The notes beneath the pieces were generated by a model. That model ran no database searches. It was not told where the DNA came from and worked only from the letters and a program-made list of their open reading frames with translations. Below are positions 1-64,000 of a stretch of DNA of 64,000 nucleotides, piece by piece. The DNA is from a virus, in IMG/VR virus record IMGVR_UViG_3300010354_000060, positions 1 through 64,000 of that record; one strand, given 5' to 3'. The first letter of the stretch is position 1, and each line of letters begins with the position of its first letter. Position numbers and translations under genes: made by a program.

Positions 1-150
1 AATCTCATCATATTCCTCACAGAATTGATTCATTCGTTCTTGATGTCCATCGTCATCATAGTTAGTTTCTTCACGAATTTCCCATTCAATATCAGAAAGT
101 CGTGCCTGAGTGTCATCAATGAAGTATTCAAGAGTATCAATTAGGGACAT
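1..150 (-). CDS. hypothetical protein, 5' part only (runs off window edge)
   Basis: Hand translation MSLIDTLEYFIDDTQARLSDIEWEIREE..., open to base 1; start overlaps the end of 137..400. Confidence 0.7.
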   Translation of the reverse strand, partial: MSLIDTLEYFIDDTQARLSDIEWEIREETNYDDDGHQERMNQFCEEYDEI

Positions 151-400
151 CTTCTTCCTCGTCAAGTCGTTCCCAATTCCAAGTATATTCAACAAACCCA
201 ATATCAAATCCAAACTTATATGCCCAGAACATAATGCTCAAAAGGCTACCAGTTCCAGATTTGATTTGGATATAGGGCCAACCAGGAAAATCATTCCAAC
301 TTACAGATGCTTGAAGAAGCGCCCATCGTTTATTGTGAAGAACTTGAACATACCATTCTTGCCCGAAATCTTCGCGATGCTTAAATGAAATAAGATTCAC
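137..400 (-). CDS. hypothetical phage protein
   Basis: 87-aa ORF, start overlaps stop of 397..822. Confidence 0.75.
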   Translation of the reverse strand: MNLISFKHREDFGQEWYVQVLHNKRWALLQASVSWNDFPGWPYIQIKSGTGSLLSIMFWAYKFGFDIGFVEYTWNWERLDEEEDVPN

Positions 401-822
401 ACTCCTTCCTCCAGATCAGTCAGTTCATTTTCACTCAGTACCGTTCCCATCGGACCCTTAGGTGCTTTCATCAGTCGTGCAATCTCTTCATCACGCACTT
501 TCCATTCCTTGAACTTATCTTCAAGATCTTCATCCATCGTCAGTTCGTATTCCTTACAGACCTTGCGTTGTTCTTCTTCACTGGTCCAATCATTAAACAC
601 CAGAGACATCGCACCACTGCGAATACTTGCAGGATTCATACCTACACACAGCATAAACTTCTCAAACAGTTTGAAATACTGTTTGCAGTTCAAATCAGCA
701 GCAGGTGCAGTAATCAGATAGTGCTCTTCGGGAATGAAGTCATCATCAGAGAACGATGATCCATAACCGCTGTAAGTGTAGGTAGCATCAAACTTAAACT
801 GAACTTCTGCGTTGTAAGTCAT
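397..822 (-). CDS. hypothetical phage protein
   Basis: 141-aa ORF directly downstream of a sigma70-like promoter. Confidence 0.8.
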   Translation of the reverse strand: MTYNAEVQFKFDATYTYSGYGSSFSDDDFIPEEHYLITAPAADLNCKQYFKLFEKFMLCVGMNPASIRSGAMSLVFNDWTSEEEQRKVCKEYELTMDEDLEDKFKEWKVRDEEIARLMKAPKGPMGTVLSENELTDLEEGV

Positions 823-845
823 TGTGAAGGTGTTTCAATACAGAT

Positions 846-902
846 ACTATAAAACCCCTTGACCAAAAAATCAAGGGGTCTTGTGCCACTAATCCCGCTG
901 TC
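846..902 (-). promoter_or_regulatory. early sigma70-type promoter with upstream quasi-palindromic motif
   Basis: TTGATT(874-869)-N17-TATAGT(851-846), preceded by GACAG-N8-GTGGCACA (902-882). Confidence 0.65.
851..879 (-). terminator. intrinsic terminator hairpin overlapping the promoter
   Basis: 9-bp stem ACCCCTTGA/TCAAGGGGT followed by a short T run. Confidence 0.55.
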
Positions 903-1206
903 TCCAGTCGTCTGGTTTATCTCCAGTAAAGAAATCAATAATATCATCTACGCTTTCAAAGCGACTACGATGATTAGAAGGATCTGGATCTCCAAGATCT
1001 AATGCGTTCATAAATTCATCAAGTCCGTTTTCCTGCATATTAGGGTTTGCTGCCTTTCTTCTTGCTTGTCGCAGCAGAGTGGCAGCACTTCTATTTGCTT
1101 TTGCCAACTTCTCTGCCCATATCATTTCGCTTAATTCTACTGTCTCTCCTGCTACAATCTTATCACAAATTGCTTCAACACGAAGACGATACTGGGTAGA
1201 GAGCAT
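889..1206 (-). CDS. conserved cyanophage hypothetical protein
   Basis: 105 aa MLSTQYRLRVEAICDKI...DWRQRD; late-type CTAAATA at 1234-1228 upstream. Confidence 0.8.
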   Translation of the reverse strand: MLSTQYRLRVEAICDKIVAGETVELSEMIWAEKLAKANRSAATLLRQARRKAANPNMQENGLDEFMNALDLGDPDPSNHRSRFESVDDIIDFFTGDKPDDWRQRD

Positions 1207-1226
1207 ATGTATTACCAGATATAGTG

Positions 1227-1466
1227 TTATTTAGAGTTAGATTCTAACTCCTTTTGCAGTTCTTCTGCAAGTTTATATGCACGTCTCCACATCAACCATT
1301 TCACAATTGGATTTGTTGGAGAGTATTGTATCCACCACTGAACTTTGCGAAACTGAACTTCTACAATTTTAGTGAGTAAGATGAATAACCTTGCCACAGA
1401 TTGGTCAGTTACAATTAAGTAACCAACACAAAAGAAGATTATAAACCAGAGATAAAGTGAACTCAT
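1227..1466 (-). CDS. hypothetical membrane protein
   Basis: 79 aa with hydrophobic N-terminus. Confidence 0.7.
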   Translation of the reverse strand: MSSLYLWFIIFFCVGYLIVTDQSVARLFILLTKIVEVQFRKVQWWIQYSPTNPIVKWLMWRRAYKLAEELQKELESNSK

Positions 1467-1636
1467 TTGCGTAAAGTTTTTAGATATTCTAACACATGTT
1501 CACGAACTGCCATGAGTTCATTGTAACATTCTTGGTTATGAGCACATTGTCTCAATTCTGTGTCAGGTTTTAAAACACTTTCCTCAAACAGAGTGAGTCC
1601 CCTGTTCCATTTCTCCTCATAAGTTTCACTTTTCAT
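1463..1636 (-). CDS. small hypothetical protein (57 aa, not in ORF track)
   Basis: MKSETYEEKWNRGLTLFEESVLKPDTELRQCAHNQECYNELMAVREHVLEYLKTLRK; overlaps both neighbours. Confidence 0.7.
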   Translation of the reverse strand: MKSETYEEKWNRGLTLFEESVLKPDTELRQCAHNQECYNELMAVREHVLEYLKTLRK

Positions 1637-1796
1637 CTTTCTTAATGATTACTGGACAGAAAGGAATAGTTTTGCGAACCTCTGCAACTATCTCACTCTT
1701 TTGAGATTCAGTTAAACCTACAACTTTTGTGAGGCGATGAATGACATTCAATGCTTGTGAGCAAGAAATAATGGCTGTTGAAAATAAAACAACCAT
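1626..1796 (-). CDS. small hypothetical protein (56 aa, not in ORF track)
   Basis: MVVLFSTAIISCSQALNVIHRL...CPVIIKKDEK with AGGAG Shine-Dalgarno upstream. Confidence 0.7.
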   Translation of the reverse strand: MVVLFSTAIISCSQALNVIHRLTKVVGLTESQKSEIVAEVRKTIPFCPVIIKKDEK

Positions 1797-1828
1797 AGCG
1801 TTCTCCTATTCTTCTATTATTTAACAGA

Positions 1829-2185
1829 TTAATCCCAAGATACGTTTTCAAGAAGGAATCCAGGCATCACATATGTATGAGCACCAAGTTCACCAACTCC
1901 ACCAACTTTATATTCAAATTTGTATTCAAACTTATTATGACTATCCCAAGTCACAAATCCCTTTTCTTTGTCAAAACGTGATTTGATTGTGAGTGAGAAT
2001 TGATTTGAATAAATGTTTCGTGTCTTCAGTGCTCCACCCTTTTCACGAGTTTCTACTACAGTACATACATCCTCCAAATACTCATTTTTAGACTCAAGAT
2101 AACAGTTTGTTTGATACTTGAATGCAGGTCCAGCAAAAGCAGGAGAAGCAGTCAAAAGTGCAACAATAAAAAGAAGTTTTTTCAT
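1829..2185 (-). CDS. hypothetical exported protein
   Basis: Likely start MKKLLFIVALLTASPAFA (signal-peptide-like) coupled to the upstream stop. Confidence 0.7.
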   Translation of the reverse strand: MKKLLFIVALLTASPAFAGPAFKYQTNCYLESKNEYLEDVCTVVETREKGGALKTRNIYSNQFSLTIKSRFDKEKGFVTWDSHNKFEYKFEYKVGGVGELGAHTYVMPGFLLENVSWD

Positions 2186-2493
2186 CCAATTACTCTCCAA
2201 CAAACAGTAGCGTTGCCCTTACTCGTAGAAGAAATATGAGCAAAGGCAGCATAAGAAAGATCCAAGTCAGCGTGACTATATGGACCACGATCATTTACTC
2301 TTACAATAACTTGTTTTCCGTTATTTTGGTTTGTTACCCTAATTTTGCTACCCATAGGTAGATAAGGGTGAGCTGCAGTCCAACGATAAGCATCAAACCG
2401 CTCACCGTTAGCAGTTGTTTGTCCATGAAATCCGTCTCCTACTCCATAAAATGTAGCAACACCACAGGCAAGTCCAGCAATCAATCCAATCAC
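2182..2493 (-). CDS. RlpA-like double-psi beta-barrel protein (putative lytic transglycosylase)
   Basis: G.TTANGERFD...TAAHPYLPMGS.IRVTN..NGK.V.VRVNDRGP...DLS..AF signature of the RlpA/DPBB family. Confidence 0.9.
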   Translation of the reverse strand: MIGLIAGLACGVATFYGVGDGFHGQTTANGERFDAYRWTAAHPYLPMGSKIRVTNQNNGKQVIVRVNDRGPYSHADLDLSYAAFAHISSTSKGNATVCWRVIG

Positions 2494-2717
2494 TTAACAA
2501 TCTCCCAATGTTCATTACCAGTCTTCTGAATCCAAAAACAGTATTGACGATTCAGAGAGACAAGAAAGAATTTATCGTTAGTCTCTTGTTCAACCTCACA
2601 AGCATGAAAAGAATTCATGTTGTTGACAAAGCGATTTTTAGCTTTGGAACTTTTTGGATTTACGTTAACGAATCGTTTCTTAGTAATCATTGATTTCATT
2701 GTGTCTTTAACCTCCAC
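2490..2717 (-). CDS. hypothetical phage protein
   Basis: 75-aa ORF; TTGACA promoter lies in the 3' end of the upstream gene. Confidence 0.7.
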   Translation of the reverse strand: MEVKDTMKSMITKKRFVNVNPKSSKAKNRFVNNMNSFHACEVEQETNDKFFLVSLNRQYCFWIQKTGNEHWEIVK

Positions 2718-2726
2718 AAGGCAATT

Positions 2727-3164
2727 TTATAGGGATTGATGGGTGTCTGTCAAGTAGTTCAGAAATTCTTCATACAGAACTACCTCTATTTGATGTGCTT
2801 GAACTTCCCAGGGTTGCTCTGAATAGTCCGTCTCCGTATAGTCTATGCCCCTCCAGAGACGCTTTCCATACTTATCCTTAAGAACACCCGTAACATGCTG
2901 ATAAACGTGCCAGAGTTCATGTAGAAGGGTCTGAGTGTAGTGTTCAGGCGTCATGAAGTTGTGCATTTCAATCTCAAATGCACGAGGTCTATACCCACAA
3001 TCAGTTGCCCAAACCCATCCATAAACACCTTCACGATACAGTCCACGATGATGAACTGAGATCTCCAGTTTGTGTCTTGGAAGATGTTTGGAAATGAACC
3101 AATTGACTATACGTTGGCAGCGTTTTTTGCTATAATTGTATCCAGAAGTTTCAAGAAAGAGCAT
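2727..3164 (-). CDS. putative zinc metallopeptidase-like protein
   Basis: HELWH (HExxH) motif plus downstream PWE.QA. Confidence 0.7.
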   Translation of the reverse strand: MLFLETSGYNYSKKRCQRIVNWFISKHLPRHKLEISVHHRGLYREGVYGWVWATDCGYRPRAFEIEMHNFMTPEHYTQTLLHELWHVYQHVTGVLKDKYGKRLWRGIDYTETDYSEQPWEVQAHQIEVVLYEEFLNYLTDTHQSL

Positions 3165-3258
3165 AGATCAGAACAGATTGAGTCAAACGAACGCCCCAGT
3201 TCATCAGAACCATGAAGGACGCAAAGAAGATCAGTCGGTCTAAATTGGAGAACCTCAT
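3151..3258 (-). CDS. small membrane peptide (35 aa)
   Basis: MRFSNLDRLIFFASFMVLMNWGVRLTQSVLIYALS, downstream of TATAAT at 3285-3280. Confidence 0.6.
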   Translation of the reverse strand: MRFSNLDRLIFFASFMVLMNWGVRLTQSVLIYALS

Positions 3259-3279
3259 CGGTGCCTTGCGTATGAACTC

Positions 3280-3338
3280 ATTATAGAACGCTTCAAGTCG
3301 GAAAAAGGAGGACAGTGGACAGTTATCTAAGTGGCACA
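3280..3338 (-). promoter_or_regulatory. early promoter with quasi-palindromic motif
   Basis: GTGGACAG-N8-GTGGCACA at 3315-3338, about 30 bp from a minus-strand TATAAT. Confidence 0.6.
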
Positions 3339-3878
3339 CCCATTCAAGTTATTGACAATTTTGTATCAATTTATGATGTTAAAAATTGTTATAATGATCT
3401 GGCATCAACTCATTGGGAAGTTGTATTTGATCATGCCTGGAGTAAAGTAAAACGTCGTGCATTTGGTCGTGGAATTGAGCACGAAGAATTGGAAATTGCT
3501 CTGAAAGAAAATGAAATGGTCAAATATTTTTATGGATTAGTTAAGAGTAGAAACCTTGAGGGATGTGGAACTCTTCGGCAATTTTATCTGAACTGTATTA
3601 AACCTGGTGATTCCTTTGAGTATCATCAAGACGTAACTCCTGGCAAGACTGAACTTGCTGGGAGTACAGTTTTAATCTACATGAACCCCGTGTGGAAATG
3701 GTGGTGGGGTTCAGGAACAGAATTTTTATTGGATAATAAAAAAACTCGTCTGGTTAGACCTAAACCTGGACGAGCAATTATATTTCCTGCAAAGATGCAA
3801 CACAGAGCAGTTGCACCAAACTTGCTATTAAATGATTTTGGAAGACTATCTATTGCTCTTCAGTTTTATAAGGACTGA
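3315..3878 (+). CDS. 2OG-Fe(II) oxygenase superfamily protein
   Basis: HQD...HRAV...RLSIA triad and 2OG-binding Arg; GTG start with AGGAGG Shine-Dalgarno. Confidence 0.85.
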   Translation: MDSYLSGTPIQVIDNFVSIYDVKNCYNDLASTHWEVVFDHAWSKVKRRAFGRGIEHEELEIALKENEMVKYFYGLVKSRNLEGCGTLRQFYLNCIKPGDSFEYHQDVTPGKTELAGSTVLIYMNPVWKWWWGSGTEFLLDNKKTRLVRPKPGRAIIFPAKMQHRAVAPNLLLNDFGRLSIALQFYKD

Positions 3879-4404
3879 GATTAAATGATAGGGCAATTCT
3901 TCTCTTATCTGATGTATTTGGTAGTGTGAAATGATGAATTACTGAGGGGAAGATTAGAAGCGTCCCCTCCATAACACATGATGGAGAATACTGCAACGTA
4001 TTTCCTTGCATAAAATCATTGAATGGCGCAATGAACTGTGTTGGGGTATGAACTTCTTGATCATACTCTACGAAGCAAACTGCACTAAATCCCACTGGGC
4101 CATGATTATGAATGACATGGTGCATATTTTTCGTTGATTCTTCAAACCAACAATTCATAAGTTTTAAGTTATGTCCAGTCGTCATTAAAAATTCTGAAAT
4201 CTCGTCTCTTAAAATCTCAGAAACCTCATCAGTATAGTTGTTTCTACTATAATAATCCGTTATAACAGTATTGTTATCAGATAATTTTAAGTAATTATTA
4301 TTACTCTCAAATATGCTCATCAAAGATTCTTTCTTTTCTTCCCAACCTTCTACCATAATGTTAAAGATTGGAACACTGAACATATAATCCTTGTAACCTA
4401 TCAT
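3850..4404 (-). CDS. putative 2OG-Fe(II) oxygenase (TIGR02466-like)
   Basis: HNH...IFPS.IHH...RRIALSFN; start coupled to upstream stop. Confidence 0.85.
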   Translation of the reverse strand: MIGYKDYMFSVPIFNIMVEGWEEKKESLMSIFESNNNYLKLSDNNTVITDYYSRNNYTDEVSEILRDEISEFLMTTGHNLKLMNCWFEESTKNMHHVIHNHGPVGFSAVCFVEYDQEVHTPTQFIAPFNDFMQGNTLQYSPSCVMEGTLLIFPSVIHHFTLPNTSDKRRIALSFNLSPYKTEEQ

Positions 4405-4991
4405 CCTAAATCCTCCAATACATACCAACCAGTCAAAATATACTTGGTTTTTGTTTTACTTATAACACCTTTATGTGTATGAGTCCAATCAGCGGGCCAA
4501 ATAAGCAACGATCCAGTTTCTGCTGATGCCTTAAATCTTTGGTGTAGAAAAATAGTTCCACCATCATAAACATCATTTAGATAGAACATCCAAACAACTT
4601 TTCTGTCTGCATGATTTGTTCCTCCAGATTCTGAGTGCCATCTTTTAAATCCTTCGCCTGGAAGATATCTCTGAATGTTAAATTCTTGCCCTATTCTAAA
4701 TGGATCAATAAAACTTAGTCCAATATATTTTTTAGAATAGTCTTTAATTCTTTCCGATAAAACTTCCATGAATGGTGAAAGCAATCTTCTCCATTCGGGG
4801 TCTCTTGAATCTTCTTTGGTGATGTAGATATCTGTAGAATCTTTTACATTTGGTTTGTATTCGTTCTTACCAGACATTCCCTTTTCATGTCTTTCGGGTG
4901 TCTGTTCAAACTTTTCTATTAAATTCTGGCAGTGTATTGGATCTATGGAATTTTTTATTTCACAAATAAACTCATGATAAGATGGAATCAT
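4401..4991 (-). CDS. 2OG-Fe(II) oxygenase (prolyl-hydroxylase-like)
   Basis: WHSE...YLNDV..GGT.F...WTHTHKG...KYILTGW, the common cyanophage family. Confidence 0.9.
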   Translation of the reverse strand: MIPSYHEFICEIKNSIDPIHCQNLIEKFEQTPERHEKGMSGKNEYKPNVKDSTDIYITKEDSRDPEWRRLLSPFMEVLSERIKDYSKKYIGLSFIDPFRIGQEFNIQRYLPGEGFKRWHSESGGTNHADRKVVWMFYLNDVYDGGTIFLHQRFKASAETGSLLIWPADWTHTHKGVISKTKTKYILTGWYVLEDLG

Positions 4992-5617
4992 ATTTTCACA
5001 CTTGGTTCAAACTCCCACATTTTTTTGTGAATGATACACAGTTCCTTTTCAAAATGAATAGAACGAATCCACCAAGATAGTTCCGTAAGATAATTTGGAG
5101 TATCTTGACAGTCTATAATACCATTTGATGTCAACATTAGATTTGACATATAGTTTTGTAGGTTAGAGTTATTATACTCTCCACTACCAGTATAATACAA
5201 GTTTTCAATACTATAATATCCATCCTCTCTCAGGATTGGAAATAGATTTCCAAATGCAGTGATGATGTCATCTCCTTTATGTGATCCATCATCAATGATT
5301 AAATCAAAACCACCATACATTTTGATTGTGTTATAGGTCTCTACTTTGGTTAGATCACCTTCAACCAACCTAATTTTTTTATTTGATTGAACTCTACATT
5401 TACTCAAATCAATATCAACTCCCAAGATGAGAGAAGCATTTGGGAAGTACTGTTCCCAAAGTTGTAGTGATCCTCCACCATCAATACCAAGTTCAAGAAT
5501 TCTTAAATCTTTCTTAGTCTTTAATCTGGAGAATTTTTCTTCATAAGTTTCTATAAAGTTATTTCTTTTATTGAATGGCTCTCTATTCCAACCATCACAA
5601 AGTTCTTTCAAATTCAT
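4988..5617 (-). CDS. class I SAM-dependent methyltransferase (sugar O-methyltransferase-like)
   Basis: ILELGIDGGGSL motif I, GVDID, FDLIIDDGSH. Confidence 0.85.
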   Translation of the reverse strand: MNLKELCDGWNREPFNKRNNFIETYEEKFSRLKTKKDLRILELGIDGGGSLQLWEQYFPNASLILGVDIDLSKCRVQSNKKIRLVEGDLTKVETYNTIKMYGGFDLIIDDGSHKGDDIITAFGNLFPILREDGYYSIENLYYTGSGEYNNSNLQNYMSNLMLTSNGIIDCQDTPNYLTELSWWIRSIHFEKELCIIHKKMWEFEPSVKI

Positions 5618-5621
5618 AAAG

Positions 5622-6626
5622 TTAGTATGTAATAATATTTGGACAAAGTGCGACTAAGTAACCATTGGCATTATAACCTATATTTTCTCCCCACCACCAA
5701 TCTGTAGGAGCTCCAGAAGATCCATAATTTGAATTGACTGTTGCTGTGAAATATGTTGGGCTCACATAACTGGAACCGCCTCCACCATATGCAGCACCTC
5801 TACAGTCACCGCCATCAGCACCACCGCCGCCACCACCATACCAACCATCATATCCTGGTCCGTATGAGTTTCCTGCTCCCTGACCGCCAGCAAATCCGTT
5901 TCCTGGTTGTGGATCGGTGCCTGAGCGGTGTGGACCTCCCCCTGCCCCTCCAGCGCCGTTCTGAGACCCTCCACCGCCTCCTGAGGCGTTTCTGCATCCA
6001 GACCCGTATGATTCGCCTGTTCCTCCTGTAGGACCACCAGCGTTTGATCCGCCACCATTTCCAGATCCTGCCAAGAGAATAACTCTATTTCTTGTTGGAG
6101 TGTCATTCAACATTGTGGTTGGTGAATTTCCCGTAAGAACAGCGCAAACACCACCGTTGAAGAATGTTACCTGAGAGAAAAATGTATAATCTGCATTATT
6201 TGGATTTAAAGTTCCCTTAACATATCCAGGACTTGGACCATGACCATTCATAGCCATCATCCAGTTATGCCCAGATTTTGTTGTAAATGGAATTCCAGCG
6301 TTTGTTGCTGCTGAGAGTTTATCAACTCTATATGAAACGAAATTTGTCACATATGGGGCAACAAAAGCTGGACTTGTTCCTCCATTATATTTGCTGACAA
6401 TTCCACCAACATCTGCAGGTGAGCAATAGCGAATGATTAGCACAGATTTAAAATCTGAATATAAGAATTGTATTCCGTATACAGCACTTGTGTCTGCTGC
6501 TGAAGTTGAATTTACACTGGATGCCAGCGAATTTGAAAAGGTTATTGGAAAATCAAATTCTCTTCCCCCTCTTCTCTTTTTAGTAATACCACTGATTGAA
6601 GATGCTATAGAATTAAGAAATGGCAT
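5622..6626 (-). CDS. glycine-rich putative adhesin / fibre-tip protein
   Basis: Likely start MPFLNSIASSISGITKKRR 1 nt after the fibre stop; polyglycine tracts in the C-terminal half. Confidence 0.7.
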   Translation of the reverse strand: MPFLNSIASSISGITKKRRGGREFDFPITFSNSLASSVNSTSAADTSAVYGIQFLYSDFKSVLIIRYCSPADVGGIVSKYNGGTSPAFVAPYVTNFVSYRVDKLSAATNAGIPFTTKSGHNWMMAMNGHGPSPGYVKGTLNPNNADYTFFSQVTFFNGGVCAVLTGNSPTTMLNDTPTRNRVILLAGSGNGGGSNAGGPTGGTGESYGSGCRNASGGGGGSQNGAGGAGGGPHRSGTDPQPGNGFAGGQGAGNSYGPGYDGWYGGGGGGADGGDCRGAAYGGGGSSYVSPTYFTATVNSNYGSSGAPTDWWWGENIGYNANGYLVALCPNIITY

Positions 6627-6627
6627 A

Positions 6628-7536
6628 TCAATAATAACCTCCGACAACAGTTCCAAATACTTCGTAGTTAGCAGTTGTTGATGCTGAACCTACTGTGTTA
6701 ATGCCTGTAAAGTTATATATTGCATATCCATTTGAAGTTGTAACTCCAGAAATCGCATTCGCAAGAGAACCACCAGTCCACTTAATAGTTCTTGATACAC
6801 CATTCAGAGTTACTGTAGTGCAAGTTCTTGCAGTTCCTGTTGAATTAACAACAATTGACATTGACACTGCATGATTATTAAAATCATTGCTTGTTGGAAT
6901 ACCTGTAAGATTTACTGCAATATTTGCCGTTGGATTTGTACAGATAGCAATATTACCATTTGAACTGTTATAAGTTAGATTAACAGTATTTCCACTGACG
7001 ATCTGAGATTTTTCTGCTCCAGTAATAATTCTAAGTTCATTTGTTGCAATCGGAATATTTGCTTCAAATGCCTTTTTAGTGTCACTATAAGTGAAAGTTT
7101 TGCTTGTAGTTCCATAAATCTCAATTCCTGCACCATCAGCAGTAGTATCTGTTGCTGTTGCTGTGGATGCAATACCTACCGTTTTATCTGCAACATCAAG
7201 AACGGTGGTATTAACAATGGTTTGAGTTCCATTTACTCTCAGATTTCCATTGACCGTCAGATTTCCTGAAAGAGTAAGTGCAGAACCTACAATGTTATTG
7301 ACGGTAAGATCTGTAGCAGATAGTGTTGGAAAGAAACCTGTTCTACCAAAGAAAGACGTTGCACTAACAATTCCACTGTTCCCATACATCGTTACCCCAG
7401 AACCCACTTGTAGGGTTGCCTGGGGATTTGTGGTTCCAATACCAACACGTTGATTTGCAGTATCAATCTGAATTGTTGCGCCTTGAGTTCCAATACCAGA
7501 TGCAAAATCAGATAATCTGGATGCGTTTGTAGGCAT
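6628..7536 (-). CDS. tail fibre protein with C-terminal adaptor-like domain
   Basis: VGIGTTNP fibre motifs; C-terminal ~200 aa paralogous to 13844..14899. Confidence 0.8.
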   Translation of the reverse strand: MPTNASRLSDFASGIGTQGATIQIDTANQRVGIGTTNPQATLQVGSGVTMYGNSGIVSATSFFGRTGFFPTLSATDLTVNNIVGSALTLSGNLTVNGNLRVNGTQTIVNTTVLDVADKTVGIASTATATDTTADGAGIEIYGTTSKTFTYSDTKKAFEANIPIATNELRIITGAEKSQIVSGNTVNLTYNSSNGNIAICTNPTANIAVNLTGIPTSNDFNNHAVSMSIVVNSTGTARTCTTVTLNGVSRTIKWTGGSLANAISGVTTSNGYAIYNFTGINTVGSASTTANYEVFGTVVGGYY

Positions 7537-7558
7537 TATATTTCTACGATTTTTTACT

Positions 7559-7565
7559 TATTTAT
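7559..7565 (-). promoter_or_regulatory. T4-type late promoter
   Basis: ATAAATA upstream of fibre gene. Confidence 0.6.
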
Positions 7566-7574
7566 TAGATACGA

Positions 7575-8759
7575 TCAAGCAGTTCTCATAATAAACGCAA
7601 GAGCATAATATGGTGGACGGTTTTCATGATAAAGATTGCCACCAGTGCTTGATGTATTGGGGCTGCTTTCTCCTTGGTTAGCTGCTACTGCAGTGTTTCC
7701 AGATGTTCCAGTGTTCCAAGCACCATTGTTTCTCTGATATGTGTGAGTGTGAGATGGCATCTCACCAATGGTTAATCTATGTGCTGCTTCTCCACCAGAA
7801 TTTCCTGGAGCATAAGTTCCACTTACCGCACCAGTTGTGCCATCATAAGAATAATTTCCAGATCCATCTGCACCAGCACCAACAATAAATCTATTTCTAA
7901 GATCGGGAGTTCCATTAGAACCATCACAAAGAGCCCATCCAGTTGGAATAGAGGCAATAAATCCAGACCACATAATCACACCACCAACAGGAATGATTCC
8001 ATTGCCAACAAATGATGTGGCAGTAACAACGCCAGCAACTCTTAATCCACTGGAATCAACACTAACTTTATAAGCATCAATTCCAGTTGTTCTAAGGGTA
8101 ACAGCAGCACCTACTTGAATTGTGCTAAAAGTGCTAACTCCCGTTGCAGTAAGATTTGGAGTATTTAAGTTGGAAATTGTTGAAACTCCAACTAAATTGA
8201 CTGAACCTTGAACAGTCAATGTTGATGTTGGATTAGTTGTTCCAACTCCGACATTGCTTAAAGTTGATATTCCTGCTGAAGTCTGAGGCCAATAGTTAAC
8301 CGAACTGTCTGCAATAGCTCTTACAGTGCAAATACCAGCAGAAATCTGACTTACTGTGATATTATCCGCAAAATTAATAGTGGATGCAGTTCCTACTGTT
8401 ATTCCACCAGATTTTACAACAATACCAGAAGATCCTGAACCAACTACATTAGTCAGTCCAGAACCATCTCCTATAAAAACACTTCCAATAACAACACCAG
8501 TATTTGCTGCAATAGATGCGTTTGTCCCAAATCTTGCAATATTATCAGAAGATCTAATAGTAATTGCAGAACCTACATTAATTTGATTTGAGGTTACATT
8601 CCCAGTCAGTGGTCCAACAAAAGAACCTGCTTCAATAGTACCATCCTGAACGTCCAACTTAACATCTGGAGTGGTGCTGCCAACTCCAACGTTATTTGTG
8701 GGTCCAACTGTGAATACTCCACTATTTGATAATCTTGAAGCGTCTCTTGCTCTTGACAT
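7575..8759 (-). CDS. tail fibre with collar domain
   Basis: IPVGGVIMWSG...GWALCDG..GTPDLRNRF collar; HTH metal-binding motif; ENRPPYYALAFIM terminus. Confidence 0.85.
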   Translation of the reverse strand: MSRARDASRLSNSGVFTVGPTNNVGVGSTTPDVKLDVQDGTIEAGSFVGPLTGNVTSNQINVGSAITIRSSDNIARFGTNASIAANTGVVIGSVFIGDGSGLTNVVGSGSSGIVVKSGGITVGTASTINFADNITVSQISAGICTVRAIADSSVNYWPQTSAGISTLSNVGVGTTNPTSTLTVQGSVNLVGVSTISNLNTPNLTATGVSTFSTIQVGAAVTLRTTGIDAYKVSVDSSGLRVAGVVTATSFVGNGIIPVGGVIMWSGFIASIPTGWALCDGSNGTPDLRNRFIVGAGADGSGNYSYDGTTGAVSGTYAPGNSGGEAAHRLTIGEMPSHTHTYQRNNGAWNTGTSGNTAVAANQGESSPNTSSTGGNLYHENRPPYYALAFIMRTA

Positions 8760-9948
8760 ATTATTTTCTGGTTATATATTAGTATTTAATACAAGGAAGA
8801 AGTGCTAAGTTGCGTGGACGGGTTTCAGTTTCAGTAGAAACTATTGAAAGTGAAGTTGCACCAGTGGTTCTTGAGTAATTATTTGTTCCAGTCCATGCAC
8901 CACCGCCACCAGCACCACCGCCAGTATTGGAGTTACTTTCATCAGTATAACTATGACTGTGACTTGATGGTGAAACACTCAAGTCATTTGCTGATGTTGC
9001 AAAATTCTGAGAAGAACCAAAGGATCTTCCACTATCAACACCAACTCTGTCATTAGACCAACCACGAATAAACTCACCTCTCAAATCTGGAAGTTTTCCT
9101 GCAGGACCATAGCTACTTCCAACAATTAAGTAAAGAGCAGAGAAGTCAGCAGTAATTCCCTGAACCGTTCCAACTCCAAATGGAACAGTATCGCCATTAC
9201 AAACCAAATACCCAGATGGTGCAAATTGTGATGCAAAGTGAAAAACAGCACCAGTAGGAACAACTCCAACTCCATTAAATGATGTTGCTGTTACAACTCC
9301 ACTTACACTCATTCCGCTTGAGTTTACAGTGGTGTTGAAAACATTAATGCCGCTGGTTGTAATCGTGACACCAGAACCTATGTTAATTCTATTGGTAGAA
9401 CTGTTGATATTGATACTTCCAAATGTACCAACTCCAGTAACAACAATATTTGAAGAATTTAAATTAGAAACTGTCGCAACACCTGTGATGATTGTAGAAC
9501 CAGAAACATCAACAGAACCTCTAACAGTCAATGTTGATGTTGGATTTGTGGTGCCAACTCCAACATTACCTAAAGTATGAATACCCGCTGAAGTCTTAGG
9601 CCAATAGTTAATTGAATTGTCTGATATGGCACTAATAGTGCAGATTCCAGCAGAAATTGGGGATACGTTAATATTATCTGTAAAATTAATTGTTGCTGCA
9701 GTTCCTACAGTAACGCCAGAATATTTAATAACGATACCAGAAGATCCTGAACCAACTACATTAGTCAGTCCAGAACCATCACCAACAAAAACATTTGCCC
9801 TCACAACACCAGTATTTGCTTCAACTGAAATATTAGAACCAAAATTTGCAGTATTTGTTGAAGATCTGATAGTAATCTCAGAACCTACATTAATTTGATT
9901 TGAGGTTACATTGCCAGTCAGTGGTCCAACAAAAGAACCTGCTTCAAT
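8422..9948. repeat. direct repeat tracts shared by the two collar-fibre genes (offset 1312 bp)
   Basis: 8422-8468 = 9734-9780 (47 bp identical); 8567-8636 vs 9879-9948 (70 bp, one mismatch). Confidence 0.9.
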
Positions 9949-10071
9949 GGTGCCGTCTTGGACATCTAATTTTACGTCTGGAGTGGTGCTTCCAACTCCA
10001 ACATTATTTGAGGGTCCTACTGTAAATACACCACTATTAGATAATCTAGAAGCCTCTCTTGCCCTTGACAT
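8779..10071 (-). CDS. tail fibre with gp12-like collar domain
   Basis: VPTGAVFHFA...GYLVCNG...LPDLRGEFIRGW...ETRPRNLALLPCIKY; N-terminus paralogous to 7575..8759. Confidence 0.85.
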   Translation of the reverse strand: MSRAREASRLSNSGVFTVGPSNNVGVGSTTPDVKLDVQDGTIEAGSFVGPLTGNVTSNQINVGSEITIRSSTNTANFGSNISVEANTGVVRANVFVGDGSGLTNVVGSGSSGIVIKYSGVTVGTAATINFTDNINVSPISAGICTISAISDNSINYWPKTSAGIHTLGNVGVGTTNPTSTLTVRGSVDVSGSTIITGVATVSNLNSSNIVVTGVGTFGSININSSTNRINIGSGVTITTSGINVFNTTVNSSGMSVSGVVTATSFNGVGVVPTGAVFHFASQFAPSGYLVCNGDTVPFGVGTVQGITADFSALYLIVGSSYGPAGKLPDLRGEFIRGWSNDRVGVDSGRSFGSSQNFATSANDLSVSPSSHSHSYTDESNSNTGGGAGGGGAWTGTNNYSRTTGATSLSIVSTETETRPRNLALLPCIKY

Positions 10072-10089
10072 ATCACACGACTTTTTGAT

Positions 10090-10097
10090 TATTTATA
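10090..10097 (-). promoter_or_regulatory. T4-type late promoter
   Basis: Perfect TATAAATA upstream of fibre gene 8779..10071. Confidence 0.75.
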
Positions 10098-10712
10098 TTA
10101 TCTTGCCATATCAAAAGCACAGTGAGCAAAATGTCCATCTCCCAAAACATAATGGAAGAAAATTTGGTGATAATAATCTTCTTTTTTATTCCAAAAAGTC
10201 TTTTTCTTTCCTGGCATTGGTTCTCTCCAATGAGGACGTTCTCTTCCTTTATAGATCATAGCATCTCCAGGATTTAGATTAGCACAGAATGAAGTCCCTT
10301 GAGAACTTTCTATACAAATTGGCCATGGTTCTTTTAAAGAAGTTCCAATATGAACAGTTACAGATATTTCACAAGCATCTCTGTCAACATGTTTTGTTAA
10401 TTCCTGTCCAGGAAAATAAAACCTATCGTAATAATAGGTATTATAAAGTTTTCTGCCAAGAATTTGTTCTAATTTTAATCTAATTTCTGCATGTGCTTTC
10501 TTATATTGTGGGTGCGAATATCTTGCAAGAGATCCATTAACCTGAGTTTCTTCCTCTTGATGATCAAACTTATCTAAAGAACCATAGTAAGTGATTTGAC
10601 CTCTTTCTTCTGGAACTGGGTGATATAAATTTTCAACATTGCATAAATTTGGAACGACAAGATATCCGTTTGCATCAAAAAATTCATTATGAGTCCAAGA
10701 TTTCATTTTCAT
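10098..10712 (-). CDS. 2OG-Fe(II) oxygenase superfamily protein
   Basis: KHVDRDACEIS...PGDAMIYKG...HWRE...QIFFHYV. Confidence 0.85.
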   Translation of the reverse strand: MKMKSWTHNEFFDANGYLVVPNLCNVENLYHPVPEERGQITYYGSLDKFDHQEEETQVNGSLARYSHPQYKKAHAEIRLKLEQILGRKLYNTYYYDRFYFPGQELTKHVDRDACEISVTVHIGTSLKEPWPICIESSQGTSFCANLNPGDAMIYKGRERPHWREPMPGKKKTFWNKKEDYYHQIFFHYVLGDGHFAHCAFDMAR

Positions 10713-10716
10713 AATA

Positions 10717-11337
10717 TCACTTCCAGCGAGGTCCAACTACCCAACCAACAATAGATTTGCGAACACCTTTTGTCACTTTCAATACTCTATGTTGTGCTCG
10801 TGAATCAAAGAGAATAATCGTCCCGCGTTGACGAGGAGCAAAATAAGATTTTCCTTGATCATCAATGAATTGAACGTTACCACCCTCATAATCATCTGGA
10901 TCTGAAAGTTGTAGGGTAAAAGAAAGTTTTCTTATAAGTTCTACATTCTCATTCAGAAAGTCCTGTGTCAGTCCATTTGCATGGTTTCCAACTGATTGTG
11001 GTTTATAGTGACAAGAAATTGCAGAATCGTGGTGCCAACCATAGAATTCTCCCTCACCATATTGTGTATATTGGAGGGATTCTCCATCAATGTTTCTCAG
11101 ATCATATAGAAAGTTTTCCCGATTTGCTCTTTGCACATAATGCCACAAAAATCCAGCAACCCAATGTGTAGTTGGAATCCAAGCATTTTTAGAGTTTCTT
11201 TTTTCCTTATTCAAAGCATCTCCCTGCAGCCTTGAATCTTTCATCTTGTTATCAAAATTATCTGAAACATCCTTCTCAATAATATCAACAATTTCTTCGG
11301 GAAGATCTGTGAAGAACCATATAGACTGATATGCCAT
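10717..11337 (-). CDS. 2OG-Fe(II) oxygenase (PKHD-type hydroxylase-like)
   Basis: WHHD...RKLSFTLQLSDP..YEGG...HRV..VTKG.RKSIVGW. Confidence 0.9.
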   Translation of the reverse strand: MAYQSIWFFTDLPEEIVDIIEKDVSDNFDNKMKDSRLQGDALNKEKRNSKNAWIPTTHWVAGFLWHYVQRANRENFLYDLRNIDGESLQYTQYGEGEFYGWHHDSAISCHYKPQSVGNHANGLTQDFLNENVELIRKLSFTLQLSDPDDYEGGNVQFIDDQGKSYFAPRQRGTIILFDSRAQHRVLKVTKGVRKSIVGWVVGPRWK

Positions 11338-11361
11338 ATTAAATGCATTTTGTTTGTAGTA

Positions 11362-11390
11362 ATTATAAAATCTTTATTCTATACTGTCAA
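11362..11390 (-). promoter_or_regulatory. consensus sigma70 (early) promoter
   Basis: TTGACA-N17-TATAAT exactly. Confidence 0.85.
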
Positions 11391-11417
11391 GTTTACCATC
11401 CATATTATATCCACAAT

Positions 11418-12263
11418 TTAAGGTGTGTATAATGTAAATACTACTCTTGAATTTGAACTTGCGCTTCCCGCACTCCCACGATTTGGATCAGATTCATTTG
11501 CAAATGAAGAAGTTGTTCCGCTGACTATATATCCGCCATTGACATATCCAGATCCACCTCCTCCACCTGATGCGTTTCTGGTGCCACTTCCAAAGTCATT
11601 ACCACCACCGCCGCCATAACCACCATAATATCCGCCACCGCCACCACCGCCCCCACCAGCGTTATCATATCCGCCTCTTGAACCTTCTCCTCCAGTTCCA
11701 CCTTGTAGGTATCCAGCGCCGTTACTTTGAGATCCTCCTCCACCTCCACTAGATCCAATCTGAGAATCTGAAGAAGTTGTGCCTGGTGATCCAGAAAGTC
11801 CACCTCCACCTCCACCAGGAGAGTATCCGTGCCCTCTACCTCCCCCTCCACCACCACCTGCAATCAATAGTGGAGTTGATCCAACAAAAACGCCAGCATA
11901 TCCTCCACCTGGTTCACCTGGTCCAACCCAACCATATCCAGTTCCACCAGATCCTTTTCCAGCATTAAGTTGAATTGTGTATGTAGTTGATGAATCTGCA
12001 TATAAAGCACCAGTGGAATAACCTCCAGTACATCCTCCACCACCTTGCCCCCACATTTTGATGGTTACAAGTTTACTTGTTGTTGGGATTATTGTATAGC
12101 TTGTTGAATTTCCACCATCTAGAATGAGAGGTCCATCATCTTCCAAATTCCAAACAGATTTTCCAGAAATTGGTGGGGTAACTGAAAATTGTGTGTCACC
12201 TACTCTCTTCTTTTTAGATGAAGATCTTACTATTGCCTTTGAAAATCCAGATGATAGTGGCAT
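11418..12263 (-). CDS. glycine-rich putative adhesin (polyglycine-II / ALK-LTK-type Gly-rich domain)
   Basis: KMWGQGGGG...LLIAGGGGGGG...GGGYYGG.GGGG...GGGGSGY pattern. Confidence 0.75.
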   Translation of the reverse strand: MPLSSGFSKAIVRSSSKKKRVGDTQFSVTPPISGKSVWNLEDDGPLILDGGNSTSYTIIPTTSKLVTIKMWGQGGGGCTGGYSTGALYADSSTTYTIQLNAGKGSGGTGYGWVGPGEPGGGYAGVFVGSTPLLIAGGGGGGGRGHGYSPGGGGGGLSGSPGTTSSDSQIGSSGGGGGSQSNGAGYLQGGTGGEGSRGGYDNAGGGGGGGGGYYGGYGGGGGNDFGSGTRNASGGGGGSGYVNGGYIVSGTTSSFANESDPNRGSAGSASSNSRVVFTLYTP

Positions 12264-13017
12264 CTTAATATCCTTCCAGATAAGTAACCTTCACTACAAT
12301 CAATCCACCAGATCCTCCTCCACCACCAGCACCACCTGAGGTATTTCCATCATACTCTGCACCGCCACCGCCGCCTCCACCGCCAGCACCATATCCAGAT
12401 CCACCAGCACCACCAGTTCCACCGTAACGATATGCGTTTCCTCCAGCACTTGTTACCGTATATCCTGTTCCACCACTAGATCCAGAAGTATTTGGAACAG
12501 ATGGTAATCTATCTGCAGAAAGAGTTCCATTTGGTGAAAAATAAACTCCACCAGCTCCACCATAACCACCTTTTCCACTCCAACTATCTCCACCTGGTGA
12601 TCCATTACTACCTTGTGGATATGCCGTAATAGTGTAATCACTAAAAACATCTCTAACTGCTTGTGGAATTGTTAAATTTGTTCCACTTGGTCCAGAAACT
12701 GGTGTTGGATAATTTATCCCAATTGATATTGGTGCTGGAGCACCACCAAATTGACTTAATAAGACACTTGCATATCCACTTGTTCCACCAGAGCCACCAG
12801 TTCCACCATCAGTTGACCTTGGAATTCCAGGAGATCCTGAACCTCCACCATTACCAGGTGTGATGCTGAAATAATCAACCTGTTGAATTTGTTGAATTGA
12901 ACCTAAATCAAGAGTGCCTGGGGAAGTGAATTGGAAGTATTTTTTAGCTAGTCTTTTACCTCTTTTTTTAGATGAAGATCCTAGTATTGTCTTTGAAATT
13001 CCAGATGATAGTGGCAT
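12211..13017. repeat. 53-bp direct repeat forming the 5' ends of two adhesin genes
   Basis: 12211-12263 vs 12965-13017, 49 of 53 identical by hand alignment. Confidence 0.9.
12265..13017 (-). CDS. glycine-rich putative adhesin
   Basis: Polyglycine tracts ending GG.GG.GLIVV; N-terminal leader shared with 11418..12263. Confidence 0.75.
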   Translation of the reverse strand: MPLSSGISKTILGSSSKKRGKRLAKKYFQFTSPGTLDLGSIQQIQQVDYFSITPGNGGGSGSPGIPRSTDGGTGGSGGTSGYASVLLSQFGGAPAPISIGINYPTPVSGPSGTNLTIPQAVRDVFSDYTITAYPQGSNGSPGGDSWSGKGGYGGAGGVYFSPNGTLSADRLPSVPNTSGSSGGTGYTVTSAGGNAYRYGGTGGAGGSGYGAGGGGGGGGAEYDGNTSGGAGGGGGSGGLIVVKVTYLEGY

Positions 13018-13026
13018 AATATTATT

Positions 13027-13842
13027 TTAAGTAGAAGAAATATACATGCTATACGTATATGGTGTATATCCAGAAGCACTAATCTGAACGCTTATAGTAC
13101 CTGCAGAATGTGGATTAGCTAAAGCAAGTAATGCAGATCCATTACCACCACTAAAAGTTCCTGAAGGCGGATTTCCATAATATGAATCAAATGATCCTCC
13201 ACTGAAAGAAGCAGAATATGGGAAAGCAACACCATTTGAAACTTCTTGGAATGTCCTGTTCACTGCAAGAGTAAAATAATCAAAACCATTGCTACTTCCA
13301 TTGTAACTGAAAGAACCATTTACTGTTGGAGCAGGTGCTGGTGCTGGTGCTGGTGCAGGTGCTGGAGCAGGTGCTGGTGCAGGTGCTGGTGCAGGTGCTG
13401 GAGCAGGTGCTGGAGCAGGTGCTGGAGCAGGTGTTGTGCTTGTATCATTAATTGTAACAACAGAACTTGTTGCAACAATCGGTCCAGAAATGCTTCCTGT
13501 TCTAAGTTCTAACTGAAAACTTTCAGATCCTTCAGTTGTTGAATCTGAAGATATAATTCTCGTAATACTTGCTACTCTATTAGTAATGGTTATAGATCCG
13601 CTTGTAGCTCCATCAACAAAATCTGAGGAATTGACTGATCCAGTAGTGGTCCAATAAAGGATATTTCCATCAACAATTGAATTAGTAATATTTGGTATGG
13701 TAACATTGAAAGTTACAAAACTTCCTTCATTGACTGAGGATGCAGAAGGAGTTATTGAATATAATGGCGATATATATCTTCCTTTAGAAAATCCAGAAAT
13801 AATAGAACCTTTAGAAATAAATCTTCCAAAAAACGGTGACAT
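13027..13842 (-). CDS. virion protein with Calx-beta/Ig-like domain and Pro-Ala linker
   Basis: Likely start MSPFFGRF 1 nt after the fibre stop; SVNEG..VTF.V...D.TTEG.ESF.L.LRTGS..GP.V.TS..VTINDTS; then a (PA)n tract. Confidence 0.75.
   Translation of the reverse strand: MSPFFGRFISKGSIISGFSKGRYISPLYSITPSASSVNEGSFVTFNVTIPNITNSIVDGNILYWTTTGSVNSSDFVDGATSGSITITNRVASITRIISSDSTTEGSESFQLELRTGSISGPIVATSSVVTINDTSTTPAPAPAPAPAPAPAPAPAPAPAPAPAPAPAPAPAPTVNGSFSYNGSSNGFDYFTLAVNRTFQEVSNGVAFPYSASFSGGSFDSYYGNPPSGTFSGGNGSALLALANPHSAGTISVQISASGYTPYTYSMYISST
13328..13432 (-). repeat. 6-bp tandem repeat encoding about 17 Pro-Ala units
   Basis: Plus-strand units gcWggW repeated over 105 bp. Confidence 0.95.
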
Positions 13843-13843
13843 C

Positions 13844-14899
13844 TTACCAAAAACCTCCACTTGCAACACCAAATATTTCATAGTTATCAGTTGTTGATGC
13901 TGAACCTACTGTATTGATACCAGTAAAACTAAAAATAGCATGTCCGTTTGTGGTTGTAAACCCAGCAAGTGCTATAGCATTAGTGTAAGAACCACCAATC
14001 CAACGAATAGTTTTAGATACTCCATTCAAAGTGATTGCATTACAACTTCTTGCAGTTCCTGTAGAATTTGTAACAACGGAAAAGGTAATGGAATGATCGT
14101 CAAAATCACTTGTTGTTGGAATTCCTGTAACATTTAAAGTTACATCTCCACTTGGATTTGTAGTATAACCAATATTTGATCCAGAGGAAGAATTATAAAC
14201 AAGGTTTACAGTATTTCCATTTGTTCTAAAGACTTTTTCTGCACCAGTAATTACTCTGGTCTCATTGGTTGCAATTGGAATATTAGCTTCAAACCCTTTT
14301 TTGGTATTATTATATGTTAATGTTTTATTTGTTGTTCCATAAATTGTAATACCTGCACCATCAGCCAAGGAATCTGTTGGAGTAGATGTAGAACCAATAC
14401 CAATATTTTTATCCGCTACTTCTAATGATGTTGTATTGATAATGGTTTGAGTGCCATTTACTGTAATGTTAGTAAATGTTGCAGAACTTCCTACAACATT
14501 CCCTACGTTAATATTAGGACTTCCCGTTAATCCATATGAAGATGTTGCAATAATTGTAGTAATGCCAAGAACATTTAAGTTGCCTTGAATATTGACTGAC
14601 CCACCAAAATTTACATTATCATCACTTGTATTTACAGCATCAGCAATTCTAAATGTATCAAAAATTTGAAATTCTAAGACATCACCAACTGTTGATGGCG
14701 ATAAAAGTGTTACAGTATTTGCATCTCTTGCAGTATAGTCTAATGATTCAACCAATTTGGTTCCATTTCTATAAACTGCAAGATAGTTTAATCTATATCC
14801 ACCCGTTACAGTGAATAAAGTTTGCCCTGCAGTGGCAACAGCACTGATTGTCTTGCTTGCAACATTTGATGTAAGTGTTACTGGATTACCTATTGCCAT
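13844..14899 (-). CDS. tail fibre protein with C-terminal adaptor-like domain
   Basis: N-terminal ATAGQTLF...VYRNG.KL...DY.A module; C-terminus paralogous to 6628..7536; late promoter CTAAATA at 14926-14920. Confidence 0.8.
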   Translation of the reverse strand: MAIGNPVTLTSNVASKTISAVATAGQTLFTVTGGYRLNYLAVYRNGTKLVESLDYTARDANTVTLLSPSTVGDVLEFQIFDTFRIADAVNTSDDNVNFGGSVNIQGNLNVLGITTIIATSSYGLTGSPNINVGNVVGSSATFTNITVNGTQTIINTTSLEVADKNIGIGSTSTPTDSLADGAGITIYGTTNKTLTYNNTKKGFEANIPIATNETRVITGAEKVFRTNGNTVNLVYNSSSGSNIGYTTNPSGDVTLNVTGIPTTSDFDDHSITFSVVTNSTGTARSCNAITLNGVSKTIRWIGGSYTNAIALAGFTTTNGHAIFSFTGINTVGSASTTDNYEIFGVASGGFW

Positions 14900-14922
14900 C
14901 TTACAGAGACCTCTTTAAATAT

Positions 14923-16164
14923 TTAGATTAAACCACGGAAATCCGTGACTGCAAATCCAACAACAGTAAAGCTGCTATTGGCAATGCTTGGATTTCCATC
15001 ATAAGAAACAATGAATGTTAAGATATCAAGAGCATTTGCAGAGTTTGTTAATAAAATTGTAGATGCTGTTCCAACTTTAATATGTGTGCTGTATCCGACT
15101 CCGCCTTGGGTTACAACAGTTGCCATATTCATACCAATACCATTTGCATTGGCATTATTGTATGGAGTTGAACCTTGCTTCATTAAAACGGTGAATGTAG
15201 TAGCTCCAGGTCTATCGGTAGAAATTCCAGTAAAAGAAACAATACCAATATGATTTGATGTTGTGTGAGTGAATACAGTACCATCACCAGCATTAAGAGT
15301 TAAAACACTTCCAGAACCAAGTGTTGTTGAGACTTGAGTTTCAACAAATCCTTTGACCTGTAAAGTTCCTCCAATACTTACTGTTTGCTTTGGTCTATCA
15401 GTTCCAATTCCAACTTTCTGATTGAAAATCCATGCATCATCTGCATCATACCAAAGAATTGTTTTGGCAGTTGTTGCTGGACCAGTAATTGATGTATTTG
15501 ATCCACCATATACACTAATACCCGATTGATCTGCAATAGAATCTGAATTTGCAGATCTTGCAATACCAATAATTTTATCTTCTACATCCAACACAGTAGT
15601 GTTGAGAATTGTTGAATCGCCTTGAATTGTGAGATTTCCACCAACAACAAGGTTTCCGTAAATATCAACATTTTGCATGGCAGTGAGACCACCACCAACA
15701 GCAACGTCCGTTACTGAAATGTTTGGATCACCAAATAAACCTCTTGCATATGTAGAAATTCCTGCAGTTACTGCATATCCTGCAATGGTTGCTGTTTGTG
15801 CAATACCAGTAAGATTTCCTACAATATTTGTAAATGATCCCGTAAGAGCACTTAATGTCCCACTTACTGATAAATTACCAACTACATTTGGATATGCAAC
15901 GTTATATGCTTTATAAGCAACAAGTTCAACAATATCACCAGAACCTGCTGGGCTGATGAAATTGACATTACTACCATTTGTCGCAAGATAGTCGTATCCC
16001 TCAACCATTCTTGATCCATTCAAATAAACATCAATATATCCAATTTGATATCCTGATGCGAATGTAAATGAAGTTTGAACGCCCGTAGGTTCAAAAATTT
16101 GTCTTGCAACTACTATTGGACTATTTGCTGGATTATTACCAACGTAACCGTATCTTTCAGACAT
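14923..16164 (-). CDS. tail fibre / virion structural protein
   Basis: Same N-terminal DVYLNG module, VGIGT motifs, C-terminal NALDILTF domain. Confidence 0.75.
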   Translation of the reverse strand: MSERYGYVGNNPANSPIVVARQIFEPTGVQTSFTFASGYQIGYIDVYLNGSRMVEGYDYLATNGSNVNFISPAGSGDIVELVAYKAYNVAYPNVVGNLSVSGTLSALTGSFTNIVGNLTGIAQTATIAGYAVTAGISTYARGLFGDPNISVTDVAVGGGLTAMQNVDIYGNLVVGGNLTIQGDSTILNTTVLDVEDKIIGIARSANSDSIADQSGISVYGGSNTSITGPATTAKTILWYDADDAWIFNQKVGIGTDRPKQTVSIGGTLQVKGFVETQVSTTLGSGSVLTLNAGDGTVFTHTTSNHIGIVSFTGISTDRPGATTFTVLMKQGSTPYNNANANGIGMNMATVVTQGGVGYSTHIKVGTASTILLTNSANALDILTFIVSYDGNPSIANSSFTVVGFAVTDFRGLI

Positions 16165-16691
16165 CAGCTAACTCCCGTTAGAATGCTTAGGGATACATCA
16201 AGTGCATTTTGTGCATCACAACCAACACGAACTTCGTCACCTGAATTTAGAACAATTTTACCAGCATCACTGATAATTAAAGAACTTCCTGCAGGAACGG
16301 GAACTTTATAAAGGAAATTATAGCTTGTAGATGCTGTTGCAACCTGAACCGTTGCTGCAACTTGATTATTGGTATTATTTGAGATTGTGCCACCAACAAG
16401 AATACTCTTTAGACCAGATGATGTATATGCTGTTGTTAACCCAATAAACCGAATTGTTTGTGCCGAAACTAAAATACTATTTGTTGAAGATCTATCAACA
16501 GCAATTTGCCCTACACCAATTGCAGTGATTTTAGTGCCTCCAATATAACTTGCAGTATCAACTAACTGTCCTATGGAAAGACCAACCGTAGAAATTCCAG
16601 TAATTACTGAAGCATTTGCTCCAATATCTGCAACATACGAAGTTGTAACTCCTGCTGCTCTTACTAATGCGTTTGTAAATGACTCTGCCAT
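16164..16691 (-). CDS. virion structural protein
   Basis: VP.GSSL......KIVL..GD...V......LDV.LSIL motif; late promoter at 16718-16712. Confidence 0.7.
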   Translation of the reverse strand: MAESFTNALVRAAGVTTSYVADIGANASVITGISTVGLSIGQLVDTASYIGGTKITAIGVGQIAVDRSSTNSILVSAQTIRFIGLTTAYTSSGLKSILVGGTISNNTNNQVAATVQVATASTSYNFLYKVPVPAGSSLIISDAGKIVLNSGDEVRVGCDAQNALDVSLSILTGVS

Positions 16692-16717
16692 TGTCCTTTA
16701 TTTGTTGTGAGTATTTA

Positions 16718-17692
16718 TTAACCGCCTAAAGCGATTGCAAGACCAAGAGATACACCAGGAATAATTGTAACTGTGGTGATTCCAGTAGTCGTATTTGTAT
16801 CAACCGTTAAGTTTTGACCTGTTGTTGTTTTAAAGTCAAGAATTGCAGTTCCAGTTGTTCCTCCAGTGCTGATTTGAGTTCCCTCAGATCTTACACCAAC
16901 ACGAACTCCTGTAAGATTTGAACCAACTCCATAATAAGTAACAACTCCAGAAACTGCAGTTACAATTCCAGAAGAAATTCTTACAGATCCTAAAGTAGAA
17001 ACTCCAGAAACATTTATGTTAATAAAAGACTGGACGGATAATGTAGCAATTCCTGCTTGAATCGTTGCAGTAGTTGTAGGGTCAAGTGCAAGAATATTTT
17101 TTAATTGTCTATTTGTATCAATAACTTCAGTAGTGCCAATACCAATTGAATTATATTGTAAGGAATTTCCAGATAAAGAAGCAATTGTTCCAACGCCAGT
17201 GTAAATGATATTTTCGCCACTTAGATAAGTGACAATACCACTCGCAATTGTCCCTACATTAGAAACATAAAGATTGGCAGCAGTAATAATTCCACTGACC
17301 TTAATATACTCAGTCTCATCAAAGAAAATATCATTAACTCTTACATCACCAGTAAAAATTGCATCGCCTTTGACATAAAGTGCAGTTTGCCCAACACTTA
17401 CTGGTCCTCTAACATCTAACAAATATGCTGGATTGGTTGTTCCAACTCCAGCTCTTCCAGTTGATGCTAAAACACTAAAGACTGTTCCAGAAGAACCAAC
17501 TCTAAGTTGTCTTCCTGCCGTGATAATTCCAATGGCATTTACATCAGTAACGCCAATTCCACCACTTACTTCAAACAAATACGCTGGTTGTGTCGTACCA
17601 ATACCAACCTTTCCTGTCTCTGCATTTGCAAAAAAAAGATCGGTATTGACCTCAAAACCGTTTTTGACTACAAAATTCTTATTAATAGCCAT
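16718..17692 (-). CDS. tail fibre-like structural protein
   Basis: MAINKNFVVKNG start, VGIGTT repeats, SLGLAIALG terminus; late promoter at 17730-17724. Confidence 0.75.
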   Translation of the reverse strand: MAINKNFVVKNGFEVNTDLFFANAETGKVGIGTTQPAYLFEVSGGIGVTDVNAIGIITAGRQLRVGSSGTVFSVLASTGRAGVGTTNPAYLLDVRGPVSVGQTALYVKGDAIFTGDVRVNDIFFDETEYIKVSGIITAANLYVSNVGTIASGIVTYLSGENIIYTGVGTIASLSGNSLQYNSIGIGTTEVIDTNRQLKNILALDPTTTATIQAGIATLSVQSFININVSGVSTLGSVRISSGIVTAVSGVVTYYGVGSNLTGVRVGVRSEGTQISTGGTTGTAILDFKTTTGQNLTVDTNTTTGITTVTIIPGVSLGLAIALGG

Positions 17693-17729
17693 TCGGGTTC
17701 ACTCTCCCCCGCAATATTTTAACTATTTA

Positions 17730-19316
17730 TCAATCCGCACTTCTGATAATTACTTTCGCGACTCCATTGTTCCCACCTTGCTGAGTATATGAGACAGTAA
17801 CAGATCCATCTGTGTATCCAGATCCACCGCCACCTCCTCCACCACCGTTACCACCGTTACCACCACCAGCGCCACCACCACCGTTGCCACCGCCATTAAT
17901 TCCAGCACCTGCAGTATTACGAATACCATATCCAGCTTTGAATCCTCTTGAAATAGAAGCACTATTTGTAACTACGTTTCCATTAGCTCTATAAAGTTGA
18001 ACATTGCCCACATCTTGGCAAGGACTGTATCCTCTACCATACCAATATCCCTTGGGACAAGGTAGAACTCTTCCGCCATATGGATAATTCGCATAAGAGT
18101 CTCCAGAATATAATCCAGTTATTCCGTAAGCAAGAGATCCAAATACTCCATTAGATGGTAATGTTCCTGGGGCATATACTGGAGCACCATCTCCAGCACC
18201 TCTACCAGACCCAGCCTGACCAGGAACATTGATTCCACCACCACTACCACCATTTCCACCATTTCCAGCAGAACCGCCACCAGCTACACAAGCAATTAGT
18301 CTTGATTTTCTATACACAAATACTGCACCAGTTCCAGTTGATTGTGGTAATGATGTAATCACATATTCTTCATTTTGTCTCATTGTGAATCTAATTATAG
18401 AAACACCACCTTCACCGCCACGATATCCTCCATTATCAGATCCTTTTTGTGCATATATTTCCATAATCACATTAATATCTTTCTCTGGAGCATAGAAACT
18501 TGCCAGTCTTCCTGGTTGATCTCCTGCTGCAAGAGTGTAACTGTTATTAAACAAGTTTACTGACCCAAGATCTCCACCACCAGAACCAGTTTCACTTGCA
18601 TATTCATAGTTAACAATTTGCCTCGCATTTACAACCGTAAATGTGGCATTATCGGAATAGACTGGGGAATTGCAAGCTGTTGGATGAGTTAGTTTTGCTC
18701 TAACATTATATGTTCCAACATCAGATGAAGATATTGCCAGTGATGAGGTTCTTGATCCAGAGACGTTTCCACCATCACTCAAATCTGATCCATTTAGTTG
18801 CCATTGATAAATTACATCTGATGGTGTTGCGCCAACTGTAAAGTATGCAGTCCTTGTCTGTGCAGCCGTCGCAGAAGCTGGTTGTCCGACAATAATGATT
18901 GATGGATAAACTGTAAGAATTACAGTATCTGTGGTTAGTGGTTCATTGATTGCATTTGCAGTTGCTCCAACATTATATGCTGATGGAACATAATCAATTA
19001 ACGCATAGAACTGCCTATCATTATCATTAGCATTTGTCAGGTTACTTAGTGTAAGTGTGGAAGTGGAAGATCCAGATACATTTGCACCATCTGTTAATGC
19101 ACCTTTACCGACCTCATACCAGCGATAACTGATTGTACCATTATTAATAGCTGGGTTTGCTGGATCTTGTGTTGGAAATGTTGCAGTTGCAGATGTAGTA
19201 AAGGTAGCAGTCCCATTATCACAAGCACCGTAATTATTTGGTTGCTGTGTGATTGATAAAATGGGACCGTTAAGTTCTACTTTTGTGGGTATGTTTCTGA
19301 AGAAAGAATTTTCCAT
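17730..19316 (-). CDS. Ig-domain plus glycine-rich putative adhesin
   Basis: Two Ig-like repeats (I..QP...ATF...Y.W...G..L.DG.NVSG..T..L.I) then a Gly-rich domain; starts 1 nt after the stop of 19318..25137. Confidence 0.75.
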   Translation of the reverse strand: MENSFFRNIPTKVELNGPILSITQQPNNYGACDNGTATFTTSATATFPTQDPANPAINNGTISYRWYEVGKGALTDGANVSGSSTSTLTLSNLTNANDNDRQFYALIDYVPSAYNVGATANAINEPLTTDTVILTVYPSIIIVGQPASATAAQTRTAYFTVGATPSDVIYQWQLNGSDLSDGGNVSGSRTSSLAISSSDVGTYNVRAKLTHPTACNSPVYSDNATFTVVNARQIVNYEYASETGSGGGDLGSVNLFNNSYTLAAGDQPGRLASFYAPEKDINVIMEIYAQKGSDNGGYRGGEGGVSIIRFTMRQNEEYVITSLPQSTGTGAVFVYRKSRLIACVAGGGSAGNGGNGGSGGGINVPGQAGSGRGAGDGAPVYAPGTLPSNGVFGSLAYGITGLYSGDSYANYPYGGRVLPCPKGYWYGRGYSPCQDVGNVQLYRANGNVVTNSASISRGFKAGYGIRNTAGAGINGGGNGGGGAGGGNGGNGGGGGGGGSGYTDGSVTVSYTQQGGNNGVAKVIIRSAD

Positions 19317-19317
19317 A

Positions 19318-22300
19318 TCATCCGAAGTTTTGACCGCCGACTACGCCGTATAGTGTTGCACCATTATCAAATGTTTTGAATGAATACATATCAGTTCTAT
19401 TTGGAATTGTTGTTACCTGAGGAACAACACCACCACCAGGCCAATAAACAGGAATTGTTGATCCTCCAGATGTTCTGAATGTATCAATTCCAACTCCATA
19501 TCCAGTGCTATTTTGAGTAATCTTAAGAGTAAATGATGTGGATCCTGAAGGTGGATTAATCAATATAAACTGATTGATAGCACTCGTAACGTCAAGAGTG
19601 AATGTTTGTGCCTTTGTGAGGTCAATGGTGACAACATTGGATGAAATTGTGAGAGGTTCTACATTTTCCGAATATGTTTTCAGTCTTGTATGCCCTTCAA
19701 TATCAAGTTTTGCTCTTGGTGATAAGGTTCCAATACCGACAGAAGTTGAAGTTGTGCGAATAACCGTAGCACCTGCACCAACAGAAAGAAGAGATGATGT
19801 AATAATACCAGCAGTTACTCTTCCAGATGCTGATTGTAAATCAAAGTTTGATGCTGTGATAATTCCGATTACATTTACAAGATTTGCGTCAACTCTATTT
19901 GCAAATTGAGCGATGTTTCTAACATAAAGATCAATATTTCCAGTGCCTGTTACACCAAGATCAAGATTATATTGTGGTTGTGAATTGCCAATACCAACAC
20001 TATTCAATGCGGTATTGTAAATTCCACCAGCAACGTTAGTCCATCCAGTTGAAGAGGCATTCAGATTTGTTAAGTTGCTACCATCTCCATAGAAGTATGA
20101 TGCAGTAACTGCTCCTGATACATTGGTATTGCCAGATACAAATAACTTATATCCATTATTAGTAGTTGTTCCAATGCCAACTCCATTAGAATCTACATTA
20201 AGAACATTGCTGATTCTTAAGAAGCTACTATTTGGACTTGTTGTTCCAATACCAATCTGATCAAACAGATTAATGTTAGCATCCTTAGATAGGCTGACAT
20301 TTCCTACACGATACCAACCATTTTCTACTGTGTATACCCAACCAAGATATGCACCTTTCTTTGGATTTTCATAATAAACTACATCACCTGGGTTTCCTGC
20401 AAGAGTTGGAGTTCCAACACCAACAGTATATTTTCTTGAAATTGTTGCATCACCTTGAAGGTAAAGCGAATTTGATTCAAATCCCTTAGATGAAGTTGAT
20501 GTTACTTTATTGTTGAAAACAACAGGACCATTAAATTCAGATGCTACCTTACCAGTATCTCCACCATCAACTTTAATTAATCTTGAAACATATGACTCAA
20601 GGGACTGTATGACATTAACTGAAGATGAATTGCCAATATCTTCTCCAGTAATAGTTTGAACTGGGGTATCAAAAATTTCTTCATTTCCAGTGATTGTACT
20701 CAGTCTCTTATTTCCACTATATGAAATGCCCTTATCATTCATTCCAGTGTAGAAATTAATTCCACCAGATTTTCTTGTAGACTGTGAAAGAAGTTCTTCT
20801 TCTGGAGTAATCAGACGATCTTGTTTGTCTGGGAAACCAGTTGAATAGTTACCTGGTCCAAATCCAAGATATTCAAATGTGTGTGCCGAAGCACGAATAA
20901 TTGAATGTCTTCTTAATTCAACTGGTCTAACACTTACTTTCCTTACTACAGAGTTAATATCATGGAAGGATGCCTTTGTTCCTGCAACACCACGGAAAAC
21001 ATAAATTGGATTTGCTGCTGGATTTGTTACTGTTGTTTTTACTCTAACAATCTCATCATCAATTTGTAGATAATCGCCAATATTAATGTCAAGATTTTGA
21101 ATGTTTAGAACATTAACTTCATCAGTTGTTGTGTTTGAAACAATTGCAGAGAGAGTAGTAGTAATTCCTGCATAGGTGGTTACCATTCTTCCACCAACAT
21201 TTTCATTGTCGTTGGTGATTGAACCATTTTGTGATGTTACACCTTCACGATAAGCATAGAGAGTTCCTGTTGCTGCTGGTGCTGTGGTTCCAACGCCAAC
21301 ATTTAATGTGAAGGTTGTTACGTCTCTATTTTCATCAACTATAAAACTATTATTGTAAATGCTTTGATTTGCACCAACAATTCTAATCTTATTGTCAACT
21401 CTAAATCCATGACTACCTACAGTTGTAACTGTTGCAATTCCAGTTACGTTATTGTAGTTGAATGATGCAATTCTAACTGATTTGCCAGTTAGATACGTTA
21501 CTGCGCCTAAAGTAGCCGTGTATCCAATACCGATTGATTGTCCAGTAGTGATTGAACTTGCCGAAGAAACAACGAAACTATTGGCAGCACCAACTTGAAC
21601 ATCAGTAATTCTATACAGAGTATTGAACGGTTTTAATGTTTCCGAAGTAATTCCAGTAATGCTAACTACTTCATCAACACTATTGTATATTTGAGATACT
21701 GTAACTACTGCTTGAGAATATCCAGAAGTAGTTGCAACCCCAACCACTGCAAGATTGTTACCAATCCCATAAGAACTACCACCATCAAGAATTTTAACTG
21801 ATGTGATGTTTCCAGAAGCATTGACAGTTAATTTTGCTGTCGCATGTTTACCAGTTACTGATGCTCCAATGGCAACTAAACGTGCATTATAGATATCACC
21901 AGCAGCACCACTTCCGTATCCAGCACCACTATTTGCAATACTTACATTAACAATTCTATTAAATCCGTGGTCAATATTTGTATGGATAATATGTGAAGAT
22001 GAAGATGTAGATTGAATATCAGTAATACCGACTCCAACATCAATATCATTCAGCAGTTTTGTAGTGGTTTCTTTTGTAATACTCTTGCGGACATCATTAA
22101 CAGATACTTGACCAATTAATGATGAAGATGCAAATGATCTTGCTTCTTCTGGATCAGATTCTGGATTATCTCTATTGAGTTGTGGATACAGTTCCTTAAT
22201 TGGTTGAGAATATTTTTCTTCAGTGAATGGTGCAACAGTTGGAGAGTTTGATGCATTTAATACTGTTAAGTAATAGATACCATCTTGTTGACCTGTTACA

Positions 22301-25137
22301 TATCTCTGAACTTCTTGAGTTCTAAAGACATAATAGATATCTTTAAATTTCTTTCTCTTGAAGTATGGTAGATCAATATTTCTTGCACTGGTATCATTTG
22401 TAAAAGTTCCTGGATCAGTCCCTATACCAACAGTAAATTGTTTGGCACTACTAATTCCAACGACTGAGTAACTTCCATTATAACCAGAATTTGGAACTCC
22501 ACTTGTGTTTGAAGTACTTCTAATATTGATAAGTTCTACTTCAGATCCTACAGAAAGATTATGTGGTAGTTCTGTTGAAATTTTTGCAAAATTTGAATTC
22601 CACTCAGCACCAGAAATGAACCTAAAGTTTCTCTGTTGATTTACGTGATTGAGTGATCCACTTCCAAAATAAGTGAGAATCTCTGAAGAAGTTGATCCAA
22701 TAGAAGTATTTGATTCCTGGATAATATATCCCTCAGTTGGTGGTCTTCCATATGAACCACCAGTTGATGCTGGAATTACATATCTAAACCTATAGATCTT
22801 ATCTGAAGCACTTCTATTGTCAGATCTTCTTGTAATAAACGTTCTTGGAGTAGCTTCACCAAGATTTGAAGTTCCAAGAGAAGTAATTGCAGAATAAATT
22901 GTATTCTCAGTTGCTGTGGTGGAAACCTTTACATACCATTGAGAGTTTGTTTCATCATATTGAATTGGGTGACCAATATCGCCAGAATTTTTATCTGAAA
23001 CTCTTGAAACAACTTTTAATACTCCACCTTTGCTATTGATTGAAATTGCATTTGCAGTAAATGCATCATTTTCAGTCTTTGCAAGTTTAATTTGGGTTGT
23101 TGTTGTAAGTCCACTATTTCCATTGTCACTTGTAATGACATAATAAACAGTATTTGTTTCTAAACCATCTGGAATTTGACCACTATCACTATAAACACGA
23201 ACAGACTCTGCATTAATAAAAGTATGTGACTGAGTTAATGTGAGCGTATTGCTTGTGATGCTGTTAATGCCAGCAGATCTCCCAACAGTAAATGATTTTT
23301 CTGAGGAAGATTGTGATCCTGGCATCACAATTCTTGATTTGTATTCAGTTACGGTTCCACCAACAGAAAGAAGAACTTTTAACTCATCATTTTCCTTTGC
23401 ACCAAAACGATATCCTTCCAAAACGTTTTCTGGTGGAATATCTGAATTTGAAGCATTATAAATGTATAGATTTCCAGTAGAAGCAATTCCAACTGTTTTT
23501 GTGACATCAAGAGAAGTGAACTCAATAGATCCATCAAGAGTTGTGATTTGTTTTGGTGGAATTATATGAGTAATGTATCCAACATCGTCTTGTGGGAAAG
23601 CATTAGTTTTAAATCCATCTGCAACAAGTGCTTTGGCGCCAAAATTGGAGTTGGAGTTATTGATTGATTGATCTCCACCACTTGCGGTAGAGAAGTGTTC
23701 TGCATATCCAATCGCAAACACCGATACGTTTTGAACGTAAGCGTCATTAATTGTCTTAATGTGGAAGCTACGATATGATGGTTTGTATATTGCTCTTGAA
23801 TTTGTGCTGAGAGTTTCATTCCCAGGAACAGTATTATCCTGATATGTGCCACTATCGCGATCATAAACTACAAAAGCGTTATCATCTTTTTGCAGTCCAA
23901 TACCCGTAAATTGGGCAATAACCATTGACTTGAATCCACTTGCCTTGGATCCATCTGCTAAAGCACCACACAAACCAAATACTGATCTCAATGAAATATT
24001 GAAGATGTATGGAGAAGCAGAACTAACTGTATCAGATCCAAGAGTTAAGGTTGCACCAGTTACTGAAGGTAGAGCAACTGATGGTGAATTTTGTACTTGA
24101 TATACAATTTGAGTATCACTGATCTTTTGAGATACTGTATATTGCCCATTATATCCCGAAGCAGGAATACCTGAAATTCTGAATGCAGTATCTACATCAA
24201 GACCAGGAACAGGAATCGTTGTTGTAACAGTAATTTGATTTGTTGATACTACACCATTTCCTGCTTTGATGCTGCTAATTCCTACAACATCACCAGGGGA
24301 ACCAACAATTCTAAATTCATCAATTTTTGGTTGAATATCTAAGTTTGGATCTGGGTAATCTGGTTCAATTGGTCTACCAGAAGATTGTCCATATGCAAGA
24401 CCAACCTTCTCATAATACATTTCAAGGTCAGTTCTATCAGTAGTATACTGTAAGAAAGGATCAGAAATTTTTACTTCATTAACACCGTCAGCATATTCAA
24501 AGCACGTTAATTTGCTGTGAGAGAAATTGGGAACGAACTGATTGGAAGTATAATCAATATACGATTTGCCGTTTGGATCAGCATCAAATAAAGAAAACTG
24601 CCAGAAGTAGCAACCACCAGTTACACGGAAAATCGCAGATCTTGGAATATTATCGTTTGTAGGATCTGGAACATAACTTGGACGAATCTTTGTTTTTCTT
24701 AGATCAAGTCCAACAATTGAAGTTCCACGAGGAACAATGACACCACCGTGAATACTATTAAACTTATGCAAAGCATTATCACTTGTGCTTAAGTCAAAAT
24801 TAGTTGTAAGGTCAAATGGTGCAAAGTCTGTTGAAGTAGCACCACTTCTTAATCTGAACGATCCAGATCCATCAGGAATCCAACCTGGACGGTTATCTAC
24901 TAAGTGATCACCAGGATAAAGTAGAACTGTGGTTTTATTGAATCTATCGTTGTTTAAACCTTTTTGATATGAAAATCTTGATGCCTCAATCAGTGCCCTT
25001 TGAATAGTCTTAAAGGGACGAGTTAGTGAGTTTCCTTGGTTTTCAATGCTATCTGTAGCATCTAAGTCATTGGGGTTAACGTAGAGGATTGTTCCCCTTG
25101 CTGACTTCAAAAAATTATCTAATCTGGAGAGACCCAT
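19318..25137 (-). CDS. large virion structural / long tail fibre protein
   Basis: 1939 aa, MGLSRLDNFLK..GTILYVNP.DLDATDSI.NQGNSLTRPFKTIQRAL cyanomyovirus family; late promoter at 25175-25169. Confidence 0.85.
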   Translation of the reverse strand: MGLSRLDNFLKSARGTILYVNPNDLDATDSIENQGNSLTRPFKTIQRALIEASRFSYQKGLNNDRFNKTTVLLYPGDHLVDNRPGWIPDGSGSFRLRSGATSTDFAPFDLTTNFDLSTSDNALHKFNSIHGGVIVPRGTSIVGLDLRKTKIRPSYVPDPTNDNIPRSAIFRVTGGCYFWQFSLFDADPNGKSYIDYTSNQFVPNFSHSKLTCFEYADGVNEVKISDPFLQYTTDRTDLEMYYEKVGLAYGQSSGRPIEPDYPDPNLDIQPKIDEFRIVGSPGDVVGISSIKAGNGVVSTNQITVTTTIPVPGLDVDTAFRISGIPASGYNGQYTVSQKISDTQIVYQVQNSPSVALPSVTGATLTLGSDTVSSASPYIFNISLRSVFGLCGALADGSKASGFKSMVIAQFTGIGLQKDDNAFVVYDRDSGTYQDNTVPGNETLSTNSRAIYKPSYRSFHIKTINDAYVQNVSVFAIGYAEHFSTASGGDQSINNSNSNFGAKALVADGFKTNAFPQDDVGYITHIIPPKQITTLDGSIEFTSLDVTKTVGIASTGNLYIYNASNSDIPPENVLEGYRFGAKENDELKVLLSVGGTVTEYKSRIVMPGSQSSSEKSFTVGRSAGINSITSNTLTLTQSHTFINAESVRVYSDSGQIPDGLETNTVYYVITSDNGNSGLTTTTQIKLAKTENDAFTANAISINSKGGVLKVVSRVSDKNSGDIGHPIQYDETNSQWYVKVSTTATENTIYSAITSLGTSNLGEATPRTFITRRSDNRSASDKIYRFRYVIPASTGGSYGRPPTEGYIIQESNTSIGSTSSEILTYFGSGSLNHVNQQRNFRFISGAEWNSNFAKISTELPHNLSVGSEVELINIRSTSNTSGVPNSGYNGSYSVVGISSAKQFTVGIGTDPGTFTNDTSARNIDLPYFKRKKFKDIYYVFRTQEVQRYVTGQQDGIYYLTVLNASNSPTVAPFTEEKYSQPIKELYPQLNRDNPESDPEEARSFASSSLIGQVSVNDVRKSITKETTTKLLNDIDVGVGITDIQSTSSSSHIIHTNIDHGFNRIVNVSIANSGAGYGSGAAGDIYNARLVAIGASVTGKHATAKLTVNASGNITSVKILDGGSSYGIGNNLAVVGVATTSGYSQAVVTVSQIYNSVDEVVSITGITSETLKPFNTLYRITDVQVGAANSFVVSSASSITTGQSIGIGYTATLGAVTYLTGKSVRIASFNYNNVTGIATVTTVGSHGFRVDNKIRIVGANQSIYNNSFIVDENRDVTTFTLNVGVGTTAPAATGTLYAYREGVTSQNGSITNDNENVGGRMVTTYAGITTTLSAIVSNTTTDEVNVLNIQNLDINIGDYLQIDDEIVRVKTTVTNPAANPIYVFRGVAGTKASFHDINSVVRKVSVRPVELRRHSIIRASAHTFEYLGFGPGNYSTGFPDKQDRLITPEEELLSQSTRKSGGINFYTGMNDKGISYSGNKRLSTITGNEEIFDTPVQTITGEDIGNSSSVNVIQSLESYVSRLIKVDGGDTGKVASEFNGPVVFNNKVTSTSSKGFESNSLYLQGDATISRKYTVGVGTPTLAGNPGDVVYYENPKKGAYLGWVYTVENGWYRVGNVSLSKDANINLFDQIGIGTTSPNSSFLRISNVLNVDSNGVGIGTTTNNGYKLFVSGNTNVSGAVTASYFYGDGSNLTNLNASSTGWTNVAGGIYNTALNSVGIGNSQPQYNLDLGVTGTGNIDLYVRNIAQFANRVDANLVNVIGIITASNFDLQSASGRVTAGIITSSLLSVGAGATVIRTTSTSVGIGTLSPRAKLDIEGHTRLKTYSENVEPLTISSNVVTIDLTKAQTFTLDVTSAINQFILINPPSGSTSFTLKITQNSTGYGVGIDTFRTSGGSTIPVYWPGGGVVPQVTTIPNRTDMYSFKTFDNGATLYGVVGGQNFG

Positions 25138-25180
25138 CTTATTAGTTCTTATAGTTTCCGTTATGGATTATTTATCATAC

Positions 25181-25203
25181 AACAAAACCTCCCGAAGGAG
25201 GTT
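25181..25203 (-). terminator. intrinsic terminator with UUCG tetraloop
   Basis: AACCTCC-TTCG-GGAGGTT followed by TTGTT. Confidence 0.85.
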
Positions 25204-25239
25204 CTGAAGCACACGGAAGGGGTCTTGGTTAGTATCGCC
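25181..25239 (-). ncRNA. candidate ~60-nt small RNA
   Basis: Lies between a near-perfect sigma70 promoter and a terminator; contains no AUG and no plausible ORF. Confidence 0.6.
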
Positions 25240-25245
25240 AAATAT

Positions 25246-25274
25246 AGTATACTTTACTTTTTAATTTTTGTCAA
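25246..25274 (-). promoter_or_regulatory. sigma70 (early) promoter
   Basis: TTGACA-N17-TATACT. Confidence 0.8.
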
Positions 25275-25425
25275 GTATATATTCAACTGTGGTTGCAACG
25301 TCATTCATAGCATCTCTAAGGTTTGGACGTTGACCAGATTCCATTTTGACAATTGGGCGATGGTCGTCAACAAGAGTCCAACGCCATTGTTCCATACTAT
25401 TACAATACCAAAGATTAATTTTCAT
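25261..25425 (-). CDS. small hypothetical protein (54 aa, not in ORF track)
   Basis: MKINLWYCNSMEQWRWTLVDDHRPIVKMESGQRPNLRDAMNDVATTVEYILDKN. Confidence 0.75.
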   Translation of the reverse strand: MKINLWYCNSMEQWRWTLVDDHRPIVKMESGQRPNLRDAMNDVATTVEYILDKN

Positions 25426-25570
25426 ATTTAGTATTCTCTAATTTAATCCAATTAATAAGAGCATTGACTTCCATTCGTTTTTCTTCAGTAAAATCAAATT
25501 GTTTATTGAAGAGATAAAAATCTAATGCCTCAATAGCAAGGTCTCTATCTTTTTGTGATATCAGAGACAT
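25415..25570 (-). CDS. small hypothetical protein (51 aa)
   Basis: Start MSLISQKDR with AGGAGG Shine-Dalgarno just after tRNA-Leu; the longer track version runs through the tRNA. Confidence 0.75.
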   Translation of the reverse strand: MSLISQKDRDLAIEALDFYLFNKQFDFTEEKRMEVNALINWIKLENTKYEN

Positions 25571-25584
25571 AATACCTCCTAAAG

Positions 25585-25666
25585 TGCCCAAAAGAGGACT
25601 TGAACCTCCACGAATAAATCCACTGGAACCTAAACCCAGCGCGTCTACCAATTCCGCCATTTGGGC
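25585..25666 (-). tRNA. tRNA-Leu (TAG)
   Basis: GCCCAAA acceptor, GGCGGAATTGGTAGACGC D-arm, loop TTTAGGT, long variable arm, GGTTCAAGTCC; CCA not encoded. Confidence 0.95.
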
Positions 25667-25670
25667 GAAG

Positions 25671-25742
25671 AGCCCCCGATCTGATTCGAACAGACGACCA
25701 ATGGTTTACAAAACCATTGCTCTACCACTGAGCTACAAGGGC
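25671..25742 (-). tRNA. tRNA-Thr (TGT)
   Basis: GCCCTTG acceptor, GCTCAGTGGTAGAGC D-arm, ATGGT-TTTGTAA-ACCAT, GTTCGAATC. Confidence 0.95.
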
Positions 25743-25743
25743 A

Positions 25744-26019
25744 TTAATCGCAAGGTAAGCAATCTGGATTTTCCAGATCAACTTCAAAGAAACAAGGATG
25801 ACACTCTTCCATTATAAGGTATCCAGATGATTTATACAACCTTTGAGGATCGTAACGAAGATTATTATTTGCTTCGTCAATTAAATCTGGATCTTCCTGT
25901 GCAATAGAAGGAAGTTCATCAAATGTGAAAGGAACGTCATTCATGAAAAACATTTTGACAATTGCCCATTCACCTTCAAAATCATACCAGCAATATCTGT
26001 GAGTGATTTTGTGTTTCAT
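25744..26019 (-). CDS. conserved cyanophage hypothetical protein
   Basis: 91 aa, VKMFF.N.VPFTFDE...YL..E.CHP..F. Confidence 0.75.
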   Translation of the reverse strand: MKHKITHRYCWYDFEGEWAIVKMFFMNDVPFTFDELPSIAQEDPDLIDEANNNLRYDPQRLYKSSGYLIMEECHPCFFEVDLENPDCLPCD

Positions 26020-26025
26020 TTGTTT

Positions 26026-26053
26026 CTCCCCACATACAATATTTATGTGGGAA
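26026..26053 (-). promoter_or_regulatory. late promoter inside a hairpin that covers the Shine-Dalgarno
   Basis: TTCCCACATA-AATATTG-TATGTGGGGA; ATAAATA at 26046-26040; GGGGAG at 26031-26026. Confidence 0.6.
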
Positions 26054-26126
26054 TAGGGATGGTGGGATTCGAACCCACCCTGGACAGATTTTAAGTCTGC
26101 TGCCTCTTCCGCTGGGCTACATCCCC
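26054..26126 (-). tRNA. tRNA-Leu (TAA), short variable loop
   Basis: GGGGATG/CATCCCT acceptor, GCAGA-CTTAAAA-TCTGT, 5-nt variable loop, GTGGG-TTCGAAT-CCCAC, discriminator A. Confidence 0.9.
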
Positions 26127-26132
26127 AAGGAA

Positions 26133-26339
26133 TTAACCTTTATAGGTTACTGGATGATACTTCAGATATTCAAAGAATGTCAACTTCATTTCTTTTTGTG
26201 ACATTCCACAGTGTTTTGCTGCGGCAGGCAAATTCATTTTTGAGTAAAATAATCCCTCGTTTGCTTCCTTCACGTTTTGTGGCGTTGTTTTCACTGGTTC
26301 TTCTCTCAGGGTCTTGTGACTAATGTGATAAAGATTCAT
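26133..26339 (-). CDS. small hypothetical protein, possible helix-turn-helix
   Basis: MNLPAAAKHCGMSQKEMK resembles an HTH recognition segment. Confidence 0.65.
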   Translation of the reverse strand: MNLYHISHKTLREEPVKTTPQNVKEANEGLFYSKMNLPAAAKHCGMSQKEMKLTFFEYLKYHPVTYKG

Positions 26340-26340
26340 G

Positions 26341-26395
26341 AAAAAGTAATAGAAGTAAAATTTTACTGGATTTTTTTTCGGACCAAAATGGAATT
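26341..26395 (-). promoter_or_regulatory. 55-bp A/T-tract leader element, copy 1
   Basis: Ungapped similarity to 48832..48886; abuts a start codon. Confidence 0.55.
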
Positions 26396-26412
26396 TAATT
26401 CCGATTTTGGTA

Positions 26413-26483
26413 AGCGGGTGACGAGGATCGAACTCGTGATTCCAACTTGGAAGGATGGCGTGTTACCGCTACACTACACCCGC
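26413..26483 (-). tRNA. tRNA-Gly (TCC)
   Basis: GCGGGTG/CACCCGC acceptor, loop CTTCCAA, GTTCGATCC, discriminator T. Confidence 0.95.
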
Positions 26484-26492
26484 AATAAAGAC

Positions 26493-26521
26493 ATAGTAGC
26501 ACAAAAGCATTACCATGTCAA
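26493..26521 (-). promoter_or_regulatory. sigma70 promoter for the tRNA cluster
   Basis: TTGACA-N17-TACTAT about 10 bp before tRNA-Gly. Confidence 0.8.
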
Positions 26522-26549
26522 GTACGCAATAACCAAATGAACTTACAAA

Positions 26550-26753
26550 TCAACTAACTACCAGAGGATCAGAATAACTGAGAACATCATCATCAACAGT
26601 GGCACGAACGAAAGAAAGAACATTCATGAATTCGTTAACGTTGTCGCAAGTTACAACCTTTTCACCACCAAGATTTGAATACATGTAAACTTTACGAGAT
26701 GCTGTGTCAATAACGCAACGAGTCAGGAATTCTTCTTCGTTTTCGTGGGTCAT
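26550..26753 (-). CDS. conserved cyanophage hypothetical protein
   Basis: 67 aa; promoter TTGACA-N17-TATGAT at 26808-26780. Confidence 0.75.
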   Translation of the reverse strand: MTHENEEEFLTRCVIDTASRKVYMYSNLGGEKVVTCDNVNEFMNVLSFVRATVDDDVLSYSDPLVVS

Positions 26754-26804
26754 GTGAGATCCGTTTCAATTACCTATGTATCATAGGGCATCCCCGCCCC
26801 TTTG

Positions 26805-27545
26805 TCAAGCGATCCGCCCGTTGATTACGTATTGTGAATTGTCACCTGGGTAGTCCGCTGGGGTCTGACCAGCATATTCTGGAATGTTCTTCTCAACATC
26901 CTTACGCTCGCCATAAACTATGTATGAGCAATTGATTGCCCCACCAGCATTGTTTTTGACAATGATCTTTGTTCCCCATTCAATTTTTTCAACAAATAAT
27001 TCTTGATAAGAACCAATTGGAGTTAATACTACTCCAACAGATTCTAAATCAACCAATTCTTTCCAATATTCTGGAAGTTCAATCACAGTATTGTTGACAA
27101 GTTTTCCTCTATGATATACCTCTGCCTGAGGACCCTCCAAACAAATATAGCGAAGTCTATGATTTTCTTTTGTTGGGTGTGAAATATCAAAAGACTTTTT
27201 GCTGTTTACGTTTGAAATTAAAGCTGACCAAGCAGCCCCAGCAAATGCGGGTGCTGTAATTGTTCCTGTTGCAATAATATTTCCACTAAAATATGAGTTA
27301 GTAGCATTAACTGTAAAAGATGGAATAGGACCATAGCTTGCTTCAAGGGTCACACTTGCAGTACTCGTCCCTGCAAGGTGCAAATAGACATAATCTGAAG
27401 GAGAATCTGTATTAACAAGACACATAGAAACGTCATTCAGATTAAATCCTCCATCAAAAATATTGGAGAAGTCGTCATTATCTCTGTATGCAAAATTTAC
27501 ACCTGGACCTGTAAATGTTCCATACTTTTGAAAAGTGTATGCCAT
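26805..27545 (-). CDS. baseplate/tail-associated structural protein
   Basis: K.FDI.HPTK...RLRY.CLEGP...VY.RG domain shared with 27545..28207. Confidence 0.7.
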   Translation of the reverse strand: MAYTFQKYGTFTGPGVNFAYRDNDDFSNIFDGGFNLNDVSMCLVNTDSPSDYVYLHLAGTSTASVTLEASYGPIPSFTVNATNSYFSGNIIATGTITAPAFAGAAWSALISNVNSKKSFDISHPTKENHRLRYICLEGPQAEVYHRGKLVNNTVIELPEYWKELVDLESVGVVLTPIGSYQELFVEKIEWGTKIIVKNNAGGAINCSYIVYGERKDVEKNIPEYAGQTPADYPGDNSQYVINGRIA

Positions 27546-28207
27546 TATGCTCTAACCTCAGGAATCAATGTCGGAATGTCTTTTCTTTCTCCAAAAACAT
27601 GGAAGTAGCAATTGATTGGAACTCCAGGTTTTGCTTGAAGATATACTTTATTATCTCCAATTCTCTTTACAATTATATCTTGATGAGCACCTATTGGGGT
27701 AATAGAAACTGTAATGCTATCATCGTGAACTAATCCTTCCCAATAATCGGGAAGTTCAATTTCTGTTCTATTTACCAACCTTCCTCTTACATAAACACCA
27801 TTCTCTGGACCTTCCAAGCAAGTATGAATTAGTTTCATACCTTCTTGCGTTGGATGATTAATTTCAAAATTTTTGACTGAAGCAAGTAATACTCTTGTTC
27901 TAACTATATCTGCTTCAATAAATCTTGACTTGAGTAGTTCATCCACGCGAACAAATTTTTCAAATCTTGAATAAAGTTTGCACCAAAGAGAATAGAGTGG
28001 TGATGAACTTACATCACCATTACTAAGTTTTCCTACAAGGAGAGATGCTTGTGCGGAAGAATAATCACTTGCAGATCCAACTTGAACAGGTCCTTCAATA
28101 TATGCAGCACCTCTTACCTTACTATCACCAACACCAAGAACAGCAGGAGTTCCTGCTCCACACATAAACTGACCACCTACAGCGTGGTCATCTGTCATAA
28201 AAGCCAT
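27545..28207 (-). CDS. baseplate/tail-associated structural protein
   Basis: KNFEI.HPT.....L.H.CLEGPE..VY.RG domain. Confidence 0.7.
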   Translation of the reverse strand: MAFMTDDHAVGGQFMCGAGTPAVLGVGDSKVRGAAYIEGPVQVGSASDYSSAQASLLVGKLSNGDVSSSPLYSLWCKLYSRFEKFVRVDELLKSRFIEADIVRTRVLLASVKNFEINHPTQEGMKLIHTCLEGPENGVYVRGRLVNRTEIELPDYWEGLVHDDSITVSITPIGAHQDIIVKRIGDNKVYLQAKPGVPINCYFHVFGERKDIPTLIPEVRA

Positions 28208-28215
28208 ATTACCTC

Positions 28216-28866
28216 CTAAGTTTTAATTTGTTTGCTCTGGAATTGTTTTGCTCCACCATTCTTGGAGTCTTTACTGTGAACAGCATCAGTAACACCTTGA
28301 ATCATTGAACTGTAGATTCTCATGGAACTGTTTGCAGTGATAATTGCTTGTCCAGTTGTTGCTAATCTATATGATGCAGAACCATCAATGGTAATATTTT
28401 TACCTTTTAACAGGATTGACTCGTTTGCTTTGAGTTGTATATTCCCCTGAGTATTGTCTGGACCTTTAGCAATTAAATCAATGTCAAGAGCTTCAATGCG
28501 AACTCTTCCATTGTCTGCTTTAATAATTATATCACCATTTAACGCATGATAAAAGAGTGCGTTCTGGTCTTTCTTGATTTCATCACCACATTCTACTTGA
28601 AATGCTCCTGGAGCAGTCATAGTAGTCCATCCCTTTCTCTGACCATCTTTATCCATGGATATTTGATGGCGACCATCAGATCCTTGAAGAATTACATCTG
28701 CAGTTACATCTGCTTGTTTATGGATATGTCCAAAAGTTATAGATCCGTGATCATTTCCATAAGTAATTGCAGTATAATTCTTTTTGGTCGTATCCTTGCT
28801 GGCATTTGGATCATAACCTGCATAGTTTGCAACTCTATTATTTTTTATATTCTGTGGTGTTGCCAT
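28216..28866 (-). CDS. gp5 C-terminal-like beta-helical spike protein
   Basis: Repetitive beta-strand pattern (GDIIIKADNGRVRIEA..IDL.A); position after gp5. Confidence 0.55.
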   Translation of the reverse strand: MATPQNIKNNRVANYAGYDPNASKDTTKKNYTAITYGNDHGSITFGHIHKQADVTADVILQGSDGRHQISMDKDGQRKGWTTMTAPGAFQVECGDEIKKDQNALFYHALNGDIIIKADNGRVRIEALDIDLIAKGPDNTQGNIQLKANESILLKGKNITIDGSASYRLATTGQAIITANSSMRIYSSMIQGVTDAVHSKDSKNGGAKQFQSKQIKT

Positions 28867-28868
28867 TG

Positions 28869-31800
28869 TTATTGTTCAGGGTTGGTGATATTTCTAAGAG
28901 TTCCTGGAATATTGAGATTTGGATTGTTATTGTTAGTATCAGTACCAGATCTTTCAATTGCACTTGGAGCAGTAGTAATTCTTGCGGTGATGCTTTCTTG
29001 TAGAGTGTCGTATACTCTTACAGGATCTCCAATCGTCTTAAAGTATCCAGCATACTTGAGTCCACTTTCATAATAAACTGCACCATAATAAGATCTTCCA
29101 TCAATGTATCCTGTTTGTTTTAATCCAACAAGATCTGTTACTTGAATTAGTTTTTCTTGTGGTAATCCTGCAATTTCTCTAACTGGTGTTAATATTGGTC
29201 TTGCCGAAAAATTAATTCCTGTGTCAGTTTCAACTTGAATAATTGGAAGTGAAGTATATCCAGATCCTGGTGTTACTACATTGACTTCAGAAATTCTTCC
29301 GAAGGAATCGCATTTATACGAAAGAGTAGCACCGTTATCTGGAACTATCGTAATCTTATCTATACCACAATTATAATTGATTCCTGGATCATCCACAACT
29401 ACCTTATCTAATACAAGAATAACTGGATAACCATCAGGAGATTCTGGAAGATCAATATAATTATTCCCTGGGTCATCTACAAGAACTTCATCAACAACAC
29501 CTTTACCACCAGTGATCTTTGGACAAGGAGGGGCAATCAGGACTGCAGAAGCACCCATTGGATTTCCTTCAGCCCAAGATGCTGCTGATGTTGATTGTAT
29601 AACTATATCCTTGGTAACTTCTAAGGCAACACCTGTTGGATTTATATCAAAATCATCATTTCTATTTGGAGGTGGAAGAGGAACGTTGACTAATTGAATT
29701 TTGACATCATAATTTCCGTTACTAATATTTGCAAGAACAGGAATGGGTTCTCCACCAGAAAAGTCGGTGGTTTCATAGATTTTATCGTTACCAATATAAA
29801 CAGTAGCAATATTATCTCCCTGCATTTTTAATAGATATTGACCACTTTCTGGGAAAGAAACATTTTTCCAGAGTAAAGTTCTCTCTCCATTAACATCACC
29901 TTTTTTAAGAATCTTTGATTTCTTTGGTGCTTCTGTCAGTCTCTTAAAGGTTCCAATATTTGTTGAGATGACAAAATCATCCCAGTCGTCACCTTTTTCC
30001 TCACAAACAAGTTGAGTATTTGGTCTGGATCCAGATCCCCTAACATCTTTTACTTTTTCATCACCAACATATAATTTTGCGCTATTGGCAGTTGGTTTAC
30101 ATGGTCCGTATATTTTCCCCCCAGCAACAGTATATTTTTTTGATCTTATGTTCTCATTAATGGTGTCTATTCCTGGGATAGTAATTCCATGAAAAATACT
30201 TGAATCGTTAGCAACATTTTTTAGTTCTATTTCAACAGAACCTTCATAATTACTCAAATCAAGATAGACTCCACCACCATTAAATCCAGAAACATTCTCA
30301 TCTGTTTCCGTATCTTCAATAATTGGGGATACATTATACTCATTCATAAATGTTGACCAAGCTTTATGGCGATAGTTATATAACTTTGGTCCAACATAAG
30401 TAATCCCGTCTTTTACATTGTCAGATAACAATCTTGAATCTGAGAGATTTTTAGTAGCAACAATCTTTAGTGATGCATTAATATCAGATCCTCCTGCATC
30501 TAAGAAATTAAGAGTTTGCCATCCCCCAGTTTTTCCAATAACAATCCAAGCATCATCGGCAAAAATTGGTGCTTTTTGATTTCCAATTAACTGAATGGGT
30601 CCATATTCTCTATTAACTTTAAAAACAGATTTTGAACTAACGTTACCCTTTTCTCTAAAACTTCTCCCACTCTTCTCTCTTTCTAAAATAATTGGAGATC
30701 CATCTGGATTAGGGATGACAATTTTTGAAATGGCGATGCCATTATCATTTGGATTATCATCATATTTTAAAGATATTGAAACTTCTGTGTCAGTATTTCC
30801 ACCAACAGTCATATAATATCCATCACCTTTGAGATGGAAATGCGCTCCAGCAACTTGAGTTTCTTTTGTTAGTTGATTTTGCCAGTCTTTTGTACTGAAT
30901 ATCTTTTTATTGATTACCGAACTTGTTGTAATTGGTTGATTGAAAACCTCAACTGTAATTTTGTGAGATCCTTTTCTCAAAAACTTTTTGGTTGTTGTTG
31001 GATTTTCTACCTTAAATCCTTGTAGTTTATAAACCTCTTCGTTATCAATTAATATTCTTCCCTTATTATCTACGCAACCCTTCACGCCATAGTATCCATC
31101 ATAAGGAATCTCTACGTCCCAGGTATTTGTAAAATTAATTCCAGCTCTGTCACTACCTGGGGTATCAAGTGGTGGAACAGGTGAAATTGCATACCTGTTC
31201 ATGAACCTGCTCCAAGTGTTTGGAACTCTATACTTTACAGGATACCATTTCTGAGCAGACTTTGGAAATCTTGTAGACCAAATTGGATTAGTAGGACACC
31301 TTCCAAGTTGTTGGGTTGGTGGTTCTTGTGGTATTGGTGGTTCTGGAGCATCAATGGTTAGAGAAACTCCCAATGGATTTTCATACCAAGATTTAGCAGA
31401 AACAACTTTTGTTTCAGTATAAGATGATTCAATATTGATAGCAAGAGTCATTGGGTTACCCTTTGATAGGGGTGCTCCAGGAATTTGTTCTAACTCAGCA
31501 CGAATTCTATAACTTCCCGCTTTAAAATAACGAGTTTCATTTAGATCTGGAGTTCCAATTGAAGTTCCAGGAAGAAATCCTCTCTTTCTAATAATAACTT
31601 CATCTCCACCTTCATTTACATCACGAAGACCAGTTTCATTTCCTACGTTTCCACCAGTTTCACGATTTCCAATGTAGATTGTAACGTTGTCGTCAACAGC
31701 AACTTGAACTTTATAATATCCATCAATAGGAAAGTTTACATTTTGCCATCTAATGACATGAACCCCCGCAAAAGAATTTGTTTGTGCTTCTTTAGTATTT

Positions 31801-33461
31801 GAATTGAAAGGAGTAATTCCATAACGATCAGCTAAAGAAGACGTTGCAGATGCTGTTGGATTAGTTCTCCACAAAGGTCTATCTGCTTTTCCAATATAAT
31901 CAACGGTATTAAAAACATTTACATTTTTAATTGGAGTTGATGAGAGTGGATTAATTACTCTTGGTGGTGAAAGTTGTCTTGCATTTGTGGCAACTAAACT
32001 AACATTTGTAATAGGATCGTTTGGATCATTATCATATAATGCAATTTCTTGATTGAATTGTTCTGGTAATGGTCCACTATTTCTAATTACAGTATCTTTA
32101 AATCTTGAAGATACTCCTTCAAAAATAATAGGACCATATTTCCTATTTGCTTTAAATGTTCCTGTTGCACTAACCGATCCTATGGATCCTGTTAAAGGTC
32201 TGGATAAAACTACAGGTTTATTACTTTCAGTTGGAATAATAATTTTGGTTGCAGCATATCCAAAATTTGCATCATCCTGCCAATAAAAAGTAAAATCAAC
32301 TTCAATAATATCATTACCGCTCGTAAGCATATAATATTGACCATTCTCTTTAATAAAAAGAGTTCCTACTTTTTGTTCTTCTGTTCTGGGTTGTAATGCT
32401 TTAGATTCATAAATTGGTTGATTTAATAAATCAATTCTAATTTTATGATTACCTTCTTTTATTGTTTTAATGAATGGTATTGGATTTTCATTAAAATTTT
32501 GAAGATCTGAAACGAATTGATTATCTAGATATAATTTTCCGTTATTATCTCTACATCCTCTAAAGACATATTCTCCAGTATATGGGAAATTTTCTTCCCA
32601 TTCCATAGAGAAAAGTGTTCCCGCAAAATCACTTCCAGGCAAATTTGATTGAGGAACTGGAGAGACTGCATAAGAATTCATGAAGTCACTCCAAGTTTTT
32701 GAAGTAGATCCTTTTGCTGGATGGGTGACTTGATAAACTTTTTGATATGATTTATTTCCGCCAGTTACCAATCTTGGTGCTTTTTTTCTGGTAGTCCACC
32801 AAGGTCTTTTTAATTTGGAAAGTTGTTTTTGATACTGGTAAATTTGTGCAGCAATTGGATCTTCTCCTTCACCAGTGAAATCATCTGGGTTCCAAGATCC
32901 AAGATCTTGACCATCTTCACCCCAGTCTATTGGATATGTAACATCCTCAGACTGAATATTGTAGACTTCATAATCATCTTCTTGATCATAAACTTCAATT
33001 GCAGTTGTTGTGATTCCAACGTTGGAAGTAAAAACTGCTCCTGCTCCAATATTACAATCATCTACAACTGATACGAATGGTGGATACTGATATCCATGTC
33101 CACCGCGAACAAGGTCCACTGCAAGAATAGATCCATTTACGATTACTGGATTTGCTGCAGCACCAATTCCACCGCCTCCCCAGAATTGTATTTTAGGGGG
33201 ACCACAAGGTTTTGGATCTGTATTACATCCCTCTACAGATACCAAATCTTGTGGAGTTAACTTATTAACTTCATTTATATTTAAGTATCTTAGTTGCTTG
33301 TTTCCGTCTAAAAATAAAAAGAGTGTTCCTGGGTTTAATTTGGCATACTTATTCGCATCATCAATGGAAACTCCATCAATATACCCCTTTTCTGGGTCAA
33401 TATATCCTACAGTAACAACTGAAGAAGGTGGTGGTCCAAATAGCGTGCTTTTCTTCCCCAT
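28869..33461 (-). CDS. large virion protein with repeated PA14-like domains
   Basis: 1530 aa; several W...FP..G.Y......DN....Y.D repeats; late promoter at 33503-33497. Confidence 0.7.
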   Translation of the reverse strand: MGKKSTLFGPPPSSVVTVGYIDPEKGYIDGVSIDDANKYAKLNPGTLFLFLDGNKQLRYLNINEVNKLTPQDLVSVEGCNTDPKPCGPPKIQFWGGGGIGAAANPVIVNGSILAVDLVRGGHGYQYPPFVSVVDDCNIGAGAVFTSNVGITTTAIEVYDQEDDYEVYNIQSEDVTYPIDWGEDGQDLGSWNPDDFTGEGEDPIAAQIYQYQKQLSKLKRPWWTTRKKAPRLVTGGNKSYQKVYQVTHPAKGSTSKTWSDFMNSYAVSPVPQSNLPGSDFAGTLFSMEWEENFPYTGEYVFRGCRDNNGKLYLDNQFVSDLQNFNENPIPFIKTIKEGNHKIRIDLLNQPIYESKALQPRTEEQKVGTLFIKENGQYYMLTSGNDIIEVDFTFYWQDDANFGYAATKIIIPTESNKPVVLSRPLTGSIGSVSATGTFKANRKYGPIIFEGVSSRFKDTVIRNSGPLPEQFNQEIALYDNDPNDPITNVSLVATNARQLSPPRVINPLSSTPIKNVNVFNTVDYIGKADRPLWRTNPTASATSSLADRYGITPFNSNTKEAQTNSFAGVHVIRWQNVNFPIDGYYKVQVAVDDNVTIYIGNRETGGNVGNETGLRDVNEGGDEVIIRKRGFLPGTSIGTPDLNETRYFKAGSYRIRAELEQIPGAPLSKGNPMTLAINIESSYTETKVVSAKSWYENPLGVSLTIDAPEPPIPQEPPTQQLGRCPTNPIWSTRFPKSAQKWYPVKYRVPNTWSRFMNRYAISPVPPLDTPGSDRAGINFTNTWDVEIPYDGYYGVKGCVDNKGRILIDNEEVYKLQGFKVENPTTTKKFLRKGSHKITVEVFNQPITTSSVINKKIFSTKDWQNQLTKETQVAGAHFHLKGDGYYMTVGGNTDTEVSISLKYDDNPNDNGIAISKIVIPNPDGSPIILEREKSGRSFREKGNVSSKSVFKVNREYGPIQLIGNQKAPIFADDAWIVIGKTGGWQTLNFLDAGGSDINASLKIVATKNLSDSRLLSDNVKDGITYVGPKLYNYRHKAWSTFMNEYNVSPIIEDTETDENVSGFNGGGVYLDLSNYEGSVEIELKNVANDSSIFHGITIPGIDTINENIRSKKYTVAGGKIYGPCKPTANSAKLYVGDEKVKDVRGSGSRPNTQLVCEEKGDDWDDFVISTNIGTFKRLTEAPKKSKILKKGDVNGERTLLWKNVSFPESGQYLLKMQGDNIATVYIGNDKIYETTDFSGGEPIPVLANISNGNYDVKIQLVNVPLPPPNRNDDFDINPTGVALEVTKDIVIQSTSAASWAEGNPMGASAVLIAPPCPKITGGKGVVDEVLVDDPGNNYIDLPESPDGYPVILVLDKVVVDDPGINYNCGIDKITIVPDNGATLSYKCDSFGRISEVNVVTPGSGYTSLPIIQVETDTGINFSARPILTPVREIAGLPQEKLIQVTDLVGLKQTGYIDGRSYYGAVYYESGLKYAGYFKTIGDPVRVYDTLQESITARITTAPSAIERSGTDTNNNNPNLNIPGTLRNITNPEQ

Positions 33462-33507
33462 TCCGTATATTAATTACAACTCTAACACGTTTTTATTATT
33501 TATGACT

Positions 33508-35340
33508 CTAACCATAATCCCTATAATTCAAATCCTCAATACCTTTTAGTGGAGTAGCATATGGTAATTGAGTGGATGGAGTTTCTGGAGTATAGTTTGC
33601 TGCTTGATTTTCAACACTCCTTTCGTTTGGTTCCTGTTGTTGAGTGGTAGAAGCAGCTCCATTATTCAATGTATGTACATCAGCAGATGGGCACTTGGGT
33701 TCATCATCGCAAGAGAAGAACTGTAGGATTTGATTTACGAATCCTAAAGCAGCAGTTACATTGCCAGTCATTCCACCAATCAGAGATGTTGCTTGATCTA
33801 AAACTGAAGTTGCAGCAGAGATAGAATTATTAATAGAACCTGTAGCAGCGTCTACTTGATTGTTCAGAAGAGAAGTCAAATTGCCAGCAGCACCAGCAGA
33901 TAAACCAGATAGTTGTGCAGCACCACCCCCAAGAGATTGGAAATTATTATAGTAAGAAGAAATGTTAGATGAAATTGGAGCAATTGCTTTATCTACGCCA
34001 TCAGTAATATCATTAATTGTATTCCCCAAAACATTTCCAACTAAAGATTCAACGCTACAAATACGAACCTTTGGAGAAGTTCCTGCTGGTGCTACATTTT
34101 TTACTGTTCCATCACTATTGTTTAAACTTTTTGAAAGAAACTTACTGATAAGATCTTTAAGTTTTCCGATAATTTTATTGAAAAGACACATTAATTTTTG
34201 AGTTCCTTTATCCTTTAATTCAAGAACTTTATATCTTGCATTGGGAAGAACCTTATCAATAGCAGGTGCTATGGTTTTATTGTATTCTTTGACCACATAC
34301 GCACGCACCTTTTCAAAAATATTTTTCATAAACTTTGCAATCTGTGTTGATGCACTATCAATCAAAGACTGAACATTTACTGATCTCAATTTATTACTAA
34401 CAGCATCAATGTAACTATTTGCTGCTTGTTGGATTTTATTAATGTCGTTGGTTAGATTTTCAATTACAACTTGAATATTCTTTAGATCGGTTTTCTGTTT
34501 CTCACATGGACTTGAGAGTGGAGTCTTTCTAATGTATTTGTCATGACGAGCAACATCAGCCGCTGTTGTTTGATGAACAGAAGCTGAACTTTCTAATGTA
34601 GCACCAGGAGAAGGTGGAGTTTGTGGACTTGCTGCAGCAGATGCTTCCTGACGAGTAGCAGCAACTGTTCTTTCTGCAATCAGTCTTTCTCTTGCTTCTC
34701 CTGTCAGTCCAATTTTATCGGCATCTGCTCTTGCAGACTGTGCTGCAGCAAGTTCTGCTTTTGTTGGAGGTCTTGATGGATCTCTACCATACTTATCAAG
34801 AACTACTCCTGGTTTAGAAGAAGATGATGGAGTTCCTGTTGATGATGGTTTTTCAACTTTCAATCCAAAGTCAGGAGCTTTGATGTTAGGATCTGGAGTT
34901 GTTCCTTTTGCATACCCACTGATAGGAACAAATCCCTTTTCACCAATCTTTGTTCCTAATGCGGTTTGTGCATTGTTACCAAGAACGCCCATGATAACGG
35001 GGTTCTGACCATCAGATCCGTCTAAGAAAAATCCAAATACAAAATTACCCTGTCTTAGGTTAGGGGTCTGAACACTCTGCCCCTGCCCACCACCAGCGGT
35101 GATTGGATACATGACCTGTGCCCAAGGCAGTTGATCATTTGGAATGCTTTTATTTGCATCCTGATCATGATATCCAATGATCCTAACCTTATAGCGGTAT
35201 CCCCAACCAGAGATTGCCTTATCAGTTGAATATTTTCCTGGGACAATATTATCCCTCCAGGTAGAATCGTCAGCAATCTGACCTATCCACCAGTTAAATG
35301 TCCCACCAAGAAAACCTGGATTATATAAAGCCCCTTCCAT
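33508..35340 (-). CDS. gp5: baseplate hub / gp5 N-terminal OB-fold protein
   Basis: F.WWIGQI...RYKVRIIG.H...LPWAQV..P...G.FVFGFFLDG...Q.PVIMG. Confidence 0.85.
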   Translation of the reverse strand: MEGALYNPGFLGGTFNWWIGQIADDSTWRDNIVPGKYSTDKAISGWGYRYKVRIIGYHDQDANKSIPNDQLPWAQVMYPITAGGGQGQSVQTPNLRQGNFVFGFFLDGSDGQNPVIMGVLGNNAQTALGTKIGEKGFVPISGYAKGTTPDPNIKAPDFGLKVEKPSSTGTPSSSSKPGVVLDKYGRDPSRPPTKAELAAAQSARADADKIGLTGEARERLIAERTVAATRQEASAAASPQTPPSPGATLESSASVHQTTAADVARHDKYIRKTPLSSPCEKQKTDLKNIQVVIENLTNDINKIQQAANSYIDAVSNKLRSVNVQSLIDSASTQIAKFMKNIFEKVRAYVVKEYNKTIAPAIDKVLPNARYKVLELKDKGTQKLMCLFNKIIGKLKDLISKFLSKSLNNSDGTVKNVAPAGTSPKVRICSVESLVGNVLGNTINDITDGVDKAIAPISSNISSYYNNFQSLGGGAAQLSGLSAGAAGNLTSLLNNQVDAATGSINNSISAATSVLDQATSLIGGMTGNVTAALGFVNQILQFFSCDDEPKCPSADVHTLNNGAASTTQQQEPNERSVENQAANYTPETPSTQLPYATPLKGIEDLNYRDYG

Positions 35341-35346
35341 TAGTTA

Positions 35347-35565
35347 TCAATCTTCATAAATTCTACATTCAACTGCTTCTGGATTTGCGTCACAGTAAAG
35401 TTCTAATCCAGTTGGATCATGATCATCTTCTGGATGATTGCTGCGATAGCTTTCTAAACTTTGTAGTTCGTCTTCTAAATGGCGACGACGTTGAGCACTG
35501 AGATTTGAGTCATCTAACTCTGTTTTGTCAGCATCTATGTGCTGGTGAATTGTGCGGTCGGTCAT
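35347..35565 (-). CDS. cp12: CP12 Calvin-cycle regulator (phage type)
   Basis: QRRRHLEDEL...HDPT.LELYCDANPEAVECRIYED C-terminal CP12 signature. Confidence 0.92.
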   Translation of the reverse strand: MTDRTIHQHIDADKTELDDSNLSAQRRRHLEDELQSLESYRSNHPEDDHDPTGLELYCDANPEAVECRIYED

Positions 35566-36905
35566 AGTGGTATCCGTGATGGTGCCTTTCTTCCGTATGA
35601 ATCTCTAACAAGATTCAGTTTTGTAAATGTTCGGCGGGGTGTAATGTAATGACAAAGATCTGCTATCATATATATACCACCAAACTCCTTACTTGTTTCT
35701 TTTTGATCCTTTTCTGCAACTTCTGGGGTATCAATGAAGATAGAATCGCCCGCATGTAAACTAAAATCACCAGGAATTGTAATAGTAATTCTTACAGTAA
35801 ACAATTGATTATATCTCATTGTTGACTGATTCAAAATATTTTTAGGATCAAAATTCTGTTCCTTTGCTTTATTGATTTGTTCCTTTGTACTTCCAACTGG
35901 AAGAGTCCCCTTATCAATCAGCATGTAGGTTGTTCTTGAATAATCTTGATCACCCTGACCTGCTCTATCAAATTCTTTATTCAGCACTGGTAATTCCTTA
36001 CCAGCAAGTTTAAGATTTTTTTCAGTAGATGCTGATCTTGGATTTACAATTTCATAGTAACAATTAAAAGGATCAAACAAAATCACTCTTGTAGAATAAG
36101 CTCCAGACTCAAGTTTTCTTTTAACATCACTGGTATTGTCTAAAGAAAGTTCTACAATCTTACCATCATATCCAGCAGGAATACTATCTCCTCTACTATC
36201 TGGAGTCTCATTATAAACTAATTTCTTGACTGGAGGAGTTGATAGTATTTTTTCTATAGATTTGAAATTAAATCCCTTTGATGTCTCCCAGAAAAAATAT
36301 CCAGCACTGTTTCCTTTTGCACCAGAAATATTTGGAATTGATTTCTTAGACAACCAAGTGCAGGCATAGAAAGGTTTTCTATTATTTCCTATAAAATTAT
36401 AGTTGTTTTCTGTATCTTCAATGTTCAGTGTTTTTTGACTATCAAGGAATTTTTTATCAGTGAGAATTCTTTGAATATGATTTGAAATCTTTCCATCAAA
36501 TCTCACATTCAATCTTGTCTTTTCATTTAAAATATATTCCTTTGATACCAAAGTAACTCCAATTAGATTCTTTCGTGTATCTTGGAAAACTGGATTGACC
36601 TTATCAACATATAGATCCAAGTCTAATTTATTGTCAGAGTTATCCGTAAGAACTACTCTACTTTTTTCTTGACCAACAAGTGGCAATCCTTCAAGGACAG
36701 TTTTACCATCCAATTCTGGAACACCCGTGTCAGCGAGCATAATCTCAACCTTTATAGTTTCCTGCAAAACACTTTCATAATAATATAGATCTGATATTCC
36801 AGCAGAAATGTCTATCGGTTTTTTTGTTTTATTTGAAATAACTGATAATTGATTGATGGTTGAAGAACCACCTTTGTAACCAGTTAATAACTCTTGGTCT
36901 GCCAT
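35562..36905 (-). CDS. baseplate hub / tail protein (gp27-like)
   Basis: YYESV....I.V...DTG...LP..G.E; GYFFWET..GF.FKSI; IPGDF.LHAGD...G.Y.IA.LCH. Confidence 0.65.
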   Translation of the reverse strand: MADQELLTGYKGGSSTINQLSVISNKTKKPIDISAGISDLYYYESVLQETIKVEIMLADTGVPELDGKTVLEGLPLVGQEKSRVVLTDNSDNKLDLDLYVDKVNPVFQDTRKNLIGVTLVSKEYILNEKTRLNVRFDGKISNHIQRILTDKKFLDSQKTLNIEDTENNYNFIGNNRKPFYACTWLSKKSIPNISGAKGNSAGYFFWETSKGFNFKSIEKILSTPPVKKLVYNETPDSRGDSIPAGYDGKIVELSLDNTSDVKRKLESGAYSTRVILFDPFNCYYEIVNPRSASTEKNLKLAGKELPVLNKEFDRAGQGDQDYSRTTYMLIDKGTLPVGSTKEQINKAKEQNFDPKNILNQSTMRYNQLFTVRITITIPGDFSLHAGDSIFIDTPEVAEKDQKETSKEFGGIYMIADLCHYITPRRTFTKLNLVRDSYGRKAPSRIPL

Positions 36906-36933
36906 CTTTTAATTTTCCTATATCTTATTTACA

Positions 36934-39717
36934 CTACTGACTCATACTAATGGATTCGTAAGGATCAGAAAATCCTCCAGATCCTCCACCACCAAAAGAA
37001 TCTCCCATTGGAATTGGAATTGGTTGGACAATTGTATTTTGGCCAGAATCTTCAACCTCAACTTCTTGAGTTGCTCCAAATTCATACCCAGCATAAGTTG
37101 AGAGGATTTGCATTAAACTCTGAGCAGCACTTCTTCTCTGTGAGATATTCTCAGTATCGTTGAGAATATCCATAAATCTTCTGCCGAAAAGATCAACAGA
37201 GTCTTTATCAATTACATATTCTCCTGGGTGAGTAGTAATATTCCCACCTCTACCAACAAAACCACCACCAAAATATGCTACGTGAACATGATCACTGTGT
37301 CCAGGATCTCCTGCCTTTAAAAGTTCAACAGGTCTTACTCCTTTCATTCTATTGAAATCGGAAATTACTTTAAGAATTGGTCCTTGTTCCCAAGAATATG
37401 CACCAATATCAATTGCTCTTCCCTCATAATGGAATGATTTATTTGCGTGGGTTCCTTTTACACCACCAAATTCTGGGTGTTCTTTAACTGCTAAAAACTG
37501 CTCAGGAGTCTTTAATCTTTGATATATAAATCTTCCAAGTTCTCCAGCAATTTTACTTCCTGCAGAACCATATCCCTTTCCAAGTTGAGAAGATCCACCA
37601 CCTCCAGGAGTGAATGTTCCTTTTTCACCTCTTTGAAGTGCTGCCAGAATTCTTGCAGATTGTTTCCAACGATCACCTTCTATTCCCCATCCAATATACT
37701 TATATGATGCTCTCTTAAGTTGTTCTTCAGTAGACTTTGGATCCAGGAATTCGTCAAGAAGCCCATACTGCTTCAATTCTTCTTTGATCCATTTAACCTG
37801 CTCAGCGTTGCTTGCCTTTTCAAGTGGTTTACCTAAGAATTTCTCTGCATTTGTAATTCTTGTACGGTTCCAACTAATAAGTCCTTTGTTAGTTCCTGCG
37901 CCATCATTTAAAACCCAAGGAGTTCTTTGACCTTTCCATGCAGATTCTGCTTGAACATTTCCAGCAAGAATAGCAGCAGCAAGCATTGGGAATCCTGCTG
38001 CCATAAACAATCTTGCACCGCCGACAGCATCAGATGCGTCACCACCCAAATCTTCTCCAGGAACCATTGGTTGTTGACCAGGGGTTTTTTCTCTTTCTAT
38101 AGTATATTCCTTCAACCCCAATTGTTTCATCAACTCATTAATACTTTCATCAATTTTAGCAGAAGAACTTTCTTCAACAGATTTAGAAATTACTTTTGTT
38201 AGATCTTCTCCACCCATAAACATAGCAGAGTCAACACTGCCACCAGAAGCAAAGGCACCACCAGTTCTCATGACATCTGAACTAAATGTTCTCTGCATCC
38301 ATGCACTTAATGTTGATCCAATGTTGTCATAATCAACAGTTGATGGTTTTTCTCCAAGCAGAACTTTAGTTGCTATTGCAAAGAATGGTCCAAAGAATGG
38401 AATCTCTGATGTTGCATCATGAGATTTTTCCATATATTTCAATGGACTCATTGTTTGATCGTCTTTTTGTTCTGGGAAAATTTTCTTAATTACTTTTTCT
38501 CCACCAACATCAGCACCTGGTTTTACTTTTGTTGGTTTTGCTGTAACTCTTCTTACTGCTTTGGATTTCTTTACAGTTCTTCTAACTCCACCAGTTAATC
38601 TTCCACCTCTAGTTGCTGGACCACCAGTTGCCATTTTAGCAGATGCTCCAGCAAAGGCATCATACAGTGCTCCACCAGCCCAATCTCCCATCCAACCACC
38701 AAGAGCAGATCCAATCACACCACCTAGAAAGGTCCCTGCAAAGGGAACTACGCTGCCGATAGCACCAGCAACAAGACCACCTAACGCACCTCCAGCGGTG
38801 GCACCCGCTGCTCTTGCCGCTGCCCTTCCTGGGTCTTCTCCAAGCAGTATATTGATTCCAAAGTCAATCAGTCCACCAATAATAGGTATCTTCTGCAATA
38901 CTTTAGAGAGAGTTCTGGTAACTCCTTGTGCTGCCATTCCACCTGCTTTACCAGCAATTGATATTCCTAAACGAGTTCCTGCTCTACCAACTCCTCTACC
39001 TAAAATTCCAGCAGCACCTTTTTTAGCACCCTCTCCTATCAAGGTCTTCCATAATCCTCTGGACTTCAAAATAATCATTGAGAGGATCAAAGCACCATTT
39101 ACAAAAGTTGCAAATGCACCTGTAAATTTATCAAATAGTTCTAAAGTCCTATCACCACCAACATTTTTAATAAATCCACGAACAGAATCTACAGCCTTAT
39201 ATCCCCAATCAATAAAAGTCACTAAGGCATTGAATAATGCTCCACTTATATTCACAATAAAATCAAATGCTGGTGCTATGATTTTTACAAATCCAATAAG
39301 TTTTGGAAGTAGAGGTATTAATCTATAGACAACATACCCAAGAAGAATATTGAATATAAAACTTTTGATCCTATCAAGAAATCCAATCTTAGGTGCTTTT
39401 ATTAATCCACTTTTCTCTTTCTTCTCATCTGGTTTTTCTTCTAACTTTTCTTCTCTCTCTTTAAATTTTTTCTTCTCTTTTTGCTTTCTTAAATTTTCAA
39501 GTTCTTTTTTCTGAAGTAGAGTTGAATCCTTTAACAGATCACTAACATTAATTAATTTTTCTTTAATAGTAAATAGACTACTTGTGGATATGGTAATAGA
39601 TCCACCATTACCTGTAGATAAAGATTCTGGTTTGATCTTATCCGCAGAAGATCCCCCACCAAGAAGTTTAACTGGGTTTATCTTTTTAGATCCTGGAAGT
39701 AGTGCTTTAGGTGCCAT
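36934..39717 (-). CDS. tape-measure-like protein with tail-lysozyme and Zn-peptidase-like domains
   Basis: Coiled/hydrophobic N-terminal half; AILAGNVQAES...GLISW (phage lysozyme-2 type); H...S.HY.GRAID...HSDHVH. Confidence 0.7.
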   Translation of the reverse strand: MAPKALLPGSKKINPVKLLGGGSSADKIKPESLSTGNGGSITISTSSLFTIKEKLINVSDLLKDSTLLQKKELENLRKQKEKKKFKEREEKLEEKPDEKKEKSGLIKAPKIGFLDRIKSFIFNILLGYVVYRLIPLLPKLIGFVKIIAPAFDFIVNISGALFNALVTFIDWGYKAVDSVRGFIKNVGGDRTLELFDKFTGAFATFVNGALILSMIILKSRGLWKTLIGEGAKKGAAGILGRGVGRAGTRLGISIAGKAGGMAAQGVTRTLSKVLQKIPIIGGLIDFGINILLGEDPGRAAARAAGATAGGALGGLVAGAIGSVVPFAGTFLGGVIGSALGGWMGDWAGGALYDAFAGASAKMATGGPATRGGRLTGGVRRTVKKSKAVRRVTAKPTKVKPGADVGGEKVIKKIFPEQKDDQTMSPLKYMEKSHDATSEIPFFGPFFAIATKVLLGEKPSTVDYDNIGSTLSAWMQRTFSSDVMRTGGAFASGGSVDSAMFMGGEDLTKVISKSVEESSSAKIDESINELMKQLGLKEYTIEREKTPGQQPMVPGEDLGGDASDAVGGARLFMAAGFPMLAAAILAGNVQAESAWKGQRTPWVLNDGAGTNKGLISWNRTRITNAEKFLGKPLEKASNAEQVKWIKEELKQYGLLDEFLDPKSTEEQLKRASYKYIGWGIEGDRWKQSARILAALQRGEKGTFTPGGGGSSQLGKGYGSAGSKIAGELGRFIYQRLKTPEQFLAVKEHPEFGGVKGTHANKSFHYEGRAIDIGAYSWEQGPILKVISDFNRMKGVRPVELLKAGDPGHSDHVHVAYFGGGFVGRGGNITTHPGEYVIDKDSVDLFGRRFMDILNDTENISQRRSAAQSLMQILSTYAGYEFGATQEVEVEDSGQNTIVQPIPIPMGDSFGGGGSGGFSDPYESISMSQ

Positions 39718-39723
39718 ATCTTA

Positions 39724-42210
39724 TTAGAAAATCCCCAAAATCTTTGCTGTTCTTGGTCTATCCGATGCCTTACAAGTTGCACCAAATCTTGGAACTTTAG
39801 TTCCAGATCTCTTATTAATTCCACCAGAACCAGTTCCAATTGTATTTGCTTTTGTTCTTACAACTACTTTTGGTTTTGCTGGTGGTGTTGGTGCCTTTAG
39901 TTTTGGTTTGGTTTTTGCCAACTGCACTTGAGTTCTTCCACTTGTTGGAGTTGGTGATTGCTTACTGAGAACCTGTTTTCCAGTGTTATCAACTTGACCT
40001 ACAACTCTCCCACCTCTATCTCTAATCAAATTCTTATCTTTAGTTCTTTTATCCTTATAAGATAGATCATTCTTTGCTTGAGAAAGATTTAGATTTAATT
40101 TCTTGAATTGTTTAGAAATTTCATTATCTGACATTCCACTTGCTCTATAATATTGAAGAGAATTCATAGCAGCCGTTCTCATCTTCTCTTTATTTGAGGC
40201 ATCTTCACGACTCTTAGCACCACTTGGATTAAAGAAATCTCCAATGTTCTCTAAGAAACCTTTACTTCTTTGCTCAGGTCTCTTATAGAATGGTTTGCCC
40301 CTATAGAAAGAAAGATGCCCGACAAATGGTTTTCCATCTGATCCAGTCATAACCTGAGTTTTTGGTAAACCTCTCTTATCAATCTTATTCAGTCCACCAC
40401 CACCCATCAATCCACCACCAGCTCCCATATAAGATTTGTTTGTAGCACCAAATCTGTCAGTCTGACTTGCTAATCCTTTAGCATAATTGGATGTGTAGAT
40501 TACATCTCCACCTCTTACTTGTCCAAAGTATCTCATTCCACCAATGGTAATCTCTGGTTCCCATCCAGTTTTTGCTGCACCAGGAACAACTACAGATTGT
40601 CTTCCTTTGTAAGTGGCACCAAATCCTTTTCCAATCTTAGTGCCAAATGAGGAACCTTTAATATTAATACCCTTTCCAGAAGACAGTGCTCTTTGTGCTT
40701 GGATCTGTCTTTCAATTCTCTTAAATCTTTCTTCAAAATAATCTTTTCTAAAATCACTTGATCCAGACATTGATGAAGGTTTCACGTCTTTAGTTGGATC
40801 TGGTCTTCCTAATCCATAAGACTCTTTTTCTTTCTCAATAGTTTTTGGTTCTTTACCAATTAAACCACCACCATAAGCATGTGGAATTCCTTTGGCAATT
40901 TTGGGGCGATTGGTTCCACCACCAGCAGCATTCATTGCCTCAAGAGTATCTACGCCATACTTCTGTACAGCACCACGAGACATGACAAATTCACCATCAG
41001 AAAGCATGGCAGGAATTTTATCAACTCCTTTCTCACCACTTACAAATCCTTGGATTTGACCTGCTAAATCACCGCCTTTACTGCCTGCTACCGCACCTAA
41101 TATAGATCCAAGTGGTCCAAGAGCAGACCCCGCAGCAGCACCTATTGCAGACGCCAATGCTTTATTTTTGAGTAGTCCTTCTTTTAATCCACCAAGAAGT
41201 CTTGCAAGTCCACCACCCGCAAACTTCTGAGTTGGTTGTGGTGGTTCTTTCTTTGCTTCTTCTGGAGCATCTTCTTGTTGTGGTGTTACTTTAGCAGCGT
41301 CATCTTTCTTTTTGTCTGCTAATGTTGCGGCACCACCAAGTAATCCACCACCAATAATTGCTCCAAGTGCTACTGGATTTCTACTTACTAATGCAGCAAT
41401 TCCTCTTAGTAGAATGCCAGTAATGTTTGCAACAAATCCACCAAGTCCTGTTCCAAAAATTAAAAATGCACCAATAAGAGCAGGCCACCAGTCACCTAAG
41501 AATCTAATAATACTTCTTACTTTTTGTTGATTATCTTTATCACCAAACCACCCTATTAACTTATAGACCATTCTTCCCATCAGAAGAATTACAAAGAAGT
41601 CTATAATTTTTTGAAGAAGATTCTTGACTGGAGCAAGCATCTTCTCAGCAACCTTCTGAGCAAACCCAAATTTCTTTTCAAGACCTGCTTCTAATCCAGC
41701 CCTTGCTTCACCCTCTTTATTTTTTCTATCTTGTTCTGTCTTCTTTCTTAAGAGATCATTTTGTAACGAGAGACTGTCAAGAATGTTTGAAAGAATTCCA
41801 GAGATTTCTTCCAGGGGATTTGATTCTGCTGCTGGTGGAAGTGCAAGTGGTTTGATTCCACCCAAAAGTTTTTGGGTATTTAATTTTATTCCAGCAGCAG
41901 ATCCTTTCTTAAAATTCTCTGCAGATATTTTTTTCTTCTTTACTTTAAATCTTCCCTTCTTTCCTTTGACTCTTTTCCACTCGTCAGTTAGAAGTTCGGT
42001 TTCTGCTGTGGGAATTTTAGACTTTGCCATTCTGGCAGCAGCCATTCTCTCTCTTAAAAGAGAAGCATACGTATCATAATCAATGTCAAAAATATCCTCA
42101 AGTCCTAATAACCTGAGGATTCTTTCATCTATTTTTTCGTTGACGAGATCAGTCCCTATTTTCCCAGTGTAGGGAACCAATGCATTGGTTTTAGAAGAAC
42201 TGACCGCCAT
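39724..42210 (-). CDS. tape-measure-like / baseplate hub protein
   Basis: 828 aa, D.IPAMLSDGEFVMS..AV...G motif typical of tape-measure C-termini. Confidence 0.65.
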   Translation of the reverse strand: MAVSSSKTNALVPYTGKIGTDLVNEKIDERILRLLGLEDIFDIDYDTYASLLRERMAAARMAKSKIPTAETELLTDEWKRVKGKKGRFKVKKKKISAENFKKGSAAGIKLNTQKLLGGIKPLALPPAAESNPLEEISGILSNILDSLSLQNDLLRKKTEQDRKNKEGEARAGLEAGLEKKFGFAQKVAEKMLAPVKNLLQKIIDFFVILLMGRMVYKLIGWFGDKDNQQKVRSIIRFLGDWWPALIGAFLIFGTGLGGFVANITGILLRGIAALVSRNPVALGAIIGGGLLGGAATLADKKKDDAAKVTPQQEDAPEEAKKEPPQPTQKFAGGGLARLLGGLKEGLLKNKALASAIGAAAGSALGPLGSILGAVAGSKGGDLAGQIQGFVSGEKGVDKIPAMLSDGEFVMSRGAVQKYGVDTLEAMNAAGGGTNRPKIAKGIPHAYGGGLIGKEPKTIEKEKESYGLGRPDPTKDVKPSSMSGSSDFRKDYFEERFKRIERQIQAQRALSSGKGINIKGSSFGTKIGKGFGATYKGRQSVVVPGAAKTGWEPEITIGGMRYFGQVRGGDVIYTSNYAKGLASQTDRFGATNKSYMGAGGGLMGGGGLNKIDKRGLPKTQVMTGSDGKPFVGHLSFYRGKPFYKRPEQRSKGFLENIGDFFNPSGAKSREDASNKEKMRTAAMNSLQYYRASGMSDNEISKQFKKLNLNLSQAKNDLSYKDKRTKDKNLIRDRGGRVVGQVDNTGKQVLSKQSPTPTSGRTQVQLAKTKPKLKAPTPPAKPKVVVRTKANTIGTGSGGINKRSGTKVPRFGATCKASDRPRTAKILGIF

Positions 42211-42370
42211 TTGCTTGCTGCTGTTTTAATTTTTCTTCTTCAAGATGCTCTTTCAGCAACTCAACATATACGTCTCTTTCCCACGGAATCATATTTTCAA
42301 TCTCCGTTAATGAGTATTTATGGTACTGCATTAAGGCAAAATTCAAACGAAAGTAGTTCTCAAGGTCCAT
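42191..42370 (-). CDS. gp51: baseplate hub assembly catalyst (59 aa, not in ORF track)
   Basis: MDLENYFRLNFALMQYHKYSLTEIENMIPWERDVYVELLKEHLEEE..., immediately after gp26. Confidence 0.85.
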   Translation of the reverse strand: MDLENYFRLNFALMQYHKYSLTEIENMIPWERDVYVELLKEHLEEEKLKQQQANGGQFF

Positions 42371-42381
42371 GTGGACCAGGG

Positions 42382-43101
42382 CTATGCGAAAAAAGACGCT
42401 AACCCTTCCAGAACCACTTCACTTTCTACGTTAGTTTTTGGATTCTTTACTGTAATTTTGTGCGAAAGTTTTGGCATCGTCTCAAAGAATGTCTCAATTT
42501 CTTTGAATTGTGATGAATTCATTTGCTCCAGGAATTCAAGAAGTTCCTTTTTGCTTACATCAGCTGCTGCCCAAACTTCATCTTCTGTATAAATCTTATC
42601 AATACAAGACGCAATCAAATCAAATGATTGGTCCATAGCATTGTCACTCTTAAAGTCAAAATTTGCTTTAATGAATTGATCCAATGATGGATACTTCATC
42701 TCCATCATGATTGAACTATCTACTTTGATCTTGTTTGTATGCTCTTCGTTCCTTTGAACTTTAATATCATCCAAATCAATTTGGACTGATGTTGGAGTTT
42801 CTTCATCATCGGGACAAATGATATTAACTTCAATTTCTTCACCAACAGACTTGCCACGAATATTAAGGAACAAATATTCAATATCAAAAGTCGGCAGTGA
42901 TTCTACTTTGATATTTTTTGTAAGAATACAGTTCTTAATTACTGTCTTAATCGCATTAGAAATTTGCTTTGTATCTTCGCTTTCTAAAGCAATAACCAAT
43001 ACTTTTTCCTCTCTTACAAGGAAGGGTCTATACTTAACAGTCTCTCCAGTTGAGGGCAACTCAAGTTCATATGACGGTGTAGATATCTTTGGTAATGGCA
43101 T
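42382..43101 (-). CDS. gp26: baseplate hub subunit
   Basis: MPLPKI.TP.YEL.LPSTG..VKYRPFLV.EEK...FD.EY.FL.IR.KSVGE; late promoter at 43137-43131. Confidence 0.9.
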   Translation of the reverse strand: MPLPKISTPSYELELPSTGETVKYRPFLVREEKVLVIALESEDTKQISNAIKTVIKNCILTKNIKVESLPTFDIEYLFLNIRGKSVGEEIEVNIICPDDEETPTSVQIDLDDIKVQRNEEHTNKIKVDSSIMMEMKYPSLDQFIKANFDFKSDNAMDQSFDLIASCIDKIYTEDEVWAAADVSKKELLEFLEQMNSSQFKEIETFFETMPKLSHKITVKNPKTNVESEVVLEGLASFFA

Positions 43102-43145
43102 AATGACCTATAGAAAAATTCAGGTATGATTATTTAGAATGAAAA

Positions 43146-43970
43146 TTAGAATAGTTTTAAACCCGAAGAATATGCAGTTTTGATATCTATTGCATTTCCA
43201 GATGCACCTGCAGCAGTAAATGGAACTCCACCTGTTGTTGTATAATTTCCAAAATTTAACCCGAGATCAGTCGTATATGCTTTGTTAATTTGTGCCTGAG
43301 TTAAAGGATTTACATTACTGAAATTATTGGTAGTAGTATTACTCTTAGCTGCTTCTCCTCCACTACCTTGAGGTTCAACATAATATCTTAAATAAGTAAG
43401 AGAAACTGAGCATTTCAATAAAGAAGACGAATCATATGATATTGGAATAGATGCTACAGAAATTGGGAATGGATCTACAAATACATATTGTAATTCTGAC
43501 TTATAATCTCGTTCAAATTTTGTAATTTTTAAAGGAGACCCTACATATTCTGAATGATATCGCATTGAATATGTGTAAACTGAACTTTTAACACTATTAC
43601 CACCATTTTCGGATATTTGCTCATTAGATGCAAATTTCATCCAAGTTTCAAAAAATCTAATGGGAAGATAATTATCAGCATCAACATAAAATGTTAGATC
43701 AATTCTATCATCAAATACTCTCCTGTGAACATGCCTTTCAGTTACACCATGAAAATCATTATTAATTTCCATGGTTGCTAAACTTGATCCAGGTAAAGAA
43801 GCCTCAGAACAAGATAAATGAAGTCTAATTTGATCAAAACTTAGATTATAATCACGAAAATCTCTCCATGCACCACTTAGCGGTTGTCCAATAAAAACAT
43901 CATAATGAGATGTTAAAGCTGGGCGTAAAAGATTTGCTTTTATGTTTGATATACCCTGTGGCGTAGGCAT
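43146..43970 (-). CDS. baseplate tail-tube initiator-like protein (gp54-like)
   Basis: C.EASLPG......E...R.FD..IDLTFYVD...FFE.W...Y.FV..FP tube-fold pattern; divergent from gp4. Confidence 0.6.
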   Translation of the reverse strand: MPTPQGISNIKANLLRPALTSHYDVFIGQPLSGAWRDFRDYNLSFDQIRLHLSCSEASLPGSSLATMEINNDFHGVTERHVHRRVFDDRIDLTFYVDADNYLPIRFFETWMKFASNEQISENGGNSVKSSVYTYSMRYHSEYVGSPLKITKFERDYKSELQYVFVDPFPISVASIPISYDSSSLLKCSVSLTYLRYYVEPQGSGGEAAKSNTTTNNFSNVNPLTQAQINKAYTTDLGLNFGNYTTTGGVPFTAAGASGNAIDIKTAYSSGLKLF

Positions 43971-43971
43971 C

Positions 43972-43979
43972 TATAAATA
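43972..43979 (+). promoter_or_regulatory. T4-type late promoter for gp4
   Basis: TATAAATA 31 bp before the gp4 start. Confidence 0.7.
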
Positions 43980-44010
43980 TTTTTAACCTTATATATTATG
44001 TAGCATAGAT

Positions 44011-44454
44011 ATGGCAGAAAGTATTAAAAGTAGATACATCCCATCTTATCCGCAGAAATACAAAGGAAATCCAAATAATATTATCTGTAGAAGTAGTTGG
44101 GAAAGAAAGTTTTGTCGTTGGTGTGACTTGAATGAAAATATTTTGGAGTGGGGAAGTGAAGAATTTTTCATACCATATCGTTCTCCAGTTGATAACAGAG
44201 TTCATAGATATTTTCCAGACTTTATAATTAAGATCAGAGAACAGACTGGAAACATCAAATCATATGTGATTGAAGTGAAACCAAAAAAACAAACCGTTCC
44301 ACCAAAACAAAAATCAAGAGTTACTAAATCATATCTTTATGAAGCAAAAACCTATGCTGTAAACCAAGCAAAATGGAAAGCAGCAGATGAATGGTGTAAG
44401 GATAGAATGTTAGAATTCAAAGTTATCACAGAAGAAGAACTGGGTATTAACTAA
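44011..44454 (+). CDS. gp4: head completion nuclease
   Basis: P.KY.G.P.NI..RSSWE..F...CD.N..I..W.SEE..IPY.SP.D...HRYFPDF...EVKP. Confidence 0.92.
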   Translation: MAESIKSRYIPSYPQKYKGNPNNIICRSSWERKFCRWCDLNENILEWGSEEFFIPYRSPVDNRVHRYFPDFIIKIREQTGNIKSYVIEVKPKKQTVPPKQKSRVTKSYLYEAKTYAVNQAKWKAADEWCKDRMLEFKVITEEELGIN

Positions 44455-44834
44455 TGGCAGAGGGTTTCGGTCAGTATACAAAAACATACAATCGTGTTGA
44501 ACCTGTAAAGGATAAAATTAGAGAACTTAGAGATCCTGAAGATATGATGTTGGAAATTATGGATATTCTGAAAGAAAAATCTTGGGTTCCTGAAGTTGGT
44601 AAGTTTTATACCTTTGTTTATAATCCAAAGACCCCTGATATTAGATATGACCAGCATCCTCTGATTGCATGTACAGAACTTCAAAGGTGGGGGTTCAAAG
44701 GAATCAATTTTCATTTGAGAAAGTCAAGAAATTATACTTGGGAAGAACTTGCTGGTCAACTTCATTTAGTAAGAGACAATGAACTTGATGATTTGTTGTC
44801 TATACCATATGAAAAAATCCGTCTAAATAAATAA
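44454..44834 (+). CDS. DNA end protector-like protein (gp2-like)
   Basis: GKFYTFVY.PKT....YD..PL.......GF.G.NFH; position after gp4. Confidence 0.65.
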   Translation: MAEGFGQYTKTYNRVEPVKDKIRELRDPEDMMLEIMDILKEKSWVPEVGKFYTFVYNPKTPDIRYDQHPLIACTELQRWGFKGINFHLRKSRNYTWEELAGQLHLVRDNELDDLLSIPYEKIRLNK

Positions 44835-44862
44835 AACCCCCTTATCGGCGGGAGGAATTATA

Positions 44863-46212
44863 GTGCCAGGATCCGAGTATACTTCATATACAGAAAAAGC
44901 TGACGGAGCAAGAACTTCTCAAAGCAGACCTTTTATTCTGAGTGGGAAAAAGTATGATGTTAAGGTTGAGGCAAATTTAAATAATGGAAACGTAACACAA
45001 TCTTCTATCACACTAAGAAAAGAAGTTTCTGGAAGAAGTGGAAAGCAATATACAGAATATGCAACAAGTTATGACGGAGGAAAAACTTGGAGCGAACCAG
45101 GATCAAAACCACCGAAGACAATTACTCCTGGAGGTCTGACTGAAGATGAAATTAAAAGACTTAAACCTGGTGGAAATTTAAATTCTGAAATCAAAAAAAG
45201 TGCTATTAGTGCAGTAAAGACTCAAGGTGCTAACGAAAAACAGGCATCACAAGCAACAAGTGGAATAAAACCAAATCAAGCATCCCCGACAACAGATCCT
45301 GCTAATGCTGGTATTGGAACTACATCTGCAAATGCTGCTGCAGCAGAGGTTGCAGCACAAAAGGCACTTGCAGAAGTTGAGCAAAGAAAAGAATATGGAA
45401 ATTTAACATATCCAAAAACTTTAAATGTAGTTGAACAGGATTTTATTAGGTTTTCTATGTTGGAATATGTTGCAAGAGGTCTTGGCAATGAAAAATTAGT
45501 TGTAACTTCTGAAGCAAGAACCAAAAATAGAAAAACTAAAGGAACAGTAACACTTCCAATTCCTGCTGGTATATCAGATTCAAATACTGCTCAGTGGGGA
45601 GACTCTGAATTGGGCATTCTTGAATCAGCATTAGCGGGATTTGGGGAAGCTACCATCACTGGTGGTCCAGGTGCAGGCGCTGATGCTGCACAAAAAACTG
45701 CAGATAATCTTGGTCCAGCTGCTGGAGAAGTTCAAACTCTTGCTGCTGGAAAGTTTGTTCAAATGGCAACGGGTGTTGATCCATTAACAAGAAAATATGG
45801 ATTGGTTCAAAATAGCAGTTTAGAACTCCTCTTTAAAGGACCTGCACTTAGAAACTTTACATTTTCATTTAAATTATCACCAAGATCTAAACTTGAAGCG
45901 GATGAAGTGATGAAAATTATTAGGTTCTTTAAGCAGGGAATGGCAGCAAAGAAAACAAAAGAAGGAGTATTCTTAAGATCTCCAGATACTTTTAAATTAG
46001 AATATTACCACAAGGGAACTGTTCACCCATATCTGAATAAATTTAAAGAGTGTGCGTTAACATCATGCAATGTAAACTATACTCCCGATGGTAACTACTC
46101 AAGATTCTATGATGGTCCAATGACATCATACGAATTGCAATTATCATTCACCGAACTTGAACCAGTCTTTGATAGTGATTATACTAACGAAAGCACAGAA
46201 ATAGGATACTAA
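44863..46212 (+). CDS. gp48: baseplate tail tube cap
   Basis: V.LP.P..I.D.N...W...ELLF.GP.LR.F.F.FKL.PR...EA..V..II.FFK...P..F...K.K.CAL....V.Y.P. Confidence 0.85.
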   Translation: MPGSEYTSYTEKADGARTSQSRPFILSGKKYDVKVEANLNNGNVTQSSITLRKEVSGRSGKQYTEYATSYDGGKTWSEPGSKPPKTITPGGLTEDEIKRLKPGGNLNSEIKKSAISAVKTQGANEKQASQATSGIKPNQASPTTDPANAGIGTTSANAAAAEVAAQKALAEVEQRKEYGNLTYPKTLNVVEQDFIRFSMLEYVARGLGNEKLVVTSEARTKNRKTKGTVTLPIPAGISDSNTAQWGDSELGILESALAGFGEATITGGPGAGADAAQKTADNLGPAAGEVQTLAAGKFVQMATGVDPLTRKYGLVQNSSLELLFKGPALRNFTFSFKLSPRSKLEADEVMKIIRFFKQGMAAKKTKEGVFLRSPDTFKLEYYHKGTVHPYLNKFKECALTSCNVNYTPDGNYSRFYDGPMTSYELQLSFTELEPVFDSDYTNESTEIGY

Positions 46213-46214
46213 AA

Positions 46215-46886
46215 ATGGCAAAACCTTATTTCAGACAAGTACCAGATTTAGATTACGTTAGTAGAGTTCCTAACGCAAAAATATCAGACTACGTTCGTGT
46301 AAAAAATCTTTTTAGAAAAGGTAAACTACGTGATGATATCTTTCAGGATCTGAACTACTTTACTAAGTATCAGATCAATGGCAATGACAGACCAGATAAT
46401 GTTGCTTTTAAAGTTTATAATGACTCAACTTTGGATTGGGTAATCCTTATTGCAAATAATATTCAGAATATCCAATCAGAATGGCCAATGTTACAGGAAG
46501 AGTTTGATAGATATCTTCTTGATAAGTATGGTGATTATGAGACTCTTTACAGTGGAATTCATCACTATGAAACAATCTCAGTGAAGAATAGTGCTGGAGT
46601 TGAAATTGTTCGTGCTGGATTGGTTGTTCCTGAAGATTTTAAAATGATCTTCTATGATGATGACAATCAAAGACAGATTACTGCAAACAATATAACAGTT
46701 CCAGTCACTAACTACGAATTTGAAGATAGAAAGGAAACTGATAAGAGAAATATCTATGTTCTAAAACCAGGGTATATTCATTTGGTCTTTGATGATATGG
46801 AAGATATTATGCAATACAAAAAAGGTTCCAGTCAATATGTGACTGAAACCTTGAAGAAAACTGATAATATTAGACTTTATTCTTGA
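46215..46886 (+). CDS. gp53: baseplate wedge component
   Basis: YF...P...Y...VKNLFR...DRPDNVA...Y....LDWV.L..N.I......WP...HHYET. Confidence 0.9.
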   Translation: MAKPYFRQVPDLDYVSRVPNAKISDYVRVKNLFRKGKLRDDIFQDLNYFTKYQINGNDRPDNVAFKVYNDSTLDWVILIANNIQNIQSEWPMLQEEFDRYLLDKYGDYETLYSGIHHYETISVKNSAGVEIVRAGLVVPEDFKMIFYDDDNQRQITANNITVPVTNYEFEDRKETDKRNIYVLKPGYIHLVFDDMEDIMQYKKGSSQYVTETLKKTDNIRLYS

Positions 46887-47837
46887 TCACTCTTCAGCAA
46901 GACGCTGGAAGTATGCGAGAGCATCATCTTCATCTTCATCAGATTCTTCCTTAGTCAATTGGGGAAGAGAAGGAGACTTGCTACGAGAATATGACTCTTC
47001 AAGTTCTGCAGAAACACGACTCTCAACACTTGGAGATTGTGCATAAGATTCATACTCATCCTCTTGCTCAACAACAGCACGAGACTGTGTAGGAGCAACT
47101 TTCTGACCAAGAACACTCTTGAGACGACGCTCAAGATCCTCATAGGACTTGAATTGATCGGGAGCGACTACGGCAGCAAGAGAGTATTCTTTCTTCCAGA
47201 TTGCTTCCATTGCTTCATCATCTTCAAGAAGAGGAGCAACACGATCAAACTCAGACTTATCGTAGTTCCAGTAACCATCCTTCTTCACAATCTTCAGTTT
47301 GAAGTTTGCACCTTGCCAGAAGTCAAAAGGATTGATAGGAGTCTCATCTTCAAACTCAGGTTGCATTGCTTCCATGATTTTGTCAAAGATCTTCTTGCCA
47401 TACTTAAACAGGAAGACTTTACCTTCGTTTGCAGGATTTACGGGATCCTTCACCACATAGATGTTGGAGTAGTAAGACAGTTTACGCTTCTGCTTACGAA
47501 CAGTTTCTTTATTTGCTTCAGAACCAGTGTTCCACAGTTCACGGTTGTATTCGCCCAGAGGATCTTTACCACCAATAGTGGTCAGAGAGTTCTCAATATA
47601 CCAACCACCAGGACCTTGGAAGGCGTGAGAATACATTTTTGCCCAGGGAAGTTCTTCACCTTCAGGGGCAGGAAGGAAACGGATGACTGCAAAACCGTTG
47701 CCTGTTTTATCCATCTCTGGTTTCCAGAGACGCTCATCAGCACCACCAGAAGTAGTGCTCATTTTTTCAACTTCTTTTACCAGTTTGCTGGTAAGAGAAC
47801 CAAGTTTGGATTGCTTTTTAAGATCAGCAAAAGACAT
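46887..47837 (-). CDS. gp32: single-stranded DNA-binding protein
   Basis: D.R.WKPE.DK.GNG.AVIRFLP...H.FQGPGGWYIENSLTT...KYGKKIFDKI...FDFW.GANFKLK; acidic tail. Confidence 0.96.
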   Translation of the reverse strand: MSFADLKKQSKLGSLTSKLVKEVEKMSTTSGGADERLWKPEMDKTGNGFAVIRFLPAPEGEELPWAKMYSHAFQGPGGWYIENSLTTIGGKDPLGEYNRELWNTGSEANKETVRKQKRKLSYYSNIYVVKDPVNPANEGKVFLFKYGKKIFDKIMEAMQPEFEDETPINPFDFWQGANFKLKIVKKDGYWNYDKSEFDRVAPLLEDDEAMEAIWKKEYSLAAVVAPDQFKSYEDLERRLKSVLGQKVAPTQSRAVVEQEDEYESYAQSPSVESRVSAELEESYSRSKSPSLPQLTKEESDEDEDDALAYFQRLAEE

Positions 47838-47888
47838 GTGTATACCTCGGATTAATTGGATTTGGCTTTTGTGTATTCCTTTTGTAGT

Positions 47889-48233
47889 CTACCTGTCGGA
47901 ACCAGTTTTGTCAATCTGTTCGCGCATAACCACAATCAGCTTGCTCATGTTTCGGAATATGACTGATATATCAGTTCCAGGAGGAAGTCCCATTGTCACG
48001 GCAGAATCTGCGATTCTTTTTTTCATTTTCTTTGCTTCTGGATCATCAGATAAACTTAAACGAGTATAAAGAACTTGTTGTTTCTCTAACAATCTTTGAA
48101 GCAGATCTACGTGAGCAATTTTATCTTCCTTGCTCATGCTGGGAAAAGTAAATACGTTTTTGTAAATCTCTTCCTGCAATTCTGTAATTTCAGTCATCTC
48201 AGCACGGACGACTTCGGAACTAAAAAAACTCAT
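47889..48233 (-). CDS. conserved cyanobacterial/cyanophage protein (DUF1825-like)
   Basis: MSFF.SE.V..E...I...Q...LLEKQ...Y.RL.LSDDP.A. Confidence 0.75.
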   Translation of the reverse strand: MSFFSSEVVRAEMTEITELQEEIYKNVFTFPSMSKEDKIAHVDLLQRLLEKQQVLYTRLSLSDDPEAKKMKKRIADSAVTMGLPPGTDISVIFRNMSKLIVVMREQIDKTGSDR

Positions 48234-48832
48234 GTATCTCCTATAACTATTTCTTTCAGGATTTTTTTATATCGGAATACATCAATATTTAGAAAGGGTG
48301 CATACTTTTTAATACGCATGGAAGTTAGATCCCACACAGGGTCCTGTAGTTTCTTATCAAAGTTATTCCCGTACAGGAATATTCTATCATAAATGACCAT
48401 TGTTTCCAGGCTAATCTTCCCGCTCAGGAATTTTTTGAGAATGATTGGATGAGATCCTTTTTTGCAATCAAAGATCTCATCAAATTTATTCTCGGAAAAC
48501 AATTCATTTGATTCTTCTTTAAAGATATACGAAAGAGATTGAATTCTCTTTTGCCAATTTGTATATCGTTTTTCCCCTTCTTTAATCATTTCACCAATCC
48601 ACAAAGACTGTGGATCATCACATGATACAAAGTTTGCAACAAAAAACTCTTCTACTTCTTTATCAGTCTTTTGTCTTGAAATTTTTTCAAACCAATACCG
48701 ATCTCTCCTTTTATAAAAGGAATTAAGAGATGCTCTACTCTTACCACAATACTTATGATAGTCGTAAGTATTCTTAGTAAAGTGGTTTTTTAAAGAGAGA
48801 TAGCATTTATAGGCATCAAAAGGCATCATCAA
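48230..48832 (-). CDS. gp59: loader of gp41 DNA helicase
   Basis: F..YK.YL..K.HF....YDY..Y.G......SF..R.DRY.FEK...ISLET. Confidence 0.88.
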   Translation of the reverse strand: MMMPFDAYKCYLSLKNHFTKNTYDYHKYCGKSRASLNSFYKRRDRYWFEKISRQKTDKEVEEFFVANFVSCDDPQSLWIGEMIKEGEKRYTNWQKRIQSLSYIFKEESNELFSENKFDEIFDCKKGSHPIILKKFLSGKISLETMVIYDRIFLYGNNFDKKLQDPVWDLTSMRIKKYAPFLNIDVFRYKKILKEIVIGDT

Positions 48833-48886
48833 AAAAGTAATATAGGGATTTTTTTCTGGGAAAATTTTTGCCCCCTAAAAGGAATT
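48832..48886 (-). promoter_or_regulatory. 55-bp A/T-tract leader element, copy 2
   Basis: Ungapped similarity to 26341..26395; abuts the gp59 start. Confidence 0.55.
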
Positions 48887-49142
48887 AAAGGGGCAATTTT
48901 GCTCTGGAGCTTCTTTTTAGAAAGTTAAGTTCTGTTGCCTCGTAACGAATCTTTTCTTTAAGTGGTTTTGAAATTAGTTTCGGAACAGACTCAACATCAA
49001 TATTGTTCTGTTCGCAGAAATAGACAATCGCATCAATATAATTCATATCAATGTTAGTCTGAACTAATTTTTCAATTTCTTGAGCGAAACGTGTTGGACA
49101 GAAGAATTTACTTTCTAAAACTTTTTCTAATTCATTCTCCAT
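48885..49142 (-). CDS. gp33: late promoter transcription co-activator
   Basis: F..EIE..V......YIDAIV.FCE.N.I..E.V.KLISKPLKEK...EA..LNFL. Confidence 0.9.
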   Translation of the reverse strand: MENELEKVLESKFFCPTRFAQEIEKLVQTNIDMNYIDAIVYFCEQNNIDVESVPKLISKPLKEKIRYEATELNFLKRSSRAKLPL

Positions 49143-49812
49143 CTGACCTAGTATTGTGAGATACAAATTCTTTGATATAGCGAACTAATAATTTAATATA
49201 GTCGTTTTTGTTCCGTTTGTCAAATACTTTAACTTCACCACTGGGAGTAACCATTAAAGTGATTAATTTGACAGGAGGAATATTAGTGAGTTCATAATAC
49301 GCAGCAGCATAAAACATTTCTTGGACGAAATAGTTTTCAATCCACGCTTCTGGTTTTATTTTTTCTGAAGTCTTAAAGTCAATGACTGCAAGTTCTCCTT
49401 CGTATTCTGCAATACAATCAACTCTTCCCGCCAATCCAAGATACTCTGAGTAGAGTGTTCGTTCAATTGCATGAATATTATTTATCTTATCCAGATAAGG
49501 TTTAGCATGAATGAACATAATCTTTGTCATTGGTTGGTAATTATTCCAATCCAATTCTTTATTTTCCAAGTAGTCCTGACAGACTTGGTGAAAATCAGTT
49601 CCTCTTGCAGTTGCCTTGCGAGTAATATTATTGGCTTTTTCTTCACCAACACGCTTTCTCCATTCAACAAAGATCTGCCGATTATAAAAAGAAGTTACTG
49701 AAGTAATGGAAGGCACCCATTGACCATCAGGTAGATGGTATAGACGCATTCCATTTGTCTCTTTCTTTTCTAATTCAAGTTCACCCAAGTAATTATGATG
49801 AATAAAACTCAT
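49132..49812 (-). CDS. PD-(D/E)XK exonuclease
   Basis: PSITSV...RGT.FH...AGRVDCIAEY.GEL..IDFKTS...Y..Q...Y. Confidence 0.85.
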   Translation of the reverse strand: MSFIHHNYLGELELEKKETNGMRLYHLPDGQWVPSITSVTSFYNRQIFVEWRKRVGEEKANNITRKATARGTDFHQVCQDYLENKELDWNNYQPMTKIMFIHAKPYLDKINNIHAIERTLYSEYLGLAGRVDCIAEYEGELAVIDFKTSEKIKPEAWIENYFVQEMFYAAAYYELTNIPPVKLITLMVTPSGEVKVFDKRNKNDYIKLLVRYIKEFVSHNTRSDGE

Positions 49813-50561
49813 ATGTTCAGTTCCAGTTTTGCGAGAATATATTCTTTAACCAGTCCAGAACGAACAATATCTTCTGCACCAAACTCAATGACATTAAACG
49901 ACGGCATGATCCGAAGAATTCTCATGAAGTCAATAATACCATTCTTTTCATTCGTCTTTACTAAGTCCGACTGAGTAGCATCACCACAGAAAAGAATCTT
50001 AGAGTTTTCACCAACACGAGTGATAATAGAATCAAGTTCGTGGAAATTCAGGTTCTGGAATTCATCTACAATAATGATTGCATTGTCCAGAGTAGTTCCC
50101 CTAATAAAAGAAGTACTCCAAAAACTAATAGTTCCTTGAGTTTTGAGGTTTCCATATAGCATTTCAAATGCAGAATCATCAGGCATTTCAAACATATACT
50201 TCACCATATTCTTATAAGGAATCTGATAAAGTGAAGACTTGTCTTCATGGTCTCCAGGAAGAAATCCAATTTCCCTTGTTGCTACCAGAGAACGGACAAT
50301 ATAAATCTTCTCATAGGGAGACCTTTCATCAAGAACATCTTTCAATGCATTATAAAGTGCGATGAAAGTTTTACCTGTTCCTGCACAACCATAAGCAACG
50401 ATGTTTTGATCTTGCTTATAGTCTTTGAAGAACTGTTCTTGATTATCAGTCAGCGGTTCAATCGTCCGCATGATATCAAGATTGATTGGCTTTTTGCGTT
50501 TCATTTGACGGTTACTCATACCAAATGGAACAGGATTTTTGGGAGTATTTTTTCTTGGCAT
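49809..50561 (-). CDS. phoH: PhoH-family ATPase
   Basis: GCAGTGKT Walker A, REIGFLPG, TSF.RG.T.DN....VDEFQN, GD..QSDL, DIVRSGL. Confidence 0.95.
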   Translation of the reverse strand: MPRKNTPKNPVPFGMSNRQMKRKKPINLDIMRTIEPLTDNQEQFFKDYKQDQNIVAYGCAGTGKTFIALYNALKDVLDERSPYEKIYIVRSLVATREIGFLPGDHEDKSSLYQIPYKNMVKYMFEMPDDSAFEMLYGNLKTQGTISFWSTSFIRGTTLDNAIIIVDEFQNLNFHELDSIITRVGENSKILFCGDATQSDLVKTNEKNGIIDFMRILRIMPSFNVIEFGAEDIVRSGLVKEYILAKLELNI

Positions 50562-50570
50562 TATAATTAA

Positions 50571-50819
50571 TCAGATTGGTTTTACTTTTGAACCTGGTGC
50601 TTTTGATGCTTGGCGGAGAACATCATTCCATCCTGGGTGAGACTTCTTAAGTCTATCATAAACTTCACCAACTTCTCCAGAATTAGGACAAGTTGATGGG
50701 TCAGACCAGTCTCTATCCCAGTCAGGATTATCTTTTTTCCATTGATCCCAATCGTGAACACTCATAGTAACTTCTTTTTGATCACCAGTTACTTTATTAA
50801 TGACGGGGTAAGTTGCCAT
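50571..50819 (-). CDS. conserved cyanophage hypothetical protein
   Basis: MATYPV.N..TG..KE..MSV..W..W...NP.W...PGW..VL; late promoter at 50848-50842. Confidence 0.8.
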   Translation of the reverse strand: MATYPVINKVTGDQKEVTMSVHDWDQWKKDNPDWDRDWSDPSTCPNSGEVGEVYDRLKKSHPGWNDVLRQASKAPGSKVKPI

Positions 50820-50844
50820 AGATTACATTAAAATATAGGGATAT

Positions 50845-51567
50845 TTATTCAATGGTGATGGAAGGAGCATCTACACACTCTGGGCATTCTTCACGAGACC
50901 ATTCAAGTGCTTTGGATACAGCAGGAAACTGGCAAGTGAAAATGCAACGAATTGCTTCTGCAATTTCCATGTGTTCCTTCTGAGTACCGTGCGAAGAACG
51001 TAGATCAATGTAATGGATCCATGACCTTACAGAGCCTGTCATATAGAGGCGTGTGGGCGTTGCTAAGGGCAATACGAACCTTGCACACTCCTTTGCCACT
51101 CCCTTCTCTAGGAGGCGATCGTAGAGTCTCTGAGCGTGTTCAAAATGAACTCTGATGTCCTCCAGTAAAGTCAGTTTCAAGTAATCGCCAATATCATCAA
51201 TTGAGTTCTGGCGATTCTTTGTATCCTGACGACGAAGTTCGGGAAGAGGAATAGTCTTACTCAGCAGATTTGTATCTGCATATCGTTGTGAAAATTCCTG
51301 ATATGTGAAGCTCCTATGTCGGAGTATCTGTGCCGCGATGCCTCTTGTCGTATTGATCTCTACTGTCATTGTTGCCTGCTCAAAGATGCTCCAATGTTGA
51401 TGTTGAATACAATACTTCAACAGTCCAGCAAAGTTTTGATTGTCTTGATTGTTTGGATTACTCACACGAGCACAATACGCCATATGCTTTTCTGCATCTG
51501 GAGTAACGCTAATGAGTTTTACTTCTGGTTTCATAAATTCAAACTCAGTCAGGATATCCATCGTCAT
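50845..51567 (-). CDS. thyX: FAD-dependent thymidylate synthase
   Basis: ARVS, HWSIFE, RHRSFTYQEFSQRY (RHRx7S), KECARFVLP. Confidence 0.95.
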   Translation of the reverse strand: MTMDILTEFEFMKPEVKLISVTPDAEKHMAYCARVSNPNNQDNQNFAGLLKYCIQHQHWSIFEQATMTVEINTTRGIAAQILRHRSFTYQEFSQRYADTNLLSKTIPLPELRRQDTKNRQNSIDDIGDYLKLTLLEDIRVHFEHAQRLYDRLLEKGVAKECARFVLPLATPTRLYMTGSVRSWIHYIDLRSSHGTQKEHMEIAEAIRCIFTCQFPAVSKALEWSREECPECVDAPSITIE

Positions 51568-51727
51568 CTCCTTCATAAAATACTTCATCATAATCAGTCA
51601 GATATTGATCCCCAACATTCCGAGGATCTTGTTTATACAAATCAACATCTGAATAAACTTCTGACTTAAGACAATCAACAAGAGACTCTAAATTCCTAAT
51701 AATTAGTTTTAGTTTTTCTTTGTCCAT
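51545..51727 (-). CDS. conserved cyanophage hypothetical protein
   Basis: MDKEKLKLIIRNLESLVDCLKSEVYSD. Confidence 0.75.
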   Translation of the reverse strand: MDKEKLKLIIRNLESLVDCLKSEVYSDVDLYKQDPRNVGDQYLTDYDEVFYEGDDDGYPD

Positions 51728-51748
51728 ATCTCTTTTATACACCAAATA

Positions 51749-51786
51749 ATTCTATACAAAAAAAGAGAGGATGTCAATCCTCTCTT
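51749..51786 (-). terminator. intrinsic terminator with an embedded sigma70 promoter
   Basis: AAGAGAGG-ATTGACAT-CCTCTCTT plus T run; TTGACA-N17-TAGAAT starts in the loop. Confidence 0.8.
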
Positions 51787-51791
51787 AAATA

Positions 51792-51893
51792 TCAAGCAAC
51801 TTGGGGTTGCTTTGCCATATTCAGTTGTGCGATACGAAGAAGATGTTCTTTCTTTGCTTTTTTCTTAAGGTAACGAACGAAATAAGTATTCAT
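51792..51893 (-). CDS. small basic peptide (33 aa, not in ORF track)
   Basis: MNTYFVRYLKKKAKKEHLLRIAQLNMAKQPQVA; ATGA overlap with upstream gene and GGAGG Shine-Dalgarno. Confidence 0.7.
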   Translation of the reverse strand: MNTYFVRYLKKKAKKEHLLRIAQLNMAKQPQVA

Positions 51894-52048
51894 TTTGCTA
51901 CCTCCTGATTGTTGCAAGGACGGTATGCTACACCACGATATACGTTTTGTGGATGAGCGGGAGCATGTGTTTTGTTATACCAAGATACATACTCTTTTTT
52001 TGCATCTTCAGTGTTGTACTTACAACCTCTATAAGTAACTTGTGACAT
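51890..52048 (-). CDS. DUF4278-family small protein (52 aa, not in ORF track)
   Basis: MSQVTYRGCKY...VYRGVAY, two YRG motifs; AAGGAG Shine-Dalgarno. Confidence 0.8.
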   Translation of the reverse strand: MSQVTYRGCKYNTEDAKKEYVSWYNKTHAPAHPQNVYRGVAYRPCNNQEVAK

Positions 52049-52081
52049 TAGGTTTTCTCCTTAGTTTTTTAGGTTAAAGAG

Positions 52082-52178
52082 CGTTCCTTCAGTCGGCGTT
52101 TGCGTTCGCTATTTGCGAATAGCGAATGAACGATCCGTTCCGCGTCGGCTTACTTCCGTCGCATTAATGCGATGAACG
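52082..52178 (-). ncRNA. double glutamine riboswitch-like leader (glnA / Downstream-peptide aptamer type)
   Basis: Two units CGUUCA-hairpin-CG(G/C)AA...GCCGAC...GGAACG at 52178-52136 and 52132-52082, upstream of a DUF4278-type ORF. Confidence 0.8.
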
Positions 52179-52184
52179 TGTTGG

Positions 52185-52191
52185 TATTTAG
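52185..52191 (-). promoter_or_regulatory. late promoter for the riboswitch transcript
   Basis: CTAAATA 6 nt before the first aptamer. Confidence 0.65.
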
Positions 52192-52213
52192 TATAAAACT
52201 TTTGTAACATTTG

Positions 52214-52540
52214 TTACCGTTCTATGTAACTTAATGTATGATCAGTTGCATAGAGTTGTTGGATGATTATATCACATCCAATTTTAGGATTACAATCACC
52301 ACATGTGTAGACATCAACTGCTGCCTTGCCTTCCTCAGGCCATGTATGAATACTAATATGACTCTCAGAAAGCAAGCAAATAACAGTGACTCCCTGTGGT
52401 TCAAACTTCTTAGAGATAGTCTGAATCACAGTCGCTCCACTTGCTGCTGCTGCGTTTTCCAGTAAGTCTATAAGACAACGCTCGTCGTCCAAAAGAACGA
52501 ACGAGCATCCATAAAGGTTTAGTAGATAATGCTTGCCCAT
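52214..52540 (-). CDS. speD: S-adenosylmethionine decarboxylase proenzyme (class 1b)
   Basis: F.PQGVT....L.ESHISIHTWPE...A.VD.YTCG pyruvoyl self-cleavage motif. Confidence 0.92.
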   Translation of the reverse strand: MGKHYLLNLYGCSFVLLDDERCLIDLLENAAAASGATVIQTISKKFEPQGVTVICLLSESHISIHTWPEEGKAAVDVYTCGDCNPKIGCDIIIQQLYATDHTLSYIER

Positions 52541-52731
52541 TAGTCTATAGGGTTCTCCTCTGCTTCTTTTACAAGTGAACTAATAACAGTTTCAGTGCCA
52601 TCAATAGTCTTCACTGTAAACAGAGTAGACCTTTTATACTTATTCAATTTTTTATATTTTTTTAGAATTTTAGCAAGTTCATCAACATTTACATTGACCT
52701 TTGCTTTCCCATCATTAAAACCTTCACTCAT
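52540..52731 (-). CDS. hypothetical protein
   Basis: 63 aa, translationally coupled on both sides. Confidence 0.65.
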   Translation of the reverse strand: MSEGFNDGKAKVNVNVDELAKILKKYKKLNKYKRSTLFTVKTIDGTETVISSLVKEAEENPID

Positions 52732-52985
52732 TTCTTTTTCTTAGATTCCTTTGCTTTGTATCCCCACAGTTTAGGATTTACTCTCCCCTCTGTCCACTCA
52801 ATTTTTTTTAGGTTTTCACGATGCTTATCCCAATACATATCAAAAACATCTGCTCTTTTATGGCAGATTACAATATCATGTTGAACAATATTGTCTTTTA
52901 GATAGGTAACAAGGTAAGAATTTGATGGCAGAGATTTATCTTCTGCTACAGATCTATCACAGTTTTCTGCATGAATCATGCACAT
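52728..52985 (-). CDS. conserved cyanophage hypothetical protein
   Basis: CD...A.D.SLP...YLV.Y...DIV...D.FD.YWD...GR.NPKLW. Confidence 0.75.
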   Translation of the reverse strand: MCMIHAENCDRSVAEDKSLPSNSYLVTYLKDNIVQHDIVICHKRADVFDMYWDKHRENLKKIEWTEGRVNPKLWGYKAKESKKKK

Positions 52986-53566
52986 TAAGAACGACCTCCC
53001 CAAGTAATCTCAGGATAAGCCTCCTTTACATTTTCATGTGAGATTTTATATTTAGTCTGAAGTTTTTTATCCTTTACAAGACACAACAGTTCTGCTTCTT
53101 TGGGATGAAGACCTTGAAGGAGATTGATAAACATCATCTCCCTACGAATCGTATTGATGGTATTGTTTCCACCCTGAACATAATGATAAAGATTTTGATA
53201 TTCCCTACGAAGAGATGTGCGTCCCCTACCTTGTAGATCTTGTGTTGTTGCAGATTCCCCGCCACCAGCTTCTCTGGAAAGATTTTCAGAAAGAGTTCCA
53301 GAGTAAACGTTTTGATCCTTCAAATCACCATAAGGAACTTCTCCCTCAGGAAGAAGAGAAATTACAGTATCATCAAAATTCCAAATAAAAATAGTCTTTA
53401 ACGAGTCGTGTTCATAAGTTTTAAGAACTTCAACTTTTTTTGCATTAGAACGTTGCTTAGATACCAGTTCTAAAATTTCAAAAACAAAAGGGTTTGTTGG
53501 AAGAGTTGCTACTGGTGCTTCCTCAGTCTTCTTCCTCGTCTTCGTAGTCGTCATAATCGTTTTCAA
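52985..53566 (-). CDS. conserved T4-like hypothetical protein
   Basis: WNFD..V.S.LP.G.VPY...RRE.MFI.LL.GLHP.EA. Confidence 0.8.
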   Translation of the reverse strand: MKTIMTTTKTRKKTEEAPVATLPTNPFVFEILELVSKQRSNAKKVEVLKTYEHDSLKTIFIWNFDDTVISLLPEGEVPYGDLKDQNVYSGTLSENLSREAGGGESATTQDLQGRGRTSLRREYQNLYHYVQGGNNTINTIRREMMFINLLQGLHPKEAELLCLVKDKKLQTKYKISHENVKEAYPEITWGGRS

Positions 53567-53747
53567 ATCGTACTGCTATAATTTCATCTGGGATTACATT
53601 CCCATTATTATCAAACATTTCTGGGTGCATTGAAGTGATATAACTTCTCTCATAGAAATGCTGCTTTGCCATCCATCCTAACATACCTCCAACAAAAAAG
53701 AACAACACTGAGATTAATGTTGTGATGGTGAGAGTTACTGCTAACAT
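53523..53747 (-). CDS. small membrane protein
   Basis: N-terminal TM helix, HPEMFD..GN..PDEI.AVRFE, acidic tail. Confidence 0.75.
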   Translation of the reverse strand: MLAVTLTITTLISVLFFFVGGMLGWMAKQHFYERSYITSMHPEMFDNNGNVIPDEIIAVRFENDYDDYEDEEED

Positions 53748-53869
53748 CTTCTTTCTCCCGAGAGTTACTTTTTACAATATCTCTCAGAACATGAGAGATA
53801 CAAAAAAACCGTTTAGTTTGCTTGTCTCCCTCCTTTAGTGGCAAATCAAGGTTTCTTTTGAACCTGATC

Positions 53870-53902
53870 TATTTAGATGCATCCTACAACAAAAAATAAA
53901 TA
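53870..53902. promoter_or_regulatory. divergent pair of late promoters
   Basis: CTAAATA on minus (53876-53870) and ATAAATA on plus (53896-53902). Confidence 0.55.
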
Positions 53903-53908
53903 GTGTCA

Positions 53909-54583
53909 ATGATGACCTGGATTATGAAATTAAAGGATAAAATTCTTGAATTGTTTCCAGATGCCGAACCATTAGAACTTCCAAGTTGGTTAAATCAAGA
54001 AGTCAGTAAAGATAATTCTACCATCAAATCGTATATTTGGAAGAGTGATAAAATAAGAAAGATTAGATTGTGTGAGTTAGATATACAAAATAAATTTTCT
54101 GCCGAAACCTTAGTCATATATCCAGATTTTTGTTACGACGTTCCTATTCTTGGGACAGAATACCTAAGAATAAACGATAAAAAGTTTTTTGGTGCAGTTG
54201 ATCTACATCCATTACGAATGGATATTGATTATATTGAAAAGTATATACAAAAATATCTTGGAGATTTCCCCAACAGAGATAGGGATACCTCCAAGATATA
54301 TGACTTAGAAAAATTTTTCTCAAAAAAATTTTGGATCAAAAAGCAATCCAAAGATTTTTATGATGATTACTCTTTAGTTGTTGAGAAATATTTAAAGAAG
54401 TTTCAGTCCTGCTTAGAAGAAGCAGAACCAGTTCAATCTTCATATGAATACCATAAAGGATACGATACTCATTTGTCAACTACCGATCCAGCATATGGGA
54501 TTCTAAAGTCTTATTATGATAAAAACTTTGCAGAGAAATATATAAGCACTTTTTTGTTTGATTTAAATCCTCTTGAAGTCTAA
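53909..54583 (+). CDS. ferredoxin-dependent bilin reductase (PebA/PebS-like, divergent)
   Basis: RKIR, VIYP...YD.PILG, D.HPL, FFSK, YD......DPA.G.L..YY....AE.YI..FLF pattern of the FDBR family. Confidence 0.8.
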   Translation: MMTWIMKLKDKILELFPDAEPLELPSWLNQEVSKDNSTIKSYIWKSDKIRKIRLCELDIQNKFSAETLVIYPDFCYDVPILGTEYLRINDKKFFGAVDLHPLRMDIDYIEKYIQKYLGDFPNRDRDTSKIYDLEKFFSKKFWIKKQSKDFYDDYSLVVEKYLKKFQSCLEEAEPVQSSYEYHKGYDTHLSTTDPAYGILKSYYDKNFAEKYISTFLFDLNPLEV

Positions 54584-54766
54584 GGAAATATCAAACTCAA
54601 AAGAAATTTCTCTTCCAAAGAAAGCAAATAATTTACCGAATCTAATTCTAAATTTCTTGGGGCAATCTTCTGCCTTCTTTTTCCGAGAAGAATTTCTTAG
54701 CATCAACTCAAAACCTCTATTGATTTCAAGTTGTTGTTTTTTTTCTTCTGCCTGGTCTTCTGTCAT
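54563..54766 (-). CDS. conserved cyanophage hypothetical protein
   Basis: INRGFELMLR...F..LF....REI.F. Confidence 0.65.
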   Translation of the reverse strand: MTEDQAEEKKQQLEINRGFELMLRNSSRKKKAEDCPKKFRIRFGKLFAFFGREISFEFDISLDFKRI

Positions 54767-55091
54767 GACTATACTTCCAAGCATCTTCTAATATTTTATG
54801 CAAATAATTTCTTATTTTCCTTGCATTTGGTTTTGGAATATGTCCATAAGCTTCTCTAAGTTGCTTATGCTCGTTGTCTGCACCACCTTCAAGGTAGCTA
54901 TCTAAGTCCATCACGACTTCACTGATGTTAGAAGCAGTTTTACTATTAATAAATTCTTCTACTTCAAATTTTCTTGCACCCTTTACCTTTAAATACTCAT
55001 AAAAATTAAGAACAAAGTGACCATCAAAGGCAAGGTCAATTGCCCTTTCTACATCAAAATAAACTTCATTGAAAGTGCTGATTGAAGCCAT
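54726..55091 (-). CDS. conserved cyanophage hypothetical protein
   Basis: VE.AID.AF...F.L.FY.YLK...Y..GG......LRE.YGH..KP.ARKI. Confidence 0.8.
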   Translation of the reverse strand: MASISTFNEVYFDVERAIDLAFDGHFVLNFYEYLKVKGARKFEVEEFINSKTASNISEVVMDLDSYLEGGADNEHKQLREAYGHIPKPNARKIRNYLHKILEDAWKYSHDRRPGRRKKTTT

Positions 55092-55330
55092 TAGACTATA
55101 CTATTCTCCTGTAGATATTTAATAGTATCTGTGCATCCACCAATTTTTTCTTGGTCATTTAACATTACTTGAGGAAATGTGGACCCATCCCCGAAAGCGT
55201 TATAAAACTCATAACGGGTGTAGTCCTCATCAAGATAATAAACTTGGTGTTGCAGATTTGCTAACTCTAACACCTGTTTGATTTTTTCGCAATAGGGGCA
55301 ACCGTGTTTAGAATAAACTGTAAATCTCAT
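55091..55330 (-). CDS. nrdC: glutaredoxin
   Basis: CPYC active site, TFPQV, IGGC.D. Confidence 0.92.
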   Translation of the reverse strand: MRFTVYSKHGCPYCEKIKQVLELANLQHQVYYLDEDYTRYEFYNAFGDGSTFPQVMLNDQEKIGGCTDTIKYLQENSIV

Positions 55331-55339
55331 TTCAAGTAG

Positions 55340-55378
55340 TGACGTACTGTGAGATATTTATTCTAACACAGTACGTCA
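55340..55378 (-). promoter_or_regulatory. 12-bp hairpin with a late promoter in the loop
   Basis: TGACGTACTGTG/CACAGTACGTCA stem; ATAAATA at 55361-55355. Confidence 0.65.
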
Positions 55379-55382
55379 AGAA

Positions 55383-58300
55383 TCAAGCTTGTGCTTCCGC
55401 CCAACGAAGAACAAAGTTACCTGTAATATTTGAACCTGTTGTAAGGTAAGCATTAATTGCAAGAACATCAGGTCCATTCGGGAATGTGCCTCTACCACCA
55501 ATTGGGGTATTATTCAATTCCTTCAATTCATTGAGTTCAATGTTTGCCTTATCTACAGCAGTACCAACGAAGGAGAAAACAGTTTCTCCAGGTGCAGCAG
55601 ACAGAGTGTTTGCAGTAAAGGTATAACTAATTGAACCAGCGGTTCCTGAGTTAACAGAGTTTGAGAACTGAATGTAGTTGTTATTTACATCATATTGGAA
55701 GATATTAATAACTCGTGTGCCTCCAGGGACTCCAGTACCAGAAACAAAGTAACCAATACGGGCATTTGCCGTCGCAGTTTTATCAAAAATTTGATACTGA
55801 GTGAAGTAGTTTTGAGTTACTGTAGTTGATGCGCTAAAGGATGCTGCACCACCAGCCCAAGTAATGTTAGATGCGTTAGCAATTTGTGCGAATGATGGTT
55901 GTCCACCTGCACCCTGAGAACTCAAACCAAACCAATTAACCGATGATGGGTTTGTTGGATAGTTGGATGGATTCAATACACCTTCAATAACAACTGCCTG
56001 AGAAGAAGCACCACCTGTTGGAGTGAATTCCAGAGATTTAAGAAGTAACTGTGCTCGGTTAATCAATTCTCTTTGTCCAAGATCTCCAACAATAGCATTA
56101 GAAACACTTGGAGAAAGACGAATCATAAACAGTGTTGATTTTGTGGTTGTAATCGTGTTACCAACCTGCTGATAGTTAAAAATGTATCCACGGTCAGTAT
56201 CAAATAAACCATCGGTGAGGAATGCAGAACCCCAGTGACTGATAACAGGAGTAGCAGTGTTACTTACAAAAACTGCTCCTGTTGTTCTTTGATGCCCTGC
56301 TGCACTACCAGCAGAATATGTTCTCTGTGATCCACCAGCAAAGTTGCTAAAAGTTGATGCTCTTGTTGCACCCGTCAAAGTGTTTCCACTCTTATTTGTA
56401 TAGGTAATCAATTCATTGTCAAGATAAATTGTACCCGATGTTGGATATAGACTTGCATCTACAAGTGGAATTGTATTCTGAGAAGAACTAATCTCTTCAG
56501 AAATTTTAGATTTTGGACCCTCATTAATAACTTCATATCGCACTGGCAGGTTACCAGATCTCATATATGCTTCAGTATTTTTATTATTATTCTTGAGTCT
56601 ATGAACGAACAGATAATTTCCATCAGGACCACGAAGCATCCAGTCAATAAATCCAGCACCATACCAAGTATACTGGAATCCAATCATTTGCATCTTATTA
56701 ATTTGGATATCATATCCACTTGCACCAGTTCCATCTGCACGGTCAAGGTTCCATTGACTTTGTGGAATAATAATATCCTGCACCAAAGATGCTCTTGCAC
56801 CAGTGATAGACGATACTCCTCTATAATCAGGTGTTACTGTCATTGAAGTATTATTTGCAACCGCAGTTACAATATGAGTCATACCACGAATAACAATTCG
56901 GTCCCCAGCAGTTAACTGATCTAAGAATCTTGTATTGGTACCAGTAATTGAGTTGGAATCTGGATCTGCATTAATTGTTCCTGCCAATTGGAAGGTTGCA
57001 GATCTTAATCCAACAGCAAGATTGATTCCATCATATTGCCAGAAGATGCCATTTTGATCGTCAAATGCACCTGCTCTTACAGTAGCACCTTTCCATTTGT
57101 ATAAAGATACTTGAGGAGGTCTCCCCAATGTTGGTGTAGTAGATCCAAGAACGCCTCTTGATAATACTGTAAACGTATTTTCATCAGCAATACTATTAAC
57201 AGTATATGTTCCAGTGTATCCCGAAGTTTCAAGACCACTCAATTGAACTTCTGCACCTACTTGCAATCCATGTTCAGTATCATCCGTGACACAAGTAATG
57301 ACGCTACCAGTTGAAATTCCAGAAGAAGTTACATTTCTCAAATCATAACTTGGAGCAAAAAGACATCCAGTGGTATACATGATACCTTTACCAGATTGAT
57401 AACGAATATATTTCTTTGATTGGCGAACTGCATGTGCTCCATGAGCTGGACCACCAGTTCCTAATTGAACTCCACCATCAAATGGTCTATGAACGTAGAA
57501 ACAATCAGGTCTTGGATAGATTGTTCCAGCAAGTCCAGCTGATGTAATTGTTCCTGTTGACTTCGCACTGTAAACAATCTGATTTGAATTTGGTACGTTA
57601 TCAACAATAAATGGACCTGATGCTAAACTATGACCTGAACCAACACTGGTGATGGCAGAAAGAACTGTATCGCCAGGAACAAGTCCATGATTACTGGAGA
57701 ACTGTACCAAAATTCTTGCCAAAGAACTAAATGATATTGTTGCAGCATCCGCAATCTGACCTGTTGTTGTTTCTGAAATACTGACTGTTGGATAGAATAC
57801 TGCTGCAGTTCCTGCAACAGGTGTTCCTGATGAAGACACAGAAGAAATTGCACCAGGAGTTCCTGACAAATCAATTCCAGTCACAGTCATTGTCAGGTTA
57901 TTCGTTGGTATCACTCCACCAAGTACAGTTCCTGCAGCAAATAATTGATATCCAGGGTAATATCCAGATCCACCATTAACTGGTGTGGCAGTGTATACTC
58001 CACCCTCTTTAGAGATGGAGAATGTTGCTCCAGATCCAGAATTTGTTACACGACGATTTGCATAGAATATATTTCCGCTTACAGCAGTTCCTGTATGAGT
58101 AAACCCTGTAATTCCACCAACAACGTCAACAGAAGTTACTGTAATAGTAATATCATTAGTGACAGAAGATCCGTTGAGTACAGATCCATCAATTGTAATT
58201 ACGTCAGAAATACTATATGAACTTCCAGTTGATGCTTGCCCCGCTACAAAGTTTACAGTATATGTTGTTGTAGCACCACCAACTCTAACAATATCAAAAA

Positions 58301-60404
58301 CTGCACCAAAACCAACACTTGTTGAAATACCACTTGTATTATAATATGTTGAAGAACTTGATATAGCAGTTCCATAAGCATTATCTGGAAAATCTACATC
58401 CCCAGTATTTCCATTAAATGGCACCAAAGCTTTGGTGTAAATATCCGTTACATGTGCTGCAGGTACGGCATATGTAGAAGATGTATATCTGGATAATCCT
58501 ACAGTGAATCTAAAGTCATCAATATAAGCATAGGTTCCATTACTACTATCGTATGCAGAACCAATTCTAATTGCCCTTTGGGGATAATTATTTGAGTCTG
58601 CATAATTAGTGCTCTCCTGAGTACCATTAAGATAAAGTCTTGTTACATTAGATGTTCTTGATAGTGCAACATGGTTCCAAGAACCTGCAGTAATAGTATT
58701 TGAACTTTCCTTAACATCAACACCATTTAAATGAAGAACAAGCGTATTGTTAGTACTAATCTTTAGACAAGGAGAAAATTCTGTCAGCACATTTCTCATG
58801 TCAAAAATGGTTTCGGCAGTACCATTTCTGTTTCTATAAATCCAAAATTCAATTGTAAAGTCCTGTGTTCCAATTTCAAAATCTAAATTAGAAGCACAGG
58901 AGACATAATCAACTCCACCAGAAGTAGGATTCAGAAGAAGGGATGCATTTCCATACTTATACTGCGTTTGAGATAATGCAGCTTCATTTGCTGGAGCAAA
59001 ATACTTTGATGTTGTAAAAGTTGTAATGCCACCACCAGCATCAATTCCCCTAACGTAAATGATAAGATTATTTGTTGGAGATGTGCCACCCAATGAAGAA
59101 CCAAGGGCAACGACTCTATCACCAACTACATATCCATAACCTGTATTCACAACTGTTGGAGTATATCTTCCATTATATCTGTCAATATTAAAGATAGCGG
59201 CTGCACCGTTTCCAAAATTAACATTGGAGGCTGTTATAATGCCAACATTTGTAGAGTTACCAATGGCAACAGCATTATAAGGCGATGATAATGTGAGAGT
59301 ATTTCCATCAATGTTAGTAACAAATGTTGATTTTCCAGTGCCATCATCAATAGCATTACCAATACTAATGCCTGAATTACTGGCAACTTGGATTAGGTTA
59401 GTTGGTGGAACAACATTTTGTGCGAAAACTGTTGTGGCAGATGATGACGTAATACCAGTTACCTGAGTTCCAGTAAGGAGTCCTGCTGCAGTTAAAGGAG
59501 AACCTACAATTGAATTATTAACTCCAGTATATGCAATTCTTGTTGATCCAGTTTGAGTAATTAATTTAGATGTAAATGTTCCAGTATTACCATTAGACTG
59601 AATACTATATGTTGGAGATCCAATTGAAGCTCCAGTATAGAAACCACCCTTTCTTAATTGAGTGTATGTAGCGAATAAAGAATCGCCTGGGTTTACTCCC
59701 ACTTTACCCTTAGCAAAATAGGTAAATGTGGTTGAAGAAATAACAGTCTCTACAATAAAAGATCCTTCTGCTCTTGAAGATCCTCTTATACTTTCTGCAA
59801 GACCAACGATTCTAAATGGACTTCCAGGAGAAAGACCGTGAGTTTCTGTAGTGGTAACACTAATTAAAGATGCACCAACCCCACCAGCAGGGAAACTTGC
59901 GTCCGTAACAACTGCTGAAACTGTAACATCGGATCCAGCAATCTCATAGATACTTGGATATCCACGGATTAAATCAATAGTTTGCCATTTAGTTGGTTGA
60001 ATTCCATACTCAAAGTCAGCGTCAATCATAGATTGCGGAGTTGCAACCCTCATTCTTTCAATAGCATCAGTACCAAAATCATAAGGTCTGAATTTAGTTT
60101 CTTCTACTTCAATAAAAATTGAGATAGAATCTGAAGCACTTTGATCCGAAGTATCAAACTGAAAATGTATAGTTGTTACACCATTTGATGCTGATGTTGC
60201 ATATGGGAACGAAGAATCAAAACTATCACTAAATTCAACTACGATTTTATTCGTTGGATCAGCAAAATTGTAAAGAACTCTATTATCTGTAGTGTTGGTA
60301 ATAAGAAGAATCTGATTCAGTTGGATTTTATCCAACACCTTAATACTACCAGCTCCAGCAATACCAGGAGTAAAAACATAATCTCTAATCTGTCTCTTAG
60401 CCAT
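55383..60404 (-). CDS. large virion structural protein with LamG/ConA-like domain
   Basis: 1673 aa; RPYDFGTDAIER.RV..P.S.IDADFEYG.QPTKW; DFTIEFW...WNHVALSR...LYLNG...IDDFR; RQSKKY.RYQSGKG. Confidence 0.8.
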   Translation of the reverse strand: MAKRQIRDYVFTPGIAGAGSIKVLDKIQLNQILLITNTTDNRVLYNFADPTNKIVVEFSDSFDSSFPYATSASNGVTTIHFQFDTSDQSASDSISIFIEVEETKFRPYDFGTDAIERMRVATPQSMIDADFEYGIQPTKWQTIDLIRGYPSIYEIAGSDVTVSAVVTDASFPAGGVGASLISVTTTETHGLSPGSPFRIVGLAESIRGSSRAEGSFIVETVISSTTFTYFAKGKVGVNPGDSLFATYTQLRKGGFYTGASIGSPTYSIQSNGNTGTFTSKLITQTGSTRIAYTGVNNSIVGSPLTAAGLLTGTQVTGITSSSATTVFAQNVVPPTNLIQVASNSGISIGNAIDDGTGKSTFVTNIDGNTLTLSSPYNAVAIGNSTNVGIITASNVNFGNGAAAIFNIDRYNGRYTPTVVNTGYGYVVGDRVVALGSSLGGTSPTNNLIIYVRGIDAGGGITTFTTSKYFAPANEAALSQTQYKYGNASLLLNPTSGGVDYVSCASNLDFEIGTQDFTIEFWIYRNRNGTAETIFDMRNVLTEFSPCLKISTNNTLVLHLNGVDVKESSNTITAGSWNHVALSRTSNVTRLYLNGTQESTNYADSNNYPQRAIRIGSAYDSSNGTYAYIDDFRFTVGLSRYTSSTYAVPAAHVTDIYTKALVPFNGNTGDVDFPDNAYGTAISSSSTYYNTSGISTSVGFGAVFDIVRVGGATTTYTVNFVAGQASTGSSYSISDVITIDGSVLNGSSVTNDITITVTSVDVVGGITGFTHTGTAVSGNIFYANRRVTNSGSGATFSISKEGGVYTATPVNGGSGYYPGYQLFAAGTVLGGVIPTNNLTMTVTGIDLSGTPGAISSVSSSGTPVAGTAAVFYPTVSISETTTGQIADAATISFSSLARILVQFSSNHGLVPGDTVLSAITSVGSGHSLASGPFIVDNVPNSNQIVYSAKSTGTITSAGLAGTIYPRPDCFYVHRPFDGGVQLGTGGPAHGAHAVRQSKKYIRYQSGKGIMYTTGCLFAPSYDLRNVTSSGISTGSVITCVTDDTEHGLQVGAEVQLSGLETSGYTGTYTVNSIADENTFTVLSRGVLGSTTPTLGRPPQVSLYKWKGATVRAGAFDDQNGIFWQYDGINLAVGLRSATFQLAGTINADPDSNSITGTNTRFLDQLTAGDRIVIRGMTHIVTAVANNTSMTVTPDYRGVSSITGARASLVQDIIIPQSQWNLDRADGTGASGYDIQINKMQMIGFQYTWYGAGFIDWMLRGPDGNYLFVHRLKNNNKNTEAYMRSGNLPVRYEVINEGPKSKISEEISSSQNTIPLVDASLYPTSGTIYLDNELITYTNKSGNTLTGATRASTFSNFAGGSQRTYSAGSAAGHQRTTGAVFVSNTATPVISHWGSAFLTDGLFDTDRGYIFNYQQVGNTITTTKSTLFMIRLSPSVSNAIVGDLGQRELINRAQLLLKSLEFTPTGGASSQAVVIEGVLNPSNYPTNPSSVNWFGLSSQGAGGQPSFAQIANASNITWAGGAASFSASTTVTQNYFTQYQIFDKTATANARIGYFVSGTGVPGGTRVINIFQYDVNNNYIQFSNSVNSGTAGSISYTFTANTLSAAPGETVFSFVGTAVDKANIELNELKELNNTPIGGRGTFPNGPDVLAINAYLTTGSNITGNFVLRWAEAQA

Positions 60405-60429
60405 TGATAATTATCTCCTAATAGTGCGA

Positions 60430-61512
60430 TTAAGAAAGTGCGATTGAAAATACAGCAGCTCTAGCATCAACATAATTTTTGTTGGCAGCATCGGTGCCTG
60501 TTATTGCTGTTCCTACATTTGTAACCCTATTATTTAGAGCGTTGATTGTTCCCCCAACACTCAAATTCCCCGATAAAGTTGCTGAGGTAATATTGATATT
60601 ATTATCTAAGTTTACCGTTGCAACTCTATTATTATTAACGACATTCAGGTTACTATTGAAGTTAATCGTAGTTGCAGCTCCGACTGCAACCCCCTTAGAT
60701 TCAACTGCAACATTTAAACCAGTTACTGATGTAGAAATAGTGCCAACCAAATTCGCAGCATTCACAGATCCACTAAATGCTGTTGCTGTTAAAACCCCAG
60801 TAACAACACCACCATTCTGAACGATTAACTTATTTGCAGTTAAATCATCAAAAGTTGCATCAAGAATTGGCGTAGATACTGTAGTTTTGACTCCATAAAC
60901 AACAAAGTTAACATAAGAATAGTCACTTGAAGAACAAACTAATGTCTGACCTGGAGATAACTTCAGATCTTTTCTAACATATGTTTGACCTGGTTCAATT
61001 GCTGCATCATATTCAAGGAATTGTGATGTAGTAAACCCAGCAAGAACACCTGTAGTAATTCCAAGTCTTGCTACAGCAGGGACAGAATTAAGATTACAAA
61101 CAACAACAGTAGCAGTAGCGTTATATCCTTCTGGAGATGTGTATAAAGTTAACTCAGTTTTTCCTGCAGTCTGAACAGAGGATAAGAATCCAGAGTTTGT
61201 AGAGTCGGATGCTGTCTCACCATACAAAACAAAGTTTGTATTAGGATCACTTGATCTAACAAGAATACTTTGACCATTTCCAAAATAAATAGTGTCAGTC
61301 TCAAAGGTTTCCCCATAATTGATAATCCTGTTATAATGTAAGTATTCCTGATCAACACCGTTTGTGGAGATCGCAACACGGACCTTAACAGGATTATAAT
61401 TTTTATGAGATATGGAAATCTTTCCTTCAACTAAATTCCCAGCAGACGAAGTATACAATGCTGTATCTTTGTTTATAACTGGTATATTTGAAGCGAGTAG
61501 GCCAAATGCCAT
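60430..61512 (-). CDS. virion structural protein
   Basis: Two tandem beta domains, D.ANK.YVD fibre motif, FSIALS terminus; late promoter at 61543-61537. Confidence 0.75.
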   Translation of the reverse strand: MAFGLLASNIPVINKDTALYTSSAGNLVEGKISISHKNYNPVKVRVAISTNGVDQEYLHYNRIINYGETFETDTIYFGNGQSILVRSSDPNTNFVLYGETASDSTNSGFLSSVQTAGKTELTLYTSPEGYNATATVVVCNLNSVPAVARLGITTGVLAGFTTSQFLEYDAAIEPGQTYVRKDLKLSPGQTLVCSSSDYSYVNFVVYGVKTTVSTPILDATFDDLTANKLIVQNGGVVTGVLTATAFSGSVNAANLVGTISTSVTGLNVAVESKGVAVGAATTINFNSNLNVVNNNRVATVNLDNNINITSATLSGNLSVGGTINALNNRVTNVGTAITGTDAANKNYVDARAAVFSIALS

Positions 61513-61551
61513 GAACCTATAATTATAAATTTTAACTATTTATCATTCCCT

Positions 61552-62346
61552 ATGATTGTATTAACAGGTCACGCTGGATTTATTGGACAGAATTTTCTAA
61601 AAAAATTAGAAGATAAAGATGTAATTTTGATTGAAAAAGATGATGCCTTTAGATTTATTAGAGAGTTTGATGCATGGGATAAGGTAGAACTGATTTTACA
61701 TCAAGGTGCTATCTCATCAACAACAGAAAAAAATATTCGCACAATCTATCATAACAATGTTGCATTTACTCTATTCCTTTTAGAACATGCAATGGGATAT
61801 GAGATTCCAATGAAGTATGCATCGTCTGCTTCAGTTTATGGAAATACTCAGGGAGAAATCAATCCACTAAACCAATACGCAATCTCAAAACTTCAGATTG
61901 ATTACTGCGTGTTAGATAACCTTGATAAGTTTCCTTTGATTCAAGGATTCAGATACTTTAATGTCTATGGTAACGGGGAAGATCATAAGGGTGATCAAGC
62001 TAGTCCAGTAAGTAAGTTTACAAAACAGATCAAAGAAACTGGAGAACTCAATCTCTTTGAGGGATCTGATAAGTTTCTTCGCGACTTTGTTTGTGTTGAT
62101 GATGTAGTAGATATCGTTCTAAACAACAATGCCCCAAGTGGAATCTACGATATTGGTACAGGCGAACCTATCTCATTCCAAAAGGTAGCAGAACTGGTTA
62201 CAAAAAAAGAGAATGGTAAAATTAATACCATTCCCTTTCCAGATCATTTAGTTGGTAAATATCAGACTTATACTTGTGCAGACATGAGTTGGTTAGGAGA
62301 GTATAATTTCAAAACTGTCGAAGACTATCTCCTGGAACAACCCTAA
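61552..62346 (+). CDS. hldD: ADP-L-glycero-D-manno-heptose 6-epimerase-like extended SDR
   Basis: TGHAGFIG, HQGAISSTTE, YASSASVYG, PLNQYAISK, RYFNVYG..E.HKG..AS, RDFV.V.D, YQ.YT.AD. Confidence 0.85.
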   Translation: MIVLTGHAGFIGQNFLKKLEDKDVILIEKDDAFRFIREFDAWDKVELILHQGAISSTTEKNIRTIYHNNVAFTLFLLEHAMGYEIPMKYASSASVYGNTQGEINPLNQYAISKLQIDYCVLDNLDKFPLIQGFRYFNVYGNGEDHKGDQASPVSKFTKQIKETGELNLFEGSDKFLRDFVCVDDVVDIVLNNNAPSGIYDIGTGEPISFQKVAELVTKKENGKINTIPFPDHLVGKYQTYTCADMSWLGEYNFKTVEDYLLEQP

Positions 62347-62683
62347 TACTATCAGTTTCAAAGTGCTGAGTTGAGAATTCAAACAACTCAGTATCTTCCA
62401 AAGCAATCATCTGATGTCTCAATCCTCTCCTAACGTGAAATTTGTCACCTTGGGAGAGGATTATTTCGTTGGCATCATCTAAATCATCAATGTCATTATA
62501 CTTAAGGATAATCTTTCCACTTTGAACATAGAAAGTTTCATCTTTAAGGACATGATAATGGAAGGAACACTTACCACCCTTTACAAAATAAAGTAGTTTG
62601 CCACAATACTCTGAGTTGTTGACGATCCATTTCTCAAATCCCCAACCCTTAGATACAATTTTAATTGAAGAATCCTTTGACAT
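62309..62683 (-). CDS. cupin-fold sugar isomerase-like protein
   Basis: KGWG.E.W....YCGK.L...S.H.H..KDETF...H...A...FEFST. Confidence 0.8.
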   Translation of the reverse strand: MSKDSSIKIVSKGWGFEKWIVNNSEYCGKLLYFVKGGKCSFHYHVLKDETFYVQSGKIILKYNDIDDLDDANEIILSQGDKFHVRRGLRHQMIALEDTELFEFSTQHFETDSIRVVPGDSLRQF

Positions 62684-63419
62684 CTTCCTCCGTTAACACA
62701 TAAGTTCCTTGATTTTGAACTGCGATAGCTGCTGCTTTATTCGCCAACAGTATTGCTCTTTCAATACTTTCATAACAAAGATATCCATATACTAAAGCAG
62801 CAAGGAAGGTATCGCCAGCACCTGCCACATCATATACCTTTACTTTTTCTGCAGGATATAAAGTATTATTATATAGACACCCCTCTCCACCTTTGGTAAC
62901 AATCAAATTATCTATGCGGCAATCTTCATTCAATTTAGAATATTCTAAGTCATTGATTTTAATATAACAATTTTCTTTGTTTGGTAAGAGTGTTTTCTTA
63001 CTATCAATAAAGATGGGAACCTCACAATTACTAACAATTTCAAATAGTTTTTGAGATGTAATATACCCTTTATTGTAATCTGAAATTACAACAGCATCAA
63101 AACTATCCGTTGATACTGGTAGAAGAAGAGGTTTTACAATGTCCTCAACATCTACACGAAGAAGTTGTTGATTAGATTTCTCATCAATCATCCTCGTTTT
63201 GATAATCTTTTCGGGGTTAGTAAGGAATGTAATGTGCATATCAAATGACTGAAGATTGAGACACACATTACCCGCCATACCAGATTTCACTTCAGTTCTT
63301 GAGAACTTCATCACAGGAACAGGAGCCTCTGGACTTAGACGCTCACACTTCCCATAGATGTACTCATCCTCACAACTATCCCCGATCAATAATACTTTGT
63401 ATTGTTTTTGTTGAGGCAT
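62661..63419 (-). CDS. hldA: heptose-7-phosphate kinase (HldE/RfaE domain I, PfkB family)
   Basis: R.SPEAPVPV, GMAGNV, ISDYNKG, DV.GAGDTF. Confidence 0.85.
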   Translation of the reverse strand: MPQQKQYKVLLIGDSCEDEYIYGKCERLSPEAPVPVMKFSRTEVKSGMAGNVCLNLQSFDMHITFLTNPEKIIKTRMIDEKSNQQLLRVDVEDIVKPLLLPVSTDSFDAVVISDYNKGYITSQKLFEIVSNCEVPIFIDSKKTLLPNKENCYIKINDLEYSKLNEDCRIDNLIVTKGGEGCLYNNTLYPAEKVKVYDVAGAGDTFLAALVYGYLCYESIERAILLANKAAAIAVQNQGTYVLTEEDVKGFFN

Positions 63420-63777
63420 ATTCTTCTATACGATCAAAAAATACTAATTCAGTTGCGTAATGAGATCCGATTACTGTTTTACCTTTCCAGTCAGACCCAA
63501 CAATCATTATATCAGGTTTTACAATTTTGACAAGACTTTCTAATTGTTCATCACTTGCAAAAGAAAGAACTACATCTACAGGTTTGAGATTCTGTAGATG
63601 AAATATTCTCTCTTGTAGATTATAAACAGGTCTTGATGGTCCTTTCTTTTCTTTGACTCTTTCATCAGTATCAATTGCCACATACAAAAAGTCTCCTAAA
63701 CTTTTTGCATAGCTTAGGAGATGTATATGACCCGAATGAAGTAAATCAAAAGTGCCATTTACAAAAACTTTTTTCAT
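63376..63777 (-). CDS. hldC: heptose-1-phosphate adenylyltransferase-like (HldE domain II / cytidylyltransferase fold)
   Basis: NGTFDLLHSGH, V.ID.D..V...KG..RP, KPD....G.D. Confidence 0.8.
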   Translation of the reverse strand: MKKVFVNGTFDLLHSGHIHLLSYAKSLGDFLYVAIDTDERVKEKKGPSRPVYNLQERIFHLQNLKPVDVVLSFASDEQLESLVKIVKPDIMIVGSDWKGKTVIGSHYATELVFFDRIEEYASTKTIQSIIDRG

Positions 63778-64000
63778 TCGTTAGGAATATAAGCAAGTTT
63801 CTGAATTTCAGGAAGATACATATACTCAATGTCACACCTCTTCAAGGTATTAACACCATCCTCAACAGTCTCAACCAGTGGATCGCCACCAAGATTAAAA
63901 CTTGTATTGAAGAGAATAGGAACTTCACTCAATTTTTCAAAGGCATCAATCAGATTATAGTAGTGTTCATTCTGTTCTGTAGTTACAGTTTGAATACGGC
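63774..64000 (-). CDS. carbamoyltransferase (CmcH/NodU family), C-terminal fragment
   Basis: Hand translation RIQTV..EQN..YY.LI..F......PILFNTSFNLGGDPLVET; stop overlaps the next start. Confidence 0.85.
   Translation of the reverse strand, partial: RIQTVTTEQNEHYYNLIDAFEKLSEVPILFNTSFNLGGDPLVETVEDGVNTLKRCDIEYMYLPEIQKLAYIPNE

Follow-up and report, generated by a model that had tools for sequence, protein, structure and literature searches.

By sequence comparison, we show that the window (the whole 64,000-nt stretch of viral DNA that we analysed, from an 82.5-kb IMG/VR record) encodes a predicted small RNA that is the long 3'-half form of a cyanomyovirus family, and that this family derives from the host's tRNA-Val(CAC), to which it is complementary. 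As to its role, our leading reading, in which we place about as much belief as doubt, is that it is an early antisense RNA that would disable the host's tRNA-Val(CAC).

A predicted RNA gene at the end of the early tRNA cluster

All of the elements of this gene are on the minus strand. A sigma-70-type (early) promoter is formed by a -35 hexamer, TTGACA, at 25269..25274 and a -10 hexamer, TATACT, at 25246..25251, with a 17-nt spacer between them. Transcription is predicted to start at the G at 25239. At ~57 nt, the predicted non-coding RNA occupies 25181..25239 and is of type A, the long 3'-half form; both of its ends are predictions, the start from the promoter geometry and the 3' end from the terminator. 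RNA nt 1-9 (block 1, GGCGAUACU, 25231..25239) are the complement of positions 63-71 of the host tRNA-Val, which belong to the 3' strand of the T stem and the 3' strand of the acceptor stem. Next comes a degenerate linker, AACCAA (25225..25230), which is a remnant of the complement of the T-stem 5' strand; the complement of the T loop (GGAUUCG) is deleted here, and this segment is variable among relatives. RNA nt 16-30 (block 2, GACCCCUUCCGUGUG, 25210..25224) are a perfect 15-nt complement of positions 34-48 of tRNA-Val(CAC). Within block 2, GUGUG (RNA nt 26-30, 25214-25210) faces C34-A35-C36-A37-C38. The gene ends with an intrinsic terminator, a hairpin with a UUCG loop (AACCUCC-UUCG-GGAGGUU, 25186..25203), and then a U-tract (UUUUGUUG, 25181-25187). 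Predicted folds of the RNA contain only the terminator and weak pairing at the 5' end.

Downstream, also on the minus strand, is a gene for a fibre protein of 1939 aa (19318..25137, with its ATG at 25137), whose relatives are annotated as fiber or tail fiber. A late-promoter-like sequence of the T4 type, GATAAATA (25169..25176, minus strand), lies outside the RNA and belongs to the fibre gene. Upstream is a 54-aa ORF (25261..25425, minus strand) that stops at 25261, and its last codons contain the -35 hexamer. Further upstream, by ~350 nt, tRNA-Leu(UAG) and tRNA-Thr(UGU) (25584..25742, minus strand) are at the end of an early tRNA cluster, of which the RNA gene is the last element. There is one copy of the element in the 82.5-kb record.

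The initial annotation had described a TTGACA-17-TATACT promoter followed by a terminator with a UUCG loop, and we found each of these features where it had placed them. The absence of an AUG from the predicted RNA was also borne out by the sequence, and so was the separation of the RNA from the fibre gene, which has its own late promoter past the terminator. A single match to the promoter pattern is not significant: a scan of the window found 10 sites, and shuffled sequences had 12 +/- 3.4. We consider the unit to be real because of its conservation, not because of its promoter score. In an unbiased set of 84 related loci upstream of fibre genes, about 53 contain the whole series of promoter, short RNA, hairpin, T-run, and late promoter, and many more IMG/VR contigs also carry this module. 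Across ~45 related loci, the promoter spacing is fixed at 17 or 18 nt, an extended -10 (TGn) is frequent, and the -10 hexamer is TATAAT, TAATAT, or TAAAAT. The sequences of the terminator stems vary among relatives, yet the hairpin is kept and the 5' part of the RNA is conserved. Type A hairpins were undercounted at our cut-off of -8 kcal/mol, and MAFFT with RNAalifold gave no consensus terminator because the loop lengths differ. The late promoter, (A/C)TAAATA, is invariant and at a fixed distance from the ATG in nearly all of the 84 loci, including those that lack the RNA. This comparative evidence favours what had been proposed from the one sequence, a stand-alone non-coding early unit with its own putative promoter and terminator. 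Among RNA runs, one alone had sequence from the region, metatranscriptome X1, with 6% of the words; its contigs come from relatives, leave 25111-25211 uncovered, and are uninformative on expression.

The RNA had also been described as belonging to no named family, and we agree: Rfam has no family in 24900-25600 at the gathering threshold or at E <= 10, and the sister elements that we describe below matched no Rfam family either.

Complementarity to the host's tRNA-Val(CAC)

Of 301 Cyanobiaceae genomes, 195 contain an exact match to a 12-mer from the anticodon arm, GTGTGAAGGAAG, and in nearly every case there is a single match. The reversed pattern, as a control, matches about 45 of the genomes. 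We fetched 30 of the host loci, and in 27 of them the match lies inside one identical block of 72 nt, which ARAGORN identifies as tRNA-Val(CAC) on the opposite strand. The 15-nt complement in the window's RNA runs from the anticodon along the 3' strand of its stem into the variable loop.

When aligned to the antisense of tRNA-Val(CAC) (the antisense of host locus L278:1466-1537 was the reference), the phage elements score at z = 4-11 against shuffles, and the control alignment to the sense strand is at background. The predicted gain in energy from cofolding the RNA with tRNA-Val(CAC) is -24.4 kcal/mol, compared to -3.4 +/- 3.1 for shuffled RNAs (minimum -13.6). Among 31 tRNAs from one host genome, Val(CAC) is the best partner, Val(GAC) is second (-18.7), and the next is at -5.9; block 2 is specific to the CAC isoacceptor. 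A mature tRNA has a tight fold and carries modifications, and because these energies take neither its tertiary structure nor its modifications into account, its invasion may be slow.

The variants that we found in the 13-nt core are C-to-U changes opposite a G, where a G-U pair can still form, so pairing would be kept, and one missing C, in L012. Val(CAC) itself was absent from the four small, Prochlorococcus-sized genomes that we checked.

Sister forms and their genomic contexts

All forms of the family share GUGUG, the complement of the anticodon loop, and they mirror different parts of the tRNA around it. The window's RNA and the S-CAM1 copy mirror the 3' half; type C mirrors the T arm; the S-B43 copy mirrors the 5' half without the D loop; type D mirrors the whole anticodon stem-loop; and type B, the short form, mirrors positions 23-38. 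Block 1 is conserved in type A, in type C, and in the copies that trail tRNA genes.

The window's RNA and the short form have GUGUG, the target tRNA, the terminator-hairpin architecture, and one copy per genome in common. GUGUG is where the short form begins, and the part of the tRNA that it mirrors is the 5' side of the anticodon arm. The window's RNA is longer by 25 nt at its 5' end, and what it mirrors is the 3' half (positions 34-48 and 63-71). Because the mirrored positions differ, the two forms would pair with opposite strands of the anticodon stem. The predicted transcript from the window has the traits of the family: GUGUG, an unbroken run of 13 nt or more that perfectly complements one strand of the anticodon arm (15 nt here), antisense orientation to the tRNA, a GC-rich hairpin at the end, and a single copy. 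It lacks the short form's placement of GUGUG at the very 5' end, which in the window is the complement of the acceptor 3' strand instead. As judged from the predicted transcripts, the window's RNA is a distinct sub-form. In S-SM2 and Bellamy, the short form is at the same locus as the window's RNA, and the S-SM2 copy is upstream of the fibre gene.

Members of the family are found in several contexts, with a single copy in each contig or genome that carries it. Some have their own early promoter. Others have a late promoter, including the copy in Syn9, which is behind gp23, between gp134 and gp135. Others are tRNA trailers, 1-3 nt behind the 3' end of a tRNA (S-CAM1-type copies are 2 nt after tRNA-Asn), and still others are in the 5' leader of tRNA-Gly, without a terminator, or before unrelated genes. 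The link to tRNA-Gly(UCC) is real as synteny, and GGAAG/CUUCC is explained by the anticodon stem of tRNA-Val.

The element is absent from S-PM2, which is a Synechococcus phage, and from five Prochlorococcus myoviruses. Matches with three mismatches in P-HM1, P-HM2, P-SSM2, and P-TIM68 were rejected as chance, as they are in coding DNA and have no promoter or hairpin. With a loose pattern against IMG/VR (GATAC-N8-24-CYTTCCGTGTG), roughly half of the matches were chance matches in GC-rich genes.

Could the element be a non-functional relic? A piece of a captured tRNA-Val gene, in inverted orientation, might have come to lie between an early promoter and a terminator that insulates early genes from late ones, and its transcript would then be a by-product. 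Cyanophage tRNA clusters are often rearranged, and in type A the complement is degenerate over the T stem, as might be expected of a relic. On the other hand, the anticodon arm has a perfect complement of 13-16 nt in over 150 divergent contigs, across which the flanks, the terminator stems, the promoter class, and the position all vary, and decay would not keep such a complement in changing surroundings. In all contexts, the orientation of the RNA is antisense, relative to local transcription. Also, the complementary part starts at the predicted transcription start, a few bases from it at most, or 1-3 nt past a tRNA processing site. These patterns suggest purifying selection on the complementary bases, and we think that a relic is unlikely.

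Proposed role and alternative explanations

If the RNA is an early antisense RNA against tRNA-Val(CAC), then host RNA polymerase would transcribe it early in infection from the sigma-70-type promoter. GUGUG would make the first contact, with the exposed anticodon loop; from there, pairing would extend along the 3' side of the anticodon stem and into the variable loop; and the acceptor and T stems would be invaded by the RNA's 5' end. The tRNA, or its precursor, would be locked in a heteroduplex that could not be charged or enter the ribosome, or else it would be cleaved. Overall, host translation would be shut off in a codon-biased way, because GUG is a major codon in the host and rare in the phage (37.7 versus 4.8 per 1000 codons) and because related phages bring tRNA-Val(UAC). 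The distribution of the element fits the host's: the four small genomes that we checked lack Val(CAC), and the five Prochlorococcus myoviruses lack the element. Two observations count against the proposed role: the Synechococcus phage S-PM2 has no copy of the element, and the short form is under a late promoter in many phages, which is a poor fit to an early shut-off.

GUG is the second most host-biased codon among those that are read by a dedicated C34 tRNA. The Val tRNAs carried by phages are all UAC, with 2-6 mismatches across the stretch that is targeted. In the phage, every G-ending codon is rare and GUG is not avoided more than the others, so codon usage is consistent with the proposed shut-off but is not diagnostic of it. 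Several other C34 tRNAs would serve equally well as targets, so codon bias does not explain the choice of Val(CAC). The host genome that we examined also encodes tRNA-Val(UAC), which can read GUG by wobble. Because Val(UAC) from either the host or the phage could read GUG in this way, any shut-off would be partial.

More speculatively, we suggest that these RNAs might be dedicated "anti-tRNAs": small RNAs that pair with tRNA-Val(CAC) and remove this isoacceptor from translation, giving an AT-rich virus a codon-selective way to shut off a GC-rich host. The forms would attack from the 5' side, from the 3' side (as in the window), or across the whole anticodon arm. We give this broader proposal noticeably less credence than the antisense role itself.

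Phage-encoded small RNAs, phage tRNAs, and host nucleases that cut tRNAs are all known. We could not find a virus-borne antisense RNA against a specific host tRNA in the published literature. If tRNA-Val(CAC) is indeed disabled, this would be a new route of host shut-off, one that exploits the gap in codon usage between virus and host, and it would add a new element to the conflict that phages and bacteria wage over tRNAs. As an abundant family in the cyanophages of seas and lakes, it could affect the allocation of translation in infected picocyanobacteria. It would also offer a natural and compact template for the knock-down of a single tRNA.

The same complementarity could instead serve anti-defence. 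The RNA might shield the anticodon loop of tRNA-Val(CAC) from a host anticodon nuclease, or it might soak up tRNA-Val fragments or a tRNA-directed defence factor that is released upon infection. The versions with late promoters fit protection throughout infection better than they fit an early shut-off. Also, it is well established that phages counter host defences that cleave tRNAs (PMC10264068). But a tRNA in a duplex would itself be unusable, and a phage that hardly uses GUG would gain little from protecting tRNA-Val(CAC). We know of no tRNA-Val-specific nuclease in these hosts. Overall, protection seems improbable to us.

A GUGUG motif in a short RNA brings to mind Yfr2, a small RNA of the same host group that also has a free GUGUG-containing motif followed by a hairpin, and the phage RNA might mimic the 5' end of Yfr2 and so act as a sponge for the host's Yfr1 or Yfr10 (motif ACUCCUCACAC). 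Yfr2-family RNAs have a single-stranded start, GUGUGUAGGAG or GGUGUGAGGAA, that pairs with Yfr1 (PMC2518516, PMC2662882, PMC6778093), and the short phage form starts with GUGUGAAGGAAG. The motifs of Yfr2 are an unpaired GUGUG(U)AGGAG-type sequence at the 5' end and a GAAACAAGGAAA-like sequence in a central loop (PMC2518516, PMC2662882). In the window's RNA, GUGUG is internal and is followed by CUUCAGAA (with CUUC after GUGUG) rather than by a purine run, there is no GAAACAAGGAAA-like motif in a central loop or elsewhere, and there is no match to Yfr2 in Rfam. Pairing to Yfr1 would be just 5 bp. Even the short form matches Yfr1 only with two bulges, as against a perfect match to the tRNA over 16-17 nt, and nothing in Yfr2 corresponds to the homology with the acceptor, T, and D arms of the tRNA. 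The gene is also phage-borne. A role as a Yfr2 mimic is very unlikely, and we dropped the Yfr1/Yfr2 lead as the exact match to the tRNA explains the data better.

The position of the RNA directly upstream of a terminator and a large gene, together with its predicted contacts to a single tRNA, at the anticodon as well as on the acceptor side, is reminiscent of T-box leaders. The binding of tRNA-Val to the nascent leader would then modulate read-through into the fibre gene. T-box leaders are large, structured, and cis-acting, and they contact the folded tRNA through a 3-nt specifier and 4 nt at the NCCA end. By contrast, the window's RNA has 15 + 9 nt of plain antisense, which would unfold the tRNA, it has no T-box motifs, and members of its family are stand-alone or linked to tRNAs. 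There is no match to the T-box family of Rfam at the locus, and the predicted folds show neither a stem I with a specifier nor an alternative antiterminator pairing that overlaps the complementary blocks. Moreover, the fibre gene has its own invariant late promoter past the terminator, and the same RNA is found as a terminator-less leader of tRNA-Gly, behind gp23 in Syn9, and before unrelated genes. We therefore regard a cis-acting attenuator as highly improbable.

The initial annotation had favoured a trans-acting small RNA in which C/U-rich CCCCUUCC is an anti-Shine-Dalgarno-like seed that pairs with purine-rich ribosome-binding sites of the host, or a site that titrates a host protein. It is true that CCCUUCC is invariant in type A and is predicted to be unpaired, and GGAAGGGG-like sequences could occur near host start codons. 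One test that had been set for this idea was conservation of the seed among relatives, and for CCCCUUCC as a general seed it went the other way: CCCCUUCC is conserved only within type A, and what every form keeps is GUGUG. In type C, the site is replaced by GACCCAAAAA. Type B has a purine run there, AAGGAAG, a mirror of the opposite strand of that anticodon stem, so at the same locus the two motifs are complementary rather than similar. CCCCUUCC lies inside the 15-nt perfect complement of positions 34-48 and is fully explained as part of it; this, and its absence from the sister forms, leaves protein titration unsupported as well. The lone pairing that we saw by eye, to the 5' UTR of the fibre gene, is just 6 nt (UUCCGU/ACGGAA) and is not conserved in S-CAM1, and the type of UTR and the type of RNA do not co-vary. 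It would be surprising if the C/U-rich sequence were a general seed.

Least credible of all is an att-like recombination site, in which a phage copy of the 3' part of the host tRNA gene would be used for integration: integrative elements do commonly carry a tRNA from the anticodon loop to the 3' end, and type A covers just this half, but its tRNA identity is broken by the T-loop deletion and stops before the discriminator, so that with the T loop and the discriminator/CCA end missing, the tRNA would not survive integration; in other forms, the copy is limited to the 5' side of the anticodon arm; and these are lytic T4-like phages, with no tyrosine integrase (no match to PF00589) in the 82.5-kb record, which is 38% complete. 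ARAGORN and Rfam found no tRNA on either strand of 25181-25240, and we rejected a tRNA gene or pseudogene on the plus strand because there is no T loop and the entire 5' half is missing.

Several other resemblances were considered by eye and rejected, as they are not conserved among the variants: to the cyanobacterial Pho box (CTTAACCA), to a Shine-Dalgarno mimic (AAGGAAGUG), and to boxA, 16S helix 45, domain IV of SRP RNA, and RNase P RNA. Within S-SM2, Bellamy, and S-B43, the complement of the short form has no match that is better than the reversed-pattern control. The PeSL (promoter-early stem-loop) cassettes of T4-type phages are many near-identical repeats of a promoter and a stem-loop within a genome, in hyperplastic regions; our element is single-copy in each contig, so we rejected this lead too.

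There are natural RNAs with antisense complementarity to tRNA. Archaeal C/D-box guide RNAs pair with tRNAs and guide their methylation, and RNA I and RNA II of ColE1 make loop contacts with uncharged tRNAs that tune the plasmid's copy number. Those RNAs are encoded by a cell or a plasmid, while the antisense described here is carried by a virus and complements a tRNA of its host. The S-CAM1-type copies also resemble small RNAs that arise from tRNA precursor transcripts. One of these is 3'ETS-leuZ of E. coli, a tRNA-linked small RNA that sponges other small RNAs, which means that its targets are small RNAs and not a tRNA. Others are the stable RNAs C and D from the tRNA cluster of phage T4, which have no known function and which we liken to the S-CAM1-type copies by context.

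A conserved module upstream of the fibre gene

On the minus strand of the window, a -35 hexamer (TTGACA, 25274-25269) and a -10 hexamer (TATACT, 25251-25246) are separated by a 17-nt spacer. The predicted RNA would start at the G at 25239, the seventh base past the -10, and open with GGCGAUACU. A terminator hairpin (AACCUCC-UUCG-GGAGGUU, 25203-25186) is followed by UUUUGUUG, a T4-type late-promoter motif (GATAAATA, 25176-25169), and the start of the fibre gene (1939 amino acids, 25137), all on this strand. Because the 54-amino-acid ORF upstream, also on the minus strand, stops at 25261, the -35 hexamer lies inside its last codons. An early tRNA cluster (Leu, Thr, Leu, Gly) ends ~350 nt upstream. 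The predicted RNA stretch contains no AUG, and an Rfam search with it found no family, even at E ≤ 10. Folded alone, it forms the terminator plus weak 5' pairing (z = -1.9). With its own promoter and terminator, the element bears out the initial annotation's predicted early, stand-alone small RNA of no named family.

Three other near-consensus sigma-70 promoters (TTGACA-17/18-TATGAT, TACTAT or TATCAT) lie within the tRNA/small-ORF cluster, on the minus strand at 26780-26808, 26493-26521, and 26154-26183, so this region appears to be a string of short early units.

A promoter scan found 10 sites, versus 12 in shuffles. A single promoter-like match thus has little weight, and the case against a chance promoter rests on conservation. 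The window is from a fragment of a T4-like cyanomyovirus (82.5 kb, ~38% complete), whose relatives include S-SM2, Bellamy, and S-B43. We considered 84 loci, 80 of which were fetched from IMG/VR with the fibre N-terminus as the sole query. In ~53 of these, the same module immediately precedes the invariant late promoter, which confirms the promoter-RNA-terminator feature as first observed. The parts of the module are, in order, TTGACx, a spacer of 17/18 nt, (TGn)TAtAAT, 6-7 nt, a conserved sequence of 15-45 nt, a hairpin rich in GC, and a T-run. The hairpin stems are diverse (CCTCC/GGAGG, CCACC/GGTGG, CCCTC/GAGGG, or a long GGGTGACC-type), while the 5' part is constant, and this is the usual pattern for what we predict here, a small RNA with an intrinsic terminator.

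The conserved 5' part has four types: type A, as in the window (GGCGAUACU, a variable stretch, then CCCUUCCGUGUG(A)CUUCAGAA); type B, the short form in S-SM2 and the closest relative of the window RNA (GGUGUGAAGGAAGUGCG); type C (GACGAUACUGAAUCGUUACAGUGACCCAAAAAGUGUGAC); and type D (CCUUCCGUGUGAAAGAAG). (One form of the element is labelled CCCCTTCCGTGTG.) The sole element common to all types is GUGUG (window 25214-25210); CCCCUUCC, the seed proposed in the initial annotation, is confined to type A.

The promoter overlaps the final codons of the ORF upstream, which is one of two unrelated ORFs ending with ..EYILDKN (window 25261-25280) or ..RLTWKEEKWYNN (loci L004-L012, ~1085-1125) and a stop. 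Types A and B are each found with either ORF, which suggests that the module and its neighbours recombine freely. Loci without this RNA (L017, L019, L033, L035, L039, L044, L059, L060, L075, L077, L078, and L083) have in its place another conserved intergenic element, which has no promoter and immediately precedes the late promoter of the fibre gene, ~120 nt ahead of that gene's ATG (1201): TGAGGGAAAA..GCTTTTAATTCCAAAAAAGTCGGAAAAAAATCCCC..TTTTTTT.

Complementarity to host tRNA-Val(CAC)

In S-SM2, Bellamy, and S-B43, a search for a phage-internal target of the short form found no match better than the reversed-pattern control. Type B resembles the 5' end of host Yfr2 RNAs, which pointed us to host genomes. 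GTGTGAAGGAAG is present in 195 of the 301 host-family genomes sampled, almost always exactly once and mostly in genomes of at least 2 Mb; the reversed pattern, as a control, matched ~45 in the same sample. In 27 of 30 fetched host loci, the match is inside one identical 72-nt block, and ARAGORN identified this block as tRNA-Val with anticodon CAC, on the opposite strand. Hence, the phage RNAs are antisense to tRNA-Val(CAC).

Specifically, GACCCCUUCCGUGUG (window 25224-25210) is complementary at every base to positions 34-48 of the tRNA (the anticodon, the 3' strand of the anticodon stem, and the variable loop), and GGCGAUACU (25239-25231) is complementary to positions 63-71. In the window RNA, the T-stem complement survives as a degraded remnant (AACCAA), and the T-loop complement is absent; in type C, most of the T-arm complement is retained. 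Positions 23-38 are mirrored by type B and the entire anticodon stem-loop by type D, and the S-B43 form corresponds to the 5' half without its D loop. Local alignments to the antisense strand of the tRNA scored z = 4-11 over shuffles, while the sense strand was at background. Of Val(CAC), Val(GAC), and Val(UAC), which differ in the anticodon arm, only the first fits the phage motifs. The element is conserved, single-copy, always antisense-oriented, and complementary to one invariant host tRNA. With the long 3'-half form from the window and its mirror image, the 5'-half form in S-B43, we view the family as differently trimmed antisense copies of one tRNA, all retaining the anticodon-loop complement.

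Two contigs differ. L395 (IMGVR_UViG_3300045391_005021, 75 kb) contains, at 266-300, an antisense copy of almost the whole tRNA-Val 3' half, T loop included (GGGCGATACTGGATTTGAACCAGTGACCCCTTCCGTGTGAAGG), and neither a promoter nor a terminator is obvious there; possibly, it is an att-like fragment of a tRNA in a phage of another kind. The viral contig L162 (IMGVR_UViG_3300045988_173684) has an apparently complete gene of the tRNA-Val(CAC) type whose acceptor stem differs, and its 16-mer match is on the opposite strand.

Genomic contexts

An exact scan of IMG/VR found the type A core in 30 contigs, each with a single copy and all with the early promoter, terminator, and fibre context. In the isolates S-CAM1, S-CAM3, and Sf-FR1 and in further contigs, the same RNA lacks its own promoter and starts 1-3 nt past a tRNA gene's 3' end (tRNA-Asn in most cases), so the predicted expression is as a tRNA trailer. 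Downstream of these copies are a terminator and a late promoter and then, in place of the fibre gene, one for another giant tail protein.

The type B 16-mer is in at least 120 IMG/VR contigs; 3 of the 80 contigs examined have what resembles a chance match or a true tRNA gene. As it is always 4-10 nt past a -10 element, the 16-mer is probably the RNA's 5' end. The -10 belongs to a promoter of the sigma-70 type or to a late promoter of the T4 type (CTAAATA or TATAAATA), and the following hairpin either ends the RNA or runs straight into tRNA-Gly(UCC). In Syn9, the element lies behind the capsid gene, between gp134 and gp135, with a late promoter. None of the isolate records inspected has an annotation at the element. 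Across these contexts, the conserved entity is apparently the RNA, not the promoter.

Some of the tRNA-Gly-leader copies have a larger conserved, structured insert of ~55 nt (..GGTTCCGTGCCTGTGAAGGGAAACCTGAGGCTGGGTAAATCC..) in place of the simple hairpin, following the GTGTGAAGGAAGTGCG 16-mer (L127 264-330, L140, L163, and L171); Rfam had no match for this insert. Also, abiF RNA (RF03085; L117 3583-3619 and L171 2203-2239, both minus strand) heads cyanophage tRNA arrays, with wcaG RNA (RF01761; L127 5338-5436, L151 3121-3220, and L177 560-660) nearby, both above Rfam's gathering threshold.

Predicted pairing and possible functions

By cofolding, the window RNA and Val(CAC) gain a net -24.4 kcal/mol once the cost of unfolding both partners is deducted, versus -3.4 ± 3.1 (minimum -13.6) for shuffled RNAs; these energies leave out tertiary structure and base modifications. 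Among 31 distinct tRNAs from one Synechococcus-sized host genome, the best partner is Val(CAC); next comes Val(GAC), with the same 3' half, at -18.7, and the rest are at -5.9 or weaker. For type B and the same tRNAs, the best value is -16.3, followed by -6.6. Variants of the type A 13-nt core are C-to-U changes opposite G, where a G-U pair remains, besides one missing C in L012; in a small sample, this points to RNA-level constraint.

We put the chance that the RNA acts by pairing with tRNA-Val(CAC) at about even; its mode of action would then resemble that of a trans-acting antisense RNA. The RNA would be transcribed early in the window's phage, GUGUG would touch the anticodon loop (C34-A35-C36-A37-C38), and pairing would spread into the anticodon stem and variable loop. 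The RNA's 5' block would invade the acceptor/T stem and leave the T hairpin extruded. If the tRNA or its precursor were thereby sequestered or cleaved, GUG decoding would slow, and host translation would be hit harder than phage translation. Host shut-off by this route is a more tentative proposal. A weak point of pairing is that the mature tRNA is stable; for shut-off, Val(UAC) can cover GUG by wobble, and for early shut-off, late promoters drive many family members. The model also gives no reason for targeting Val(CAC) over another C34 tRNA.

Codon usage is consistent with this model but not diagnostic of it. With crude host ORF sets, GUG is about half of valine codons in two host samples (31.6-37.7 per 1000 codons) and is second only to CUG in host bias among codons with a dedicated C34 tRNA. 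In the phage, GUG is 6-7% of valine codons (4.1-4.8 per 1000), and all G-ending codons are rare. The phage-borne valine tRNAs that we saw are all UAC and differ from the host tRNA at 2-6 positions of the targeted stretch. The four small, Prochlorococcus-sized genomes examined lack Val(CAC) and have Val(GAC) and Val(UAC). The element is absent from five Prochlorococcus myoviruses (P-HM1, P-HM2, P-SSM2, P-SSM4, and P-TIM68), where a few 3-mismatch matches are in coding DNA and were dismissed as chance, and from Synechococcus phage S-PM2.

It is improbable that the RNA has a protection or anti-defence role instead, and a neutral relic is just as improbable. Mimicry of Yfr2, as type B's resemblance might suggest, is quite unlikely; the window RNA lacks the defining features of Yfr2. 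We have even less confidence in the anti-Shine-Dalgarno-like seed aimed at host ribosome-binding sites, where seed and target were probably both mistaken in that the seed region perfectly complements the tRNA, or in a T-box-like attenuator, whose defining features the window RNA lacks. An att site is the least credible; the window element lacks the defining features of one. Those of a tRNA gene are absent as well.

We found no published account of phage RNAs that are antisense to host tRNAs. A viral RNA directed against a tRNA would be a novel way of manipulating the host, directly testable in cultured systems.

The ultraconserved Yfr1 motif (ACUCCUCACAC) resembles the anticodon arm of tRNA-Val(CAC) (ACUUCCUUCACAC, with two extra U; host loci L278-L306), and the 5' end of Yfr2 resembles the antisense of that arm (PMC2190773, PMC2518516). 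Perhaps the host's Yfr1/Yfr2 pair is somehow linked to this tRNA.
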